IMG/VR virus record: IMGVR_UViG_3300044675_003951
Coordinates: 1 to 55,701 of that record
From: a virus
Lineage: Duplodnaviria > Caudoviricetes
Strand: one strand, 5' to 3'
Length of the DNA stretch: 55,701 bases
The notes beneath the pieces are model-generated. The model did no database searches. It had not been told where the DNA came from and saw only the letters and a list, made by a program, of their open reading frames with translations. This document shows positions 1-55,701 of this stretch, piece after piece. The number at the start of each line of letters is the position of its first letter. Position 1 is the first letter of the stretch. The position numbers were made by a program, and so were the translations under genes.

Positions 1-1
1 A

Positions 2-1321
2 GATGGTGTGGTATTCAGGATCAAAAGGACCCTGCTTCATCACATTGTCAATGAACACAAGATAGATACGTCCTGTGTCAGTGCGTTCTTTAAGGATGCC
101 GCCCTTGAACACTTCTTCTGCGCTCATGGTTTTCTTGCGAAGGTCCTTGCGCTTTTCGTATTTGACGTAGAGTTCTTCAAACAGTTCAGTGTTGCTGTAG
201 AATGCTTGATACAGATCTGGAACTTGATTAGGGTCAAAGAATGTTATGTTTTCTTTGTTCTTGAATCGTCTCCAGAAGAATGCTGACAGTACGACTCCAT
301 AATCCATGTGTCGAACTCGGGTCTCTTCTGTGCCTTGATTGTTCTTGAGTACAATAAGATCATCAAATTGATGATGCCAAATAGGATAAAACACAGTAGC
401 ACTTGCATTACGAATACCTCCTTGTGAACATGAGCGTAGGTCTCCAAACCATTTTTTCAAGAATGGTATCATGCCTGTGTGCATGATTTCACCTCCACGG
501 ATGGGTGAACCCAATGGACGAAGACGTCCTATCTCCAAGCCAATGCCAGCACGTTTGCTAGCATACTTGGCCATCATTTCTCCCGAAGCAAATATACTAT
601 CCAAGTCATCATCGCTACGTATAAGAACACAACTCGAAAACTGCTTTGTAGGAGTACCCAGTCCAGCAAGTACAGGAGTAGCAAGAGTAAAGAGACCGTC
701 TGAAGCAGCGTTGTAGTATTCTTTGATGTAGCGCATTCTCGCTGTGTTCGGTTCTTCTGAGTGAAATACAGTAGCGGCCGCGACCATGTATCTAATTTGT
801 GGAGTTTCATAGGTTTGTCCTGTACTACGATTTTTTACCAGGTACTTTTCAATCAGCTGCTCAATGGCTGCATAGCTGTATTGTTCGTCCTTGGCATGGT
901 CCAGCATGTCATTCATTCTGTTCCAGTCATCCGGGGTGTACCATTCCAGTAGTTCGGGCGTGTACAAGCCTGTGGCCACATTGGTCTTCACAATCTCATA
1001 CAGGTGAGGAGGCGTGTAGGTTCCATAAACATCTTTTCTTAGCATACTGAGTCGCTGTTTGCCAGCTACAAACTGATAGTTGGTATGTCCAACTCCAGGA
1101 TTTGATTCTACATCAATCAAGTCCACAATAGCTCTGAGCGTGATACCATCAATTTCTCTTGTGGTAATACCATCATAAAAATGCAATTGTGCCTTGATTT
1201 CTACCATGCTTTGACTAACATCTGCAATGCCGGAACATACCTTTGCAATCTGTGTTTGCCATTTTTCCAACGCCAAGGGCTCGCGAAGGCCATTGCGTTT
1301 TTGTACTGTGATTGTTTTCAT
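2..1321 (-). CDS. nrdA: Ribonucleoside-diphosphate reductase alpha subunit (class Ia) with N-terminal ATP cone; 3' part lies outside the window
   Basis: Absent from the ORF track because it runs off the edge. Manual translation from ATG 1321: MKTITVQKRNGLREPL...ETPQIRYMVAA...LATPVLAGLGTPTKQFSSCVL...SCSQGGIRNASATVFYPIWH...ERTDTGRIY, all NrdA hallmarks. Confidence 0.96.
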   Translation of the reverse strand, partial: MKTITVQKRNGLREPLALEKWQTQIAKVCSGIADVSQSMVEIKAQLHFYDGITTREIDGITLRAIVDLIDVESNPGVGHTNYQFVAGKQRLSMLRKDVYGTYTPPHLYEIVKTNVATGLYTPELLEWYTPDDWNRMNDMLDHAKDEQYSYAAIEQLIEKYLVKNRSTGQTYETPQIRYMVAAATVFHSEEPNTARMRYIKEYYNAASDGLFTLATPVLAGLGTPTKQFSSCVLIRSDDDLDSIFASGEMMAKYASKRAGIGLEIGRLRPLGSPIRGGEIMHTGMIPFLKKWFGDLRSCSQGGIRNASATVFYPIWHHQFDDLIVLKNNQGTEETRVRHMDYGVVLSAFFWRRFKNKENITFFDPNQVPDLYQAFYSNTELFEELYVKYEKRKDLRKKTMSAEEVFKGGILKERTDTGRIYLVFIDNVMKQGPFDPEYHTI

Positions 1322-1323
1322 TA

Positions 1324-1749
1324 TTACCTAATTTGTTGTTTTAATTTGCTCTGACTGATGCTGTGCAGGAAATGTCTCGGCGCTGGATTGATATTTACGA
1401 TTTGTTCTTGATCCCAATTAAGTATATATTTCTTTTGAGGTACCAGGACTAAATTGTCACTGCCACATTCGGTTAGCACACAGTCTTGCAGATCAGCACG
1501 GTCTATTATAGTAATAGTATACAGTATTCCCAGGCCGCGAGCAAGAGGACAATACATATCGTCGCTCAAAAGCTGCCAAGGATCAGGCCAGTTTTCACAA
1601 TCATCCCAGTGCAAATGGTATGCTTTCCACGGGATTTTAAACCACCATGAGTTGATTATAGCAAGAGCAGAATCTACATCGGCTGCGCTGGCCTGGAGTC
1701 TGAGATTGTTCCAGGACTCCAGCCGATCGGCAAAATTTTTAGGCCACAT
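1324..1749 (-). CDS. Hypothetical protein, possibly transglutaminase-like cysteine protease fold
   Basis: WPDPWQLLSDDMYCPLARGLGILYTI loosely resembles the W.TP.E....GDCEDYAIAKY segment of BTLCP/LapG-like proteins; TGATG coupling to the upstream gene. Confidence 0.45.
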   Translation of the reverse strand: MWPKNFADRLESWNNLRLQASAADVDSALAIINSWWFKIPWKAYHLHWDDCENWPDPWQLLSDDMYCPLARGLGILYTITIIDRADLQDCVLTECGSDNLVLVPQKKYILNWDQEQIVNINPAPRHFLHSISQSKLKQQIR

Positions 1750-3512
1750 CAACCAAGATTGGTAATGCTGTACTTGATGGTAGCATTGCTACCAGTTGAG
1801 GTTGAAGTGTATTGCACCAGAATATTACCGCCAGTGCCAATCACATCTAGAGTAATTCCAGTAGATCCATTTTCTGAAAAATCGTCGGTGAACACAAAAC
1901 CAGTTGTGGTGGTGCTGGTGCCTTTTACAGCAATAATGGTGCCTCGTCGACGAAAATCTGCTCTGGCAATTGAATAATCCATCTGTATTGAACTGATGGC
2001 TGCGCCAGTGACAAAAGCAATGTTGCCACCTGTGGTGTTGTCTAGTAGAGTGTCCTGAATGCCAGCGGTGCGCTGATATGTGCCCAGGTCCAGCGCCTGA
2101 CCTAAACTTTCGGCCTGAACACCGCTTTGATACATCACAATGTCATGCACGTTCATGCTCATGGCCATTGAGTTAGTGTTGTTTAGGTCAATACGACTGT
2201 GTGTTGCGCTCTGACTGTTGTTGCGTTCAAACATGTCGCCAACGCTGACATTGTTCACAGCATCAATATCAATGATGCTGCTGGCTGGCAATGTGGCTCC
2301 GTTGAAGTGGTTGCCTACATCGTAAAATGTATTGTAGCCGCTGACGTTGCGACTGACATTGGTAAACACAATTCCTTGTATGTATATGTTGTCAAACATA
2401 TTCTGAACTATACGAACACCCGATGCGCCACCGTTGACAACTACTGTGTCACCCAATACAATACCTTGATACAGTGTATCAAATTGACTGTTGCTAATGG
2501 TGATGCCTTCGATTTGTTGATCTGTTTGCGAGGCGTAGGTAAAACCTTTGTATTTGCAATTGTTCAAGATCACACCACGAGTAACCAAACTGGCGGTGCT
2601 GGACCAATCAATTGCTCGTGTGTTTTCAACGGAATCCACTAGTTGTGTTGTGGTCAGGGGCCCTTCGATTGTGACTGAATCCATGCTGCACTGTTCAGCA
2701 TCTTCCCACAAGAAACCACTGTTCAATTGATTGGTTGTGATTGCCATGGCAGAAATTTCAATATTGCGTGGTGCGGTTGCACTGTTGGTAGCAATGTTTA
2801 CACCAGTCTGCTGAAGACTGTCAGCAGTTCGTCCAACGTAGTCAGGTAAACTTTCGAGTTCCCAATAAAGAGTGTCGCTGATAAGAATTCCAATTGGTAC
2901 ATCAGACAAGCTGCGATAAAAACTACCACTATTAGAAACCAATATTCCTTCAGCATATGCAATCAGCGAAGTATGTGCTTGTACATTGAAGTTGATGATA
3001 CTGCTGTTGCTGCCTTCGCCGTACAACTTGGCATACGGAGGTACGTTTATGGTGTCAGTAACGATATATGTGCCGGCAGGAAAGAACAAGCTGCGACGAA
3101 TTTGTGGATTAATTTCTCGGCAATACAACTGATTCAATGCACGATTTATTGCGGCAGTGTCATCTGTGGTGCCATCACCTGTTGCTCCAAAGTCTGTGAC
3201 TATTGCATAACTGTCTAGTCTTGATTGTATGCTCTGGCTAACAGGGCTTCCAGCAGTGGCACCTGTTTGCACAGTGTATCCAGCTGCTGCGCCGTCATAA
3301 GTGTAGGCTGTTGCAAAACCAAGGATATCTGAAAATTCAGTTAGTACTTCAGTGTTGCCCACAACAGGTGCACCGTCTTCGATGGTTCCGTTGCCAATAA
3401 ACAATCTGCGGTCGTCTACCGCCCAGCCTAGTTCGGCGCCAGCTAGGGGTTGTGGTAAGTCGGTTGTTAGACCCTTACGTTGGGTTATTCTTGAAATTTG
3501 TACAATTGCCAC
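1749..3512 (-). CDS. Virion tail fibre/spike: Mtd_N-like N-terminus plus pectate-lyase-like beta-helix
   Basis: N-terminal ITQRKG...GAELGWAVDDRRLFIGNG; VTDFGATGDGTTDDTAAINRAL...FFPAGTY (pectate_lyase_3 start); Asn/Ser/Thr-rich strands; TAAATA and AAGGA upstream of the GTG start. Confidence 0.75.
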   Translation of the reverse strand: MAIVQISRITQRKGLTTDLPQPLAGAELGWAVDDRRLFIGNGTIEDGAPVVGNTEVLTEFSDILGFATAYTYDGAAAGYTVQTGATAGSPVSQSIQSRLDSYAIVTDFGATGDGTTDDTAAINRALNQLYCREINPQIRRSLFFPAGTYIVTDTINVPPYAKLYGEGSNSSIINFNVQAHTSLIAYAEGILVSNSGSFYRSLSDVPIGILISDTLYWELESLPDYVGRTADSLQQTGVNIATNSATAPRNIEISAMAITTNQLNSGFLWEDAEQCSMDSVTIEGPLTTTQLVDSVENTRAIDWSSTASLVTRGVILNNCKYKGFTYASQTDQQIEGITISNSQFDTLYQGIVLGDTVVVNGGASGVRIVQNMFDNIYIQGIVFTNVSRNVSGYNTFYDVGNHFNGATLPASSIIDIDAVNNVSVGDMFERNNSQSATHSRIDLNNTNSMAMSMNVHDIVMYQSGVQAESLGQALDLGTYQRTAGIQDTLLDNTTGGNIAFVTGAAISSIQMDYSIARADFRRRGTIIAVKGTSTTTTGFVFTDDFSENGSTGITLDVIGTGGNILVQYTSTSTGSNATIKYSITNLG

Positions 3513-3542
3513 GATTTGTGATCCTTACAGGGTATCACATAT

Positions 3543-4253
3543 TTAGCGCGACTGGTAGTACATGTCTACTCGTTTCATCCATTCATTTGTCCAGTGTGCA
3601 AATTCGTCGCCTTCAATCACATACTCTGTATAAACAGGCTTGTCAAGGCTGCCGTCAGCTAACAAAGCAGGCTGTTGAGCCATTAAAATAACGCCGCAGT
3701 CAATGGCAGTAGCATGTGTTTCATTGTGTGCTGCTGCATACGCTGCCAACTGTATAAAATAGTCATCGATCCACTCACGCTTTTTGGGCTTGTTGGTTTG
3801 TTTAAAATCCATGATTGCCGGCCGCCCCTTCCAGAGTCCTAGGCAGTCAGTTGTGCCAGCATATAACCCACTATAATACAACGGCACTTCAACCCCCCAG
3901 CATTCGTCAACGTGTTGTAGTCCTTGCATGATTACTTCTGCTGCCATAAACCATGAAGGATGTGCAAAAGGATTGCCGGGCAAGGGTTTCATGTCGTCAT
4001 GCAGCATGTAGTGTTCAAGATAGCTGTGCATGCGTGTGCCGCGACTGGCAGCTTCTGTAGTGATTTCTTGTGCTTTTTGTTCCCCGACTCTCTTGCGCCA
4101 ATTGATCAGAACTTGTTTTTTTTCTTCACTCTTGGTACGATCTAGGATTGTGGTAACACTAGGAACTTTGCTGCCGTCGGGCAAACAGTAGTGTCGTTTG
4201 CCGTCAATGGTTTCGCGGTTGCAAGGGGTATAATTGTATCTCTGAACTATCAT
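3543..4253 (-). CDS. PD-(D/E)XK exonuclease (RecB/Cas4/MGME1-like phage exonuclease)
   Basis: PSVTTIL, RGTRMH, E...YAGTTD, IMDFK and QLAAY motifs. Confidence 0.85.
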   Translation of the reverse strand: MIVQRYNYTPCNRETIDGKRHYCLPDGSKVPSVTTILDRTKSEEKKQVLINWRKRVGEQKAQEITTEAASRGTRMHSYLEHYMLHDDMKPLPGNPFAHPSWFMAAEVIMQGLQHVDECWGVEVPLYYSGLYAGTTDCLGLWKGRPAIMDFKQTNKPKKREWIDDYFIQLAAYAAAHNETHATAIDCGVILMAQQPALLADGSLDKPVYTEYVIEGDEFAHWTNEWMKRVDMYYQSR

Positions 4254-4702
4254 GTGTTTACTTGTGTTACTTGTATGTTGGATTTTTTAAGAAAATCTAT
4301 GCCGGTGGTGTCGCGATAAGCTGTGCCAAACCAAACTCGTTTGATGCCAGACTGATAGATAAGTTTAGCACAATCCAAGCAAGGAGCATGGGTAATAAAA
4401 ATATCTGCGTCTAGGCCGGACTCATTGCTTCTAGCCAATTTAGCAACTGCATTGGACTCAGCATGCAAGACTTCTGGTTTGGTTTTTAATCTGGTCTCAA
4501 CTATGCAGCCGTTGTCATCAAACACATGTCCAATTTCATCTTCACAATTATTGTCCCACCCTGCGGGCATACCGTTGTAGCCAATGCTGACAATTCTATC
4601 TTCCTTGACTACTATGGCACCTACGTGTAGTCGCCGGGCATGACTGAGTTCTGCAAACACCTGTGCAGTCTGCATATAAGCATCGATATATTTTTGTTTC
4701 AA
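4250..4702 (-). CDS. cd: dCMP deaminase
   Basis: VGAIVV..GYNG, HAE and PCLDC zinc motifs; likely TTG start at 4702 overlapping the iscA stop. Confidence 0.92.
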   Translation of the reverse strand: MKQKYIDAYMQTAQVFAELSHARRLHVGAIVVKEDRIVSIGYNGMPAGWDNNCEDEIGHVFDDNGCIVETRLKTKPEVLHAESNAVAKLARSNESGLDADIFITHAPCLDCAKLIYQSGIKRVWFGTAYRDTTGIDFLKKSNIQVTQVNT

Positions 4703-5022
4703 ACTCGAAAACTTTCTCCACAACCACAGCGGTCGCGTTCGTTGGGATTTGAAAATTCAAATCCTTCATTAAGACCTTGACGAACATAATCCACAGTCAT
4801 ACCGTCAAGATACACTTCGTGTTTTTTATCTACCAGCACAGCAAAATCAGGTTGAACATAATTTATGGTACTGTTGTCACTGGGTTGCGTATCAACATAT
4901 TCTAACACATAAGCCAGGCCCGAACAACCAGTGGTTTTTACTGCCAGACGGATGCCTATGCCGCCGCGTTTTTCTAACAATCGTTTGATTTTGGTTCGAG
5001 CAGTGTCAGTGAACAAGATCAT
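4699..5022 (-). CDS. iscA: Fe-S cluster assembly A-type carrier IscA
   Basis: TTGCSGLAY and C-terminal CGCGESF motifs. Confidence 0.95.
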   Translation of the reverse strand: MILFTDTARTKIKRLLEKRGGIGIRLAVKTTGCSGLAYVLEYVDTQPSDNSTINYVQPDFAVLVDKKHEVYLDGMTVDYVRQGLNEGFEFSNPNERDRCGCGESFRV

Positions 5023-5392
5023 GTTTGATCCTGTAGTCAGCTACCGCCGCTTTGATGGCATCTTCTGCAAGTATTGAACAATGAATTTTAACAGGGGGGA
5101 GGGCAAGCTCAGAAGCAATTTGGCTATTTTTGATCGCTTCCGCCTGCTCAAGGGTACGTCCTTTGACCCACTCAGTAACAAGCGAACTTGACGCAATCGC
5201 GCTGCCGCAACCGTATGTTTTAAATCTTGCATCTGTGATTACTCCGTCAGTGACTTTGATCTGTAGCTTCATCACGTCACCGCAAGCAGGCGCACCGACC
5301 ATACCAGTGCCCACATCTGTGTCTTCTTTAGAGAAACTACCCACGTTTCTGGGGTTCTCATAATGATCAATTACCTGATTTGAATAAGCCAT
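5006..5392 (-). CDS. iscU: Fe-S cluster scaffold IscU
   Basis: DHYENPRNVG, GAPACGD, YGCGSAIAS and LPPVKIHC (HscA-binding LPPVK); all three Cys present. Confidence 0.97.
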   Translation of the reverse strand: MAYSNQVIDHYENPRNVGSFSKEDTDVGTGMVGAPACGDVMKLQIKVTDGVITDARFKTYGCGSAIASSSLVTEWVKGRTLEQAEAIKNSQIASELALPPVKIHCSILAEDAIKAAVADYRIKHDLVH

Positions 5393-5410
5393 AAAATTTT
5401 CCTTAGTTTA

Positions 5411-5439
5411 AGTATAAGGTATTTAACGACAAATGTCAA
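5411..5439 (-). promoter_or_regulatory. sigma70-type promoter of iscU-iscA-cd-exonuclease with a late TAAATA embedded in the spacer
   Basis: Minus strand TTGACA(5439-5434)-17 nt-TATACT(5416-5411); spacer contains TAAATA (5425-5420). Confidence 0.8.
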
Positions 5440-5451
5440 TGCAGTTTGGTG

Positions 5452-5817
5452 TTAAACGCCGCGATCTTTTTTCATTGCCGATTTAGCAGCAGCAGCCACA
5501 ATGTTCTGAGCTTTGTTGACTGGCATTGTGGCTGGTGCAGGCGCCTCACCACCTTTGAACACAATTGGATCTGTGGAGTCTGGCGCCAGTGGTTCCAGTA
5601 AATTGCTCAGTGGGGGTTGTCCTACCAATTCAGCAATGTTTTGGTCAGTGACATTGATGTCTAGACTTTGAGCCAGGCTAATAAATGCCTGTTGACTGAT
5701 TTGTTTTTGACTGCCAGTGTCTTTGGCTCGCCCGTTAAGAAATGAGACCAAGCCCATCAATTGATCAGGCTTGGGAGTAAATTCTGAGAGGCCGCCGTCG
5801 ACTTCAAATATTTTCAT
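5452..5817 (-). CDS. Hypothetical, probable virion/head protein
   Basis: 121 aa, starts MKIFEV, translationally coupled to the upstream late gene. Confidence 0.5.
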   Translation of the reverse strand: MKIFEVDGGLSEFTPKPDQLMGLVSFLNGRAKDTGSQKQISQQAFISLAQSLDINVTDQNIAELVGQPPLSNLLEPLAPDSTDPIVFKGGEAPAPATMPVNKAQNIVAAAAKSAMKKDRGV

Positions 5818-6698
5818 TATCTACGTGCTCGGCCCAGGCCAGCACTTGCAGGTGGTTCAGCTTCTGGGTCAGCAGCAAGATCATCAGCTGCACCCATGTC
5901 GGCACCCATTTCTGCGCCTAGGTCGGCACCCATGTCAGCACCCATTTCCGCGCCAGCCATGGCACCATCAGCAGCAGCGTCAACTGGTGCTTGTGCAGTA
6001 CCTGTGACCACGCCCAGAGCTTGATCCATTTGCAGCTTGGCGGCTTGTAGATTTTGCATCAATCCAGTTAGTGCAGCACTGGCGTCACCGTTGAATTGTG
6101 CAGCTTGGTCAATGCCAACTTGATTTTTGATACTGTCAACCAAGGCTGGCAGTTCTTTGAATTGCAGTTCAGATACGTCTTCTAGCATGGACTGCATCTT
6201 GTCAACCATGTCTTGGGCAGCCAACACAACTTGTGCCTGTTGCACTTCGCTTTCAGTTAGTCTACGTCCCAGTTGACGACGACGATAGCTTTCGGCTTGC
6301 ATCAATGCAGCACCAGCAACCATTTTTTGTTCATCAGGATTGAGTGTTTGTCCAGCAGTGCTTTTCTTGAGAGCAGCAGCCAGCTTGGGATCCTTGACCT
6401 TGGCCACAGCAGCAGCTGGATCAACTTGTCCATTGGCGCCCGGTGCATCCATCTCTTTGAGACGTCCACGCAAGGCTTGTTCCATCATTACCAATTTAAG
6501 ATAACTGGGGTTCTTTTCACTGTGATGGCGAGCTGTGGTACTTTGGTGTTCGCCCAGTAGGCCACGTACACGATCAAGCATGCCAGCAGTTTGACGACGA
6601 TTAAGTTGGTCAAAGCTGATACGTGAACCAAAGTAACTTTCGAATACTTTGGCGATTTGTTTACTTGGCTGAGGGGCCGCTAGTTCTTGCAGTTTCAT
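5817..6698 (-). CDS. Probable head/core structural protein
   Basis: MKLQEL start, LKE/LTE sites, helical, Gly/Ala/Asp-rich tail; TAAATA at 6727-6722 and GAGGA upstream. Confidence 0.5.
   Translation of the reverse strand: MKLQELAAPQPSKQIAKVFESYFGSRISFDQLNRRQTAGMLDRVRGLLGEHQSTTARHHSEKNPSYLKLVMMEQALRGRLKEMDAPGANGQVDPAAAVAKVKDPKLAAALKKSTAGQTLNPDEQKMVAGAALMQAESYRRRQLGRRLTESEVQQAQVVLAAQDMVDKMQSMLEDVSELQFKELPALVDSIKNQVGIDQAAQFNGDASAALTGLMQNLQAAKLQMDQALGVVTGTAQAPVDAAADGAMAGAEMGADMGADLGAEMGADMGAADDLAADPEAEPPASAGLGRARR
5890..5965. repeat. Degenerate 12-bp coding tandem repeat (GA[D/E][M/L]) in the tail of the 293-aa protein
   Basis: Protein reads GAEMGADMGADLGAEMGADMGA; DNA has recurring gcacccat units. 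Confidence 0.8.
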
Positions 6699-7146
6699 TT
6701 GAGAATCCTCTAATTTGCATATATTTAGCCGAGTTTACACATTTCTCCAATTCAGATGATACCGAATTTAACAGAATTTGCTTGGGCTGTACTTTCATGT
6801 TTATAATTTCATAAAAGTGATCTAACTGGCTGCGTCTACCTATGCCTTGACGGCAATGAATATCAGCTGCTAATGTTTGTTTTTTACGGTCTAAATTTAA
6901 AATTGTGTTGGCCAAAGTCAGCTGATTAAATTTGTCTGCTACACACCAGCTTACAGCATTGCGCTTGCTGTCAAAGCAGTGTATGTCTGATGACCAAGTG
7001 CTGACCATGTATCCGTGTGTTTGTTGTGTTATATGATACTTGCCAAACACAACATAACTGCCGTCATCTTCTTTCACAATCATGTTGTCGAGATTTCTCT
7101 TGAATTCTCGCTCAGCAAAGCGTTCTAGCTTTTGCTCTTTATTCAT
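6661..7146 (-). CDS. Hypothetical protein
   Basis: Start refined to ATG 7146 (MNKEQK), ATGA overlap with the upstream stop. Confidence 0.6.
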   Translation of the reverse strand: MNKEQKLERFAEREFKRNLDNMIVKEDDGSYVVFGKYHITQQTHGYMVSTWSSDIHCFDSKRNAVSWCVADKFNQLTLANTILNLDRKKQTLAADIHCRQGIGRRSQLDHFYEIINMKVQPKQILLNSVSSELEKCVNSAKYMQIRGFSNETARTSGPSAK

Positions 7147-7409
7147 AGAGTTTTGACATACTGCGTTATCAACCAACCGCACACTGCCAGCAGCACTCCA
7201 ATCATGCCTATACCCCAGTTGATCACTTGACTGTTGCGATTTTCTGACATTTTATGAACTAATCTATGAGTGTTCTCTGCCATAATTTTGAGATCATTTA
7301 TGTCTGACCTAACGTCTGTAAATTGCCGTTCTAGTGCTTTGTATCGCTCTGCACACAATTCCACATGTGCTTCCAGACTTTTCTTTTCGATGTCGGTGGT
7401 ATCAGCCAT
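7143..7409 (-). CDS. Small coiled-coil protein with C-terminal TM helix (XhlA/holin-like architecture)
   Basis: Heptad-like N-terminal region then WGIGMIGVLLAVCGWLI; TAAATA at 7433-7428. Confidence 0.5.
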   Translation of the reverse strand: MADTTDIEKKSLEAHVELCAERYKALERQFTDVRSDINDLKIMAENTHRLVHKMSENRNSQVINWGIGMIGVLLAVCGWLITQYVKTL

Positions 7410-7410
7410 T

Positions 7411-7845
7411 TTATTGTTCCAGTGTATTATTTAGTAACACAAACCAAATGTTTTGATCAGGGCCGTGAGTAGAAATACTACGTTCAACTCCTGCTGTTTC
7501 GGTGAGTCCTGTCAGCATTGGCACTCCATTGCAGTCTTGCAGTAGGCCTGCCAGTGGATCAGGATTGTTGCCATTTAGATACACACCTTCAGATTCTATG
7601 GCAAATTCAAATTCCCATGTTCCCAACCGGTGAACAGGCAACACCAGGTCTGTAGGTTGTGCTTTGAGTCCCAGTATTTGCAACAAAGTTTCCCAGTTGC
7701 GCTGTTGATTTCTACTGCGATTCCAGTCAGCAAGATCTAGTACCGGTTGTCCCGACTTGTCTTCAAACGGGATCATACTAGTGCGGAAGCTGCCTGTAAC
7801 GCCTGTATAACTGCAATCAAAAAGTGTTCGGCACTGTATTCTCAT
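7411..7845 (-). CDS. Hypothetical late protein
   Basis: Start refined to ATG 7845, 8 nt after TAAATA (7859-7854). Confidence 0.55.
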   Translation of the reverse strand: MRIQCRTLFDCSYTGVTGSFRTSMIPFEDKSGQPVLDLADWNRSRNQQRNWETLLQILGLKAQPTDLVLPVHRLGTWEFEFAIESEGVYLNGNNPDPLAGLLQDCNGVPMLTGLTETAGVERSISTHGPDQNIWFVLLNNTLEQ

Positions 7846-7864
7846 TAGACAGATATTTAAGGCC

Positions 7865-7898
7865 AAAAAGAAACCCTGGATTTTTTACGTCCAGGGTT
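7865..7898 (-). terminator. Rho-independent terminator after the 136-aa gene
   Basis: Minus strand AACCCTGGA-9 nt loop-TCCAGGGTT followed by TCTTTTT. Confidence 0.85.
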
Positions 7899-7922
7899 GA
7901 GGTGGTCAACTAAACCTAGCTA

Positions 7923-8333
7923 TTAAGCCAAGTTAGTGAAGCTAGCTGTGCTAGTAACGTTGGCAGTTGGAATGCCAATGTTCAAGCCACCAGTTGCGTT
8001 GGCTGTTTGAGCAGCAGCAACCAGAGTAGTTGTGGTGTAAGCGCCACTTGGGTAGATAGCCAAGCTGATTGTACCAGCTGTTGCGCCGGCTTGGTAAATT
8101 GCGATTGTACCAAGTTGTTGAACAGATGTCAACACGTTGTTCAAGTAACCGTTAACGTTACCAGCGTTGGTCAACGCGGCGTTAGCTGTCAAAGTGAAGA
8201 AGTCAAGTTTTGGACCTTGGATCTGAACTGGACCTTGAGCTGCTACGTTAGCTGTTCCTGCGATGGAACCATTTCCTACGTCCAGTGCAAATACTGGTTG
8301 TGTGGTTCCGTTTACTTTTGTAAATACTGCCAT
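7923..8333 (-). CDS. Small Ala/Thr/Gly/Asn-rich, probably abundant virion protein
   Basis: Own TAAATA (8382-8377), AAAGGA SD, own terminator, biased codons (GCT, AAC, TTC), nearly uncharged. Confidence 0.6.
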   Translation of the reverse strand: MAVFTKVNGTTQPVFALDVGNGSIAGTANVAAQGPVQIQGPKLDFFTLTANAALTNAGNVNGYLNNVLTSVQQLGTIAIYQAGATAGTISLAIYPSGAYTTTTLVAAAQTANATGGLNIGIPTANVTSTASFTNLA

Positions 8334-8397
8334 GATAAATTTCCTTTAAGTTAGTGGGACACATGATCCCTGCTTTTATTTAGTTAGTTTGGAAAAA

Positions 8398-10329
8398 TCA
8401 CGCCTGTTGAGGGTTATTTCTAGCTCGGTTTTGAGCAGCAAATGCAGTGGGATCAAACCTAGAAACCAGCTTGCCGTAGCCTGCAGGCGTGGCCATGACC
8501 CAACCTTCCCCGCCAGGATTGGCAACGTCTGCTTGATCTTTAAGGTGCATCTTGAGTGCATGCAGCAGTTCAAATGCATAAAACGCTGCGCCCAGGGCTT
8601 CAATGTTGCTGCTGGGACTGTTCAAATATTCCACAATGTTGTTGAACTTGCGTGGAGTTACTTTGGTTTTTAACCAGTTGCCAAATTCTATTACCAACTG
8701 ATTAGCAGGTTGTAACGGAGCACCCACTTTGGTATTGATAAAATCCACTGCCAGCTTGAACAAATCTGTGATTTGTGCAGTACGAAGTTCAGCTGGGTTA
8801 AACAGAGTTTTCATGCTGTTTCCGTAGGTGCGAACAATCATTCGCAGTTGCTTTTCAATGGCTGGATCAGTTTCCAAGGTGTTAGGAGTGGCAGGACGCT
8901 CCAGTAACAATCCTGGTACTTCATTGAACGCTACGCCGCCAAGTGGCTGTCGTGGTTCACCAGCATCACTGTACATACTATGAACAGCAACACCTATGTT
9001 GCTGTTGCCAATGCGCTGTCCCATAGAGCTTTTGACAGGAATACGATATTCAATAGTGTTGGGCTCAAACACATAGTTGCCAGCTATCACAGGAGGACGT
9101 TGCATGTACAACAGATCTCCCTTGACATAACCACGGAAGTTAGGGGGCAAAGCAGCTTCTAGTACTGGAAACAGTGTTGCATAGAGGTTGATCAGTTCAG
9201 TTCTGTCTCCAGATCTGTTGCTTTGTATATCTGCCATCATTTGTGGACTGGTAGCAAGTCCGTCGTAGCCCTTGGCTTCAAACCCTGAACCATCTGTGAG
9301 CACAAACTCACCGGTGTCGGGTTTGCGGCCAAATATCACAGCTGGTTTTCCGTCCCACTTGGCAGTAACTGTTCCAGGGGACTCAGTGGCATGTTTGACA
9401 ATGTCTAGTGCTTGTTGTATACCAGCGGCGCCGTAACGAAACACTAAATCTTCCAGGTGTTCGATGCCCTTGGCTCTGCCGCCCACTCCGGGTTCAGCAG
9501 CTTCTACAATCATGTTGTTTTCTACCAGGGCCACGTAACCACGATTCACAATGCGATCACGTAGTCGTCCCAGGAATCCCACATCATCTTCAGCAACCGA
9601 CGCTGACGGCTCTTTGAGATTGTCCCTAGCAAGATATTGACGGAAGTCTTCAAGTTTGGCGTCCTTCTTGGGATCACGTGCTAGAGCAGCATAAATGGCT
9701 TCGACATTTTTGAGATTGTCTCGAGTGCGGCCTTTGCCCAGCAATACTTCAGCAGCGTGGTCAGGATCAAGTCCGCCTGGTATTAACTGATCTGTTATTC
9801 TGCTAGTGACTCCTTTAGCAGAAGCCTTGAGTCCTAAACTCTTGGCAATCGAGCTCAAGAGTATATTGCGGTACAAACCTTTGTACTCAGAATCAACACC
9901 ACCAGACAAAAAGAATGAGCCCCATTCAACATTAGGCATGAACATAAAATCTGTTTGTACAAAACCATTATCAGCATTGCCAAGTATGGGTGTTTTAAAA
10001 TGCACAGCTTCGCCACTCATACGCACAAACTCTCTTGGGTCCTGACTCTGACTTGTGGCAAATTGATCTAGTTTGACTTTTAATTCGCCCTTGGTGATTT
10101 CGTTGGTATCAACTGCCAGATCCAAGTCTCCCGATGACGGTTTTTTGCCTGTGCTGCCCAGCCATTTTACAGGATAACCTGTAGCAGGATCTTCTGTGCT
10201 GGTCAAGTCTAGCCCTGTTACAGTTTCCAACCACTGCACAGTGCCGGGTATGTCTGCTTGATCAATGCGCTGCGTGAGTGGCAGACCCATTTTGTCTTTG
10301 AATACGTTGCCGCCTTCGATCAGATTCAT
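8398..10329 (-). CDS. Fusion of a Pol-beta/PolX-like nucleotidyltransferase and an ATP-dependent ligase-like domain (DUF6267-like)
   Basis: LGSTGKKPSSGDLDLAV (GS...DxD) and VQTDF; second half HLEDLV, TAKWDG (KxDG), KGDLLY, GEGWV, KLVSR. Confidence 0.65.
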   Translation of the reverse strand: MNLIEGGNVFKDKMGLPLTQRIDQADIPGTVQWLETVTGLDLTSTEDPATGYPVKWLGSTGKKPSSGDLDLAVDTNEITKGELKVKLDQFATSQSQDPREFVRMSGEAVHFKTPILGNADNGFVQTDFMFMPNVEWGSFFLSGGVDSEYKGLYRNILLSSIAKSLGLKASAKGVTSRITDQLIPGGLDPDHAAEVLLGKGRTRDNLKNVEAIYAALARDPKKDAKLEDFRQYLARDNLKEPSASVAEDDVGFLGRLRDRIVNRGYVALVENNMIVEAAEPGVGGRAKGIEHLEDLVFRYGAAGIQQALDIVKHATESPGTVTAKWDGKPAVIFGRKPDTGEFVLTDGSGFEAKGYDGLATSPQMMADIQSNRSGDRTELINLYATLFPVLEAALPPNFRGYVKGDLLYMQRPPVIAGNYVFEPNTIEYRIPVKSSMGQRIGNSNIGVAVHSMYSDAGEPRQPLGGVAFNEVPGLLLERPATPNTLETDPAIEKQLRMIVRTYGNSMKTLFNPAELRTAQITDLFKLAVDFINTKVGAPLQPANQLVIEFGNWLKTKVTPRKFNNIVEYLNSPSSNIEALGAAFYAFELLHALKMHLKDQADVANPGGEGWVMATPAGYGKLVSRFDPTAFAAQNRARNNPQQA

Positions 10330-11099
10330 TTGACCCCACCCAACAACGCTGCTAGTGCAGGAGTTATTTTGCTGCCGTTAAGTCTGATATAATTTTGCAA
10401 AGCAGCAATGGTTTGGTCCGACATTCCCAGCTCATCTGCCAATTGCTCTGATGCAGGCGGCAGTAGGCCAGGCCGAGCAACAGCGCCTTGACCTTTGCTG
10501 GAGCTAAACTCTATTTCGCTTTTGGCATCTGAAATTGCTGCTGCCAATGTGCTCCATAGTGCTGACTCTTTGTTGGGATCAGGTTTGCCAGCTGTTTGTT
10601 CTTGTGCCACAATAGCATCAATTTGATTTTTAATGGATGTGGTTAATTTGGCAGCGTATTGTTTGCCTGTTCCGTCGTGTGCCTCTGCACTTACCTTATT
10701 GACCAACGATTCATACGGTTCACCAATCAATCTTGACACCATGTCTTCCAGCACCTGTTGTAATTGGGCTGGTGGTAGTTCACTTGGACGAGTTGCCATT
10801 AATCCAGCTGGAGTTTTCATGGTTTGCATCAGTTCGCTGACAGTTTGTTTCCATTCTTTTGCAGCAGCAGTTGCTAGACCCTTAATCAGTGGATCAGTGG
10901 CAGAGAAGGCTGCGTCTTGCGCTCCAGCCACAGTGGCTTTTTGTTGGCCGCCAATCACTGGATTCAAGCCCTGGGCAGCAGCAGCTTTGTTGACCAACTG
11001 TGATGCTATACCACCTACTACGCTGGCTGCTCCGCCAAGCGCTCCACCAACTGATGCTTCTTTGATGGGTTGTTTACGTGTTAATTCATGAATCTGCAT
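10326..11099 (-). CDS. Hypothetical, probable internal virion protein
   Basis: MQIHEL...IKE leader, Ala/Gly-rich helical sequence, in a late operon. Confidence 0.5.
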   Translation of the reverse strand: MQIHELTRKQPIKEASVGGALGGAASVVGGIASQLVNKAAAAQGLNPVIGGQQKATVAGAQDAAFSATDPLIKGLATAAAKEWKQTVSELMQTMKTPAGLMATRPSELPPAQLQQVLEDMVSRLIGEPYESLVNKVSAEAHDGTGKQYAAKLTTSIKNQIDAIVAQEQTAGKPDPNKESALWSTLAAAISDAKSEIEFSSSKGQGAVARPGLLPPASEQLADELGMSDQTIAALQNYIRLNGSKITPALAALLGGVK

Positions 11100-11334
11100 G
11101 GGTTCTCCTTACTGAACGCGAGAACTTGCCTGCGTCTTTGGTGCGAATGGCATTGAGTAATTTTCTTGTGAGATTGTCTGCTGCTTCAGCATCATACTCA
11201 GCTTCAATTTGTTCTACTAGTCGTATGGCATTAGCAATCACGTTTGTAGCACGATTTTCGATCAGCAAGCGCTGATCACGTTCTACATACAGTGATTCTA
11301 ATTCTTCTAGAATACTTCGAGTTTTTTTCTGCAT
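11086..11334 (-). CDS. Hypothetical helical protein
   Basis: 82-aa ORF directly after TAAATA (11358-11353). Confidence 0.6.
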   Translation of the reverse strand: MQKKTRSILEELESLYVERDQRLLIENRATNVIANAIRLVEQIEAEYDAEAADNLTRKLLNAIRTKDAGKFSRSVRRTHADS

Positions 11335-11352
11335 TGCTCAAGACCTTTGGAT

Positions 11353-11382
11353 TATTTAGCTATTTCAGGGTCTGAATAAATA
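11353..11382. promoter_or_regulatory. Divergent pair of late-type TAAATA promoters
   Basis: TAAATA on minus (11358-11353) and plus (11377-11382) between divergent genes. Confidence 0.65.
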
Positions 11383-11402
11383 TCTATAACAAGGACTACG
11401 AA

Positions 11403-12608
11403 ATGACCAGCCAAATCAACCCAAACAATATCGACGGTACCTATCCAGTTGCCGGCGTGCCCAATAACACCCAGGGCTTCAGAGACAACTTTACCAACAT
11501 CAAAACAAACTTTCAATATGCCGAAAACGAAATAGACGACCTACAAAGCAAGGTTGTGCTAAAGGCTGCACTGTCGGGCACTACGTTGAACAACAACATG
11601 GCAGACAATCTCATTTATGCTGTGAAACTAAATGACGTTTCGTATACCTATTTGCCTATTACCACAACCAGTGGCAGTATTGCCATTGATTATTCAGCAG
11701 CAGCATTCCAACAAATCAGTACCACAGGATCAGTTAGCCTGAGTTTCACAAACTTTCCTGCCAGTGGATCTGCTGGCACTGTACGAGTGGGTTTCAACAT
11801 CACCAACGTTGCACACACTGTGACCTTGCCAGCGTCAGTGAGTCAGGGCATTGCCACGATTGGCGGTGTATCGCCGGGCACACCTGGTGTATCAAACACC
11901 ATTACATTTGGCGCTGTGGGCAACTATGCATTTGAGTTTGTGAGCGTTGACGGCGGCACAACCATTTGGATCTTTGACAACAGTCGTGATCCTGGTATTG
12001 TTAGTACACCTATAGCTTTTACCAACACCACTGTGAGCACCAGTACCACCACAGGTGCTGTGGTTGTAACAGGCGGTGTGGGCATTGGCGGCAACCTGAA
12101 CGTGGGCGGCATCAGTGCATTCTCGGGCAACATAACTGGCAACCTAAGCGTCACAGGTAATATTGCTGGAGGCAATGTTATTACTACTGGAATCGCTAGT
12201 ATAGGAACTGCAAGTGTCACTGGTAACGTAACTGTGGCCGGTGCTGCTGGTATCGGTTTGACCAGCGCCGGAACTGTGGGCTATGCAGCAGGAGCAGGCG
12301 GCACTATTTCACAGTCTGGCAACAAATCTGGTACAGTGGTGTTGAACAAACCATCTGGTGAAATCACCATGCAGAATACCAACTTGGCTGCGGCTACTGC
12401 TGTGAGTTTTACGCTAACCAACTCTACTATTGGCACACGTGATTTGCTGTTGATCAACATTGTTGGAGGAGCTACACTTGGCGCCTACAACGTCAACGGC
12501 AATTGCACCACAGGGTCAGCAGTAATTACGTTGACTAATCGTACAGCGGGCACATTAGGAGAAGCAGTTGTGTTACGCTTTGCAGTGATCAAAGGTTCAA
12601 TTACTTAA
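11403..12608 (+). CDS. Virion structural protein, tail-fibre-like
   Basis: NNTQGFRDNF N-terminus; STSTTTGAVVVTGGVGIGGNLNVGG and GN[I/L/V]T repeats typical of phage fibres; AAGGA SD. Confidence 0.7.
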   Translation: MTSQINPNNIDGTYPVAGVPNNTQGFRDNFTNIKTNFQYAENEIDDLQSKVVLKAALSGTTLNNNMADNLIYAVKLNDVSYTYLPITTTSGSIAIDYSAAAFQQISTTGSVSLSFTNFPASGSAGTVRVGFNITNVAHTVTLPASVSQGIATIGGVSPGTPGVSNTITFGAVGNYAFEFVSVDGGTTIWIFDNSRDPGIVSTPIAFTNTTVSTSTTTGAVVVTGGVGIGGNLNVGGISAFSGNITGNLSVTGNIAGGNVITTGIASIGTASVTGNVTVAGAAGIGLTSAGTVGYAAGAGGTISQSGNKSGTVVLNKPSGEITMQNTNLAAATAVSFTLTNSTIGTRDLLLINIVGGATLGAYNVNGNCTTGSAVITLTNRTAGTLGEAVVLRFAVIKGSIT

Positions 12609-13311
12609 ACTCGAGTTTGGCATTTATGTCTGACCATATTGATTCTCGATCAGGGTCATATGGAATCCAGGGTGTTTGATTAATCAACAATTCCAATTCT
12701 TTTTGTAAATTTTGATCAACAGTGATATCAATTTGCGGAATAATTTGTTCAACTAACCAATAGAAATGCACAATTGGAGACGGTTGTACTTGTGTCTGCC
12801 GGGTTAATCCGAATCGGCTGTGCTGGCTGAATGTGTCTGCTGACTGTGTGCTAGTATGAACTAGTTGACAATTTAAATTAGCGGCTGTGTGCGATACCAG
12901 GGTCTGATACATCTGTTGTCTACGATTGTGTTGGCCTAGCTGCACATACAGTTTGTGATAGTCTTGAACTTCTTGGACTGTGCTGGCACTACTCAACCAC
13001 CATTTACGATCTTGTGAATCAACATTGACGTTAAAATAATACGTTGGATCGTTGGCAATGATATTTTGCCAGGAATCATCTTGAATCATTTTGTCGAATC
13101 TATTTGCGTTAGGCCATTGAAAAATTACTATGCTGTCGTGCATACCATCTACTAGATCCACAAATCCTGAAACTAAAAATTCAGTGCCTGCCCCAACTCC
13201 TGCTGTGTTGATCACTTGGTATTGGGGCAGCAGCGTTTGTAAAATCTGAGGCCATTCTGGCCATATATGTCCAGTTGCAAATCCGTCACCAAAACAAAAA
13301 ATTTTCTTCAT
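12601..13311 (-). CDS. SGNH/GDSL-hydrolase-like protein with degenerate catalytic residues
   Basis: IFCFGDGFA (block I, Ser replaced by Gly), INTAGVGAG (block II), IFQW, QPSP where HP is expected. Confidence 0.5.
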   Translation of the reverse strand: MKKIFCFGDGFATGHIWPEWPQILQTLLPQYQVINTAGVGAGTEFLVSGFVDLVDGMHDSIVIFQWPNANRFDKMIQDDSWQNIIANDPTYYFNVNVDSQDRKWWLSSASTVQEVQDYHKLYVQLGQHNRRQQMYQTLVSHTAANLNCQLVHTSTQSADTFSQHSRFGLTRQTQVQPSPIVHFYWLVEQIIPQIDITVDQNLQKELELLINQTPWIPYDPDRESIWSDINAKLEFK

Positions 13312-13312
13312 A

Positions 13313-14119
13313 TCAAAATTTCTGATCAAAAGTTTTTAAGTGTTGATCCACCATGTTCCATAACTGGCAAGTGTTGCTAGGATAACTATCATTATCAAAC
13401 AATTCTCCATCAAATATTCCAACAGATTTTGACAACAAACTATTGATCAATGCTTGCGACATTTCGGTGCTGAAAAATTCAATGTTATTTCCTACTATTG
13501 CAGCATGCACTAGGTGTTTGCATTCTTTGTAATGTTGCCATCCTTGATTCCTAGTTAAAAATTCTTCAGACAAATCACTTAGTTCTTGGTCAGGCACAAA
13601 TGTTATTTCTAAAAACTCAGCCAAGCGATATAGTTCATTATAAAATTCCACTAGATCAAACAAACTTTCCATGCAAAACTCAAAAGCTGGTAAATCAATC
13701 CAACTCCAATTGTCGGGAAGAGGATATCCATCAACTGTTGAATTAAATTTAGCATACCATTCATTTCTAAGTTTGGCGGGACTACGTCTCACTGATTCTG
13801 AAATTAGTTTTATTTTTTTTTCTAAAGGTATATCACCGGCTCGACTCATGACATTGATTTGATATATCCAGTTGGCCCAATCCTGACTAATGTTGATTCT
13901 AATTACCTTGGTTGGAGTATTTTGTGATATATTAAACTCAGTATAATGTGCAGCTTCTACTATTCTGTGTGCCATGTATGCTGTGTCTTTACGAATCTGA
14001 TGACAAGCACCGTGCTCAGTAAAAATGTCAGGTACTCGTGGACCCTTGAATATCCACGTATTAATTACATACTCTAGAAAGTGCCCATGACTGCCTGAAA
14101 AAAAATCCAGGTATATCAT
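13313..14119 (-). CDS. Hypothetical protein, possibly sulfotransferase/P-loop-like fold
   Basis: Start refined to ATG 14119 (TAATG overlap with the helicase stop); N-terminal strand plus Gly loop IYLDFFSGSHGHFL; AT-rich. Confidence 0.4.
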   Translation of the reverse strand: MIYLDFFSGSHGHFLEYVINTWIFKGPRVPDIFTEHGACHQIRKDTAYMAHRIVEAAHYTEFNISQNTPTKVIRINISQDWANWIYQINVMSRAGDIPLEKKIKLISESVRRSPAKLRNEWYAKFNSTVDGYPLPDNWSWIDLPAFEFCMESLFDLVEFYNELYRLAEFLEITFVPDQELSDLSEEFLTRNQGWQHYKECKHLVHAAIVGNNIEFFSTEMSQALINSLLSKSVGIFDGELFDNDSYPSNTCQLWNMVDQHLKTFDQKF

Positions 14120-15564
14120 TATGACGCTTTGATCTTGCCCAGCATTTGTTTCAGCTTGGCACTTTGAACGTCTGCTGAAATCTTGGCAACATCTCCTTGC
14201 TTGACCACAGGCTTGTCCCAAACGTGTGTGCCTCCTGCAGGCGCGGCCCAGGCAGCATCGGAGCTTGCAGCAACCTGGCTCTTGGCCTTGATTGATTCCA
14301 TGATTGAACTTTGTGGTTTGTTGTAACCGTTTTCGTCCCCGCCTTCGTCAGTAATACGCATGGTTTCAATGTTATACTCCAAATCAATTTTTTGACCAAC
14401 GCCGGTCGAGCTTCGAGATTTCATACACTGGATCTGATACTTGCCACGCTCTTTCATAGCACGACTTGTAAAGATACCAAACACATTGTCTGCTGTGTTG
14501 ATTTTACTAATACCACCTGAAATGTGGCTGTGGTCAAATTCAATTTCTTCCACTGCTGATCTGTTCAACTGACTGGCTGTCACTAACAAAATGCCCAGTT
14601 CTTTGGCTAGATTACGCAGTTCCTCACTCACATACTTGTCTTTCACAAACAAATCGTTGGGACTAACTTTAGCACTCACTGGCATGACCAAGTCAAGATA
14701 ATCTACCATCACAAAGTCCACTCTAATGCCTGTTTGTATCTGTACTTCTTTCAAATAAGCACGAATATCATTCACATTGCTTTGTGCCGGCAACCCCTTC
14801 ACACGATACTGTCCAGACTTCTTTTGAATCATCTTGACCTTGAGCGCAGTGGTTTCGATGTCTTTGCGAATCTCTTTGGTGCTCATGCTGGTCAACATTG
14901 CATCACTTCGCAAACTGGTTAGTTCTTCACTCAGTTCCAGTGTAATATACACACCACTCAAGCCCTGTTGCAACCAGTTGAGTGCAATGTTCATCATGAC
15001 CAGGCTTTTGCCCGAGCCTGATCCGCCTGCAAATATGTTCAACTCACCACGGCTGAATCCACCATACAACAATCGATCCATTTGTGGCCATCCTGTGCTG
15101 ACCTGTCCTCCAGCATTAAAGTACTTGTTGATACGAGCACTTGGATCATCAAAATAGTCTGTGCCCATGTCCTTGGTCAAGCTGATCTGTACAGCGTCCT
15201 TGATCAGTTTCTCCACAGGATCGTAGTCGCCCTTTTCCAGCAAGTCAGCTGCTTTCAAAATAGCACGTTCCAATTCTTGCCGCTTGGTAAAGTTTTCAAA
15301 CTCTTCCATAAACCAAGCATGATGTCCTTCATTGAATTCATCCAGGTGTTGTAACTTGATCCCTGTGGTTGCAGCGATCTGTGCAGCAGTGGGCAAAGTG
15401 CCGTGGTCCACACTGTGTGTCTTGATAAACTCGGCCGCAGGTCTTACACTACGATCAAAGTTTTCTGGATTGTAGATGTTCTGCACACGAACATAACTTT
15501 CTGCATCCTGAAGTATCATCTCCAGGAACAGTCGTTGTACATCAGTTCCGTAGTCTTTTAACAA
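14119..15564 (-). CDS. dnaB: Replicative DNA helicase (DnaB/T4 gp41 family)
   Basis: STGW..MD, AGGSGSGKS (Walker A), ITLE, MVDYLD, TASQLNR, KSR; probable TTG start at 15564. Confidence 0.93.
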   Translation of the reverse strand: MLKDYGTDVQRLFLEMILQDAESYVRVQNIYNPENFDRSVRPAAEFIKTHSVDHGTLPTAAQIAATTGIKLQHLDEFNEGHHAWFMEEFENFTKRQELERAILKAADLLEKGDYDPVEKLIKDAVQISLTKDMGTDYFDDPSARINKYFNAGGQVSTGWPQMDRLLYGGFSRGELNIFAGGSGSGKSLVMMNIALNWLQQGLSGVYITLELSEELTSLRSDAMLTSMSTKEIRKDIETTALKVKMIQKKSGQYRVKGLPAQSNVNDIRAYLKEVQIQTGIRVDFVMVDYLDLVMPVSAKVSPNDLFVKDKYVSEELRNLAKELGILLVTASQLNRSAVEEIEFDHSHISGGISKINTADNVFGIFTSRAMKERGKYQIQCMKSRSSTGVGQKIDLEYNIETMRITDEGGDENGYNKPQSSIMESIKAKSQVAASSDAAWAAPAGGTHVWDKPVVKQGDVAKISADVQSAKLKQMLGKIKAS

Positions 15565-16513
15565 GTTGTTTCTTTCGTAATTCAATTTTAATTTTAGATG
15601 TTTCTCTAGCCTGCATGATAGTTATCAATGCGCCTAGTCTACCATATTTCTTCACAGCATCGTTGATATCTTTAACGTCTGCACCCCAGTTAGGTATGCT
15701 TACTGCCCAGTTTAGTTCTACGGCACGATCAATCAGTTCAATACCTGCAGAATCCTGGTCAGGTACCACAGTGACTTCTTTGCCCAGTCGTCGTATCAAT
15801 TTTGCTTGAGCATCACTTACTGTGTTGTGCATTAGTGCAAGGCCGCCAATTGACAGCGCATCAAAGATGCCTTCTGTTACTATAACATGAGTCCAGTTGT
15901 TGTGCAGCAAGTCTGTTCCAAACACATAGCCCGGTTGCATGTCATTAAGATAACGCGGATTCCTATCGTCTAAAAATCGAATTGTGCTGCCTACAATTTT
16001 GTTGTTGTGTGTAAACGGCACAATCACCCCGGCTCTTTTTGACGAGGCTTGCACCATAAAAGGAAAGTCAGCAGGTACACATCTGCTTTGTAAGTAATCC
16101 CATTGTGTTGGAAAATCTGTTGTTAAAAACTCTGCACCGGGTGGTAGCTCTCGTTCTTCAAACTGAATTCCTTGCAGTATGTTGGTAACTTGTTGTCGAT
16201 CTTCCAAAATGCCATTGATGCTTTTGTGTCGTAGACTTTCTAGATTGATCAAGTCAATCTCACGTTCTTGCATGCCCAACCAACCCAACAACTTACGGGC
16301 TTTGTAACTTATTGTGCGTCCAATAATAAAGCTGGCAGTATAGCCACAGTTGAAGCAATGATAGCTCCAGCCCTGCTCGTTTGTTTTGATGCCGCCACGA
16401 CTGCGTCGATCTGGACTGTCCCCGTTGTGATAACAGCACACCGCATTAAAGCTGATCCAGCCGCTGGGGCTGACTTTTCGCTTGGCGGGTAAGTAATCTA
16501 AGATATCCAGCAT
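15542..16513 (-). CDS. dnaG: DNA primase (T4 gp61/DnaG-like, zinc finger plus TOPRIM)
   Basis: CC.H...YHCFNCG zinc domain; TEGIFDA and PDQD TOPRIM motifs; KDIND. Confidence 0.9.
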   Translation of the reverse strand: MLDILDYLPAKRKVSPSGWISFNAVCCYHNGDSPDRRSRGGIKTNEQGWSYHCFNCGYTASFIIGRTISYKARKLLGWLGMQEREIDLINLESLRHKSINGILEDRQQVTNILQGIQFEERELPPGAEFLTTDFPTQWDYLQSRCVPADFPFMVQASSKRAGVIVPFTHNNKIVGSTIRFLDDRNPRYLNDMQPGYVFGTDLLHNNWTHVIVTEGIFDALSIGGLALMHNTVSDAQAKLIRRLGKEVTVVPDQDSAGIELIDRAVELNWAVSIPNWGADVKDINDAVKKYGRLGALITIMQARETSKIKIELRKKQLVKRLRN

Positions 16514-16519
16514 CTGCTT

Positions 16520-16548
16520 AGTATAGCAGAGTTGTCACACAATATCAA
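16520..16548 (-). promoter_or_regulatory. sigma70-type promoter of the primase gene, probably giving a leaderless mRNA
   Basis: TTGATA-17 nt (ending TGC)-TATACT-6 nt-ATG. Confidence 0.7.
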
Positions 16549-17615
16549 CGATATTGAACGTTTTCAATCTTGCCGTTGCTGAAAACCGCAGTAGCAGATG
16601 GACTGCCTAAGAATTGAATTGGCAAATATCCGGAACCTCCAGCAATCACATTGACTTGGCTGACCGTTCCGTTGCCGCCATATACCGCTTCTACTATGGC
16701 ACCGGCACCGTTGCCCAGAATCTGAACATAAGGTGCAGCAACATAGCTATAGCCTGGATTGGTCAGAGACACTCCTGTAACCACACCGTTGACCACAGTG
16801 ACTGTGCCGCTGGCTCCGTAACCGATTGAGTTGTTTAGAGCCAGTCGCAACAAGGGATGATAGCCCACAATGTTAAAATAGTCGCTAACTGTGTCGTCAA
16901 AATATTCACGAGATTCGCTGACATCATACCAGACACTTTCGTAGTTTTCAGCAGCTTGAACCTTAATGGCTCCGGTAAAGTGAACCAGGTCAAATTTTAC
17001 TGTGGTAAATGCAGCACCTGTGGTTTCAATTTGACTGCTGTAAAACTCAGTTGGTTGTATGCTGTTGATTGGTTGCGGGTTCAGTGCCCAGTCTGGATAA
17101 GATGTGGGTGCTGCGCTCACAAATTGATTCTTGCCGTAAATGTCAGGCACTGTGACTGGCTGGCTGGGCTGGAATTGTGGCAGTATGGAGTCTACAATAT
17201 TGCAGTCGGCACGAGCTTGGCTGTTGGCATCCACATACACAGCTTGTGCATAGTTGCCGGCCTTGCGTTCAATGCTGTAGCTGGCAGGCTGTGCTTGTAT
17301 GTTGATGGTGTCAGTGGTGTCTAGAACCACTTTAACACGCCCTGTGGTAGCACTCAACACTTCGCAGTCCTTTTGTACCAGCAGCTCGTCGCCGGCCTGG
17401 TTGATCACACGGAAAACAAACGTGCTACCTGTGATATTTACAGGTTTTTGGTCTTGGTTAATGAACTCAAACAAGAGAACATTGTCCACGCCTTTGTTGA
17501 TGGTTAGAGATTTTGCGTACACTGGATCATACCTTGCTGTGAAGTAGCCACCATCAGTGTTGACCAATAACACTCGGGTAATTTGTTGGTAAAGATAAAC
17601 GGTGGTGGAATACAT
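16545..17615 (-). CDS. Virion structural protein (baseplate/tail-associated)
   Basis: Beta-rich; C-terminal VTGVSLTNPGYSY and VSQVNVIAGGSGY repeats typical of myovirus structural proteins; TAAATA 5 nt before ATG. Confidence 0.6.
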   Translation of the reverse strand: MYSTTVYLYQQITRVLLVNTDGGYFTARYDPVYAKSLTINKGVDNVLLFEFINQDQKPVNITGSTFVFRVINQAGDELLVQKDCEVLSATTGRVKVVLDTTDTINIQAQPASYSIERKAGNYAQAVYVDANSQARADCNIVDSILPQFQPSQPVTVPDIYGKNQFVSAAPTSYPDWALNPQPINSIQPTEFYSSQIETTGAAFTTVKFDLVHFTGAIKVQAAENYESVWYDVSESREYFDDTVSDYFNIVGYHPLLRLALNNSIGYGASGTVTVVNGVVTGVSLTNPGYSYVAAPYVQILGNGAGAIVEAVYGGNGTVSQVNVIAGGSGYLPIQFLGSPSATAVFSNGKIENVQYR

Positions 17616-17620
17616 TACTC

Positions 17621-17640
17621 TATTTAGCTGCTAATAAATA
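17621..17640. promoter_or_regulatory. Divergent pair of late-type TAAATA promoters
   Basis: Minus TAAATA (17626-17621) 5 nt from ATG 17615; plus TAAATA (17635-17640) 6 nt from ATG 17647. Confidence 0.7.
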
Positions 17641-17646
17641 ACCCTG

Positions 17647-18024
17647 ATGGGCAATAACATATTTGAAAAACTGACGGAAAAGTACCCCTTTATTACCTTG
17701 TGCGTTTACGCAAATCAAGAGTATGTGGGAGTGGTACAAAATCGTGATGACATTGTGACAACTATTTACGACTTTGGATCTGTTACAGATCAGTCTGACA
17801 AGATGTTATTTTTGGAACTGGCAAGTACTTGGTGGTGGGAAAGCAACAGAAGCATTCCTATAAACATTTTCTTGCGTAAAGAGTGGGATCAATTTCGTGT
17901 GACTTTGAGAACATTTGCCAACAAGGACCTGGAAATTTTACACGGTCCCATTTGTAGCCTTATGGATATTGCTCGTAAAAAATCCAAACGAAAATCAATT
18001 ACCTTGGTCAGGCGTATTGAGTAA
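17647..18024 (+). CDS. Hypothetical phage protein
   Basis: Fills the gap between minus-strand genes, has its own TAAATA, WWWESNRSIPI motif and a basic tail. Confidence 0.65.
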   Translation: MGNNIFEKLTEKYPFITLCVYANQEYVGVVQNRDDIVTTIYDFGSVTDQSDKMLFLELASTWWWESNRSIPINIFLRKEWDQFRVTLRTFANKDLEILHGPICSLMDIARKKSKRKSITLVRRIE

Positions 18025-18564
18025 ATTCATGTGCAGGGCCACCAAGGCAGCGTAGCTGATAGCATGTGCCTTTTTAAAAGTGTAACCCCGTGAATCATCA
18101 CCATTCCATACTTCAGCAAACACCTGATCCCAGGGCCGACGCTGTAGATGTGCTTTGCCTGGTCTAATGATACTGATAAAAGCAGCCATTCTAGGTATTG
18201 AATCAGGTTTCATTATCTTTAACAAATCCACATAATTGCCCACGTGTACCAGTTGGCTGGCCCAGGCTGTGTCAGTACATAATCGTTGCCAATTGGGCTC
18301 TTGTGCCAGTAGTGCTTCGTAGTGTTCGGGGCTTTGAACCAAGTTGTAAACACTCATGTTCAGCAGGTCTATCTTGAAGTAACCTCGCTGTTCTGCTGAC
18401 TCGTAGTCTAATGCTGCATGCCCGTTGACTGCATCTCGTGGAATGTCTGTGACATATATGCCTGAGTTGTGTCTACGTCCAGTGCTTTGTTGTGCAGGCA
18501 CATGCTGTATCAGTTGCAACACAGCATCTCTGTTGGGCACGTCAATGTCAATGTCCGCGCTCAT
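17995..18564 (-). CDS. dnaE: Minimal DNA polymerase III alpha (family C) catalytic module
   Basis: ADIDID, RHNSGIY, YFKIDLL, IIRPG and YTFKKAHAISYA match DnaE motifs PDIDxD, HAAG, KxDxL, RPG and YxFNKSHAxAY in only 189 aa. Confidence 0.8.
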   Translation of the reverse strand: MSADIDIDVPNRDAVLQLIQHVPAQQSTGRRHNSGIYVTDIPRDAVNGHAALDYESAEQRGYFKIDLLNMSVYNLVQSPEHYEALLAQEPNWQRLCTDTAWASQLVHVGNYVDLLKIMKPDSIPRMAAFISIIRPGKAHLQRRPWDQVFAEVWNGDDSRGYTFKKAHAISYAALVALHMNLLNTPDQGN

Positions 18565-18908
18565 TTAGTGTCACACAATGCTACAGTAATTTTTAGTGCA
18601 TCTTCTGCACGGTCTCTAGTCAACAAGGCATCAGCCACTGTGGGATGAGTCTTCGCTAATTCTTCAAGACGCTTTTCTTCAGTCATTTTGCGGCGAACCC
18701 ATTGTAAGGATTCCAAGGTCACCCCATCAAGACTGACCTGGACCATGCCGCTGGACATTATTATCCAAGAGTTGCCGTCATAAACTTCAACATTGTTATT
18801 GTTGTATCGGACCATGCCAGCACTGGTTCGAGTCATGTCAATATAGGGCGTCGAGGAACCGCTGGCAATAACATTTATTCCTGCCCCATTCATAATAGTG
18901 TTAATCAT
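18561..18908 (-). CDS. Hypothetical protein
   Basis: GMVRYNNNNVEVYDGNSW fibre-like motif plus helical tail; coupled to neighbours. Confidence 0.55.
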   Translation of the reverse strand: MINTIMNGAGINVIASGSSTPYIDMTRTSAGMVRYNNNNVEVYDGNSWIIMSSGMVQVSLDGVTLESLQWVRRKMTEEKRLEELAKTHPTVADALLTRDRAEDALKITVALCDTK

Positions 18909-18909
18909 G

Positions 18910-19584
18910 TTACCATCCTGCCTTGGTTAAAATTTCTTGTGCATATGCTTGATCTTCGGAACGATCTCTAAAACGTTTTTGCCATACATCTGAATCAATG
19001 TAGCTCCAGATCATGGCCACCTGAGTGGGATCCAGGCCGCTCAAAAACTTTTGTCCTGATTCCGAGTTGTAAATCACCCATGGACTTATCCGTCCTGACG
19101 TTATTGCATGGCATGCTGCATTGGTATTACCATAACGCAAACAGTCATGTGCAGGATGGCCTGTGTTTTCTTGCCAGGTCATGCTGTATTCAATTGCTCG
19201 AGCCAGTGCATCATCCACTGCTTCTATTTGTAGATAGTACAGCAAGTATTCTGTATAGACTTTGTCACTGCACCAGTAGTCAATCTTTTTCTGTGCCTTT
19301 AATAGCCACAGCATGAACTGAGCTGGATTGATTGTGCGAGTGTCCACGCAGTAACGCCCAAATTTCACAAAGGCTCGATAGTAGGCTGATCCAGCAAAGT
19401 CTTCGTAGGTTTTGTTACGGGACGATCCTTGCATGGTTTCGTAGAATCGCAGATATGCTTGAAACCCAAGCCTGACTCCGGGATCGTCCTTTTGTAATGC
19501 ACGGCGTTTGGGCTCGCACACATGCACTTCAATAGAAGTTTCCTTTACAAAAGTTTTCTTGCAGTAAGCACATGCAAATGTCAT
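18910..19584 (-). CDS. Hypothetical protein with N-terminal C2H2-like zinc finger
   Basis: FACAYCKKTFVKETSIEVHVC (CxxC-x12-HxC); lies in the replication cluster. Confidence 0.6.
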   Translation of the reverse strand: MTFACAYCKKTFVKETSIEVHVCEPKRRALQKDDPGVRLGFQAYLRFYETMQGSSRNKTYEDFAGSAYYRAFVKFGRYCVDTRTINPAQFMLWLLKAQKKIDYWCSDKVYTEYLLYYLQIEAVDDALARAIEYSMTWQENTGHPAHDCLRYGNTNAACHAITSGRISPWVIYNSESGQKFLSGLDPTQVAMIWSYIDSDVWQKRFRDRSEDQAYAQEILTKAGW

Positions 19585-20300
19585 GCTAGTAGTTTACTAT
19601 CTTTAATGTACTGTGTCAAATGAGTATTGATCATCAAATGATGTCCAGCAAGTGGATGAGTCATGTCTGATGGCACATATTGACTTCCTTCGGAATAGAT
19701 TGTGGCAGCAACTTTATGCATGTGTTGCCACGCAATTGATCGCCAGGCAAACCCGTCTTTGATGCCCGTATTGTTTTTTAAAAGTTCAAAACGAGAATCT
19801 TCAAGGAATTCCTGATAAATGTTGTCTGCTTGTTGATACATCAGCACACGGTGGCCGCGAGCAATCAAACTGTCCTGCAAACTCAACATGCGGTACATTA
19901 GATCTTCCAATCGATCTGTAATGCTATGAAGTTCACTTTTGAGCTTGAGTTTTATCCATTGTTTGGTGTCCTGATCAGTCCAGTGTGGCACCCATTGATT
20001 TTGAAATTGTTGATTTTGAGGGTTGGTCCATACCCCTTCAAACTCACGAGTGGTATCTTGATACAAAATAGGCCATTCAAGCCTGCTAAGGAATGTCATA
20101 CCCAGTAAATAAAACGTGGGCACTGTGGTTTGATAACTGTGTTTGAGAGTGGTACGTATAATACGAGAGTTTGCACTACCGCCAATGGCTAGGCTGAAAC
20201 AATTGGCAATACCAAGTTGTTGTGCTAGATCAACATGGCCGCCACCTTGAGCGTACATGTCCATGTAACTGCAACCATTGACCACTAACTGTTGAATCAT
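19581..20300 (-). CDS. SGNH/GDSL-hydrolase-like protein
   Basis: VVNGCSY (block I), SLAIGGSAN (block II), DMTHP (DxxH). Confidence 0.65.
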   Translation of the reverse strand: MIQQLVVNGCSYMDMYAQGGGHVDLAQQLGIANCFSLAIGGSANSRIIRTTLKHSYQTTVPTFYLLGMTFLSRLEWPILYQDTTREFEGVWTNPQNQQFQNQWVPHWTDQDTKQWIKLKLKSELHSITDRLEDLMYRMLSLQDSLIARGHRVLMYQQADNIYQEFLEDSRFELLKNNTGIKDGFAWRSIAWQHMHKVAATIYSEGSQYVPSDMTHPLAGHHLMINTHLTQYIKDSKLLA

Positions 20301-20743
20301 TTCTTATCAAGGCCAGTACTCTTGTGATAAGCGTCAATTTCTTTTTGTGAGACTATCTGCATCATGACGTCGATCTCATCGTCTTTGTAGTGCGGAAACA
20401 TTGCGGCCAGTGCTTTGCGTTTGGTGCCGGCACCTGCTTCTTTCTTTTTGGGCGCAATCCAGTTATGACGTAGCGCACCCATGCCCGGGCTTGCAGCAGT
20501 TGCACACAACCATTGCAGTTTGGGGTGCTTGCTGAGTGTAAAGAAATGCTTGTTCACATAGTGATTGGCACTTTGTACATAATACTCTTGTAGTTCGCGG
20601 GAGCCTTCTACTGCACTGCTCCAGCGTATCATGAGAAATGTGCTAAACTTCTTGCGTTCTTCCGTATCTAAGCTGTCGTAGAAGTCTCTGTTCTTGAGAT
20701 CCAGTTGGCGCATTTCGTTGCCAATATGTAGTTTATCACTCAT
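20297..20743 (-). CDS. Probable clamp-loader small subunit (T4 gp62-like)
   Basis: Size and pattern FLMIRWSS...N...LQW...W.APKK...helical tail resemble gp62; replication context. Confidence 0.5.
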   Translation of the reverse strand: MSDKLHIGNEMRQLDLKNRDFYDSLDTEERKKFSTFLMIRWSSAVEGSRELQEYYVQSANHYVNKHFFTLSKHPKLQWLCATAASPGMGALRHNWIAPKKKEAGAGTKRKALAAMFPHYKDDEIDVMMQIVSQKEIDAYHKSTGLDKK

Positions 20744-20993
20744 TGGTTTTACTAAGTTGGTAAATCATTATAGCACGTTCTAATGCATCTTGTAAAGCAG
20801 GATTGGTCCGGGCAGCTTGTCTAATCTGACCCCACAGTTTTTCTTCCTGTATATGATCAACCAACGGTCTGCCATCAATGGTGCGGGCGTCGTAGCCGAC
20901 TACTTCACGGTCCAGGGCACCAGACTCTCTTCTGAACACAGTGTCGCCGACCCGTTCGTAAATGTAGGTTGCGCCTGGTTTAAGCTGGCCCAT
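20736..20993 (-). CDS. Hypothetical protein
   Basis: Start refined to ATG 20993 (MGQLKPGATYIYER). Confidence 0.6.
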   Translation of the reverse strand: MGQLKPGATYIYERVGDTVFRRESGALDREVVGYDARTIDGRPLVDHIQEEKLWGQIRQAARTNPALQDALERAIMIYQLSKTNE

Positions 20994-21123
20994 ATGTGTA
21001 ACCGTATTGTGCATGTGCCCAGTGCAAGAATCGTTCTAGTCCTTCTCGATCGTCAGGATAGCTTTCCGCATATATCCTGACCAGGCGAGCAAGTGTTTCA
21101 AATAACTGAGGTTCTGTGTACAT
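20980..21123 (-). CDS. Small 47-aa protein not in the ORF track
   Basis: MYTEPQLFETLARLVRIYAESYPDDREGLERFLHWAHAQYGYTYGPA; TAATG coupling to the upstream stop; fills the gap. Confidence 0.6.
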   Translation of the reverse strand: MYTEPQLFETLARLVRIYAESYPDDREGLERFLHWAHAQYGYTYGPA

Positions 21124-21623
21124 TACCAAGCCTTGTTGTAGTCCACGATTTCACAATTGCGGCTGACGTCTTTGACAAAGTACACACAGTCAGGTTCTGC
21201 ATCATCATTCAGAGGCACTGCCAGCATCTGCCCATTTTTTAATTTGGGTGCATACCAGTTTACTTCATGGTAAACATCCAGAATTTCAATGTCTGGAAAA
21301 CTGGGTCTGTAGCTAGTAAGCGGATTGAATTGAAACACCTTGAATCCGCGATCGTTGATACTGGTCAACGGCAATACCTCTAGATCACCAACATCGGGCT
21401 CGCCTATTAGAATTTGCCAGTCCATGGGCATTTTGATAGTGGCATTACCAATTCTCAACACTAGTGCAGGAGCGTTAAAACTCTCTAAAAAGATCAAAGG
21501 AATGAAATGATAATCAGGATCTTGGGGGTTTGAATTATCCAAGATAGCAAATCTCATATCATCTACTTCTTCAGGCAGATGATCAAGATCATAATAAGTG
21601 TTGTCTAGTGTTAGAATTCGCAT
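21123..21623 (-). CDS. Hypothetical beta-rich protein, possibly a degenerate Hint-like fold
   Basis: 166-aa ORF with its own sigma70 promoter; fold guess from strand pattern only. Confidence 0.55.
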   Translation of the reverse strand: MRILTLDNTYYDLDHLPEEVDDMRFAILDNSNPQDPDYHFIPLIFLESFNAPALVLRIGNATIKMPMDWQILIGEPDVGDLEVLPLTSINDRGFKVFQFNPLTSYRPSFPDIEILDVYHEVNWYAPKLKNGQMLAVPLNDDAEPDCVYFVKDVSRNCEIVDYNKAW

Positions 21624-21629
21624 GTGTTA

Positions 21630-21658
21630 ATAATATAGTGTTTGTGCCACAAAGTCAA
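21630..21658 (-). promoter_or_regulatory. sigma70-type promoter, probably leaderless
   Basis: TTGACT-17 nt-TATTAT-6 nt-ATG(21623). Confidence 0.7.
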
Positions 21659-21661
21659 CCA

Positions 21662-23131
21662 TTAGTTGATCTTCATCCAGTCTAGTTTCTCTGCTGAGAA
21701 CGGATAATTGGCTTCTTTGTAGAATTGTTTGCGTTTGGTAAGATGGCGTTTGGCAAACTTGCATGTGCTGGTTATGTCCCAGATCTGCACATGATCTTTG
21801 TCTTCGGCTTTGCGAATACCACGTCCAATTGACTGGATAACTCTAACAAATGATTTGCCTGGTTCAATCAGCACAAGATTAAAGATTCGCGGTATGTTAA
21901 TACCCACAGCAGCCACACCATAAGTGGCCACAATGATCTTGTCTGTGGCATCTGCTACTTCGTCATATTCTTCTTGCCTCTTTGTGCCCTTTGTTGCTCC
22001 GGACACAAACACAGCTTTTTCTCCCAGTCGTGCTACCAGTTGTCTACCACACTCTGTGCGGTCAACCAGCACTAAGGTATTGCCAGTTTCGTTTACTCGA
22101 CGCACCAGATCTGCTATGGTGTCTAATCTACCTGACTCTTCTAGCAGGTATTTTAGCTCGCTTTGATAGTTGCTGTATTCCACATGGTCTATCAGTTGCA
22201 CGATGTTCACATGGCACTGGGCCAGCACGCCACGATCCTGTAGTTCACTGGCACTGAGCTTGCTGATAACAGGGCCCAGGCTTACCAGCAGACTTTGGCT
22301 TTCAAACTTTTCTTTGGGCACAGTTCCTGTCAACCCCCATCGAATTGGCACTCTAGCCATGACACCTGTAAGCAAGGTTTTTAAGGCATCTGCTTTGGCC
22401 ATGTGTACTTCGTCCACAATCACACAAACCACGCCTTCGATAAAGTCCTGAATGTCCACTTCGGCTTCGCCTGACTTGGTTTTCTTCATCATGTTGTTTA
22501 GACTTTGCCATGTGCATATGGTGTGGGTTCGGTCGTAGTCTTTTTGATCACCGAAGTACACGCCCACATCCAGGCCTAGATTGACATAGTCTTTTTCTGT
22601 TTGTGTTACCAAGCTCTTGTTGGGTACAATAATGATACTGCGACCATATGCTTCCACGCTCTTGCTCAAGGCAGCAGTCATGAGTGTTTTGCCTGCGCCT
22701 GTGGCCACTTCTTGTATGCACTGCGGATTCTGCAGATAGTTGTTCACAATCTCTACTTGATAGTCACGCAACAAGATGGGTTGACCCACAGTAGGATGCC
22801 CCTGAGGCCAAGTTTTGTGTGCAAATGAATCTTCTGTTACCTGCACAAAATCAAACACAGTGGAATAATCACGTTGATCATCCAGTTCAATGTCATAATC
22901 ATATTGTTCTAGAATAGGAATTATTTCGGGCAAGAGATTGATGTAGCTGGACCCACCCAATTGAAAGTAAGCTACCTTGCCATCCCACCGACCCAGTCTC
23001 ACTGCGGGTTGATATCTTGCCCCAGGAATTTCATACTTGAATGTGTTAACCAGTTTCTTTCTACAGTCAAGATCCAGGCCTTCGATCTTGATATTGACTT
23101 CATCTCGTATGATTATTGTTGCTTGTTTCAT
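21662..23131 (-). CDS. uvsW: UvsW-like superfamily 2 helicase
   Basis: WDGK, LRDYQ, ATGAGKT, DEVH, GLTGT, GINIP, QSIGRGIR. Confidence 0.92.
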   Translation of the reverse strand: MKQATIIIRDEVNIKIEGLDLDCRKKLVNTFKYEIPGARYQPAVRLGRWDGKVAYFQLGGSSYINLLPEIIPILEQYDYDIELDDQRDYSTVFDFVQVTEDSFAHKTWPQGHPTVGQPILLRDYQVEIVNNYLQNPQCIQEVATGAGKTLMTAALSKSVEAYGRSIIIVPNKSLVTQTEKDYVNLGLDVGVYFGDQKDYDRTHTICTWQSLNNMMKKTKSGEAEVDIQDFIEGVVCVIVDEVHMAKADALKTLLTGVMARVPIRWGLTGTVPKEKFESQSLLVSLGPVISKLSASELQDRGVLAQCHVNIVQLIDHVEYSNYQSELKYLLEESGRLDTIADLVRRVNETGNTLVLVDRTECGRQLVARLGEKAVFVSGATKGTKRQEEYDEVADATDKIIVATYGVAAVGINIPRIFNLVLIEPGKSFVRVIQSIGRGIRKAEDKDHVQIWDITSTCKFAKRHLTKRKQFYKEANYPFSAEKLDWMKIN

Positions 23132-23988
23132 TGTATAGTAACTTGTTGCACATGTTGTCTTTGTGCAATCTTTTGTAGTAAATCTTTTTTGTCGGCACTG
23201 TACTCTAGATCAGCTACAGGAAAACGCAAAGGCTGCGCTTTTATATTATACACATTTTTTATGCCGTGTGCAAGAAAAAAGTCTTGATGCTGACGAATAT
23301 AATTGTCAACGTTGGCGTATTTCTTAAGCAAGCTACGATTGCCAAATTGAACATTAAAATCAGCACTGTAATGATCAAATGGTTTGAATGCTTCGTCGGC
23401 AATGTACTTATCATTGTCATGTGCTAGATCTTCTGCAGTTTTGCCAATTTCGCAGTAGTTCAAATACACTGTACCAAATGTGATTTCTGAGGTGCCGTAT
23501 TCTTGTTGCAATTCGGTGTTTAATCTTTCAGTTTTGGGCATGCCAAACCAAGTACATACCAATCGAGGATCGCTCTGGGCCAATGCTGTTTCACATCTGT
23601 GAACTGCTATGTTTAATTCTGCCAGTGCCTGCTGTACTGACAAAGGTGCGGTGTTCCAGTATTGGGTATTTTGTTGGTCCAGTAGTCCGTGATATTTTTC
23701 AAATATATTGTGAAGATAGTTCAAACAATCCTGTGTGTATTCAAATGGCCTTGTGATGATTGGCGAATGTGCATTGATTGTTGAGATGCATTGTTGGATT
23801 ATATCAACTGCTCGAGATTTTTCTTGCTCCGGGGTGTTGAATCCGTAAAATCTTTTGGGATGATCTAATGGATAATTTCCACGGGCCTGCATTCTGTTAA
23901 CCCACAACTTGGCCACGGGAGTGTTGCGAATTTGAAATTGAAGAGTCAGCGGGTCAGACTGCCCTAGCACAATAACAAGATGTTTCAT
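23128..23988 (-). CDS. Hypothetical protein
   Basis: Start refined to ATG 23988 (MKHLVIV), 6 nt after a -10 box; no family recognised. Confidence 0.6.
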   Translation of the reverse strand: MKHLVIVLGQSDPLTLQFQIRNTPVAKLWVNRMQARGNYPLDHPKRFYGFNTPEQEKSRAVDIIQQCISTINAHSPIITRPFEYTQDCLNYLHNIFEKYHGLLDQQNTQYWNTAPLSVQQALAELNIAVHRCETALAQSDPRLVCTWFGMPKTERLNTELQQEYGTSEITFGTVYLNYCEIGKTAEDLAHDNDKYIADEAFKPFDHYSADFNVQFGNRSLLKKYANVDNYIRQHQDFFLAHGIKNVYNIKAQPLRFPVADLEYSADKKDLLQKIAQRQHVQQVTIQ

Positions 23989-23994
23989 TGTGCT

Positions 23995-24023
23995 AGTGTA
24001 CACTTGTTGTTGCAAGAAGTCAA
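23995..24023 (-). promoter_or_regulatory. sigma70-type promoter, probably leaderless; -35 box overlaps the terminator U-tract
   Basis: TTGACT-17 nt-TACACT-6 nt-ATG. Confidence 0.7.
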
Positions 24024-24052
24024 AAAAACAGGTACCGTTTTAAGGGTACCTG
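24022..24052 (-). terminator. Rho-independent terminator of the early cassette region
   Basis: Minus strand CAGGTACC-8 nt loop-GGTACCTG-TTTTTTT. Confidence 0.88.
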
Positions 24053-24059
24053 CCAAAAG

Positions 24060-24087
24060 CCCGGGCCGGAGCCAACCAGCGCCCAGG
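24060..24087 (-). ncRNA. Candidate regulatory RNA hairpin with an anti-RBS loop
   Basis: Stem CCUGGGC/GCCCGGG; loop holds UGGUUGGCUCC, the exact complement of GGAGCCAACCA at the ATPase RBS (25230-25220). Confidence 0.45.
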
Positions 24088-24088
24088 A

Positions 24089-24196
24089 TTATTTGTTGAT
24101 TTCTTTTACAATAAAGCCTGCTTCGGCCTGTTCGTCTGCTTCGTACTGGGTGTCCACAGCATACAAGAACAAGTCACCATCCCAAATTTCAAACAT
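24089..24196 (-). CDS. Small acidic 35-aa protein not in the ORF track
   Basis: MFEIWDGDLFLYAVDTQYEADEQAEAGFIVKEINK; starts 1 nt after the ATPase stop and ends right before the hairpins. Confidence 0.55.
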   Translation of the reverse strand: MFEIWDGDLFLYAVDTQYEADEQAEAGFIVKEINK

Positions 24197-24197
24197 A

Positions 24198-25220
24198 TTA
24201 TGCTACTTTCATGCAAGTTGTTTCTGCCAGACGCTTCCAGTTCAGCATGCTCATCTTGCGCAGGTCTGCAATTTTGATAGCCATACGCAGACTCATTTCA
24301 CGCAGACGATTCTGGTTAGCATCCATGAACGCAATGATCTCGTCTTGCACTTCGGATTCAAAGTCGTAGTCTGCAAACAACACGCCGTCCTTGGCAATTT
24401 GCTTGATACGCAGAATCTTGTCATGCATGGTGTCCAGAGTCAGGTCCAAGTAGTGGCATCGGCTTTGCAATGCATCCAAGTGGTCCCGCAGTTTCTGGCT
24501 CTTCATCTTGTCAAACTTCAAATTGGTAATGAAGATGGCACTGCCTTTGAATTCAAAACTGTCCGGGATGCCTTCGCGGCGCAGGCTCGAGCTTTCTGAC
24601 AACCAGCTAATTTTACGCTTCTTGCCTGAGTCCAAGGCACCCTTCAGCAAGTTAAGGCTCACATCGTCCAGCAAGATGCTGTCGCAGTCATCAAACACAA
24701 CTACACAATTTTCGTCCGAATACTTGTACAAGGTCTGATACAGGCCAATAGGGGTAGCAGCACCTTTCACAACTTCTGCACGAAGTCGCTTGCCTGCTAG
24801 CTTGTCAAACATGGTGGCTTTTTCGATCTCTTGCTCCACGCCAAAGCTCTTGCCCACACCTGGAGGACCTGATACAATCATGGCACGAATGTCGCCTGTG
24901 ACTGCTGCCTTGGTCATTTCGTGCAGGATGTCAAAACGCTCACGAATGCGCTCAATGGCTTGTTCTTCTGTTTCTGCTGGCGCAGCCACTGCCTTGGCAG
25001 CGTTGGTGGTTGTGTCTGTCATGCCGTTAGTATACTCAATATCAGAAATGTTGTCAACACGGATACGGATCGTATCAGGGCAGTTAGGGAAATTGCCGTC
25101 GTTTTTCACAGTCACAAAGTTGCCTTTGGCACCTGTTTGAAACCCTGACACAAGACTAAACACTTGGTCAGCTACGGGACGTTTACGATACTCTCCGCGA
25201 ACGATACGAATTGCACTCAT
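24198..25220 (-). CDS. AAA+-type P-loop ATPase, early gene
   Basis: GPPGVGKS Walker A, VVVFDDCD Walker B, FITN sensor 1, ALQSR Arg finger; AAGGAG SD. Confidence 0.85.
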   Translation of the reverse strand: MSAIRIVRGEYRKRPVADQVFSLVSGFQTGAKGNFVTVKNDGNFPNCPDTIRIRVDNISDIEYTNGMTDTTTNAAKAVAAPAETEEQAIERIRERFDILHEMTKAAVTGDIRAMIVSGPPGVGKSFGVEQEIEKATMFDKLAGKRLRAEVVKGAATPIGLYQTLYKYSDENCVVVFDDCDSILLDDVSLNLLKGALDSGKKRKISWLSESSSLRREGIPDSFEFKGSAIFITNLKFDKMKSQKLRDHLDALQSRCHYLDLTLDTMHDKILRIKQIAKDGVLFADYDFESEVQDEIIAFMDANQNRLREMSLRMAIKIADLRKMSMLNWKRLAETTCMKVA

Positions 25221-25242
25221 GGTTGGCTCCTTTGGTGTGCGT

Positions 25243-25284
25243 TGTTTAAGTATTAATTATAACAGAATAGGAATTAATGGTCAA
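25243..25284 (-). promoter_or_regulatory. Early promoter cassette 1
   Basis: TTGACC(25284-25279)-17 nt-TATAAT(25261-25256), extended -10 TG, leader TAATACTTAAACAA. Confidence 0.9.
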
Positions 25285-25505
25285 GCAAACAATTCGCCGT
25301 ACATTTCTTCGTACACTGCATCAAAGTCCTCACGAATCCACTCAACGGCGTATCCGCGCTGGGCATAATCATCTGCCATGACCTGCAGGTAGCGCTGGGC
25401 CTGTAAGGCACTCATATTCTGATTGGCCATCAGGCTTAGGTTGCTACAATGTGCAAAATTGTTGCTGTCTCTGTGGGCACTAACTTGCACAAATTGCTTG
25501 ATCAT
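25281..25505 (-). CDS. Small early hypothetical protein
   Basis: Own promoter, AGGAG SD; TGA stop lies inside the next -35 box. Confidence 0.75.
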   Translation of the reverse strand: MIKQFVQVSAHRDSNNFAHCSNLSLMANQNMSALQAQRYLQVMADDYAQRGYAVEWIREDFDAVYEEMYGELFA

Positions 25506-25520
25506 TTGCTGGCTCCTGTT

Positions 25521-25565
25521 TGCTGTTTAAGTATTAATTATAGCAGAATGGACATTTGGGGTCAA
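25521..25565 (-). promoter_or_regulatory. Early promoter cassette 2
   Basis: TTGACC(25565-25560)-17 nt-TATAAT(25542-25537); upstream GTGTTG/CAACAC stem-loop with A-tract at 25574-25593. Confidence 0.9.
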
Positions 25566-25600
25566 CCGTTTGGGTGTTGTTTTTTTGCAACACTAAAGTA

Positions 25601-25822
25601 CTAGATTTTGGTCAGAACAGTCATTAATTGTGCATGGATTTGATCCATTTCGTCCTGTTCTACATAGAAGTCTGTAGTAGGATCGTAGTACTGGCCTTGT
25701 TTGTTGTCATAATACAACACTCGACCTGAGAAGTTGAACGGACCTTCTAGGCCCTTTCGTGGACCGTATTTGGTACGCATCTGATCCATTTCGAACTTGT
25801 CTGCCAGTACCTTGTAGCCCAT
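25601..25822 (-). CDS. Small early hypothetical protein
   Basis: Own promoter; LEGPF...YYDNKQGQYYDPTTDFYV aromatic repeat. Confidence 0.75.
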   Translation of the reverse strand: MGYKVLADKFEMDQMRTKYGPRKGLEGPFNFSGRVLYYDNKQGQYYDPTTDFYVEQDEMDQIHAQLMTVLTKI

Positions 25823-25836
25823 GTCGCGCCCCTTGT

Positions 25837-25881
25837 TGCTGTTTAAGTGTTAATTATAGCAGAATGGGAATTAATGGTCAA
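25837..25881 (-). promoter_or_regulatory. Early promoter cassette 3
   Basis: TTGACC(25881-25876)-17 nt-TATAAT(25858-25853). Confidence 0.9.
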
Positions 25882-26123
25882 TCCCAGCTTTTTTTCTCGC
25901 CGGTGTGTTCGTTGTAGTTGTAGCCTGCACCGTAGTCTGCAATCTCTTGGCGGGTTAGGTCTGTGTTGCGGAGGCCACTTGTGCCACCAACTCCACCCTT
26001 GTGTGGACCACGGATACGACCGTAGTAGCTGTCTGACATGCCGCGATCAAATGGATCACCGTGCTTGAATGTGTATGAACGTCCGTTGTGCTCTACGGTG
26101 TATTCTTGTGTCACATCAATCAT
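25878..26123 (-). CDS. Small early hypothetical protein
   Basis: Own promoter, AAGGAG SD; HGDPFDRGMSDSYYGR motif; TGA stop inside the next -35 box. Confidence 0.75.
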   Translation of the reverse strand: MIDVTQEYTVEHNGRSYTFKHGDPFDRGMSDSYYGRIRGPHKGGVGGTSGLRNTDLTRQEIADYGAGYNYNEHTGEKKSWD

Positions 26124-26136
26124 TTCTGCTCCTTTT

Positions 26137-26181
26137 TGCTGTCTATGCGTGTATTATAGCAGAATGGGAAATAATGGTCAA
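26137..26181 (-). promoter_or_regulatory. Early promoter cassette 4
   Basis: TTGACC(26181-26176)-17 nt-TATAAT(26158-26153). Confidence 0.9.
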
Positions 26182-26182
26182 C

Positions 26183-26920
26183 CTAACGCCAAAGTTCAGC
26201 AATTGCAGGGTTTGCTACTTGATGCGGATTGGGACTGCCATGAAACACAATCACAGCAGTGTCAGGAGCAATTGTGACCCCTGTGCCTGGTTTGTGATAT
26301 CGTCGATATTTAAAATCGTAGCCGCCATCTAGACATTGCCAACGATAGCTCTGAAAGTACTTGGTGTCAAAAAAGCGCCGCTGACTTAGATCTATGTTTT
26401 TGGTTATGTAGTCTTGGTCTCCCTGGCATCCTTGCCGTGCAACATCTATACCTTGGTCAGAGAACCGTTGCCACAGCCAAGCAAACTCCTGGGTATTGAA
26501 CCACATCACGCTGGAATTGATTATGCTCACGTGCTGTTGAAGATATTTGAAATCTTTTATTCCCCAGAACATTGTGGAATCCAATTGTGTGATCCAGGTC
26601 AGATCATTGACGATAACACAATCCAGATCAAAATACAGCATGTTGCCCTGAAATAGTGCAGGGTTAAACAACTGCATTTTGTACCACCAACTTCGTCTGG
26701 GACCAGCAATGCCTGGCCATTCTGTTAGCACATGCTTGATCATGTGGTCAGGAACTGGCCTATCAGCTTCGGTATACACATGCATACGTATACCACCAGG
26801 CAAGAATCTGGTCAACATACTGTGTAGTTTTTCCACATATTGCCAATCATAACCGGTGCTGTGTATCACACAAGCACAGTCAGTTATGCCGTCAGTGCTG
26901 GTTCTATTCTTTTTAGCCAT
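26183..26920 (-). CDS. Glycosyltransferase, GT-A fold (GT8-like)
   Basis: WWYKMQLF, LYFDLD (DxD), INSSVM, GDQDYI, VFHGSPNP. Confidence 0.85.
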   Translation of the reverse strand: MAKKNRTSTDGITDCACVIHSTGYDWQYVEKLHSMLTRFLPGGIRMHVYTEADRPVPDHMIKHVLTEWPGIAGPRRSWWYKMQLFNPALFQGNMLYFDLDCVIVNDLTWITQLDSTMFWGIKDFKYLQQHVSIINSSVMWFNTQEFAWLWQRFSDQGIDVARQGCQGDQDYITKNIDLSQRRFFDTKYFQSYRWQCLDGGYDFKYRRYHKPGTGVTIAPDTAVIVFHGSPNPHQVANPAIAELWR

Positions 26921-27729
26921 AGGCCTTGTTGTATTTCTTGGGGGGTGTATTCAGTGTGGCATATTTGTGTGAGCCACAGGTCTCTGTCAATGGTGTAGGG
27001 TTTTTCTATGTCAGCATAATCAACTGCCACAGCATGTGCTAGACTTGAAGCGTCTACTACGGGACGCACTCCTGCAATTGCAGCTTGTATACCAGGTCCT
27101 GAATTGTAGTTGACCACAGCATGACAATCATAGTGCATGTCATAGCTGTCATATGACCCGGTCACTTTGTTGGGGCGTTCAATGCTGACTCCTGGAGGCA
27201 AATGATCCAGCACTAGAACTGATCTAGGGTGTGGACGAATTACTATGGGACGATCTGACACCTTTTTAATTTGATCAATTTGATTCTGAATCCAGTTGAA
27301 CGCCATGGATTCTACTTGTAAACTGTGTCGATGCTGCACAGCAATAACAATTTCTGGGCGTGACAGCAATTGAGTAGCAAGACTTATCTTTAATTTACGT
27401 GGACGATCCCAGTCTAGATTCTCCAGGTGACCATAGTAACCTTGTGAGTTAACATGATTCACTGCAATCTTCCAGGTGTTGCCACGATACAGAGCACCCA
27501 CTTCTATTATGATAACCGGTTTGTTTTGAGATCTATAGTGCTCGTATACTGCTTGATTTGCAAACAAGCGACCGTGCCATAGCACACTCCATATCACAGC
27601 AGCATCTGCTGTCATTGAATTTTCTTGTGTTTGTATTTTGGCAGCTTGACAATAATCCAAAAAAGAATTCATTATTGACTTGCCATTCAGTGCCACTTGT
27701 AAGGGAAAATAAGCTAGTGTCTTGATCAC
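26884..27729 (-). CDS. KpsC/KpsS-like (capsule synthesis, GT-B) glycosyltransferase
   Basis: IIIEVG, IVIAVQ, IVIRPHP, VVNYNSGPGIQAAIAGVRPV. Confidence 0.75.
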   Translation of the reverse strand: MIKTLAYFPLQVALNGKSIMNSFLDYCQAAKIQTQENSMTADAAVIWSVLWHGRLFANQAVYEHYRSQNKPVIIIEVGALYRGNTWKIAVNHVNSQGYYGHLENLDWDRPRKLKISLATQLLSRPEIVIAVQHRHSLQVESMAFNWIQNQIDQIKKVSDRPIVIRPHPRSVLVLDHLPPGVSIERPNKVTGSYDSYDMHYDCHAVVNYNSGPGIQAAIAGVRPVVDASSLAHAVAVDYADIEKPYTIDRDLWLTQICHTEYTPQEIQQGLWLKRIEPALTA

Positions 27730-27745
27730 AGTTAAATATTTAACT
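27730..27745. promoter_or_regulatory. Perfect 16-bp palindrome acting as a bidirectional late promoter
   Basis: AGTTAAATATTTAACT is self-complementary, has TAAATA on both strands and abuts GTG (minus, 27729) and ATG (plus, 27746). Confidence 0.75.
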
Positions 27746-28543
27746 ATGTTAATGCCACCACTCCACGGAAAGTTAGATCAGTCCAATTTCTTTATCTATG
27801 CCGCATGCGATCACGATTACTTCAACGATTTTGGTCCTGCGTTGATCAACAGTGTATTACAAAACACTCAGTTTGGTGTGCATTTGCATCTTTACAATCC
27901 CACACCAGAACAAATTGCTTATTGTAACAATCGAGACCGTGTTAGCGTTACCCACGAACATGCACCTATAGAATTATTTGATGTGTGTGCAAAACAGTGG
28001 GCAACTGCGTCAGCAGATCCTGAACTTGCTGATCGTCGTCGGCGAATTCTCACTGCCATGACCAAAGGCAAGGACACCAGCATTCAACAACGAATACAAC
28101 GTACATACTTTGCTTCAGCAAGATTTATACGACTGCAACAATTGATTCAGCCCACTGCTCAGGCCCTAGCCATAGATGTTGATGCTGTTGTTCGAAAAAA
28201 CTTGCCAGCATTGGATGTTGCTAGGGATTTTTACATACACTATATCTCAGGTCGCAAAGCCAGATATCTAGCCGGCGGATTGTATCTAACTGGAAATGTG
28301 CGCGGCCATGATTTTTTAAAAGAATACGCAACAATTTTAAAAACCAATATTGAAACTGATAATTTATACTGGGGCATTGATCAAGATGTGCTGCTTGATT
28401 TAGTTCCAAAATATCAGTGGGGAAATCTTCCGTCTGAATACATTGACTGGCAAATGCAAGAAAGTGGTTATATCTGGACTGCCAAGGGCACTAGAAAAGA
28501 TCTAGAAATTTTTGTCAATGAGAAGCAGAAATATATTGCTTGA
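27746..28543 (+). CDS. Nucleotide-diphospho-sugar transferase (GT-A)
   Basis: YFASARF, AIDVDAVV (DxD), LAGG, WGIDQDVL, IWTAKG; start refined to 27746. Confidence 0.75.
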   Translation: MLMPPLHGKLDQSNFFIYAACDHDYFNDFGPALINSVLQNTQFGVHLHLYNPTPEQIAYCNNRDRVSVTHEHAPIELFDVCAKQWATASADPELADRRRRILTAMTKGKDTSIQQRIQRTYFASARFIRLQQLIQPTAQALAIDVDAVVRKNLPALDVARDFYIHYISGRKARYLAGGLYLTGNVRGHDFLKEYATILKTNIETDNLYWGIDQDVLLDLVPKYQWGNLPSEYIDWQMQESGYIWTAKGTRKDLEIFVNEKQKYIA

Positions 28544-29423
28544 TTGACATCCAGAGTTTTCCAGACTTGACTTCGTCATTGGACCAATGTATGTTGGCAA
28601 TTTTATGAATCCATTCTGACCTGTCGGGCAGCGGCGGTGTTTCTATCCAGCTGATGTCATTGAACGCAACGTCAGCAGCCCAGCTATGCACAGGGTCTGA
28701 TATGTATCCAGGAATGCCTTCAATTGCGGCCACCACGTTGGGCGTTGAGTTTAGTCCAACTGTACACCAGCAGTTGACCAATGCATCACGAATGTTTGCG
28801 TGTTCTGAAATAGAAACCGTATTACCGTATTTCTTTTTTATTTTTTCTATGTGTTTGAGTCTAGCACCGTCGCCCGGATGCATGCGAATCATGATGGGAC
28901 GTGGACTACACTTGCGAATGCGGGTGAGGGTTTTGTCTAACCAAACTTCTTGATCGGTAAACATGTTAAAGCCCTTGGGACGCTGGCAAAAAACAAGAAT
29001 ATGATTGCCCGATGTGCGCCAGGGTTTCAAACTGACCCCGTGCCAGGCACTGAACGTGGCCCATTTGTTTTTGTCTAACTTGTCAAAGAAATAAGTTCCA
29101 GAATCTGGATACACTGACCCCAGACTGTATCTGTGCCACTCATGCTCTTGACGGCCGTAGTGCAAGATATTACTGTCCACAAACACCGATGGCGTTTTTT
29201 GCAGTCGCAATTGATCAATTATCTTTCGACGAAAGTTGTCTTCGAGTGTATATCCCAACACAAACCCTGCATCTAATTTGTGAGTGGGCAAACTGTTGTT
29301 GCGAAATTCCTCAATGGTGTCTCCTTGAGATTTGACCCCTTGTGCAAAGTTGTCCATCAACATGACTTTGTTGCTGAACTTGGCAGGATTGCTGATGCTA
29401 TTGTAGAAAATTCCTACTTGCAT
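28515..29423 (-). CDS. KpsC/KpsS-like glycosyltransferase, paralogue of 26884-27729
   Basis: ILVFCQ, IMIRMHP, TVGLNSTPNVVAAIEGIP. Confidence 0.75.
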   Translation of the reverse strand: MQVGIFYNSISNPAKFSNKVMLMDNFAQGVKSQGDTIEEFRNNSLPTHKLDAGFVLGYTLEDNFRRKIIDQLRLQKTPSVFVDSNILHYGRQEHEWHRYSLGSVYPDSGTYFFDKLDKNKWATFSAWHGVSLKPWRTSGNHILVFCQRPKGFNMFTDQEVWLDKTLTRIRKCSPRPIMIRMHPGDGARLKHIEKIKKKYGNTVSISEHANIRDALVNCWCTVGLNSTPNVVAAIEGIPGYISDPVHSWAADVAFNDISWIETPPLPDRSEWIHKIANIHWSNDEVKSGKLWMSIKQYISASH

Positions 29424-30175
29424 TGCCAGTCCTTGGATTTGGTCATTGATATATTGCCTTCGTCAGCAAGAGTGTTTCGGCCCATTAGATATGTGCTGAT
29501 TTGTATGGGAGTTATAAATTGGTTGATTGCATTGTCAGCTGGATACCAGTAGGGTTTGTAGAACTTGACCAGGCCCAGAGCAGCATCAGGAGTGATTGCG
29601 TATCCACTGGCCCCGGGCATGCTGAAGTTTTGCCACTTGCGAGCAATTGCAGGTCCTGTGGGATTTTCCAAATAGGTCTTTTGTGGTTCAGTCATGTAAG
29701 AACTTTTGCCCAGACTGAGAATCAGCACACCCTCAAACTCCACGGGCGTGTATCCTCGATAGAACTTGACATCATCTTCAAAAATCATAATGGGTTCTTT
29801 AAGGTCTATGCATTTTCTCCAAAGACCATAGTGGCTGTAAAAACAACCAATCACGCCCGGGCGACTCAATTTACCTGCGCCGTCATCACCAATCAGCTGT
29901 CGTTCAATGATCTGAAATCGATGTTTCTTTAAAAACTCTTCATAAAGTTCTGGACGAATCAACTCTCTGATATCTTCCATGTTTAACACACGATTCTTGA
30001 TGCTGTAAGGATACAGTGTTTTTTTGGATTTTGTTGCCAACTCAACTGCTCGGTTGCCAGGTGTGCCCTCAAACAGTTCAGCGTCAATGTTGTACTCACG
30101 GAGTTGATCCAACATAATTTGAGAATGGCGAACACTGTGCTCGCGTTCTGGGAGGTAAATTATAAATGCTTTCAT
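29414..30175 (-). CDS. Glycosyltransferase family 25 (LPS biosynthesis-like)
   Basis: AFIIYL, GCFYSHY, IFEDDV, GASGYAITP..A..L, PAD. Confidence 0.88.
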   Translation of the reverse strand: MKAFIIYLPEREHSVRHSQIMLDQLREYNIDAELFEGTPGNRAVELATKSKKTLYPYSIKNRVLNMEDIRELIRPELYEEFLKKHRFQIIERQLIGDDGAGKLSRPGVIGCFYSHYGLWRKCIDLKEPIMIFEDDVKFYRGYTPVEFEGVLILSLGKSSYMTEPQKTYLENPTGPAIARKWQNFSMPGASGYAITPDAALGLVKFYKPYWYPADNAINQFITPIQISTYLMGRNTLADEGNISMTKSKDWQCK

Positions 30176-30188
30176 GATTATCTATGTA

Positions 30189-30200
30189 TATAAATATTTA
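30189..30200. promoter_or_regulatory. Overlapping divergent late promoters
   Basis: Perfect T4 late consensus TATAAATA on plus (30189-30196) overlapping TAAATA on minus (30200-30195). Confidence 0.75.
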
Positions 30201-30225
30201 GTAACAAAACTTGCAAGGAAAAACA

Positions 30226-30768
30226 ATGTCATACAGTTTAAAATCAGGAAAAGCAGAAACACTAGCATGGTTTCAGGCCAACGAATCAACTATCAAAACT
30301 GTTGTAGACATTGGACCTGGTTCAGGAACCTATGTTAAACTCATACGCGAGGACGCCAAGTGCTGTGTTGATGCCACCTGGATTGGGGTTGAAATATGGA
30401 AACCCTACATCGAAGAATTCAATCTTGAACAACGATACACCCAGGTCTTGAATCAAGACATTCGCACCGTGGACTGGGCTGTGTTAAATCCTGATGTAGT
30501 AATTGCCGGTGATGTGCTAGAACACATGACCAAACAAGATGCAATAGTATTGGTTGATCGTATTCTTGCTGTGGCAAAAACATTGATTGTGAGTATTCCC
30601 ATTAGATATATGCCGCAAGACGAGCATGCTTATCCCAATCCTCACGAAGCACACGTCAAGGATGACTGGAGTCATGAGGAAGTTACAGAAACGTGGAAAC
30701 ACTATATCAAAGATTCTTATCGTAAAAGTCAAAAAAGCAAACTTGGTGTGTATTGGATGAGCCAATGA
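30226..30768 (+). CDS. Class I SAM-dependent methyltransferase
   Basis: VVDIGPGSG motif I, GVEI, GDVLEH; AAGGA SD before ATG 30226. Confidence 0.88.
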   Translation: MSYSLKSGKAETLAWFQANESTIKTVVDIGPGSGTYVKLIREDAKCCVDATWIGVEIWKPYIEEFNLEQRYTQVLNQDIRTVDWAVLNPDVVIAGDVLEHMTKQDAIVLVDRILAVAKTLIVSIPIRYMPQDEHAYPNPHEAHVKDDWSHEEVTETWKHYIKDSYRKSQKSKLGVYWMSQ

Positions 30769-31304
30769 GAAGCTTAGACCAGCTCAAACAAGATTTTGTT
30801 AATCTTGTGATTGAACCCACAGCCTGGCTTGGCGACAGTCCTGATCGATTTGATACCTACACTAGATATGCCAGTAAAGTAGATAGCATTACCGAGTTTG
30901 GTGTGTATACTGGACTTAGCACTTGTGCGTGGCTTTCAGGTAAACCAAAAAAATTACGCAGTTACGATATTACTGACAAGCATCTAACTGTGCTTGAAGA
31001 ATTAAAATACAATGCTAAACAAAATGGAACTGACTTTAAATTTTCTGTAGGCAGCAGCCTAGAGGTAGCAGCCGAAGAATGCGATTTGTTGTTTATTGAT
31101 ACTGTACACAAAAGAGCTCATTGTATTGCTGAGTTAACCAGGCATGCTAGTTTGGCTAAAAAATACATTGTGTTACACGATCCCAGTGATTGGCCAGGAG
31201 TATTTGAAGCCGTAATAGATTACCTACATCACAATCGAGAATGGCACATTGTAGAACACTGCAACAAGTCATCAGGATTGATTGTACTAGAACGCTATGC
31301 TTAA
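30765..31304 (+). CDS. SAM-dependent methyltransferase (Methyltransf_24-like)
   Basis: ITEFGVYTGLST, DLLFIDTVH, YIVLHD, PGV; ATGA overlap. Confidence 0.82.
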   Translation: MRSLDQLKQDFVNLVIEPTAWLGDSPDRFDTYTRYASKVDSITEFGVYTGLSTCAWLSGKPKKLRSYDITDKHLTVLEELKYNAKQNGTDFKFSVGSSLEVAAEECDLLFIDTVHKRAHCIAELTRHASLAKKYIVLHDPSDWPGVFEAVIDYLHHNREWHIVEHCNKSSGLIVLERYA

Positions 31305-31938
31305 TGTTGTATGTTTGCTGCGGCAAGGCGGCAAAGTTGGATATGATGCTACCTGGGTAGAAAAACTTCAACGTGGTGTGCAACGTAATCTAACATTGCC
31401 ACATCGATTTGTTTGTTTCAGCGATTGTGAAGTACCGTGTGAGCGAATAAAACTGTTGCCCGGAGATCATGGTTTCTGGAGCAAGATGCAATTGTTTCGG
31501 CCTAGCATATTGTCTGGACCAACCTTGTTTCTAGATCTTGACACAGTGATATGCAGCAACCTAGACCATGTGGTTGCTCAGTTACAAGATCAGAAGTTTG
31601 TTATGTGGCATGAAGCAGACAAGAACATACATTCAAGTGCTTTTATGTATTGGCAAGAAGATCACAGTTATTTGTGGAGCCTGTACCAAAGTCAGTCTTT
31701 AGCACACTGGCAATCCTTGTACAGCTCGCCGCCGCTGTATGGTGATCAAGCCATCATTAGCGAACACACCAATCACACTTTGTTGACTGACCACTGTCCA
31801 GCTGAATGGTTTCACATAGCATCACGCAAAGATGCTGACCTGGATCTTGGTGCAGTAAAAATATTGATGTTCAGAAAAGTATCTCAGAAACCCAGTACCA
31901 TGAGTCATCATCCATTGGTACAACAGCACTGGGTTTAA
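31297..31938 (+). CDS. Glycosyltransferase GT-A, paralogue of 26183-26920
   Basis: FWSKMQLF, LFLDLD, SSAFM, GDQAII. Confidence 0.82.
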   Translation: MLNVVCLLRQGGKVGYDATWVEKLQRGVQRNLTLPHRFVCFSDCEVPCERIKLLPGDHGFWSKMQLFRPSILSGPTLFLDLDTVICSNLDHVVAQLQDQKFVMWHEADKNIHSSAFMYWQEDHSYLWSLYQSQSLAHWQSLYSSPPLYGDQAIISEHTNHTLLTDHCPAEWFHIASRKDADLDLGAVKILMFRKVSQKPSTMSHHPLVQQHWV

Positions 31939-32618
31939 ATTTGTTTTTGTAAACAGTATTCAGTTAAGATACGTTCTCTGTGCCATTCATTGCCTTGTGG
32001 AGTATCGGCAAACTCCTGAAAACATGGCGTGCCAAGTGTGTAGTGCAGTAACTTGGCGTCGGTATTTGGCCCGTATTCATCAGGCAACCAGTTCCATTCA
32101 GGCGGTAGTGAGCCAATTCGATTGTCGTCTATCCACGTGAAGCGGTGGAGCTCACTACCAGTGGAGCGTTGGACGAACTCGGGAGTAAGTCTCCGGTTAG
32201 GAAAGCTATTACAATTCCACAATATAACACTACTCCAATTTTTGCGAGGATAGTCTTCATTCTTTGCTCCTAGATATTTTACTGGCATACGAGTTTTGTA
32301 ATCATGCTTGACTACTTGTACATCTTTGTACTCATCCCGCAAGTTCCAGAGTTCTGTAATGTCTCCACGCACAATCATGTCACCATCTATAAAGATAGCA
32401 TGTCCAGAATACTCCATTAGATGTGGCACAAGAAAGCGTGTGTAGATAAAATGGTTTGATCCGTCTGTGTGTGTTTCTGCGTAGTCTCGGAACAGATTCA
32501 AGGCCACAGGCACAATAGCCACAGGTTGCGAACTGTTGCGTATGATACTGTTTACACAAGTATGATACGCAATGGCTTCTCTAGGGTCGTAACCCACGAA
32601 TACAGGAATTGGCTTCAT
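31935..32618 (-). CDS. Glycosyltransferase GT-A (GT8-like)
   Basis: VFVGYDPRE, FIYTRFLVP, IFIDGDM, YPRKNWSS, LPPEWN, LLHYTLGTP. Confidence 0.85.
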   Translation of the reverse strand: MKPIPVFVGYDPREAIAYHTCVNSIIRNSSQPVAIVPVALNLFRDYAETHTDGSNHFIYTRFLVPHLMEYSGHAIFIDGDMIVRGDITELWNLRDEYKDVQVVKHDYKTRMPVKYLGAKNEDYPRKNWSSVILWNCNSFPNRRLTPEFVQRSTGSELHRFTWIDDNRIGSLPPEWNWLPDEYGPNTDAKLLHYTLGTPCFQEFADTPQGNEWHRERILTEYCLQKQI

Positions 32619-33373
32619 TGGCGTTCAATGTCTTCTTCGACGCAGTTGTCGCCATACTGGATTTCAATCAGCTTTAGTGGCTGATCCGTTTCGTTGCACA
32701 GTTGATGCCATTCACGACATTCAATAAAGGTGTGTTCATGCACATCAAGATAACACTTGACATCACGGTCTGTACTTCTTTCATCCAGAGTATACACTGT
32801 GGCTGTGCCTTCGGCTACAAACCAAAACTCTTGTCTCTTATCATGGCGTTGCATGCTCAAACAGGTCTTGGGCATGACCGTGAGCTCTTTGAGCTTGGTG
32901 TTGGCACCTACTTCGTGCAGAACACGATAGTATCCCCAAGCACGACTAGTTTTAGGAGCTTTCCACTCTTGTAAGATCCAGCTGCTAGAATTCTTTTTAT
33001 CGTCTCCGCCTACGCCAAATTTAAAGATCACATCTTGCACAACCATTTCAGGAATGTTGACTGCCGTACGATCGCCGCCATTGGCAAAGATGATTTCGTG
33101 ATCGGGATGCAGTAGTTTTACTGCTTCTATTGCAGCACAACCGGATCCGTCTGAATCATCAAATTCAATCACTCTATCAACCACATGTAATGCTGCCACA
33201 ATTGCAGCACGTTCGGACCAGGGCATGAACGCTGATCCTTTTTTGCGCTGCAACCAAGCATCGCTGTTGAGGCCAACATACAACTTGTCGCCTAGTTCTC
33301 TAGCAGCGTTAAAATAGGCAATGTGTCCCGAGTGCAGCGGATCAAAACCCCCAGTTACTAATACAATTTTCAT
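32615..33373 (-). CDS. Cytidylyltransferase-like (HxGH; TagD/RfaE family) fused to a mannose-6-phosphate-isomerase-type cupin
   Basis: TGGFDPLHSGH, GLNSD, FANGGDR, NSSS; then WGYY...LSMQRH...E...WHQL...IEIQYG...EEDIER; start 5 nt after TAAATA (33384-33379). Confidence 0.88.
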   Translation of the reverse strand: MKIVLVTGGFDPLHSGHIAYFNAARELGDKLYVGLNSDAWLQRKKGSAFMPWSERAAIVAALHVVDRVIEFDDSDGSGCAAIEAVKLLHPDHEIIFANGGDRTAVNIPEMVVQDVIFKFGVGGDDKKNSSSWILQEWKAPKTSRAWGYYRVLHEVGANTKLKELTVMPKTCLSMQRHDKRQEFWFVAEGTATVYTLDERSTDRDVKCYLDVHEHTFIECREWHQLCNETDQPLKLIEIQYGDNCVEEDIERQ

Positions 33374-33397
33374 ACTGGTATTTACAGTGACCAAACA

Positions 33398-33850
33398 CTA
33401 GACTGAAATATCTTCCATGCCAGCAGTTCTGAGTTTTACAATGTGTCCCATTTGCCACTGTTTGGTTTCGAGACCCTTCATAATGCCCAGCCAACGATTA
33501 CGCAGAAATGCCACTTCGTTGATAATGGTTTCGTAGTCAATGACTTCGTCCTCACCATCCACATACTTTTCAGCATCTCTGCTGGTCAGTGCTCTGGGGT
33601 AATTTTCCAGGTATTTTTGAAAATGTTTTCTGCGTATCTTGCGCAGTTGAATATTGAGATAGTTTAACACTGCCTCAATTTCCTGCAACTGATAAAATCG
33701 CTGTTCAGTTGTGCCTGGCAGTTCTTTGAGATTGCGCTCTACTATTCCAGCAATAACACAATCTCGTTTGGCTGAAATTATTTCTGACTCGTAATGAGTT
33801 ATAAAGTCAGGTATCAGTGACAAGTCTGCAACTACACGATTATACCACAT
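33398..33850 (-). CDS. uvsY: UvsY-like recombination mediator
   Basis: KYLENYPRALTSRDAEKYVDGE...IMKGLETKQWQ...LRTAG pattern; near uvsX. Confidence 0.75.
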   Translation of the reverse strand: MWYNRVVADLSLIPDFITHYESEIISAKRDCVIAGIVERNLKELPGTTEQRFYQLQEIEAVLNYLNIQLRKIRRKHFQKYLENYPRALTSRDAEKYVDGEDEVIDYETIINEVAFLRNRWLGIMKGLETKQWQMGHIVKLRTAGMEDISV

Positions 33851-35090
33851 ATTCTAATTCTTTCACCAGCCAAGGAAACGTTGTACGCCAATTGAGATTC
33901 CTACGTCGGTCAAGTTCGTCAAGCACGACCCTGAGTTTGACCAATTGATCTTCTTGACGAATATTTTGATTACACTGCAATTGCAATGTCTTCATCATGT
34001 TGCGACTGCTTTGATGTTGCCATCCATCATCGGGCATTGCCTGTAGTATTTTTTCAAAATCTTCATCAAAAAATCCAGGGCCAAATATAATGGGATTAAA
34101 ATATTCAAAGCCAAGCACAGCCATATGATAGTGCCCTATCTTTCGTGCAGCCCTGTGTTGATTAATATATTCTAACAATGGTAACATTGACTTTATGCCC
34201 AACCCTGTAATGGTCTGATTGACATTGAGAGTAATCCAACGCTGTTCTGCCAGATATTCAAAATTTTGTTTCCATTGTTCAAGATTGAATCCGTAGCGTA
34301 TATACTCTTGTTCTGCACCCCAACAATCAATGCTGCATGTGATATCAAGACGTTTAATTTTACGTTGAACCAGCAAACTGCGCATCCGCTGCACAAAGTC
34401 AACTAATTTTGTCATTGACACTTTGAGATTGGTCACAATATTAAATTCTAATTCAGAATTTTGGTGTGCTTCTAGAAATTCCAAACATGTTTCAAATTGT
34501 GATTGAAAGAAAGGTTCTCCACCAAGTATGTGCAGTCTGCGGAGTTCTTGATAATTCAACTCGAGCCAGTCCCAAAACTCTGTCTGCAATTGATTCTTTT
34601 GAGGATGCTTTACTGCTGTGTTATCAATGATCACGCCATGTGATTCAAACTTGCCAAATTTTTCATTTTCTGTTTGAATTCGACTACTAAATCCGTCCCA
34701 ACAGTAGATGCAGCTCATGTTACATACATTATCAAGATACACTTCAACAATGCGCGGAGTAACACTGGTTGCTGCTAGATCAGTTTCAAGTTCGGGTGGT
34801 GTTAGATTAGGAATTTGCAACTGAAACTGTCTGTCACTTTGTCCGCCTGCACTTTCCATATTTTTACAATATTCACAACCTCCCGACGGCCACTTTCCGG
34901 CTAGCATTAGTTCACGGTCTGCGATCTTTTTGTTAGTGTTATGAAAATTTTTAAAATTATCTGGATCTACATTGCTACTATTAACTCTATGGCAAGAACT
35001 TGTTTCCCCGGTGTACAAAAACAAGGTGCTCCAGGTCCATTTAAGCTGACAAGCTGTATCTGTAACAATTGGAAAATACTTGTGGGACAT
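33840..35090 (-). CDS. Radical SAM enzyme with N-terminal Cys-rich domain
   Basis: ACQLKW..SCH..CEYC, then CNMSCIYC, GGEPF, SIDCWG..EYIR, D.RR...FPWL. Confidence 0.9.
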   Translation of the reverse strand: MSHKYFPIVTDTACQLKWTWSTLFLYTGETSSCHRVNSSNVDPDNFKNFHNTNKKIADRELMLAGKWPSGGCEYCKNMESAGGQSDRQFQLQIPNLTPPELETDLAATSVTPRIVEVYLDNVCNMSCIYCWDGFSSRIQTENEKFGKFESHGVIIDNTAVKHPQKNQLQTEFWDWLELNYQELRRLHILGGEPFFQSQFETCLEFLEAHQNSELEFNIVTNLKVSMTKLVDFVQRMRSLLVQRKIKRLDITCSIDCWGAEQEYIRYGFNLEQWKQNFEYLAEQRWITLNVNQTITGLGIKSMLPLLEYINQHRAARKIGHYHMAVLGFEYFNPIIFGPGFFDEDFEKILQAMPDDGWQHQSSRNMMKTLQLQCNQNIRQEDQLVKLRVVLDELDRRRNLNWRTTFPWLVKELEYVV

Positions 35091-35356
35091 TAATTTTCCC
35101 AGGTCTCGTCCTCGGATTCGTCAGTGTCATCGTCTTCAATTTCATCCTCATCTTCATAACTTTTGTCGTTGTCAAGATAAGCCGTGAGCGCACGTTTGAT
35201 ATCGCTGTCACCTTTGAAGGCCGCTTTGATATCCTCCACGGTACAGTCGTTGTCAATGAGAATGCTTAATACAGTTTCTGCCGCTTCAGAGCGGTCCACA
35301 GTGTTAACATAGCGTTTGAGTTCTCCCCAAATTTCGCCAGCGACTGATTCAATCAT
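35090..35356 (-). CDS. Small acidic hypothetical protein
   Basis: 88 aa with a D/E-rich tail, coupled to uvsX. Confidence 0.65.
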   Translation of the reverse strand: MIESVAGEIWGELKRYVNTVDRSEAAETVLSILIDNDCTVEDIKAAFKGDSDIKRALTAYLDNDKSYEDEDEIEDDDTDESEDETWEN

Positions 35357-36417
35357 TAGTTTTCCTCCTGGTCAGTGTCAGGTGTACTTACCTCGGATTT
35401 TTGATTTGCAAAGTCTTTCATGACAACATCCAAACAACCATCGGTGTTTGCTTCCCAGGCTTTGCGGAACTTCTTGATAATTTCGCCGTCGCTGGTGGTA
35501 AACACCAAGCTGTTGCCTTCTCGTTTGAGTAGGCCTTTTTTCTCAATCAGATCAGTAAGACCCGAATACGGACTCATGCCTGTTGTATAAGGAATCTTTA
35601 CTTGCACTCCTTCAAAAGGCTTGGCATAGCGTGTTTTCATGATCTTGCAGGCGGCGCGAATACCGTTGACTTCACTTACTTTGTTGCCATCTTCATCTTC
35701 TTTGAGTTTGAGTTTCTTCATAGCAACCACAATTGAGCTGGCGTAGATGAAACCTTGTCCTCCGGAGATCTTGTCATCGGGATCAAACATGTCTTGGCTT
35801 GCGTAGGTGTGATTGGTACAAACCATGCCAACATTGTAGCTGCCAAACATGTTGACACAATTGCGTACCAAACTTGTGAGTGCTTTGGGTTTGCGACCCA
35901 TATCGCCCTTCATATCGCCTGCTTCAAACTGATTCACATCAGTAGGAGTAAGCAACATACCCAGGCTGTCAATAACAAACATTACTTTGGGACGTTCGCC
36001 TTCGGGCAAGGCTTTGTAATCAATCATGAATGTGCTAATGGTTTTGGCAACGTCGTCGATCATGGCCATGCTTAGTTTGAGCAACTTGCTTTCGCTGGTG
36101 TCCACACCTAGAGCTTGTAACCAGGCTTCGTCAAGTGCATTCTCGCTGTCAACCAACACCACAAAGATACCTTGTTCTTGTGCGTTCTTCACAATGTTGC
36201 CGCTACAAATATAACTCTTGCCTGCGCCCGAGTCTCCGGCAAACACAGTGACCTTGCCCAGTGGAATACCACGGTTGAAGTCTCCTGAGATTAAGTAGTT
36301 CAAGGCATAGTTGCCTGTGCCAACCCAGTCAGTTGGATCGTTGAATCCAATGCTAAGGCCGTCGATACTTTTGGTGATTTCCTTGCGGAATTTGCTTATG
36401 TCAAATGGTTTACCCAT
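35356..36417 (-). CDS. uvsX: RecA/UvsX recombinase
   Basis: GDSGAGKS, DSENA, VIDSLG, GDMG, NHTY, SGGQG, KTR. Confidence 0.95.
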   Translation of the reverse strand: MGKPFDISKFRKEITKSIDGLSIGFNDPTDWVGTGNYALNYLISGDFNRGIPLGKVTVFAGDSGAGKSYICSGNIVKNAQEQGIFVVLVDSENALDEAWLQALGVDTSESKLLKLSMAMIDDVAKTISTFMIDYKALPEGERPKVMFVIDSLGMLLTPTDVNQFEAGDMKGDMGRKPKALTSLVRNCVNMFGSYNVGMVCTNHTYASQDMFDPDDKISGGQGFIYASSIVVAMKKLKLKEDEDGNKVSEVNGIRAACKIMKTRYAKPFEGVQVKIPYTTGMSPYSGLTDLIEKKGLLKREGNSLVFTTSDGEIIKKFRKAWEANTDGCLDVVMKDFANQKSEVSTPDTDQEEN

Positions 36418-36419
36418 GG

Positions 36420-37574
36420 TTAGTTTCCTTCTCTTAATTTGTATAATTCAGTGAAAATTTTACTGCTGTCAATGTTTCTTCGTTGATCCATTGTTTTTAT
36501 CTTTTTAAAAGATCCTGCTAAATCTTTTTCAAACGGTTGTTGTATATAACTCAACATGTTTTTATAACTATCTTCAAGTAGATACCCAGGATGGTCAGCT
36601 ACTCTCTGTTGTATCTTGCTCTTTAAGAATTGTAACACATGTTCTGGCAAATGTCTAATATTTAGGTATTCTGGACTCAACAGTGCTCCAATTATAAAAC
36701 TGTTGTTGTGGAACCCCAGATGTTTCAAGTAGTCCACACAATCAAATACAGAACGGTAGTTTAACAAAAACCAAAGCATGTTGAAACTAATTTTATGATC
36801 AAGCTGTTTTATTTTTTCTAAATTTTCTAAAAAATCTTCCCAGCGGCCACCGTATCTTATGTATTCGAACTCATCAGCCATGGTTTCCACACTCACAGTC
36901 CAGTGTACATTGGGAAATTCACAAATTTTATCAAACACTCGAGTATGAGTTTTGCTTAGGTTGGTATTGATTCGAAGATTTACATTGGGATTGGTTTTTT
37001 GCAATAGTTCTAATAGTTCTAAATTTTCTTTCATCAACAGCGGTTCGCCGCCGGCCATGTACACATGTTTGAGTGTGGGCGCATGATCAAAGATATATTG
37101 TTTAAACCGTGCCAGCTGTTCTAAATTTGGACGAACTACCGGTTGATTTAATTCATTGGCCCAGCGACTGCTAAATTCAGAGCTACAATACACACAGGCA
37201 AAATTGCACAAATTGGTCCATCGTACATCAATGGTGTGTAAGTCGTGTTGATCAAGTTGATAAGTGCTTAGTGGTATTCGTTTGAGTTCTCTTATGTAAA
37301 AAATTCTATCACTGATGATATCAAACCCTGTTTTATCATCTTCAAGATCATAACAAGTGTGGCAAGTTTTTACTGGCTGGTTGTTCAACATGCGTTGTTG
37401 TGTGTCAAGATTAATATCACTGTGTAGAATTTCTTCAATGGTATTGTGTTTGAGGTTGCCTAGTTCTCCGGCACTGCGAATACAATTTTTTACTTTGCCG
37501 TCAACATTGTACATCAACCCAGTCCACGGCATGGGACAAAAATTCCGATTGGTTAACACATCTTTGGGCGTCAC
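36420..37574 (-). CDS. Radical SAM enzyme with N-terminal SPASM/twitch-like domain
   Basis: FCPMPW..KNC..CHTC; CNFACVYC; AGGEPL; EYIRYG. Confidence 0.92.
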   Translation of the reverse strand: MTPKDVLTNRNFCPMPWTGLMYNVDGKVKNCIRSAGELGNLKHNTIEEILHSDINLDTQQRMLNNQPVKTCHTCYDLEDDKTGFDIISDRIFYIRELKRIPLSTYQLDQHDLHTIDVRWTNLCNFACVYCSSEFSSRWANELNQPVVRPNLEQLARFKQYIFDHAPTLKHVYMAGGEPLLMKENLELLELLQKTNPNVNLRINTNLSKTHTRVFDKICEFPNVHWTVSVETMADEFEYIRYGGRWEDFLENLEKIKQLDHKISFNMLWFLLNYRSVFDCVDYLKHLGFHNNSFIIGALLSPEYLNIRHLPEHVLQFLKSKIQQRVADHPGYLLEDSYKNMLSYIQQPFEKDLAGSFKKIKTMDQRRNIDSSKIFTELYKLREGN

Positions 37575-38110
37575 AGTGGTCCTAAAGAAATATCTGAAAT
37601 TCTAAGATTGTTATCAGTGGCCATGTTCAATAACGCCAACAAGGTCCTGGCCCAGTTGTCAACGTCAGCAGCCGGAGGCACTGTTTTGTCCGGGCTAGTG
37701 GCAATATTGCCAGGGCGAACTATGGTAATCTTTACACCAAGATCTCGATGTCGTATTTGCCCCACGGCTTCTTCTAATGTGACTTTTTGCAAACGATAAT
37801 GGTCCATATCTAGTCCAGGCAATGGTGATACAGGGTGCTGTGTCATCATGGTGCTGATTACAATGATTTGTTTCCTGGTGCCTTGCCATCGCTGTGCCAT
37901 TTCAAACAACAACTCAGTCTGTGCATATCCAGCCTGTGCGTTGTTAATAAAAACATCGCAAGGTTCAATCTGATCACAAATCTTAGGAGTATTACGAATG
38001 TTGTTGCCGTTGCGCTGACTTAGACCTATAATTTTGTGGCCACCAAGTTCATATTGTTCAGCAAGAGCCTGACCTATGCCTGCTGTGTGTCCAGTGATTG
38101 CTATTTTCAT
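37571..38110 (-). CDS. Short-chain dehydrogenase/reductase (compact)
   Basis: ITGHTAGIG, FINNA, YRLQK (YxxxK), RPG. Confidence 0.85.
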   Translation of the reverse strand: MKIAITGHTAGIGQALAEQYELGGHKIIGLSQRNGNNIRNTPKICDQIEPCDVFINNAQAGYAQTELLFEMAQRWQGTRKQIIVISTMMTQHPVSPLPGLDMDHYRLQKVTLEEAVGQIRHRDLGVKITIVRPGNIATSPDKTVPPAADVDNWARTLLALLNMATDNNLRISDISLGPL

Positions 38111-38991
38111 ACTATGCCTCTTAGGTCTTTTTGCTGTTGTATGTAGTTGTGTCTTGCTACTAGGTCTTCATTATCCACTGACAGTTCATACGGTTGTTTG
38201 AGATATGCATAACTGTGATCTATGCCATGTTCCTGTGCAAAAGACTGTATGTTAGGCAGATCATCTACATTTAATACACTAACTGTGGTCCATAAATTTA
38301 ACTTAACAGGCATTTTCTTGTATGTCATTAAATTGTTGTAGAATGTATCCCACTTGATGGGCCAACGCACAAATTCGTGAACTGGTCCGATACCGTCACA
38401 ACTTACTGTGACTGTTACCTCTATTCCAAGATTGGCAATATCAGTCAGCTCAGATAGTACCACGTTGCAATTTGTATTAAGTCTGAGTGTTTTTAAGTTT
38501 GGCGGAAGATTTGCAAGTAGTCGTTTGTAATTTTTACTGTAGCTGGGCTCGCCGCCGTTGATGTCCAAATGCACAATACGATGTTGCGGAAGATTCCAAA
38601 ATTGATTGCTGTTATTTACTATGGGAAAAATTTTCCCAGCAAGTGCTCCAATACGAGTACTACATTCTGGACCACATGTTTGACAAGCAGCATTGCATAT
38701 ATTGTCCAGGACACCACCTATCTGCAAGTAATCTCTTTGTGTTTCGTTTTGATCAACTGCTAGTGCGTAGGTTCTTATACTGCTGAGATTTTGTTGCTCG
38801 ATTTCCTGGCATCGACTACATTCCTTGGGCCAAATGTTGTTGTTGAATTGTTCTTTTATATTGTGCAGCCAGGGACTAGAATCCATTGCTTCTATCGAAC
38901 TAAATTGTGCTGGAGAAATCATGTGCCCGCAACGACTTATTGTTCCGTTGGAATTGAATCTTACAAAATGATCAAGTCTTGGGCAATGCAT
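38107..38991 (-). CDS. Radical SAM enzyme with N-terminal Cys-rich domain
   Basis: HCPRL..RCGH..CSRC; CNAACQTC; NGGEPS; SCDGIG..EFVRWP. Confidence 0.9.
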   Translation of the reverse strand: MHCPRLDHFVRFNSNGTISRCGHMISPAQFSSIEAMDSSPWLHNIKEQFNNNIWPKECSRCQEIEQQNLSSIRTYALAVDQNETQRDYLQIGGVLDNICNAACQTCGPECSTRIGALAGKIFPIVNNSNQFWNLPQHRIVHLDINGGEPSYSKNYKRLLANLPPNLKTLRLNTNCNVVLSELTDIANLGIEVTVTVSCDGIGPVHEFVRWPIKWDTFYNNLMTYKKMPVKLNLWTTVSVLNVDDLPNIQSFAQEHGIDHSYAYLKQPYELSVDNEDLVARHNYIQQQKDLRGIV

Positions 38992-39628
38992 CAAATATTC
39001 TATATGTTCTTTCAAAAATTAACTCGTACAAATCGTGATGAGTATTTTTAATATCGACCACTAGATCAACAAATGTTGTTTGTGTTCCAATACGTTCAAT
39101 CAACAGTTGATCCAATAAAAAATATAACTCAAGTTGGCCCCATGGAAACTTTTGTATGCTTGTTAAAAATTCTTCAGTAGGAGCAGCTATGTCGGCACGA
39201 TTTTTGCGATGAGTTAATTGATCAATATCATTGATGTGTTGAAATTTTAACGGGGCCCTGCTATAACGAGACAAGTTAATTAACCAAAAAAATTGTGGTG
39301 CATAATGTCTATTTAAAAACAAGTACTTTTCTACAAAAAACAAGATTGTTCTAGTGTCAAGATCTTTATAATCTCTATGACAATGCTGTAAAAAAGTGTT
39401 TACACCGCTGATAAATCTTTCTTTTGGATCTCGAAGAAAAACTGTTATAGGAGTTTGAATCTTAGATATCTCTGATTCGTTTATTATTTTCCAACCTAGA
39501 TCAACTGCTGATTCAGTCAGTGATGAACTACCATTTTTAAAAATTGGATAGACAAATACCTGCGAGGGTATTATTTCTAACACCTCGCAGGTATTTGGAA
39601 AAATAGTTTTATCTATCTCACCAAACAT
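38972..39628 (-). CDS. Sulfotransferase family 2-like protein
   Basis: YPIFKNGSSSL (5'-PSB-like), FLRDPKERFISG (3'-PB), HYAPQ. Confidence 0.7.
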   Translation of the reverse strand: MFGEIDKTIFPNTCEVLEIIPSQVFVYPIFKNGSSSLTESAVDLGWKIINESEISKIQTPITVFLRDPKERFISGVNTFLQHCHRDYKDLDTRTILFFVEKYLFLNRHYAPQFFWLINLSRYSRAPLKFQHINDIDQLTHRKNRADIAAPTEEFLTSIQKFPWGQLELYFLLDQLLIERIGTQTTFVDLVVDIKNTHHDLYELIFERTYRIFDALPKT

Positions 39629-39631
39629 CAA

Positions 39632-40624
39632 TTACTTGGCTTGCCGAGCCCGAATCATTGCAAGGATGTCTTCGGCCTTTTGATTGCTGGCTGCTGGCTT
39701 GGTAACCAAGGATTCAGCTGCCGCTGCTGCATCATCTTCCCAGGCAGGGCTAGATGCAGCAGGTTTTGCCACAGGCGCAGTGCGAGCAGCAGGTGCTGCT
39801 TCTGCATCGTCGTTGCTGGCAGCAGCGCCGCCGGGTGCATTGACACCAGCAGGACGGAAATACTGACCCCAACGCTCTGTGTCGTACGGCTGACCATCTA
39901 CGCTGGCTTCAAACATTTCTTTGATCACTTTGAGCTCAACATCGCCTGGTTTCTTGGGCAAGAACGTGCTCAAATCAAACAAGCCGTGTGCATCAATTGC
40001 TGCTTGCTCAGTTTCAGTCAGTGCCGATTCCTTGCGAGCCCACTTACTGGTGTTGTAGTCTGCGTAACCACCCTTTTGAGTCTTGGCAATACGGAAGTCC
40101 AGGCCACGCAGTGTGTCTGTTGGCAATTCTTCCAGTTCTGGATCCATCAAGGCACCCTTGATCAAGGTAAACAACTGTGGGCCAATGATGAACTTGCGGA
40201 TTGGATTGTCCGGAGTTTTGTCGTCACCAATGGGGTTTTCACGCACAAAACCCTGCATGATGTAGCTGCGCTTTTTCCAGTACTTACGACCCATGTCTTC
40301 CAGACTCTTGTCCTTGAACCAGGTGCGTACTTCTGCCAAGATTGGGCAAGCATCGCCCCACATCTCAACGCATGGTACCTGTACCATGACTTGTTTTGAA
40401 TCCATCTCACCTTTGACGCCATTGAATGGCAGTCGAATCATTGCTCGTTCTGCCCAAAAGAATGTGTTTTTTGTGTTACCGTCGGGGAGGAAGCGTAGTG
40501 AGGCTGCTTGGCCTTCTTCCATGTTCCAGTGCGGGTAAATTGACTTGTCGCCACCGCCTGTGTTGTTAGAACCTTTGTTCTCTGCGGCCTGTAGCCGTGC
40601 GCGGATTTCTGCTAGTGATGCCAT
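39632..40624 (-). CDS. ssb: Single-stranded DNA-binding protein (T4 gp32-like)
   Basis: LRFLP, C...CPI, YWKKRSY, GLDFRIAK..KGGYADY..SKW, Ala/Pro/Asp linker. Confidence 0.88.
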   Translation of the reverse strand: MASLAEIRARLQAAENKGSNNTGGGDKSIYPHWNMEEGQAASLRFLPDGNTKNTFFWAERAMIRLPFNGVKGEMDSKQVMVQVPCVEMWGDACPILAEVRTWFKDKSLEDMGRKYWKKRSYIMQGFVRENPIGDDKTPDNPIRKFIIGPQLFTLIKGALMDPELEELPTDTLRGLDFRIAKTQKGGYADYNTSKWARKESALTETEQAAIDAHGLFDLSTFLPKKPGDVELKVIKEMFEASVDGQPYDTERWGQYFRPAGVNAPGGAAASNDDAEAAPAARTAPVAKPAASSPAWEDDAAAAAESLVTKPAASNQKAEDILAMIRARQAK

Positions 40625-40805
40625 ATTGTGTTGCCTTTCTGTGCGTTAATATGATTTAAAATTTAAGTAAAAACTTAAATGCTGCCTACAAGGTTATTTT
40701 AACACAGCTTGTCTGTGTTTCCTACCACTAAAGGTAGTGAACTTTGCCTATCTAGTTGTTTACGGAAGGGCATGCCACTACACGCCCTTCTTTGTTTTAT
40801 TTATG
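40625..40805 (-). promoter_or_regulatory. Long structured 5' leader of ssb (candidate autoregulatory operator)
   Basis: TAAATA 40803-40798; hairpins GAAGGGCGTGT/GCATGCCCTTC, AACACAG/CTGTGTT, ATTTAAGT/ACTTAAAT; AGGCA three times; AU-rich stretch before ATG. Confidence 0.55.
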
Positions 40806-43145
40806 TTATTTGATTAAAGCCAAAGATTTTATTCTTGCCAAAGTTGATTCATAAAAGCTGTCGGTTACTGCACCACGATGATCCATTGGGTCCTGGCCAG
40901 CTTCTGCCGTTATCGCCTTGCCGACTGCTTTAACAGGTGCAGTAACTGCACCTACAGCGCTACCGGCTACTTGACCAACAGCTTTCCCTGCTGTCTGAGC
41001 TACTGCACCAGCGGCCTTAAATGGTGCGGCTATTGCTTTAACAGCCATAGTAGGTAAGAATTTAGCTGCTTCTGCTCCAATTTTAATTGCTTCGGCTGAC
41101 CCTGCTTGATCCAATTTATGATGGAATGATCCAGGACTCTGTACAAATTCTTTCCACTGTTGGGCATCTGGTGCAATGATGGTGCCGGAACTGTACATAT
41201 CATACCCAACTGGTTGGTTTTGCTTGTCTACTATTACAGCGCCAGTGCGTGATGCATTTGGTTTCGATGTATAACCAAGCAAGTCAAGGGCTGGTACTTG
41301 ATTTATGTCGCCGCCTCTGAAATGCTGAAACTCTCCCGAATCTTCACTAAGTTGATTACCTTTGCCCATAACAGGAGCTATGCCGCCTGCTACTGTGCCC
41401 ATTTCGTACACACCACATTCCATCAAACCATGCTCTGGGCAATATTCACCTTCTGTGGTCATGTTGCAACTGCTTTCGGCTACCGGAGCGGCAAATCCAC
41501 TCATGACTTCAAATGTGGAGATTGGATCAGCTTCGGGCATGATCATGCCTGAGTTGCTTTCATTGATACCAAGTTCTTGATCCAGGCGATTAGTTATCCA
41601 TTCGTATGGATCACCTGTGCGAGCTTTGGCAATGCCATATGGAATCTCTCCCTTGTCCGAATAGTAGTCATACAATGCATCGTAGAGATTGTCATCGAGA
41701 TCAGCACCTTGTTCAAACTGTGCAACTTCGTGTTTGAAACGGTCTAGGATGTGTGTGAGTGTTTCTCCTGATTCATCCAGCACTCGGCTTTCAACCACAG
41801 GCAGTCCTGCATCTTTGCGCATTTTGTTGAGTTGTTCTGCCACTGGGGGTGCCACTGGTGCTGGTTGTGCTGCAGGTGCTGCTGTGTCAGGTGCTGGTTC
41901 TTGTGCTGCTGGCTCAGCGGGCTCAGACATCTGGATACCCAGTTCCTCCAAGCGATCCATGACTTCAGTATCGTCCCAGACATTGGCTCTGGGATCTCTC
42001 TCGGCCAGGTCACCCAGTCGATCAAACAGGATATCATCGCCTATCAAGTCATACAGTTGTTCAGTAGCATTGGTAGCATCAGGCCCCACAATAAGTTCTG
42101 TGGCCATGAGTTCTTTGAGCCGGTTCAATTGCTCAGGTGTTTCAGGCAAACTCCAGGTACCTTCTGTTATGCTGTTGATCCAGTTTTCAAAAATTTGTGC
42201 TTCTTTCATAGCGTTTCCTTGTTGTTGTATTCTGGCCAACAGTGGCAATGCTGCCTCAATTCGTGTGTCCAGGGTCTGTTCAATGAACAGTGTTTTGATA
42301 TCTTCTACCAGCTCTTGTTGTTCGTCAATAGTAGCAGGATGCCAAGTTTCAAAATACGCATTATAACCACGAGGGCTGGCCATGCGTTTCATGTTTTCAC
42401 GCAGACTTTTGTAGTAGGTCTGTGCTTCGGTAACCAATTCTTTTGTAGTGCCTTCCAGCATGCGACTAGCACTAGCACGGTTAAAACGACTCAGTGTGGC
42501 AATTTCCATGACCATTTCAGAAATATGTACTCCGCGCACATCATAAGGATTACCACCTTGACGCACATGTTCCAGCATGGCCCGGCCGCCAGCCAAGTTC
42601 TTGAATGCCAGTTTGAATCGTTGGCTGTCTGCTGTTTCAATAAACAAACTTTCCACGTATCGAAAGCGTGCATCGGCTTCGCCTAGCGTGCGATTGTGTT
42701 TGATCATGAGTCTGGCCTCAGTGGGTTCGCCAGCATAACTGATTTTGCGTGTGCCATAGTAGCCTTCGAACAGGCCTTCTTGTATGGCTGCAAGCCCTTG
42801 CATGGTATGCTTGAGTTGATTTAGGTCTTTGGCAGTGTAGGTCCAACGGTGCATGCGGGCAAATTTGCTGAGATGTTGTTGAAAGTCAAAGAACTCGTCT
42901 TTGTCGTCGCCTTCCATGGCTCTGCCCAGATTGTCACCGTAAAACACTTTCATGTCGTTTTCAGAGTCTAGAATAACAACCATGGTGCCATAGTTCTTGC
43001 CGCTGCCGCTCACATAGTCAAATGTAAATGTTTTGGCGTCTTCTGATTCAGACGGTTTGCCCTGTCGATCCAGCATTTCTGGGGCGAAATTACGAGTGAC
43101 CAGTAGGTTATCGAGCTGTGTTGAAATGTTCTGTTCTTGTGCCAT
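40806..43145 (-). CDS. Large acidic probable head/core virion protein
   Basis: TAAATA 7 nt before ATG; many hydrophobic-X-E sites; Pro/Ala linker; next to terminase. Confidence 0.55.
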   Translation of the reverse strand: MAQEQNISTQLDNLLVTRNFAPEMLDRQGKPSESEDAKTFTFDYVSGSGKNYGTMVVILDSENDMKVFYGDNLGRAMEGDDKDEFFDFQQHLSKFARMHRWTYTAKDLNQLKHTMQGLAAIQEGLFEGYYGTRKISYAGEPTEARLMIKHNRTLGEADARFRYVESLFIETADSQRFKLAFKNLAGGRAMLEHVRQGGNPYDVRGVHISEMVMEIATLSRFNRASASRMLEGTTKELVTEAQTYYKSLRENMKRMASPRGYNAYFETWHPATIDEQQELVEDIKTLFIEQTLDTRIEAALPLLARIQQQGNAMKEAQIFENWINSITEGTWSLPETPEQLNRLKELMATELIVGPDATNATEQLYDLIGDDILFDRLGDLAERDPRANVWDDTEVMDRLEELGIQMSEPAEPAAQEPAPDTAAPAAQPAPVAPPVAEQLNKMRKDAGLPVVESRVLDESGETLTHILDRFKHEVAQFEQGADLDDNLYDALYDYYSDKGEIPYGIAKARTGDPYEWITNRLDQELGINESNSGMIMPEADPISTFEVMSGFAAPVAESSCNMTTEGEYCPEHGLMECGVYEMGTVAGGIAPVMGKGNQLSEDSGEFQHFRGGDINQVPALDLLGYTSKPNASRTGAVIVDKQNQPVGYDMYSSGTIIAPDAQQWKEFVQSPGSFHHKLDQAGSAEAIKIGAEAAKFLPTMAVKAIAAPFKAAGAVAQTAGKAVGQVAGSAVGAVTAPVKAVGKAITAEAGQDPMDHRGAVTDSFYESTLARIKSLALIK

Positions 43146-43155
43146 GATAGTGTAT

Positions 43156-44745
43156 TTAGCGCATGATGCTGATGAACGGCAGCGGTTCTATAATGTTGTC
43201 CGAATGATCTTTAAGGTGCGAGTCCAGGTCAGAATGGTAGGTTTGCAGCAGCATTAACATGCGTGTGACCAGCAAACTGGCCATCACAAGATCATCTGTT
43301 TCGCCTGGTTTAGCAGCATAGCTGGTGCCATTGGCCACAAAACTTTTGAGTTCTGTCAGCAAGGGTTTGCTGTAGATCTTCATGCGACCGGATTCTATTA
43401 GGATTTTCATTTTGCTGCAAGCGCTGATCTTGCTTTTGTTAGTGGTAGTAAATCCCTTGCGGATTCGGCGCCCGCTGCTGCCCTGCACACTGTTGTCGCT
43501 TAGAAAATAACCTGGAATATTCTCTTCTCCATACTCGTTGATGCTGATCAGTGCTGCTTCGCCAAGTGTGTTGTTTTCCACAGAATAATAAATGCTTTTG
43601 TTGTCTTTGGTAACTGCATGTATTTCTTTCACAATGTCTGCTAGAATTTTAACTTGTGTGGGCACATCAGTTTTGTTGTGACACCACTCTGCCACTTGCT
43701 CAGTAGTGTCTGCTTCAAACACCTGTATAGCTGCGGGGTCGCTGCCTGTGCCCAAACTGGGATCCAGTGCAACAATATACATTTTGTCTTTGCGTATGGG
43801 TTTGTACCAGCGTACTTGCCCAGATTTGTGCGTGGGTTCTATACCTTCGAGCTCTAGCAATTTAAGTGGAGAGATTAATGTTTCGTCGTTGATAACAAAA
43901 TCACAATCCATTTCTCGACGAAAACGTTCTTCGCCCAGTTGAGATCTTTGTTCTGCTGCCCAGACTTCGTCTCGGTCAGGGTGCTCACGCCAGAACGCAC
44001 GAAATGCTTTGAAACCGTTGATACCAAGACCATTGGCTCGTTGATTTCCAAATTCATCTTGAGTCTTTAAAGCACCTTTCCAGATGTAGGCAAATTGATC
44101 CTCATCTGAATTTGGGGTCGAAGTAATAATAGCTTTACCACCAGTGCTGAGTGTGGGTGTGATTGACGTCCAAAACTCTTTGGCAATGGTGGGTCGCACG
44201 AATGCAAACTCGTCTAGGTACAGCAGCGTAATACTCATACCGCGACCTGTGTTCTCCGTAGTGGTTTGACTCACAATGCGTGATCCATTATCAAACTCCA
44301 AGGAACCTTTGTTGTAACTGGTGGCACCTGCTCTGATATGATTGGGACACAATTCATATGCATAACGAATACGCTGCATGATTTCTTGTGCCCCCAGGTA
44401 TTTGTGTGCTGCTATCAGGATGGTTGCATCTGGCACAAACATAGCATACCATAACAAGTAACCCGCAGCACTGGTTGACTTGCCTGTTTGTCGTGGCATC
44501 AAGCTGATACTAAAACGATTTTGGTGATAGTTGTTGATCAAGCGCTTTTGATACTCAAAAGGATGGTACAACATCTTGCCCCGAACAGGATGTTGGATGT
44601 AAAAGAAGTTGTCCATAAAGTGCATGGGTCCAGTAACTGGATCTGCACATTTGGCAAAGTCTTCGAGTTCGGACTCAGAGTAAGTTTCTCTACGGTGAGG
44701 TGCTTTTACAAGCACTGTATCAAGTGTATTTTTCGCGCCAATCAT
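43156..44745 (-). CDS. terL: Terminase large subunit (T4 gp17-like)
   Basis: YQ adenine-binding motif, MPRQTGKS, LLYLDEFAF, ITSTPN, ALDPSLG and DDLVMA nuclease motifs. Confidence 0.96.
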   Translation of the reverse strand: MIGAKNTLDTVLVKAPHRRETYSESELEDFAKCADPVTGPMHFMDNFFYIQHPVRGKMLYHPFEYQKRLINNYHQNRFSISLMPRQTGKSTSAAGYLLWYAMFVPDATILIAAHKYLGAQEIMQRIRYAYELCPNHIRAGATSYNKGSLEFDNGSRIVSQTTTENTGRGMSITLLYLDEFAFVRPTIAKEFWTSITPTLSTGGKAIITSTPNSDEDQFAYIWKGALKTQDEFGNQRANGLGINGFKAFRAFWREHPDRDEVWAAEQRSQLGEERFRREMDCDFVINDETLISPLKLLELEGIEPTHKSGQVRWYKPIRKDKMYIVALDPSLGTGSDPAAIQVFEADTTEQVAEWCHNKTDVPTQVKILADIVKEIHAVTKDNKSIYYSVENNTLGEAALISINEYGEENIPGYFLSDNSVQGSSGRRIRKGFTTTNKSKISACSKMKILIESGRMKIYSKPLLTELKSFVANGTSYAAKPGETDDLVMASLLVTRMLMLLQTYHSDLDSHLKDHSDNIIEPLPFISIMR

Positions 44746-45475
44746 TCAGCATTTTCTCCGCAATTCGTTTATGTATGATAGGGCCGCCGTGCATGAAGTC
44801 ACGTGCATATCCTATTTCATCTCGACTCCAAGACATGTGATACTGTGCTCGCTCAATCAAGCATGGCACATTATTTTCAGCACACAGTTGTTTGATAGCT
44901 AGACAATTTTTTAATTGATTGAGTCTTGTGTTTTCATTGTTCAAGAGCCAGTGTTTTATAAACGTATCATTACTAGAAAAAATTGCCGAATTAGTTTCAG
45001 GCATTATCACATCTGCTGGCAAGTGGTAGACATTTTTGTCTAGTAATATCTCAAATCGATTGTCAGGCGGTGCCAGCATCGCAACAATTTTTGGCTGCTG
45101 CTGAGGTAGCCAGTACTCAAGCAATCTGAAACAGGTGTCTGAGCTATTGCCTCCCCAGGCCAGGTTAACAACTCTTACTCCAAGCTCATTTCCCAACAAG
45201 GTAGGCCAAATAGATTCAATAGGTAACCCTATTCCCAGTGTAAAGCTGCAACCCAACGCAATCATACATGGTGTATCATCAAACTCGTCACACCGAAATC
45301 CTTTGCTGTTGATTTTGTAGGTAATGGCTCCGGGCTTGTCCCAACCCATTTGTGCAAAATATTTCTGATGCTCAGGATCTTGCATGAGTTGTTGAAAATT
45401 TTCTTTGGTATCAGTTGGCAACCATTCTTGCACCGTGTTTGCATGATATGTTCCAAAATGCCAAGGTGCCGTCAT
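44720..45475 (-). CDS. SGNH/GDSL-hydrolase-like protein
   Basis: YKINSKGFR, ALGCSFT, VNLAWGGNS, RDFMHGG; start refined to 45475 (ATGA overlap). Confidence 0.7.
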   Translation of the reverse strand: MTAPWHFGTYHANTVQEWLPTDTKENFQQLMQDPEHQKYFAQMGWDKPGAITYKINSKGFRCDEFDDTPCMIALGCSFTLGIGLPIESIWPTLLGNELGVRVVNLAWGGNSSDTCFRLLEYWLPQQQPKIVAMLAPPDNRFEILLDKNVYHLPADVIMPETNSAIFSSNDTFIKHWLLNNENTRLNQLKNCLAIKQLCAENNVPCLIERAQYHMSWSRDEIGYARDFMHGGPIIHKRIAEKMLNDWREKYT

Positions 45476-46632
45476 TTCAGTCTCCGTGCAAGATCTGGCC
45501 ACAGGTCTTCAAACTTTTTGGATTTGTTTAACTCTAGTTCAATATTGCGGTGCCAGGCTAGTGTGTCAGGTGTGTACTCGTTAACATTAAATATGTAACT
45601 GTTGTCTAGTAATTGCGCACGGTATCGTTGTAGTGTGCTGACGGCCAGGTTATGTTCGTTTTTTTGCCCCCATCGCTGTGTGACTCTGTCTATTTCGTCA
45701 ACAGCCAGTTGCCTTATTTCGGGACTGAGCCGGCGAACGTCGAGATCCCAGGGGTTTGTGAGTTCGCACCAGAACAAGTTTAGATCGTTGGCTTCGCAGA
45801 ACTCATAGTATTCCACAAGATCAAATGCACAATAGATACTGTACGCAGGATGTGCTTGCACATGCTGGCCATCTGCTTTTAACAAGTCAAGGTTGGTCTT
45901 GAACTGAATCCAGTTAGCGCCATCACGTACATATTCAAAACGATCAGCAGTGCAGTTATCAAAGCTCACTTGCCAGTCCACACTGGGCCAGGTCTTGAGT
46001 TCGTTGTAAATGTCATTGTTGGCCAAGTCCATGCTGAGATTGGTTGTGACCATTACTCGAACTTTTTGCGAGTCCAAGCAACGTAACATATCCAACAGGC
46101 CTTTTTGTAATAGCGGTTCGCCACCACCAAGTACTAGTCCTTGTAGACTTTTACCTTTGGCTTGCATCAGTTCTAGAATACTTTGTTGATCGTTACGCAC
46201 ATACTTGATGGGTATTTTTTTAACACTTTGCCATGCGGTTGATGTTTCAGGATTGCAATACACACAACTTAGATTACACAAATTGCTCCAATTGACTACA
46301 AAATGCTGCGGCTCAAACCACGTGATGTCTTGATCAATTGCGTCTATGGTTGCTGCATCACAATGACGTTGTGTTCTTGCACTCACCCCTGTGGTGTCTT
46401 CGCTTTGTTTGCATAATTTACAAGTGTCGTGCCATTGACCTTGTTGCATAGCTTGTTTGATAGAAGTCAGTTCAGCACCGTTAATAATCTCGTGAATAGT
46501 ATTTTGTTTGATATTACCAATGGCATCCACGGCATGCATGCAAGGACTAACACGGCCTGTTTGATCAATGTTGAAACTGGTCCAGGGTGCTGAACAAAAT
46601 GTAGGACTTTGAGTTATTGCGGAGTTAGCCAT
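45472..46632 (-). CDS. Radical SAM enzyme with N-terminal SPASM/twitch-like domain
   Basis: FCSAPW..SPC..CKLC; CNLSCVYC; GGGEPL; EYVRDGA.W; WPDL. Confidence 0.92.
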   Translation of the reverse strand: MANSAITQSPTFCSAPWTSFNIDQTGRVSPCMHAVDAIGNIKQNTIHEIINGAELTSIKQAMQQGQWHDTCKLCKQSEDTTGVSARTQRHCDAATIDAIDQDITWFEPQHFVVNWSNLCNLSCVYCNPETSTAWQSVKKIPIKYVRNDQQSILELMQAKGKSLQGLVLGGGEPLLQKGLLDMLRCLDSQKVRVMVTTNLSMDLANNDIYNELKTWPSVDWQVSFDNCTADRFEYVRDGANWIQFKTNLDLLKADGQHVQAHPAYSIYCAFDLVEYYEFCEANDLNLFWCELTNPWDLDVRRLSPEIRQLAVDEIDRVTQRWGQKNEHNLAVSTLQRYRAQLLDNSYIFNVNEYTPDTLAWHRNIELELNKSKKFEDLWPDLARRLK

Positions 46633-47171
46633 GTGTATGATGTCAATCTAAAAGTGTTTTCGGGCACAGGTGTCAGCATGGCGTGCCATAATAATTTTCT
46701 AAATCCTGTGCTGTCGGCTTGATTGATCATTATGTAACCTGTGTTGGGTTCAAAGGGTGTTTGGTATCTTAGAGATGCTGGATCTTTGTGCCAGTAAAAA
46801 CCTGTGCCAAGATCTTTGTTACCGATCCAGTTTATCTGCATACTGCCGGGCATCTCGCCATCAGTGTGCATGCTGCAAGTAAATCCTGGTTCATCAATCC
46901 AGAATGCAGTGCCTTGATAATGTGCTATTTTTGTTCCTGTTGCTGCTTCAATTGCTGGCCATATCGATGTTGAACACACTTGGTTCCATTCGTCCAGCCA
47001 AGGTATTGCAGCATCATTGATACGGCGGCGGGGCCATAGTGCTTGCCCTTCCTGACGTTGCCACGGCAAGTCTAACCAAGGTGTACTTAGCACTTTTTGT
47101 ACCAGAAGGTCGGGCATTGCTTGCGCTACACGAAACAAGTTGTTGTCAGAATCTACTGCTGTTATTTGCAT
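46614..47171 (-). CDS. 2OG-Fe(II) oxygenase superfamily protein
   Basis: WIDEPGF...MHTD (HxD), NTGYIM, WHAM (distal His), FRLT (2OG-binding Arg). Confidence 0.8.
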   Translation of the reverse strand: MQITAVDSDNNLFRVAQAMPDLLVQKVLSTPWLDLPWQRQEGQALWPRRRINDAAIPWLDEWNQVCSTSIWPAIEAATGTKIAHYQGTAFWIDEPGFTCSMHTDGEMPGSMQINWIGNKDLGTGFYWHKDPASLRYQTPFEPNTGYIMINQADSTGFRKLLWHAMLTPVPENTFRLTSYTWLTPQ

Positions 47172-48304
47172 AGATGTTCCAGCTCAGGCCATAACTGAAC
47201 AAAGTTTCCTACTTGATCAGTGTGATATTGATTTTCAATTTTTTGAATGTGTTGTTTGAATTTGTGTTCTATTCCAGGTGATGCCTCAGTTACTGCTTGA
47301 TACATTGTTAGTGAATTATCAAAGAATGCTTTTTCAGCAGTAGTTGCTTGCCCAGACAGATAGAACCTGTGAATTTCTTCCGCGGCTGCTGCTGCAACTT
47401 CAGGTCCGTGCAACAATGGATCTAGGTAGTCAGGCTGAAACAAATTCTGCCACAGCACAGTAACACCCAAGTCTTGAGCAAATTGTCTAAATTCACAAAC
47501 ACGAGTGGCATTGTAGATATTGTACACTGCATGTATGCCGCCCCAGTGTCCTTGTGTCTGCATTAGATTTTTGATTGTGGCTAAATTCTTTTGTATCAGG
47601 TTCCAGCTTGCACCATGGCGCACATATTCAAGGCGCAGGCCCACATTGTCAAAGCTCATACTCCAACCCACACGTTTTCGCTGTACTAGTTTTTGAAATA
47701 TCTTGTTGGTTTCTAGGTCCACACTCATGTTGGTGATCAGAGTCACAATAGCATCTTCGGGGATCACATCCAGCAGTCGATTATTCTCAGGCAACAGCAG
47801 CGGCTCACCACCTACTAGTGCAACTTCATGTATGTGTTCGCGGTGCTGTTCAATAAAGTCACATACCTGATCATAATAGGAACGGGTTCCTGACACAAAA
47901 GGTACTTTTTTCAAGCTGGCCCATTTTGAACTGCAAGCAGGACCACAGTAGTTACAACTCAAGTTGCAAGTGGTATTCCAACGCACATCTACAATCACAG
48001 GATAGTGATATTTGGTGCCGGCAGCGGCGTAATCAAAATTGGGGTTTACGCGGTTGTGCCAGGCACGTTCTGAATCTGCTCCAAAGCGTTCGGCTTGCAC
48101 ACAGTTGCTACAATAGGCGTGTGGCTTGCCTTGTGCCAGATCAGCTCGTATCTTTTGCATGAGATCGCTGTTGAGAATTTGCTCAATGCTTTGGCTGTTC
48201 AAGTTGCCCAGCATGTTGGGATTGCCAGCACAACAGGTTTTGACATTGCCTTGTGGATTGATATGCAGGCCTCGCCAGGGGGCTGCACAGTAAAAATTGC
48301 TCAT
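47162..48304 (-). CDS. Radical SAM enzyme with N-terminal SPASM/twitch-like domain
   Basis: YCAAPW..TCC..CSNC; CNLSCNYC; VGGEPL; EYVRHGA.W; WPEL; TAAATA (48314-48309) 4 nt before ATG. Confidence 0.92.
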   Translation of the reverse strand: MSNFYCAAPWRGLHINPQGNVKTCCAGNPNMLGNLNSQSIEQILNSDLMQKIRADLAQGKPHAYCSNCVQAERFGADSERAWHNRVNPNFDYAAAGTKYHYPVIVDVRWNTTCNLSCNYCGPACSSKWASLKKVPFVSGTRSYYDQVCDFIEQHREHIHEVALVGGEPLLLPENNRLLDVIPEDAIVTLITNMSVDLETNKIFQKLVQRKRVGWSMSFDNVGLRLEYVRHGASWNLIQKNLATIKNLMQTQGHWGGIHAVYNIYNATRVCEFRQFAQDLGVTVLWQNLFQPDYLDPLLHGPEVAAAAAEEIHRFYLSGQATTAEKAFFDNSLTMYQAVTEASPGIEHKFKQHIQKIENQYHTDQVGNFVQLWPELEHLCK

Positions 48305-48336
48305 GTAGTATTTACATGCCCAATTTGATTGGGAGA

Positions 48337-48774
48337 TTAATTACACCAACTAGTTTTGGCTTCGCCGTAGTATTCACGTGCAAATCCATTTTGTATCAGC
48401 ATGGCTCTGAGACTCTGCCCATTTAACAGCACATCACCCAGCACACGACCACCATACTTGTCCCAGTCCATGAGAACAATTTGACGTTTGGTTGCAGCGT
48501 TGATCTGAGCTTTGGTAAATGCTGTAGCAGCTTCGCCGCGAGCAGCTTCTGACGGACAGGCTGCACGATGTCCCTTTTCAGGTGTGTCTACGCCAAACAC
48601 TCGAATGCTGAGTTCTTGTTTGAGTGGTGCAGGTAACCAAGTGGCCGCAATACCTACAGTATCACCGTCTATGACTCTGGTGATCACAGCGTCATAGGTC
48701 ACACCTGGTTTTTGTCGGGGTTGTGCGAAGGCCAGCACAGGCACAATCAGCAAGAGTAGAAAGAGTTTTTTCAT
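48337..48774 (-). CDS. Staphylococcal-nuclease-like thermonuclease with signal peptide
   Basis: MKKLFLLLLIVPVLAFA signal; RVIDGDT, IRVFGVDTPE, DKYGGRVLG, LIQNGFA. Confidence 0.9.
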   Translation of the reverse strand: MKKLFLLLLIVPVLAFAQPRQKPGVTYDAVITRVIDGDTVGIAATWLPAPLKQELSIRVFGVDTPEKGHRAACPSEAARGEAATAFTKAQINAATKRQIVLMDWDKYGGRVLGDVLLNGQSLRAMLIQNGFAREYYGEAKTSWCN

Positions 48775-48783
48775 GTCGAAATT

Positions 48784-50658
48784 TCAAGTTGTGATCACAA
48801 TAATCTCACCTGTAGTGGGATTGTAGTACATGGGAAAGAATCCTGCAGGCACCGAGCCTGATGTAGGTGCGGCAAAAGTCACACTGGCCACTGCTCGCAC
48901 AGGTTTCACTGTGAATGTGTTGGCAGTAGTTTGATCTAGTGCCGAGCCAGTGGCGTTCAGGATGATTGAGTTGTTGGCTTGTGAGGTTTGACCAGCCTGA
49001 CGGCCAACAGCTACTGAAAACTCACCTTGTGAGGTTTGACCAGCCTGACGGCCAACGGCCACTGCTGAGTTGCCTTGTGTGTTTGCACCAGTACTGGCAC
49101 CAATGGCCACTGCGCTGAGGCTTTGTGAGCTATACCCGGCCTGAATACCAATGGCTACCGACTGTGTGTCTTGTGAACTAAAACCAGCCTGAAAGCCAAT
49201 GGCCACTGACGACCCCACTTGATTGGTCGAACCTGCCTGTTGGCCAATAGCAATATTATTTGGACCTTGTGCAGTTTGGCCAGCTTGCAGTCCAATTGCT
49301 ATTGATTGAATGCCTTGTGCGTTACCGGCACTAGTACCAATGGCCACTGTGTTTGCGCCCTGCCCCTGATCACCAGCATTAGATCCAATTGCTATAGCAT
49401 AGGTTCCTTGGCTTGAGTTACCAGCAAAGTTTCCAATGGCTATTGCACTGTTACCTTGTGAGGTCATACCAGCACTGATTCCAACTGCTACTGTTCGCTC
49501 ACCCTGTGAGGAATTACCAGCATACGCTCCTATGGCCACTGCTGAAGGACCTTGATTGGAGAATCCAGCTCGTTGTCCCACTGCCACTGATTGGATACCT
49601 TGTGTGGTTTGTCCGGCGGTGTCTCCAACTGCTACAGAATACGCACCTTGTGTGGTTTCCCCAGCTTGCCTACCAACAGCAACTGATTGAGTGCCTTGTG
49701 TGATTGCGCCAGCACCAACGCCAATGGCCACTGTAACATTGCCTTGTGCAGACAATCCAGCATACGCTCCAATGGCTACTGATTGGATGCCTTGTGTGGT
49801 TTGGCCAGCGTATAATCCAATGGCAACTGATTGAGTACCTTGAGTATTTTCGCCTGCACCGTGGCCAATGGCCACTGCGTCATCACCTTGCAAAGCAACG
49901 CCGCCACCAGCATTTTGTCCGATTGCCACTGCTGTTGATCCTTGAGTGGCACCGGCATTATCACCAATTGCAACACTTTGATTACCTTGACTGGTCAGTC
50001 CAGCACGATTACCAATGGCCACAGAACTTATTCCTTGACCGGTATAACCAGCATTATTACCAATGGCCACTGCACTGACGCTTTGTGTTTCGTTGCCGGC
50101 ATATTGACCTATGGCCACAGAATTGGCACCTTGACTGGATTGGCCACTACTGAGCCCAATGGCCACTGATCGAATACCTTGTGCAGTTAGTGCAGTAAAC
50201 GGGCCAATGCCCACTCCGTACTCGCCTTGAGCATCAAACCCAGCTGAAACACCAATGGCCACAGCACTAGAGCCTTGAGTGGTGTTGCCGCCAGCATTTT
50301 GACCAATTGAGATTGCTGTCGCAAGTTGACCACCTTGGCCAGCATTTTTACCAATTGCTACTGCGTCTGCGTCCTGGCCGTCAAATCCAGCATTTTGACC
50401 CAGGGCTATTTCTGTAGGCCCTGATGCACCATCTTTGTTGCTCAACAGTGCCCAGGTTGTTGCACCGCCTGGTGTGGCCACTGCTGTGAGATCGCCTAGT
50501 GCGTTGCCCACATACACAATGCTTGTGGCCTGATCCACCACAAGTTCTCCGGGTCTGGCATTTCCGTCGTATTCGGCCAAGGTAACCTGGGCGTTGTCTT
50601 TCATTGCGGCACGTGAAATGCCGGTGATGTTGTCGTATGGTGGTGGGGGATTGGCCAT
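48784..50658 (-). CDS. Virion fibre with a long YadA/Hep_Hag-like beta-roll repeat region
   Basis: About 30 repeats of ~16 aa, QG..[SA]VA[IV]G..AG; N-terminal PGELVVD...VYVGN; TAAATA 50687-50682. Confidence 0.8.
   Translation of the reverse strand: MANPPPPYDNITGISRAAMKDNAQVTLAEYDGNARPGELVVDQATSIVYVGNALGDLTAVATPGGATTWALLSNKDGASGPTEIALGQNAGFDGQDADAVAIGKNAGQGGQLATAISIGQNAGGNTTQGSSAVAIGVSAGFDAQGEYGVGIGPFTALTAQGIRSVAIGLSSGQSSQGANSVAIGQYAGNETQSVSAVAIGNNAGYTGQGISSVAIGNRAGLTSQGNQSVAIGDNAGATQGSTAVAIGQNAGGGVALQGDDAVAIGHGAGENTQGTQSVAIGLYAGQTTQGIQSVAIGAYAGLSAQGNVTVAIGVGAGAITQGTQSVAVGRQAGETTQGAYSVAVGDTAGQTTQGIQSVAVGQRAGFSNQGPSAVAIGAYAGNSSQGERTVAVGISAGMTSQGNSAIAIGNFAGNSSQGTYAIAIGSNAGDQGQGANTVAIGTSAGNAQGIQSIAIGLQAGQTAQGPNNIAIGQQAGSTNQVGSSVAIGFQAGFSSQDTQSVAIGIQAGYSSQSLSAVAIGASTGANTQGNSAVAVGRQAGQTSQGEFSVAVGRQAGQTSQANNSIILNATGSALDQTTANTFTVKPVRAVASVTFAAPTSGSVPAGFFPMYYNPTTGEIIVITT
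48978..49056. repeat. Exact 31-bp direct repeat with 48-bp period inside the fibre gene
   Basis: CTTGTGAGGTTTGACCAGCCTGACGGCCAAC at 48978-49008 and 49026-49056. Confidence 0.9.
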
Positions 50659-50695
50659 GATCTAAATATTCTTTATTGGAATATTTAGCTAAAAA

Positions 50696-51076
50696 TCAAT
50701 AACCTTTGAAGGGCTTGACAGGGCTCTGTCGATTTACTAATGCGGGCTCTAGGCTGTTGGGAGTGCTTATCTGTACTTTTTTAACAGGCAATCCAGCCAT
50801 TTTCAATGCGTGATCAATAGCTGGAGCAACATTGGCATTGAATCCAGCAATCACAGCATCTTCGCCAAATGCTGCTTGGGCGCTCCATTCAGGCAACTTG
50901 TTGGTAAGGCCATCTGTTCCAGCGTCACTTCTTGCACGGGCTATTGCCACGCCCAGTCTATATATTTGATAAGGATCACTGGACTTTACCCCGGGCAAGG
51001 TAAAAACATGATTCATAGGATCTCCTTGTTCAGGAGGCAATTTTGTTTCTTCTGTGATAAACTCACGGGCTCTCAT
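50696..51076 (-). CDS. Probable internal head protein, paralogue A
   Basis: MRAREFITE leader; C-terminal EPALVNRQSPVKPFKGY. Confidence 0.6.
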   Translation of the reverse strand: MRAREFITEETKLPPEQGDPMNHVFTLPGVKSSDPYQIYRLGVAIARARSDAGTDGLTNKLPEWSAQAAFGEDAVIAGFNANVAPAIDHALKMAGLPVKKVQISTPNSLEPALVNRQSPVKPFKGY

Positions 51077-51444
51077 CTGGGATAGCCTTTGAATGCCTGC
51101 ATGGGGCTGGTGGTGTTCACCGCAGGATGTTCCTCAGACTTTAGATCACCGTGATTCAAGTCTTCGTGATGACTGCCCACAGCTTGAAATGCTTTTGTCA
51201 GCATGTCTTGTTCTTGTTGAGTATACGGCACAGCAATATTGTTGCGGCCTGCCCATGATTCGCCATCAACATCAGGAACAAAGGTGCCGTCGGTTGAGGC
51301 CACAGCCATCATGATACGATTGAGTTCATACACGCGGTCAGCAAACTGCTGATCACGAAACTTGTTTAAGCCCACTGTGGCGTTTTGATTGCGTTTGCTA
51401 ATCTGGCCAATGTGAGCTTCTGCAATAAACTCCTGGGCTCGCAT
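51073..51444 (-). CDS. Probable internal head protein, paralogue B
   Basis: MRAQEFIAE leader; C-terminal EHPAVNTTSPMQAFKGY. Confidence 0.6.
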   Translation of the reverse strand: MRAQEFIAEAHIGQISKRNQNATVGLNKFRDQQFADRVYELNRIMMAVASTDGTFVPDVDGESWAGRNNIAVPYTQQEQDMLTKAFQAVGSHHEDLNHGDLKSEEHPAVNTTSPMQAFKGYPR

Positions 51445-51773
51445 TAGCCGTTGCCTATACCATTCTCGCCAGCGGCTGCAGAACTGGCTGTGCCAAGTTC
51501 TTGAATAGTGACATTGCCGCCTACCACTGTGAGCTTGTTGCCCACGCCAACATAGATGTCTTGACGACTGTTTGACGGAATTGCAACAGCATTGCTGTAG
51601 ATGTTGCCCACCACTGCGCCTGCATTGGCCCAGTTACCTGTGGCTGGATTCTGGTAAGTCAACTGCACTGCTTCAACTTGAAACGTCACAGTATTGCTTC
51701 CGGTGCTGATGCGAGCCTTGTCTGTGAACCAAGCCTGTGCTGATGCACTTGTGTATACATTTGCCTGAGGCAT
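51444..51773 (-). CDS. Small beta-rich probable virion protein
   Basis: Ala/Gly/Asn/Thr-rich, coupled within a late operon. Confidence 0.55.
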   Translation of the reverse strand: MPQANVYTSASAQAWFTDKARISTGSNTVTFQVEAVQLTYQNPATGNWANAGAVVGNIYSNAVAIPSNSRQDIYVGVGNKLTVVGGNVTIQELGTASSAAAGENGIGNG

Positions 51774-51955
51774 TATTTGCTACCTTCTGGCGGTTGACTA
51801 ACAACCGGTTGATACAAGCTGGCAGACTGATACATAACACCAGGAATTTCCACTGGTGTTTGTTTCACAGTTGCTGGAGTAAATGCTGGTGGTACATATC
51901 CACTGGCTTCATTACGTGCGTGTTGCGCTTGAATTTCTGTGTATGGTTTCATCAT
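51773..51955 (-). CDS. Small hypothetical protein
   Basis: Start refined to ATG 51955 after AAGGA; stop coupled to the next ATG. Confidence 0.5.
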   Translation of the reverse strand: MMKPYTEIQAQHARNEASGYVPPAFTPATVKQTPVEIPGVMYQSASLYQPVVSQPPEGSK

Positions 51956-51960
51956 AGTGA

Positions 51961-54576
51961 TTATCCTTTGTAGGTTTTCCACAAGTTTGCAGTCATTGCA
52001 AAAATGCTTTCGTCAATATCTTTTTTCTTGACGGCATTGGTTCCAGGAATCTTGTCACCAACTTTGACATTGTCATCAGCTAGACCTTTGGTGAACAAGT
52101 TGCCTTCTTCGGTTTTTTCTTCGTCAACTGCTTTTTTCTTCACGCCGGCCATTTCCATCATTCTAGCAAGGGAATCTTCGTTGGTGTCGTCACGATAGCC
52201 GTCCCAGATACTGTCAGTGTCTGGTGTGTAAGCTGCTGCTTCTCTAGCTTCATCAGGTTTTAGATAATTTGGCGCACCCATCAACCATTGTATTTTGTCT
52301 GTTAGCTCGTCGTAATCAGAACCTTCTTGTGTGTACTGACGTTCTTCTTGACTGGCAATCACTGGCACTGTGGTTTGTCCAGTTGACTTGGGCTTGTTCA
52401 AACCACCACTGTATTGTAGTGCATCATTACTGGTTTCAGTATTGGTAGGGTAATCAGGCTGATTCATGGACACTTCGTCCATTTGTTGTTCACCGCATGA
52501 ACAGTCAGGTGTTCCGCAGCCGCAGGCTGGTTTGTATCCACCGCCGCCGTAGCCTTCATCGCCTCCGCCAAGTCCTGCACTCTTTAACAGTTGGCTCAGT
52601 TTCATTGCATCATCATCTGTGGCTGTGACTGTGAGACTGCGAGTTGGGCCGCCGTGCTCGTCGTTGTTCATGCTCATGTTGATGCTCATGCTTTCAGCAA
52701 TCATGTTTTCAAGATCACGATTGATGGAATCATAAATGCCGCCACCAAACTTGAAGCCACCTGAGCTCTTGCCGGGTGTGTTGTCAGAAGTTTCTTCAAC
52801 TTCTTTTTTCTTGTCTTTGGCTTCAGGCTTTTTCTTTTCAGGTAGGCCTTTGTGCTTGGTGCTAGCAAAATCTTTGGCATCTTTCTTGCCCATATCTTTG
52901 GCTACTTTGGCAACTGCTCCACTAGCAGGCTTTTCGCCTTTTTGTGCAGCATGAACCATGCCCATGAATTTTTGTTGCTTCTTGCTTACTGCTTTTTCGT
53001 CAAGTTCTTCTTCACTAACTTGTGCGCCGCCAGCTTGTTGATTTTTAATCAAGGTCATTGCTGCATACAGCACAGATTCCAGGCGGCTAGCAAACCCTTG
53101 TGGGAATTCGCCACCACGCTGTGCTTGTTTTGCCACTGCACGAACATCAGCAAGGTCATCATAGATTTGTTGTGCTTGACCATAGTCAGAGCCTTCGTTG
53201 GTCTTGCGACCACCTTTGTGCTTGGTGGCTCCGCCGGTCACACGCTCAGGTGCTTTCTCAGGACCTTTTGGTCGTCCACGACTGCGCTTTTCGCCATCTG
53301 CTGGCTTGTCATCATCAGCACCAACACTGATACCTTGTGCATCAGTGCGACGAGTGACTCTGCGACCACCAGGAATTTCTTCTACATCATGTTTGGAACC
53401 ATGAGTGATTGTTCCTACTTTGGGAGTTTCTGCACGGGGACGCTTGTGTGCAGTAAATGCATTGTCAGCGCTGGCTTCATGAACTTTATCAACATCGGGT
53501 CTAGAACCCAGGTAAGTGAAACGACCTGTCTCGTCCCAGTCTTGAAAGGCTGCTTTTGCTTCTGCTGCGCTGGTAGCTTTGACTTGAGTGCTGTATGATT
53601 TGCCTGGCTTTTTAGGATCTTTGTAAGCAACAGTATAGGTAGTGACGCTTTGAGCTTCGCCCATGGATTTTTTACCGCCGCCGGTGCGCAACAACTCAAA
53701 GTCGTTGGCATCCAATTTACCATTGTCGTTCTTGTCCAGTTTCTTTTGGCCGCCACGGAGTGCTGACTTCATTGCTTCAGCAGCAACATCACCTAGCATC
53801 TCATCAACTTCTTTTTTGGCGCCGGCAATCTTGTCGGCAAAAGTGATTTTGTCTTTTGGAGGGGCTAGCTTGGCGAAACTTTTTTGTTTTGGTGTCATAG
53901 GAGCAGCAGCTTCTTTGGCAGGGCGGCGGCCACCACTCTTGCGTTCTAGGTCACGCATGAGATCTTCATCCCCGGGTGCCACAAAGTCAGCTACTTTTTT
54001 TACGCCACGGGCGATCTTGCCCATCACACCAGGCTTCCGGCCTACTCGGGCAAAGTCTGGATTCAACTTCATAGCGTCTTGACTGTGCTGGCCTTCTTCC
54101 ATGCTGTCAGAGTCATTCTTTAGTAATTTCAATGCCTTGCGTGCAGCATCAGCTTGTGTTCTAACGTCTGTATCGATCGTATCAACCATCATCTCATATG
54201 CCATCATTGCTGCTCTGTCACCGCTGTCCTCAATATCACTGAATATATCACCCAGATCATCAGTGATAGAATCTGTTTGGTCGTTGCCGCCCAGAGCTCC
54301 ATCAAGAATCATCTCAATCTCATAAGCTAGATCATCACGAATGCTATGGTTGCTTTCTGTTATGCTCTCGTCGTACTTGTTGAACTTGTTGCGCACAGGG
54401 TCCAGCGCCTTGCCTTCACGTCCGGCCCGGGCCAGGGCTTGCATGCCATCCTTACCATATTTTTCAATGCCCTTGGCAGCACGACTCATGTCGCGCTCGT
54501 TCAGTTGCTTGTGAGTGGTTTCAGGGGTGGCACGGATGCCATCTAGTTTTTTGTTTAGGTCGTAAAAGAAACTCAT
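51961..54576 (-). CDS. Large modular probable prohead-core/internal head protein
   Basis: Charged modules separated by X-X-E sites; EF-hand-like DKNDNGKLDANDF, AT-hook-like RGRPK, DUF3008-like AVSKKQQKFMG...FASTKHKGLP, CGCGTPDCSC. Confidence 0.55.
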   Translation of the reverse strand: MSFFYDLNKKLDGIRATPETTHKQLNERDMSRAAKGIEKYGKDGMQALARAGREGKALDPVRNKFNKYDESITESNHSIRDDLAYEIEMILDGALGGNDQTDSITDDLGDIFSDIEDSGDRAAMMAYEMMVDTIDTDVRTQADAARKALKLLKNDSDSMEEGQHSQDAMKLNPDFARVGRKPGVMGKIARGVKKVADFVAPGDEDLMRDLERKSGGRRPAKEAAAPMTPKQKSFAKLAPPKDKITFADKIAGAKKEVDEMLGDVAAEAMKSALRGGQKKLDKNDNGKLDANDFELLRTGGGKKSMGEAQSVTTYTVAYKDPKKPGKSYSTQVKATSAAEAKAAFQDWDETGRFTYLGSRPDVDKVHEASADNAFTAHKRPRAETPKVGTITHGSKHDVEEIPGGRRVTRRTDAQGISVGADDDKPADGEKRSRGRPKGPEKAPERVTGGATKHKGGRKTNEGSDYGQAQQIYDDLADVRAVAKQAQRGGEFPQGFASRLESVLYAAMTLIKNQQAGGAQVSEEELDEKAVSKKQQKFMGMVHAAQKGEKPASGAVAKVAKDMGKKDAKDFASTKHKGLPEKKKPEAKDKKKEVEETSDNTPGKSSGGFKFGGGIYDSINRDLENMIAESMSINMSMNNDEHGGPTRSLTVTATDDDAMKLSQLLKSAGLGGGDEGYGGGGYKPACGCGTPDCSCGEQQMDEVSMNQPDYPTNTETSNDALQYSGGLNKPKSTGQTTVPVIASQEERQYTQEGSDYDELTDKIQWLMGAPNYLKPDEAREAAAYTPDTDSIWDGYRDDTNEDSLARMMEMAGVKKKAVDEEKTEEGNLFTKGLADDNVKVGDKIPGTNAVKKKDIDESIFAMTANLWKTYKG

Positions 54577-54580
54577 TGTA

Positions 54581-55189
54581 TTATCCTCTTGGGTTGGCGC
54601 CAGTGGCTGGCTTGGGCTGACGCTTGATATTGGTCATTGGGCTTTTGACACCCTGTGGCAATTCATTTGTGGTTTTTGCTGGCGGTGTCTTTCCTCCAGC
54701 CACAGTAAAGTTGCTCTTGTAGGCATTTTTTAACACCACATGATCATACGGGTCTGCGCCGTAGTCTTTCTTGAGAGCACGTTGCTGTGCATCATCGGCT
54801 GGATATGTAGGATCGTCTAGGAGGTCTTTGTTTTGACTTCCAATCTTTTCAGCTTCGATATTCATGCTTTCTTCGTAGGGTGTGGTCATCATCACAATGC
54901 GATTGGGATCCATGCCCAGTATCTGTGCCAACTGCTTGATTTGTGGTTCAATAGCAGGATACTTGAACTCTGCATCCACAATGGTCATGCTTTGATTGGG
55001 AAAAGCTGGAAAGTCTGGAATCTCTTTGCGCACTGGACTTGTCTTGGGTTTTGACATTGTGACAACGTCAAACTGTGCCAGTTTGTCTTGAAGTTCTCTG
55101 AAGAAGTCCGACGGCACGTCTCCGACTATCTTGATGCGATAGTTGTAGGTACGTTCACTTTCGGCTAGGTATTTTGCAAATGGTTTCAT
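54581..55189 (-). CDS. Probable head-associated protein
   Basis: MKPFAKYLAES leader; TAAATA 55212-55207 and AGGA SD. Confidence 0.55.
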   Translation of the reverse strand: MKPFAKYLAESERTYNYRIKIVGDVPSDFFRELQDKLAQFDVVTMSKPKTSPVRKEIPDFPAFPNQSMTIVDAEFKYPAIEPQIKQLAQILGMDPNRIVMMTTPYEESMNIEAEKIGSQNKDLLDDPTYPADDAQQRALKKDYGADPYDHVVLKNAYKSNFTVAGGKTPPAKTTNELPQGVKSPMTNIKRQPKPATGANPRG

Positions 55190-55209
55190 ATCGGTATCCT
55201 ATGCTCTAT

Positions 55210-55701
55210 TTATTCTTTTTGAACGTTTTGATCTTTACGACCCACGATACGTTCCAGTAAATCATTACGGCTCAACACCACGCCTTGTGCTGTTTGTACA
55301 AGGCCTGTGCCGTCATCACCGTCGGGTTTGGCTGTTTGATCCAGTCGCATTTTCTTCAACTGTAGGTCAATCATCTTGAGTTTTTTGTCCAGTTTGGCTG
55401 TTTTTGCTGTGATTGCATGGCCCAACATGTTTGATGCCACCGAGAAGATTTCTGCTGCAAATCTTGAATCCACTTGCATACCTAATGTAGTCAAATCGTT
55501 ATATCCGTCAACTGCTAACTTAGACAACTTGTCAAATTCTTCGTCTGCTAACTCTAATCCCCTAACTTGCGGAAGGGCTGCTTCTACTTTGTCTATTGTT
55601 GCATCTAACTCTGCTAGTGCAACACGATTTTCTGCTAGTTTAGGAATTGCTGTGTCAATTTCATCTGTAGTAGGCGGTAAGTCAAACAGTTCTTCTAATT
55701 T
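55210..55701 (-). CDS. Probable terminase small subunit (T4 gp16-like); start lies outside the window
   Basis: Frame is open to the edge (KLEELFDLPP...ALPQVRGLE...); two long helices around DSRFAAEIF and C-terminal VVLSRNDLL resemble gp16. Confidence 0.45.
   Translation of the reverse strand, partial: KLEELFDLPPTTDEIDTAIPKLAENRVALAELDATIDKVEAALPQVRGLELADEEFDKLSKLAVDGYNDLTTLGMQVDSRFAAEIFSVASNMLGHAITAKTAKLDKKLKMIDLQLKKMRLDQTAKPDGDDGTGLVQTAQGVVLSRNDLLERIVGRKDQNVQKE

Follow-up and report, generated by a model that had tools for sequence, protein, structure and literature searches.

The ATPase locus and its 3'-terminal hairpin

Why does the hairpin just before the terminator of an early transcription unit in this phage carry a sequence exactly complementary to the ribosome-binding site (RBS) with which the unit begins? 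The question arises on the minus strand of the window (the whole stretch of viral DNA analysed here, 55,701 nt), to which all features below belong. A sequence-only reading had placed a hairpin, its loop and the RBS of an AAA-type ATPase there, and each of the positions was borne out when the minus strand was read.

Directly upstream of the ATPase gene lies the promoter P4 (25256-25284; TTGACC-17-TATAAT with a TG extension, 11 of 12 consensus matches), from which an A/C-rich 5'-UTR of ~30 nt is predicted. In the relatives inspected, a promoter was also found 36-51 nt upstream of the ATPase ATG. The sequence GGAGCCAACCA (25220-25230) spans the Shine-Dalgarno (SD) sequence, the spacer and the first base (A) of the start codon of the 340-aa ATPase ORF (24198-25220, ATG at 25220). 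A 35-aa ORF follows (MFEIWDGDLF..., 24089-24196), the ATG of which (24196) is located one base past the ATPase stop codon (TAAtATG). It has a clean translation but no family, was found again in many relatives, and ends 1 nt ahead of the hairpin, which we call hairpin 1.

Hairpin 1 (24060-24087) consists of a stem of seven pairs including one U:G (CCTGGGC, 24087-24081, with GCCCGGG, 24066-24060) and the 14-nt loop GCTGGTTGGCTCCG (24080-24067). The 11-mer in this loop, UGGUUGGCUCC (24068-24078; also written TGGTTGGCTCC, 24078-24068), matches the reverse complement of GGAGCCAACCA (25230-25220) at every base, as the earlier reading had stated, and is referred to here as the anti-RBS. The hairpin is separated by a U-rich single-stranded spacer, CUUUUGG (24053-24059; CTTTTGG in the DNA), from a strong intrinsic terminator, CAGGUACC-cuuaaaac-GGUACCUG plus U7 (24022-24052; as DNA CAGGTACC-cttaaaac-GGTACCTG plus T7). 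A possible secondary target, GGAGCCAGC (25508-25516), is found at the RBS of a 74-aa early ORF (25505-25281); the loop can indeed pair with it over 9 nt with one G:U. Transcripts from the near-consensus promoters P1 (26181-26153), P2 (25881-25853) and P3 (25565-25537) would run through to the terminator of the ATPase unit. For the region 23900-25600 there was no DNA-level match among deposited phages, and Rfam gave a single match in 23800-26400, to a snoRNA model at chance level (E 4.6) and at another place of the region.

Judged by its sequence, the ATPase is homologous to T4 NrdC.10 and has an additional N-terminus of ~90 aa. It matches phrog_1250 (E 1.2e-82) and the Pfam AAA model (23.3 bits, cut-off 21.2), shares 35.6% identity with its T4 match across residues 91-338, and its counterpart is labelled nrdC.10 in some of the matched records. 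Searches of NCBIfam and PDB with the ATPase sequence gave no matches.

The complementarity stands out against the background of the genome. The 11-mer is present at just two places in the window, one on each strand, and looser matches to it are not enriched (10 observed versus 14.9 expected). Among 58 pairs of a same-strand ORF start and a pre-terminator region up to 4 kb apart in the window, the 11-nt match alone exceeds 7 nt, and the next best match, of 7 nt, is that of the neighbouring early gene to the same hairpin 1 loop. In a near-complete relative of 340 kb, one of 89 own-operon pairs attains 11 nt, with a runner-up of 7 nt; when RBSs and 3' modules were paired at random in the control with this relative, none of 1520 combinations exceeded 9 nt.

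Conservation and covariation in related phages

The analysis was extended to 202 related jumbo-phage loci. They contain 145 different ATPase sequences; a start is present in 143, and a terminator could be detected downstream in 135 of the 143. The sources are metagenomic contigs, many of them close kin, and several of the variant classes described below have just one to three members. A match was defined as at least 8 contiguous Watson-Crick nucleotides between the RBS (-16 to +3) and the 50 nt before a terminator. Such a match is present in 125 of the 135 loci (11 nt in 37, 10 nt in 34, 9 nt in 47 and 8 nt in 7), so that the complementarity, the absence of which in homologous loci would have spoken against the earlier reading, is conserved; a complement of 9-11 nt to the ATPase SD region exists in 118 of the 135. 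In 121 of the 125 the element lies between the last ORF and the nearest terminator downstream, and in the other four before the second one. The distance between the partners varies from 1.1 to 3 kb, with a variable set of small genes between them.

The sequence itself is also maintained. GGAGCCAAC is retained at the ATPase RBS in 113 of 143 distinct relatives, the 10-nt loop core GGUUGGCUCC (written also GGTTGGCTCC) is invariant in all 94 distinct standard modules, and a TTT run in the spacer that follows hairpin 1 shows at least 90% conservation (alignment A1). There are exceptions. Locus L036 is without the element (4 nt), an RBS change without compensation (7-8 nt) is seen in L076 and in the GGAGCCAC group (4 loci), and in the GGAGCAAAA and GGAGCUUxAAAA classes just 6-7 contiguous nt are paired, with an energy that is not class-specific.

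Where the RBS differs from the standard, the 3' element differs with it. The standard pair is GGAGCCAACC / GGUUGGCUCC; the variant pairs are GGGCUAGUAA / UUACUAGCCC (5 loci), GGGCUAGAAA / UUUCUAGCCC (3 loci), (CA)GGAGCUAAC / GUUAGCUCC(UG) (2 loci), GGAGCUAA / UUAGCUCC (7 loci) and GGAGUUGGC / GCCAACUCC (1 locus). In addition, a bipartite variant pairs GGGAGU.GCAAUG with CGUUGC...GCUCCC (duplex of -17.3 kcal/mol). In a cross-class matrix of 10 class representatives, the sum of the own pairings was equalled in none of 100000 permutations. The variant RBS classes nest within different clades of the standard class in the ATPase tree, on which the 11 RBS classes require 15 changes, and there are about 10 independent matched switches of RBS and element. 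The check proposed by the earlier reading, whether loop and RBS covary among related phages, is thus clearly positive. Therefore, functional RNA-RNA pairing of the 3' element with the ATPase RBS is well supported.

Structure of the 3' element

Hairpin 1 and the terminator also bear marks of selection as RNA structures. In alignment A1, all seven pairs of hairpin 1 show changes on both sides, with 97.6% of cells paired; in the terminator stem, four of eight pairs show compensatory changes, with 100% of cells paired. These values were reached by none of 500 shuffles (94 distinct standard modules). The anti-RBS is predicted to be unpaired in representatives of every class. Its place is the large loop of hairpin 1 or, in six lineages, the free 5' flank of the hairpin.

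These properties bear on whether the two sites could be a feature of the DNA, namely a 10-bp site, present twice in inverted orientation, to which a single DNA-binding protein or recombinase would bind, or simply an inherited chance match. Two sites for one DNA-binding protein could also appear as an inverted repeat, and the 3' copy is located ~45 bp upstream of the -35 region of the next promoter. However, the 3' copy is always in or beside a hairpin with a covarying stem, which is a property of a single strand; it invariably reads as antisense on the strand that is transcribed, with the 5' copy always over the SD; and some lineages retain only a bipartite complement with unequal internal loops, as expected from pairing and not from a repeated site. 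Coincidence is opposed by the permutations (0 of 100000), by the random pairs (0 of 1520 above 9 nt) and by the roughly ten independent matched switches. We consider both versions close to refuted and assign them hardly any probability.

Full-length folding of the window transcript predicts pairing of the RBS with the 3' element in both the MFE and the centroid structure, and the MFE folds of representatives of other loci and classes contain this pairing in 7 of 7 cases (8 of 8 with the window). The formation of 10-11 bp inside a closed 14-nt loop is impossible without strain. When the long-range helix forms in the MFE fold of the window, hairpin 1 is lost; yet its stem is clearly under selection, because all seven stem pairs covary.

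We also considered that terminating ribosomes might mask the loop. Hairpin 1 follows the last stop codon at a median distance of 11.5 nt (range 0-66 nt); since this distance is so variable, ribosome masking was rejected as a consistent mechanism.

One pair for one gene

In the relatives checked there is one RBS/anti-RBS pair per genome, and a scan of the whole 340-kb relative revealed no other operon with the same arrangement. A general phage strategy was ruled out, as there is no second such operon in the window or in this relative. In standard-class (A) relatives, 71 RBS-like sites at neighbouring early genes match the loop in 107 loci, often over 8-9 bp. In the variant classes, in contrast, the loop tracks the ATPase RBS and not the RBSs of the neighbouring early genes. 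The earlier suggestion that the element shuts off early genes, in the plural, therefore lacks support: where the loops have changed, they follow the ATPase RBS alone.

In one relative, GGAGCCAAC is enriched (19 copies per 349 kb). Inspection of 17 of the 19 copies placed 16 within coding sequence (Gly-Ala-Asn) and one at an RBS-like position (L239), while the remaining two are the ATPase RBS and the RBS of its neighbour. With copies mostly in coding sequence, GGAGCCAAC was rejected as a shared RBS or regulon motif.

Outside this group, the NrdC.10-like gene of phage PA5oct (51% identity) has the RBS GGAGTAGCAT, and a hairpin follows its stop codon at 10 nt, with a 3' arm, ATGCTACT, that complements 8 nt of this RBS. 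Matches of 8 nt arise three times in 2.4 kb of this region, and no PA5oct relatives for covariation were found in the viral contig collection. The PA5oct hairpin may be a similar element and is mentioned as a lead only.

A proposed fold-back mechanism

What does the pairing do? In the reading we favour, and for which we have reasonable though not strong confidence, the 3'-terminal anti-RBS of the ATPase transcription unit would block ATPase translation by folding back of the mRNA. The anti-RBS, held single-stranded just upstream of the operon terminator, would base-pair with the SD and start region of the ATPase; as the duplex covers the SD and the AUG, the 30S subunit should be excluded. The ATPase would be translated while its own mRNA is being synthesized. 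After the polymerase has gone on for 1.1-3 kb and made the 3' end, the completed mRNA would fold its 5'-UTR onto its 3'-UTR, and there would be no new initiation. ATPase synthesis would thereby be bound to ongoing early transcription and low afterwards. We infer from these comparisons that the pairing takes place in vivo, that it represses translation, and that its timing follows this order of events.

A stable 3' piece of ~66 nt (hairpin 1, U-rich spacer and terminator) could act likewise in trans. It is tempting to speculate on a self-closing early mRNA that can be translated only during its synthesis, the final ~70 nt of which then snap back, and of which a nuclease-resistant stub subsequently silences the remaining copies in trans; we hold this combined model only tentatively.

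An effect in trans could also be the main one. A processed 3'-UTR-derived sRNA of ~66 nt might titrate the ATPase RBS, and perhaps the similar GGAGCCAGC RBSs of the neighbours, on other molecules, as a delayed negative feedback with which early expression would end. The conserved single-stranded seed, the hairpin, the conserved U-rich stretch and the terminator shared with the parent mRNA would all suit such an RNA, as would the six lineages in which the seed is the free 5' flank of the hairpin and not its loop, and the 8-9 bp matches frequent at neighbouring early genes of the standard class (71 sites in 107 loci). Moreover, in 4 loci, and also in L042, which is truncated, the ATPase and the element are separated by a terminator and a promoter; the element is then part of the next transcription unit and still matches the ATPase RBS, in two classes; a strictly cis mechanism would need read-through there. 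The inserted terminator-promoter unit is, however, polymorphic within clades and thus probably recent. Abundant processed 3'-UTR-derived ncRNAs are reported from the virulent Pseudomonas phage PAK_P3 (PMC10914365). On the other hand, the element resides in the ATPase's own unit in 121 of 125 loci and nowhere else in the genome, neither of which a pure trans regulator needs. The sequence upstream of it is variable coding DNA, in which no dedicated promoter or conserved processing site was seen, and the neighbour RBSs do not follow the changed loops. All in all, we regard predominant action in trans as unlikely, though a serious candidate.

The pairing might also be real without being repressive. 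A tie between the 5' and the 3' end could shield the mRNA from end-dependent ribonucleases, or an inert mRNA could be stored and activated by 3' processing. The same covariation fits this explanation, as does the position of the two partners, with the target no more than ~30 nt from the predicted 5' terminus and the element at the 3' terminus. The hok mRNA provides one precedent, and the interaction between the 5'- and the 3'-UTR of Bacillus subtilis hbs is reported as another (PMC5737220). Yet the SD is part of the duplex in every class, and the better-pairing classes reach the AUG or come within a few nucleotides of it, so that the pairing must compete with the ribosome, whatever else its role. 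For hok-like storage in particular, the strong terminator hairpin 3' of the element would hinder exonucleolytic trimming. We give protection or storage little credence in comparison with translational repression by fold-back.

Comparison with known systems

The earlier reading had seen here either a silencing fold-back of the hok type or a small RNA against early genes. The pairing it predicted is upheld by the covariation; the kinship with hok, like the plural targets, is not. In the hok/sok system of plasmid R1, the 3'-terminal fbi element pairs with the 5' tac element, and the full-length mRNA is translationally inert. Hok is a membrane toxin of ~50 aa with the antisense RNA Sok, and 3' trimming activates its mRNA. 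The two are alike in that the 5' region of the full-length mRNA is the pairing partner of a 3'-terminal element. The differences are that the partner in hok is the extreme 5' tac element while in the phage it is the SD, spacer and AUG, and that the regulated phage gene encodes a 340-aa ATPase, with a strong terminator hairpin 3' of the element. Neither a small toxin ORF nor any hint of an antisense gene is present at the locus, and the promoter scan revealed no strong opposite-strand promoter facing the ATPase 5'-UTR. Given these facts and the SD/AUG target, the element is not of the hok family.

The closest case in logic is the icaR mRNA of Staphylococcus aureus, in which an anti-SD motif in the 3'-UTR is reported to pair with the SD of the same mRNA and to hamper initiation, and which its authors call a 'singular example' (PMC3868564). 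In both, the anti-SD belongs to the transcription unit that it targets and lies in that unit's untranslated 3' end, and in the phage the complementarity to the SD is evolutionarily maintained. There is no sequence relationship between them, one being bacterial and the other from a phage. Unlike icaR, the phage mRNA is polycistronic, with 1.1-3 kb and variable small genes between the partners, and its anti-RBS sits in the loop of a covarying hairpin abutting the terminator. The phage pairing comprises 9-11 bp including spacer and AUG, whereas the icaR element is a UCCCCUG motif within a long 3'-UTR. Cleavage by RNase III is part of the icaR mechanism. A duplex of 11 bp is short for this enzyme.

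The 3'-UTR-derived small RNAs of bacteria and phages, of which NarS is said to be one, are comparable in having a conserved seed just upstream of the parent terminator, followed by a U-rich run and then a terminator hairpin that ends in a U-tail; in the phage, too, a conserved single-stranded seed precedes the shared intrinsic terminator. In contrast to these RNAs, the element here has just one consistently matched target, the gene that opens its own transcription unit.

Long-distance pairing of an RBS is known from the RNA phage MS2. Anti-SD-like, pyrimidine-rich sequences several hundred nucleotides downstream are reported to pair with the RBS in vivo and to lower translation and stability, and to be generally selected against in natural genes (PMC12697547). 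Unlike those sequences, the complement in the phages has been positively retained; it reaches well past the SD into the gene-specific spacer, with which it co-evolves.

Significance

Very few cases are known in which an mRNA of the bacterial type is regulated by its own 3' end, and our literature search on DNA phages found no example. The self-closing messenger, if true, would be the first switch based on pairing of the 5' and 3' ends of an mRNA described in a DNA phage. The natural genetics of the locus is unusually clean, with an invariant 10-nt loop in 94 modules, about ten matched replacements and a pair that is unique in a 340-kb genome. The roughly ten co-evolved, mutually orthogonal RBS/anti-RBS pairs could be used in reporters and for synthetic translational control. 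For the biology of the phages, the locus offers a testable model of how a giant phage may limit one conserved early protein, a member of the T4 NrdC.10 family, and it hints that the dose or the timing of the NrdC.10-like protein may matter.

A 3'-terminal hairpin loop antisense to the RBS of its own mRNA

On the minus strand of the window, an early-type promoter detected by promoter scan (P4, 25284-25256; TTGACC-17-TATAAT) and a leader of approximately 30 nt, which is A/C-rich and ends with AAAGGAGCCAACCATG, precede an ORF of 340 aa (25220-24198, ATG at 25220). It encodes an AAA-type ATPase (phrog_1250, E 1.2e-82; the Pfam AAA match is weak) that is a homologue of T4 NrdC.10, with 35.6% identity over residues 91-338; some hit records label the matching gene nrdC.10 and others, wrongly, 'thioredoxin'. 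An ORF of 35 aa (24196-24089) begins with an ATG one base past the ATPase stop codon (TAAtATG), and 1 nt downstream of it starts hairpin 1 (24087-24060), in which the 14-nt loop GCUGGUUGGCUCCG is flanked by CCUGGGC and GCCCGGG. The spacer CUUUUGG separates the hairpin from a strong intrinsic terminator, CAGGUACC-cuuaaaac-GGUACCUG-U7 (24052-24022). The sequence-only reading had described the loop as antisense to the SD, the spacer and the A of the AUG of the ATPase gene. Our reading of the minus strand agrees base for base: 24078-24068 is the exact reverse complement of 25230-25220, and the observation was confirmed with exact coordinates.

The 11-mer is found at only two places in the window, the ATPase RBS and the loop, and this pair is the sole match longer than 7 nt among 58 combinations of ORF starts and pre-terminator regions (at most 4 kb, one strand). 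For a 340-kb relative, 11 nt were found in one of 89 own-operon combinations, with a runner-up of 7 nt, and 0 of 1520 random combinations gave a match longer than 9 nt.

Three further near-consensus promoters, each with a small ORF, lie upstream of P4 on the same strand (26181, 25881 and 25565), and their transcripts would reach the same terminator as the ATPase mRNA. The region 25537-26181 (minus strand) is an array of four near-identical sigma-70-type promoter/leader cassettes spaced by approximately 300 bp (TTGACC..ATTCTGCTATAAT..AAACAGCAA..GGAG, with a small ORF of 73-81 aa behind each), which looks like a duplicated early-promoter module. At the other end (23986-24023, minus strand), the U-run of the terminator overlaps the -35 region of the next promoter (TTTTTTTGACTT). 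Six nucleotides separate the -10 region of the latter (TACACT, 24000-23995) from the start codon (ATG at 23988) of an ORF of 286 aa without SD, and the mRNA of this ORF is probably leaderless. The same layout is present in L006, L049, L054 and other related loci; the 286-aa protein had no match in PHROGs, Pfam and NCBIfam. The 35-aa ORF also recurs: in many relatives an ORF of 35-42 aa (M[FY]EIWDGDL[FY]LY..D...YEADE...GF.V), which had no family match, is located just 5' of the module composed of hairpin 1, U-rich spacer and terminator, often directly adjoining or overlapping the gene before.

Conservation of the element in related phages

The window is a 55.7-kb fragment of an uncultured virus (approximately 16% complete), the near-complete relatives of which are jumbo phages of 340-349 kb. 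Four protein-seeded IMG/VR scans yielded 202 loci, and the ATPases encoded there share 76-100% identity with that of the window. Dereplication by identical ATPase nucleotide sequence left 145 loci, and the start is present in 143. A downstream terminator was detected in 135 of the 143; in six of the other eight the contig ends within 0-1382 nt, and in two (L045, L145) the element is present and the T-run is interrupted. A stretch of 8 or more contiguous nt that is complementary to the region of the ATPase RBS is present within the 50 nt before a terminator in 125 of the 135 loci (11 nt in 37, 10 nt in 34, 9 nt in 47 and 8 nt in 7); this terminator is the first one downstream in 121 loci and the second one in four. 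Between the ATPase stop and this terminator lie 37-1760 nt (72 terminator-bearing loci among the first 80, L001-L080) with varying sets of small genes, so the cargo changes and the element keeps its terminal position in the unit.

The exceptions are L036, without a recognisable element (4 nt); L076 and three other GGAGCCAC loci, in which the RBS is changed and the loop unmatched (7-8 nt); and the GGAGCAAAA class (three loci, 7 nt) and two GGAGCUUxAAAA loci (6-7 nt plus an A/U patch), in which pairing is weak and not class-specific.

The module was analyzed in an alignment of 94 distinct modules of the standard class (loci with an RBS/loop pair of the window type). The loop core GGTTGGCTCC is identical in all of them. 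In hairpin 1, where 97.6% of cells are paired, every one of the 7 pairs shows changes on both sides, and the same holds for 4 of 8 pairs of the terminator; the observed values were reached by none of 500 shuffles and by no slid register. Stem length is 7 bp in 82, and loop length 14 nt in 69, of 106 modules. These patterns identify a real hairpin, with sequence selection acting on its loop. When non-standard modules are included (L063, L069, L149, L078, L148, L191), at least two stem families exist: CCYGGGC/GCCCRGG accompanies the standard loop, and (G)ATCGC/GCGAT(C) is common to several variant classes. In this second family the anti-RBS is located in the loop in some cases and, in others, immediately 5' of the same stem closed by a short loop.

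Co-variation of RBS and 3' element

Variant RBS classes carry correspondingly altered 3' elements; those of L149 and L069 were read directly. The RBS GGGCUAGUAA is combined with the 3' element UUACUAGCCC (5 loci), GGGCUAGAAA with UUUCUAGCCC (3 loci), (CA)GGAGCUAAC with GUUAGCUCC(UG) (2 loci), GGAGCUAA with UUAGCUCC (7 loci) and GGAGUUGGC with GCCAACUCC (1 locus). One double change separates the GGGCUAGAAA class from the GGGCUAGUAA class, and likewise the GGAGCUAAC class from the standard pair; the two halves of the spacer have traded sides in the GGAGUUGGC class. The complement of the GGGAGUAGCAAUG class is bipartite, with GCUCCC and CGUUGC flanking an internal loop (duplex of -17.3 kcal/mol), and it ranks first in its row of a 13 x 13 matrix of RBSs and modules. 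In the same matrix, the own pair is best or tied best for the standard, GGGCUAG-, GGAGCUAA- and GGAGUUGGC classes. U-ending RBS variants (GGAGCCAACU, 19 loci) retain a G:U pair with an unchanged loop. When 10 class representatives were permuted, the observed own-pair sum was reached in 0 of 100000 cases.

On a maximum likelihood tree of the ATPase (quick IQ-TREE, 143 sequences, midpoint root for drawing only), the 11 RBS classes require 15 changes, and the variant classes are nested in different clades of the standard class. Two GGGCUAG classes have very similar RBSs and modules, yet belong to different ATPase clades. Since both cassette ends are alike across separate clades, they seem to travel, or to be selected, together. 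Reassortment of modules or ends by recombination is hinted at by L070, the 3' element of which (UUUUACUCCUG) is a 9-nt complement of the L036 RBS (CAGGAGUAA), while its own RBS and module pair over only 6 contiguous nt.

The ATPase gene as the selected partner

In five large relatives, GGAGCCAAC was found on either strand at the ATPase RBS and in one loop per genome, and nearly all further copies lie within coding sequence. The non-coding exceptions in G002, a 349-kb relative, are the RBS of the gene that directly precedes the ATPase gene and one other site that resembles an RBS (L239). This genome harbours 19 copies, compared to 0 for the reversed control (for example at 91462, 92860, 100419, 108137, 110075 and 112184), and most of them are in proteins resembling repetitive structural (fibre-like) ones. 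As most copies correspond to Gly-Ala-Asn codons, the enrichment is unrelated to the RBS.

In standard-class loci, GGAGCCAGC or GGAGCCAA is frequent at neighbouring promoter-proximal early genes; 107 loci contain 71 such RBS-like sites, one of them being 25516-25508 in the window. In variant-class loci these neighbour RBSs stay as such, while the loop tracks the ATPase RBS. The ATPase gene is therefore the selected partner; the neighbouring early genes may be incidental or secondary targets.

An NrdC.10-like gene of the cultured Pseudomonas jumbo phage PA5oct (L241; MK797984.1, 248735-249933) has the RBS GGAGTAGCAT, which resembles the L012 class, and 10 nt past its stop codon a hairpin, AAGTAGCA-agga-TGCTACTT. 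The 5' arm repeats 7 nt of the RBS (AGTAGCA), and the 3' arm with the adjacent loop A (ATGCTACT) is complementary to 8 nt of it. No relatives of PA5oct were found for a covariation check.

Proposed fold-back in cis and the small RNA alternative

At the 3' end of its own transcription unit, the antisense of the ATPase translation-initiation region is conserved, accessible and co-evolving, and we infer that RBS and 3' element pair as RNA. In the predicted fold of the isolated module the anti-RBS is unpaired in every class; of 13 folded representatives, seven have it in a loop and six in the sequence flanking the hairpin on the 5' side. In the window transcript from P4 to the terminator, the RBS 11-mer is predicted to pair with the loop 11-mer in MFE and centroid structures alike. 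Seven other transcripts (1.1-2.2 kb, five RBS classes) were folded as well, and all seven MFE structures contain the long-range helix, MFE folds of long RNAs being weak evidence taken alone. Such a duplex would compete with 30S binding, because no class leaves the SD out of it and in most classes it extends to the AUG or the final bases of the spacer. Geometrically, a closed loop of 14 nt cannot accommodate 10 or 11 pairs; either only part of the pairs form or the stem opens once pairing has nucleated. The YUNR U-turn motif is a feature of fast-pairing antisense loops; UUGG in the loop core fits this motif, a match which carries little information.

The sequence-only reading had proposed either a fold-back in cis like that of hok-type fbi elements or a 3'UTR-derived sRNA. 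Functional RBS-antisense pairing, the core of this interpretation, is supported by the co-variation, and the two proposals now stand as favoured explanation and main rival. We favour intramolecular fold-back for three reasons: 121 of 125 loci have the element in the same transcription unit as the ATPase gene, it is unique in the genome, and structure prediction gives the cis helix as ground state. The completed transcript would fold back with its 3' element onto the ATPase RBS, and ATPase translation would be confined to the synthesis of the mRNA, hence to the period of early transcription.

The rival, a 3'-derived sRNA acting in trans by the same pairing, is compatible with fold-back in cis and is favoured by the module, which is built like such sRNAs. 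It also gains from L042, L055, L058, L061 and L134, in which a unit inserted approximately 11-13 nt past the ATPase stop, comprising a terminator (TAACCCTGT-ctagc-ACAGGGTTA), a promoter and a 152-aa gene (MSYTSVDGWYDH...), separates the ATPase gene from the anti-RBS module. Although these intervene, the element behind them still matches the ATPase RBS (four loci plus the truncated L042). The inserted unit occurs in the standard and GGGCUAGUAA classes and is probably a mobile moron, because it is polymorphic within clades.

Precedents are icaR (PMC3868564), which shares its logic with the phage element, and long-range anti-SD pairing in vivo (PMC12697547). The phage element resembles hok fbi in its 3'-to-5' fold-back, but lacks two defining features of hok; to 3'UTR-derived sRNAs it is similar in the build of the module. 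No Rfam family matches the element, and a limited literature search (phage/jumbo-phage UTR, small RNA, SD/RBS) found no phage example of such regulation. The strength of the natural co-variation makes the pairing of interest, as does a directly testable model, that of an ATPase mRNA that would silence itself by fold-back.
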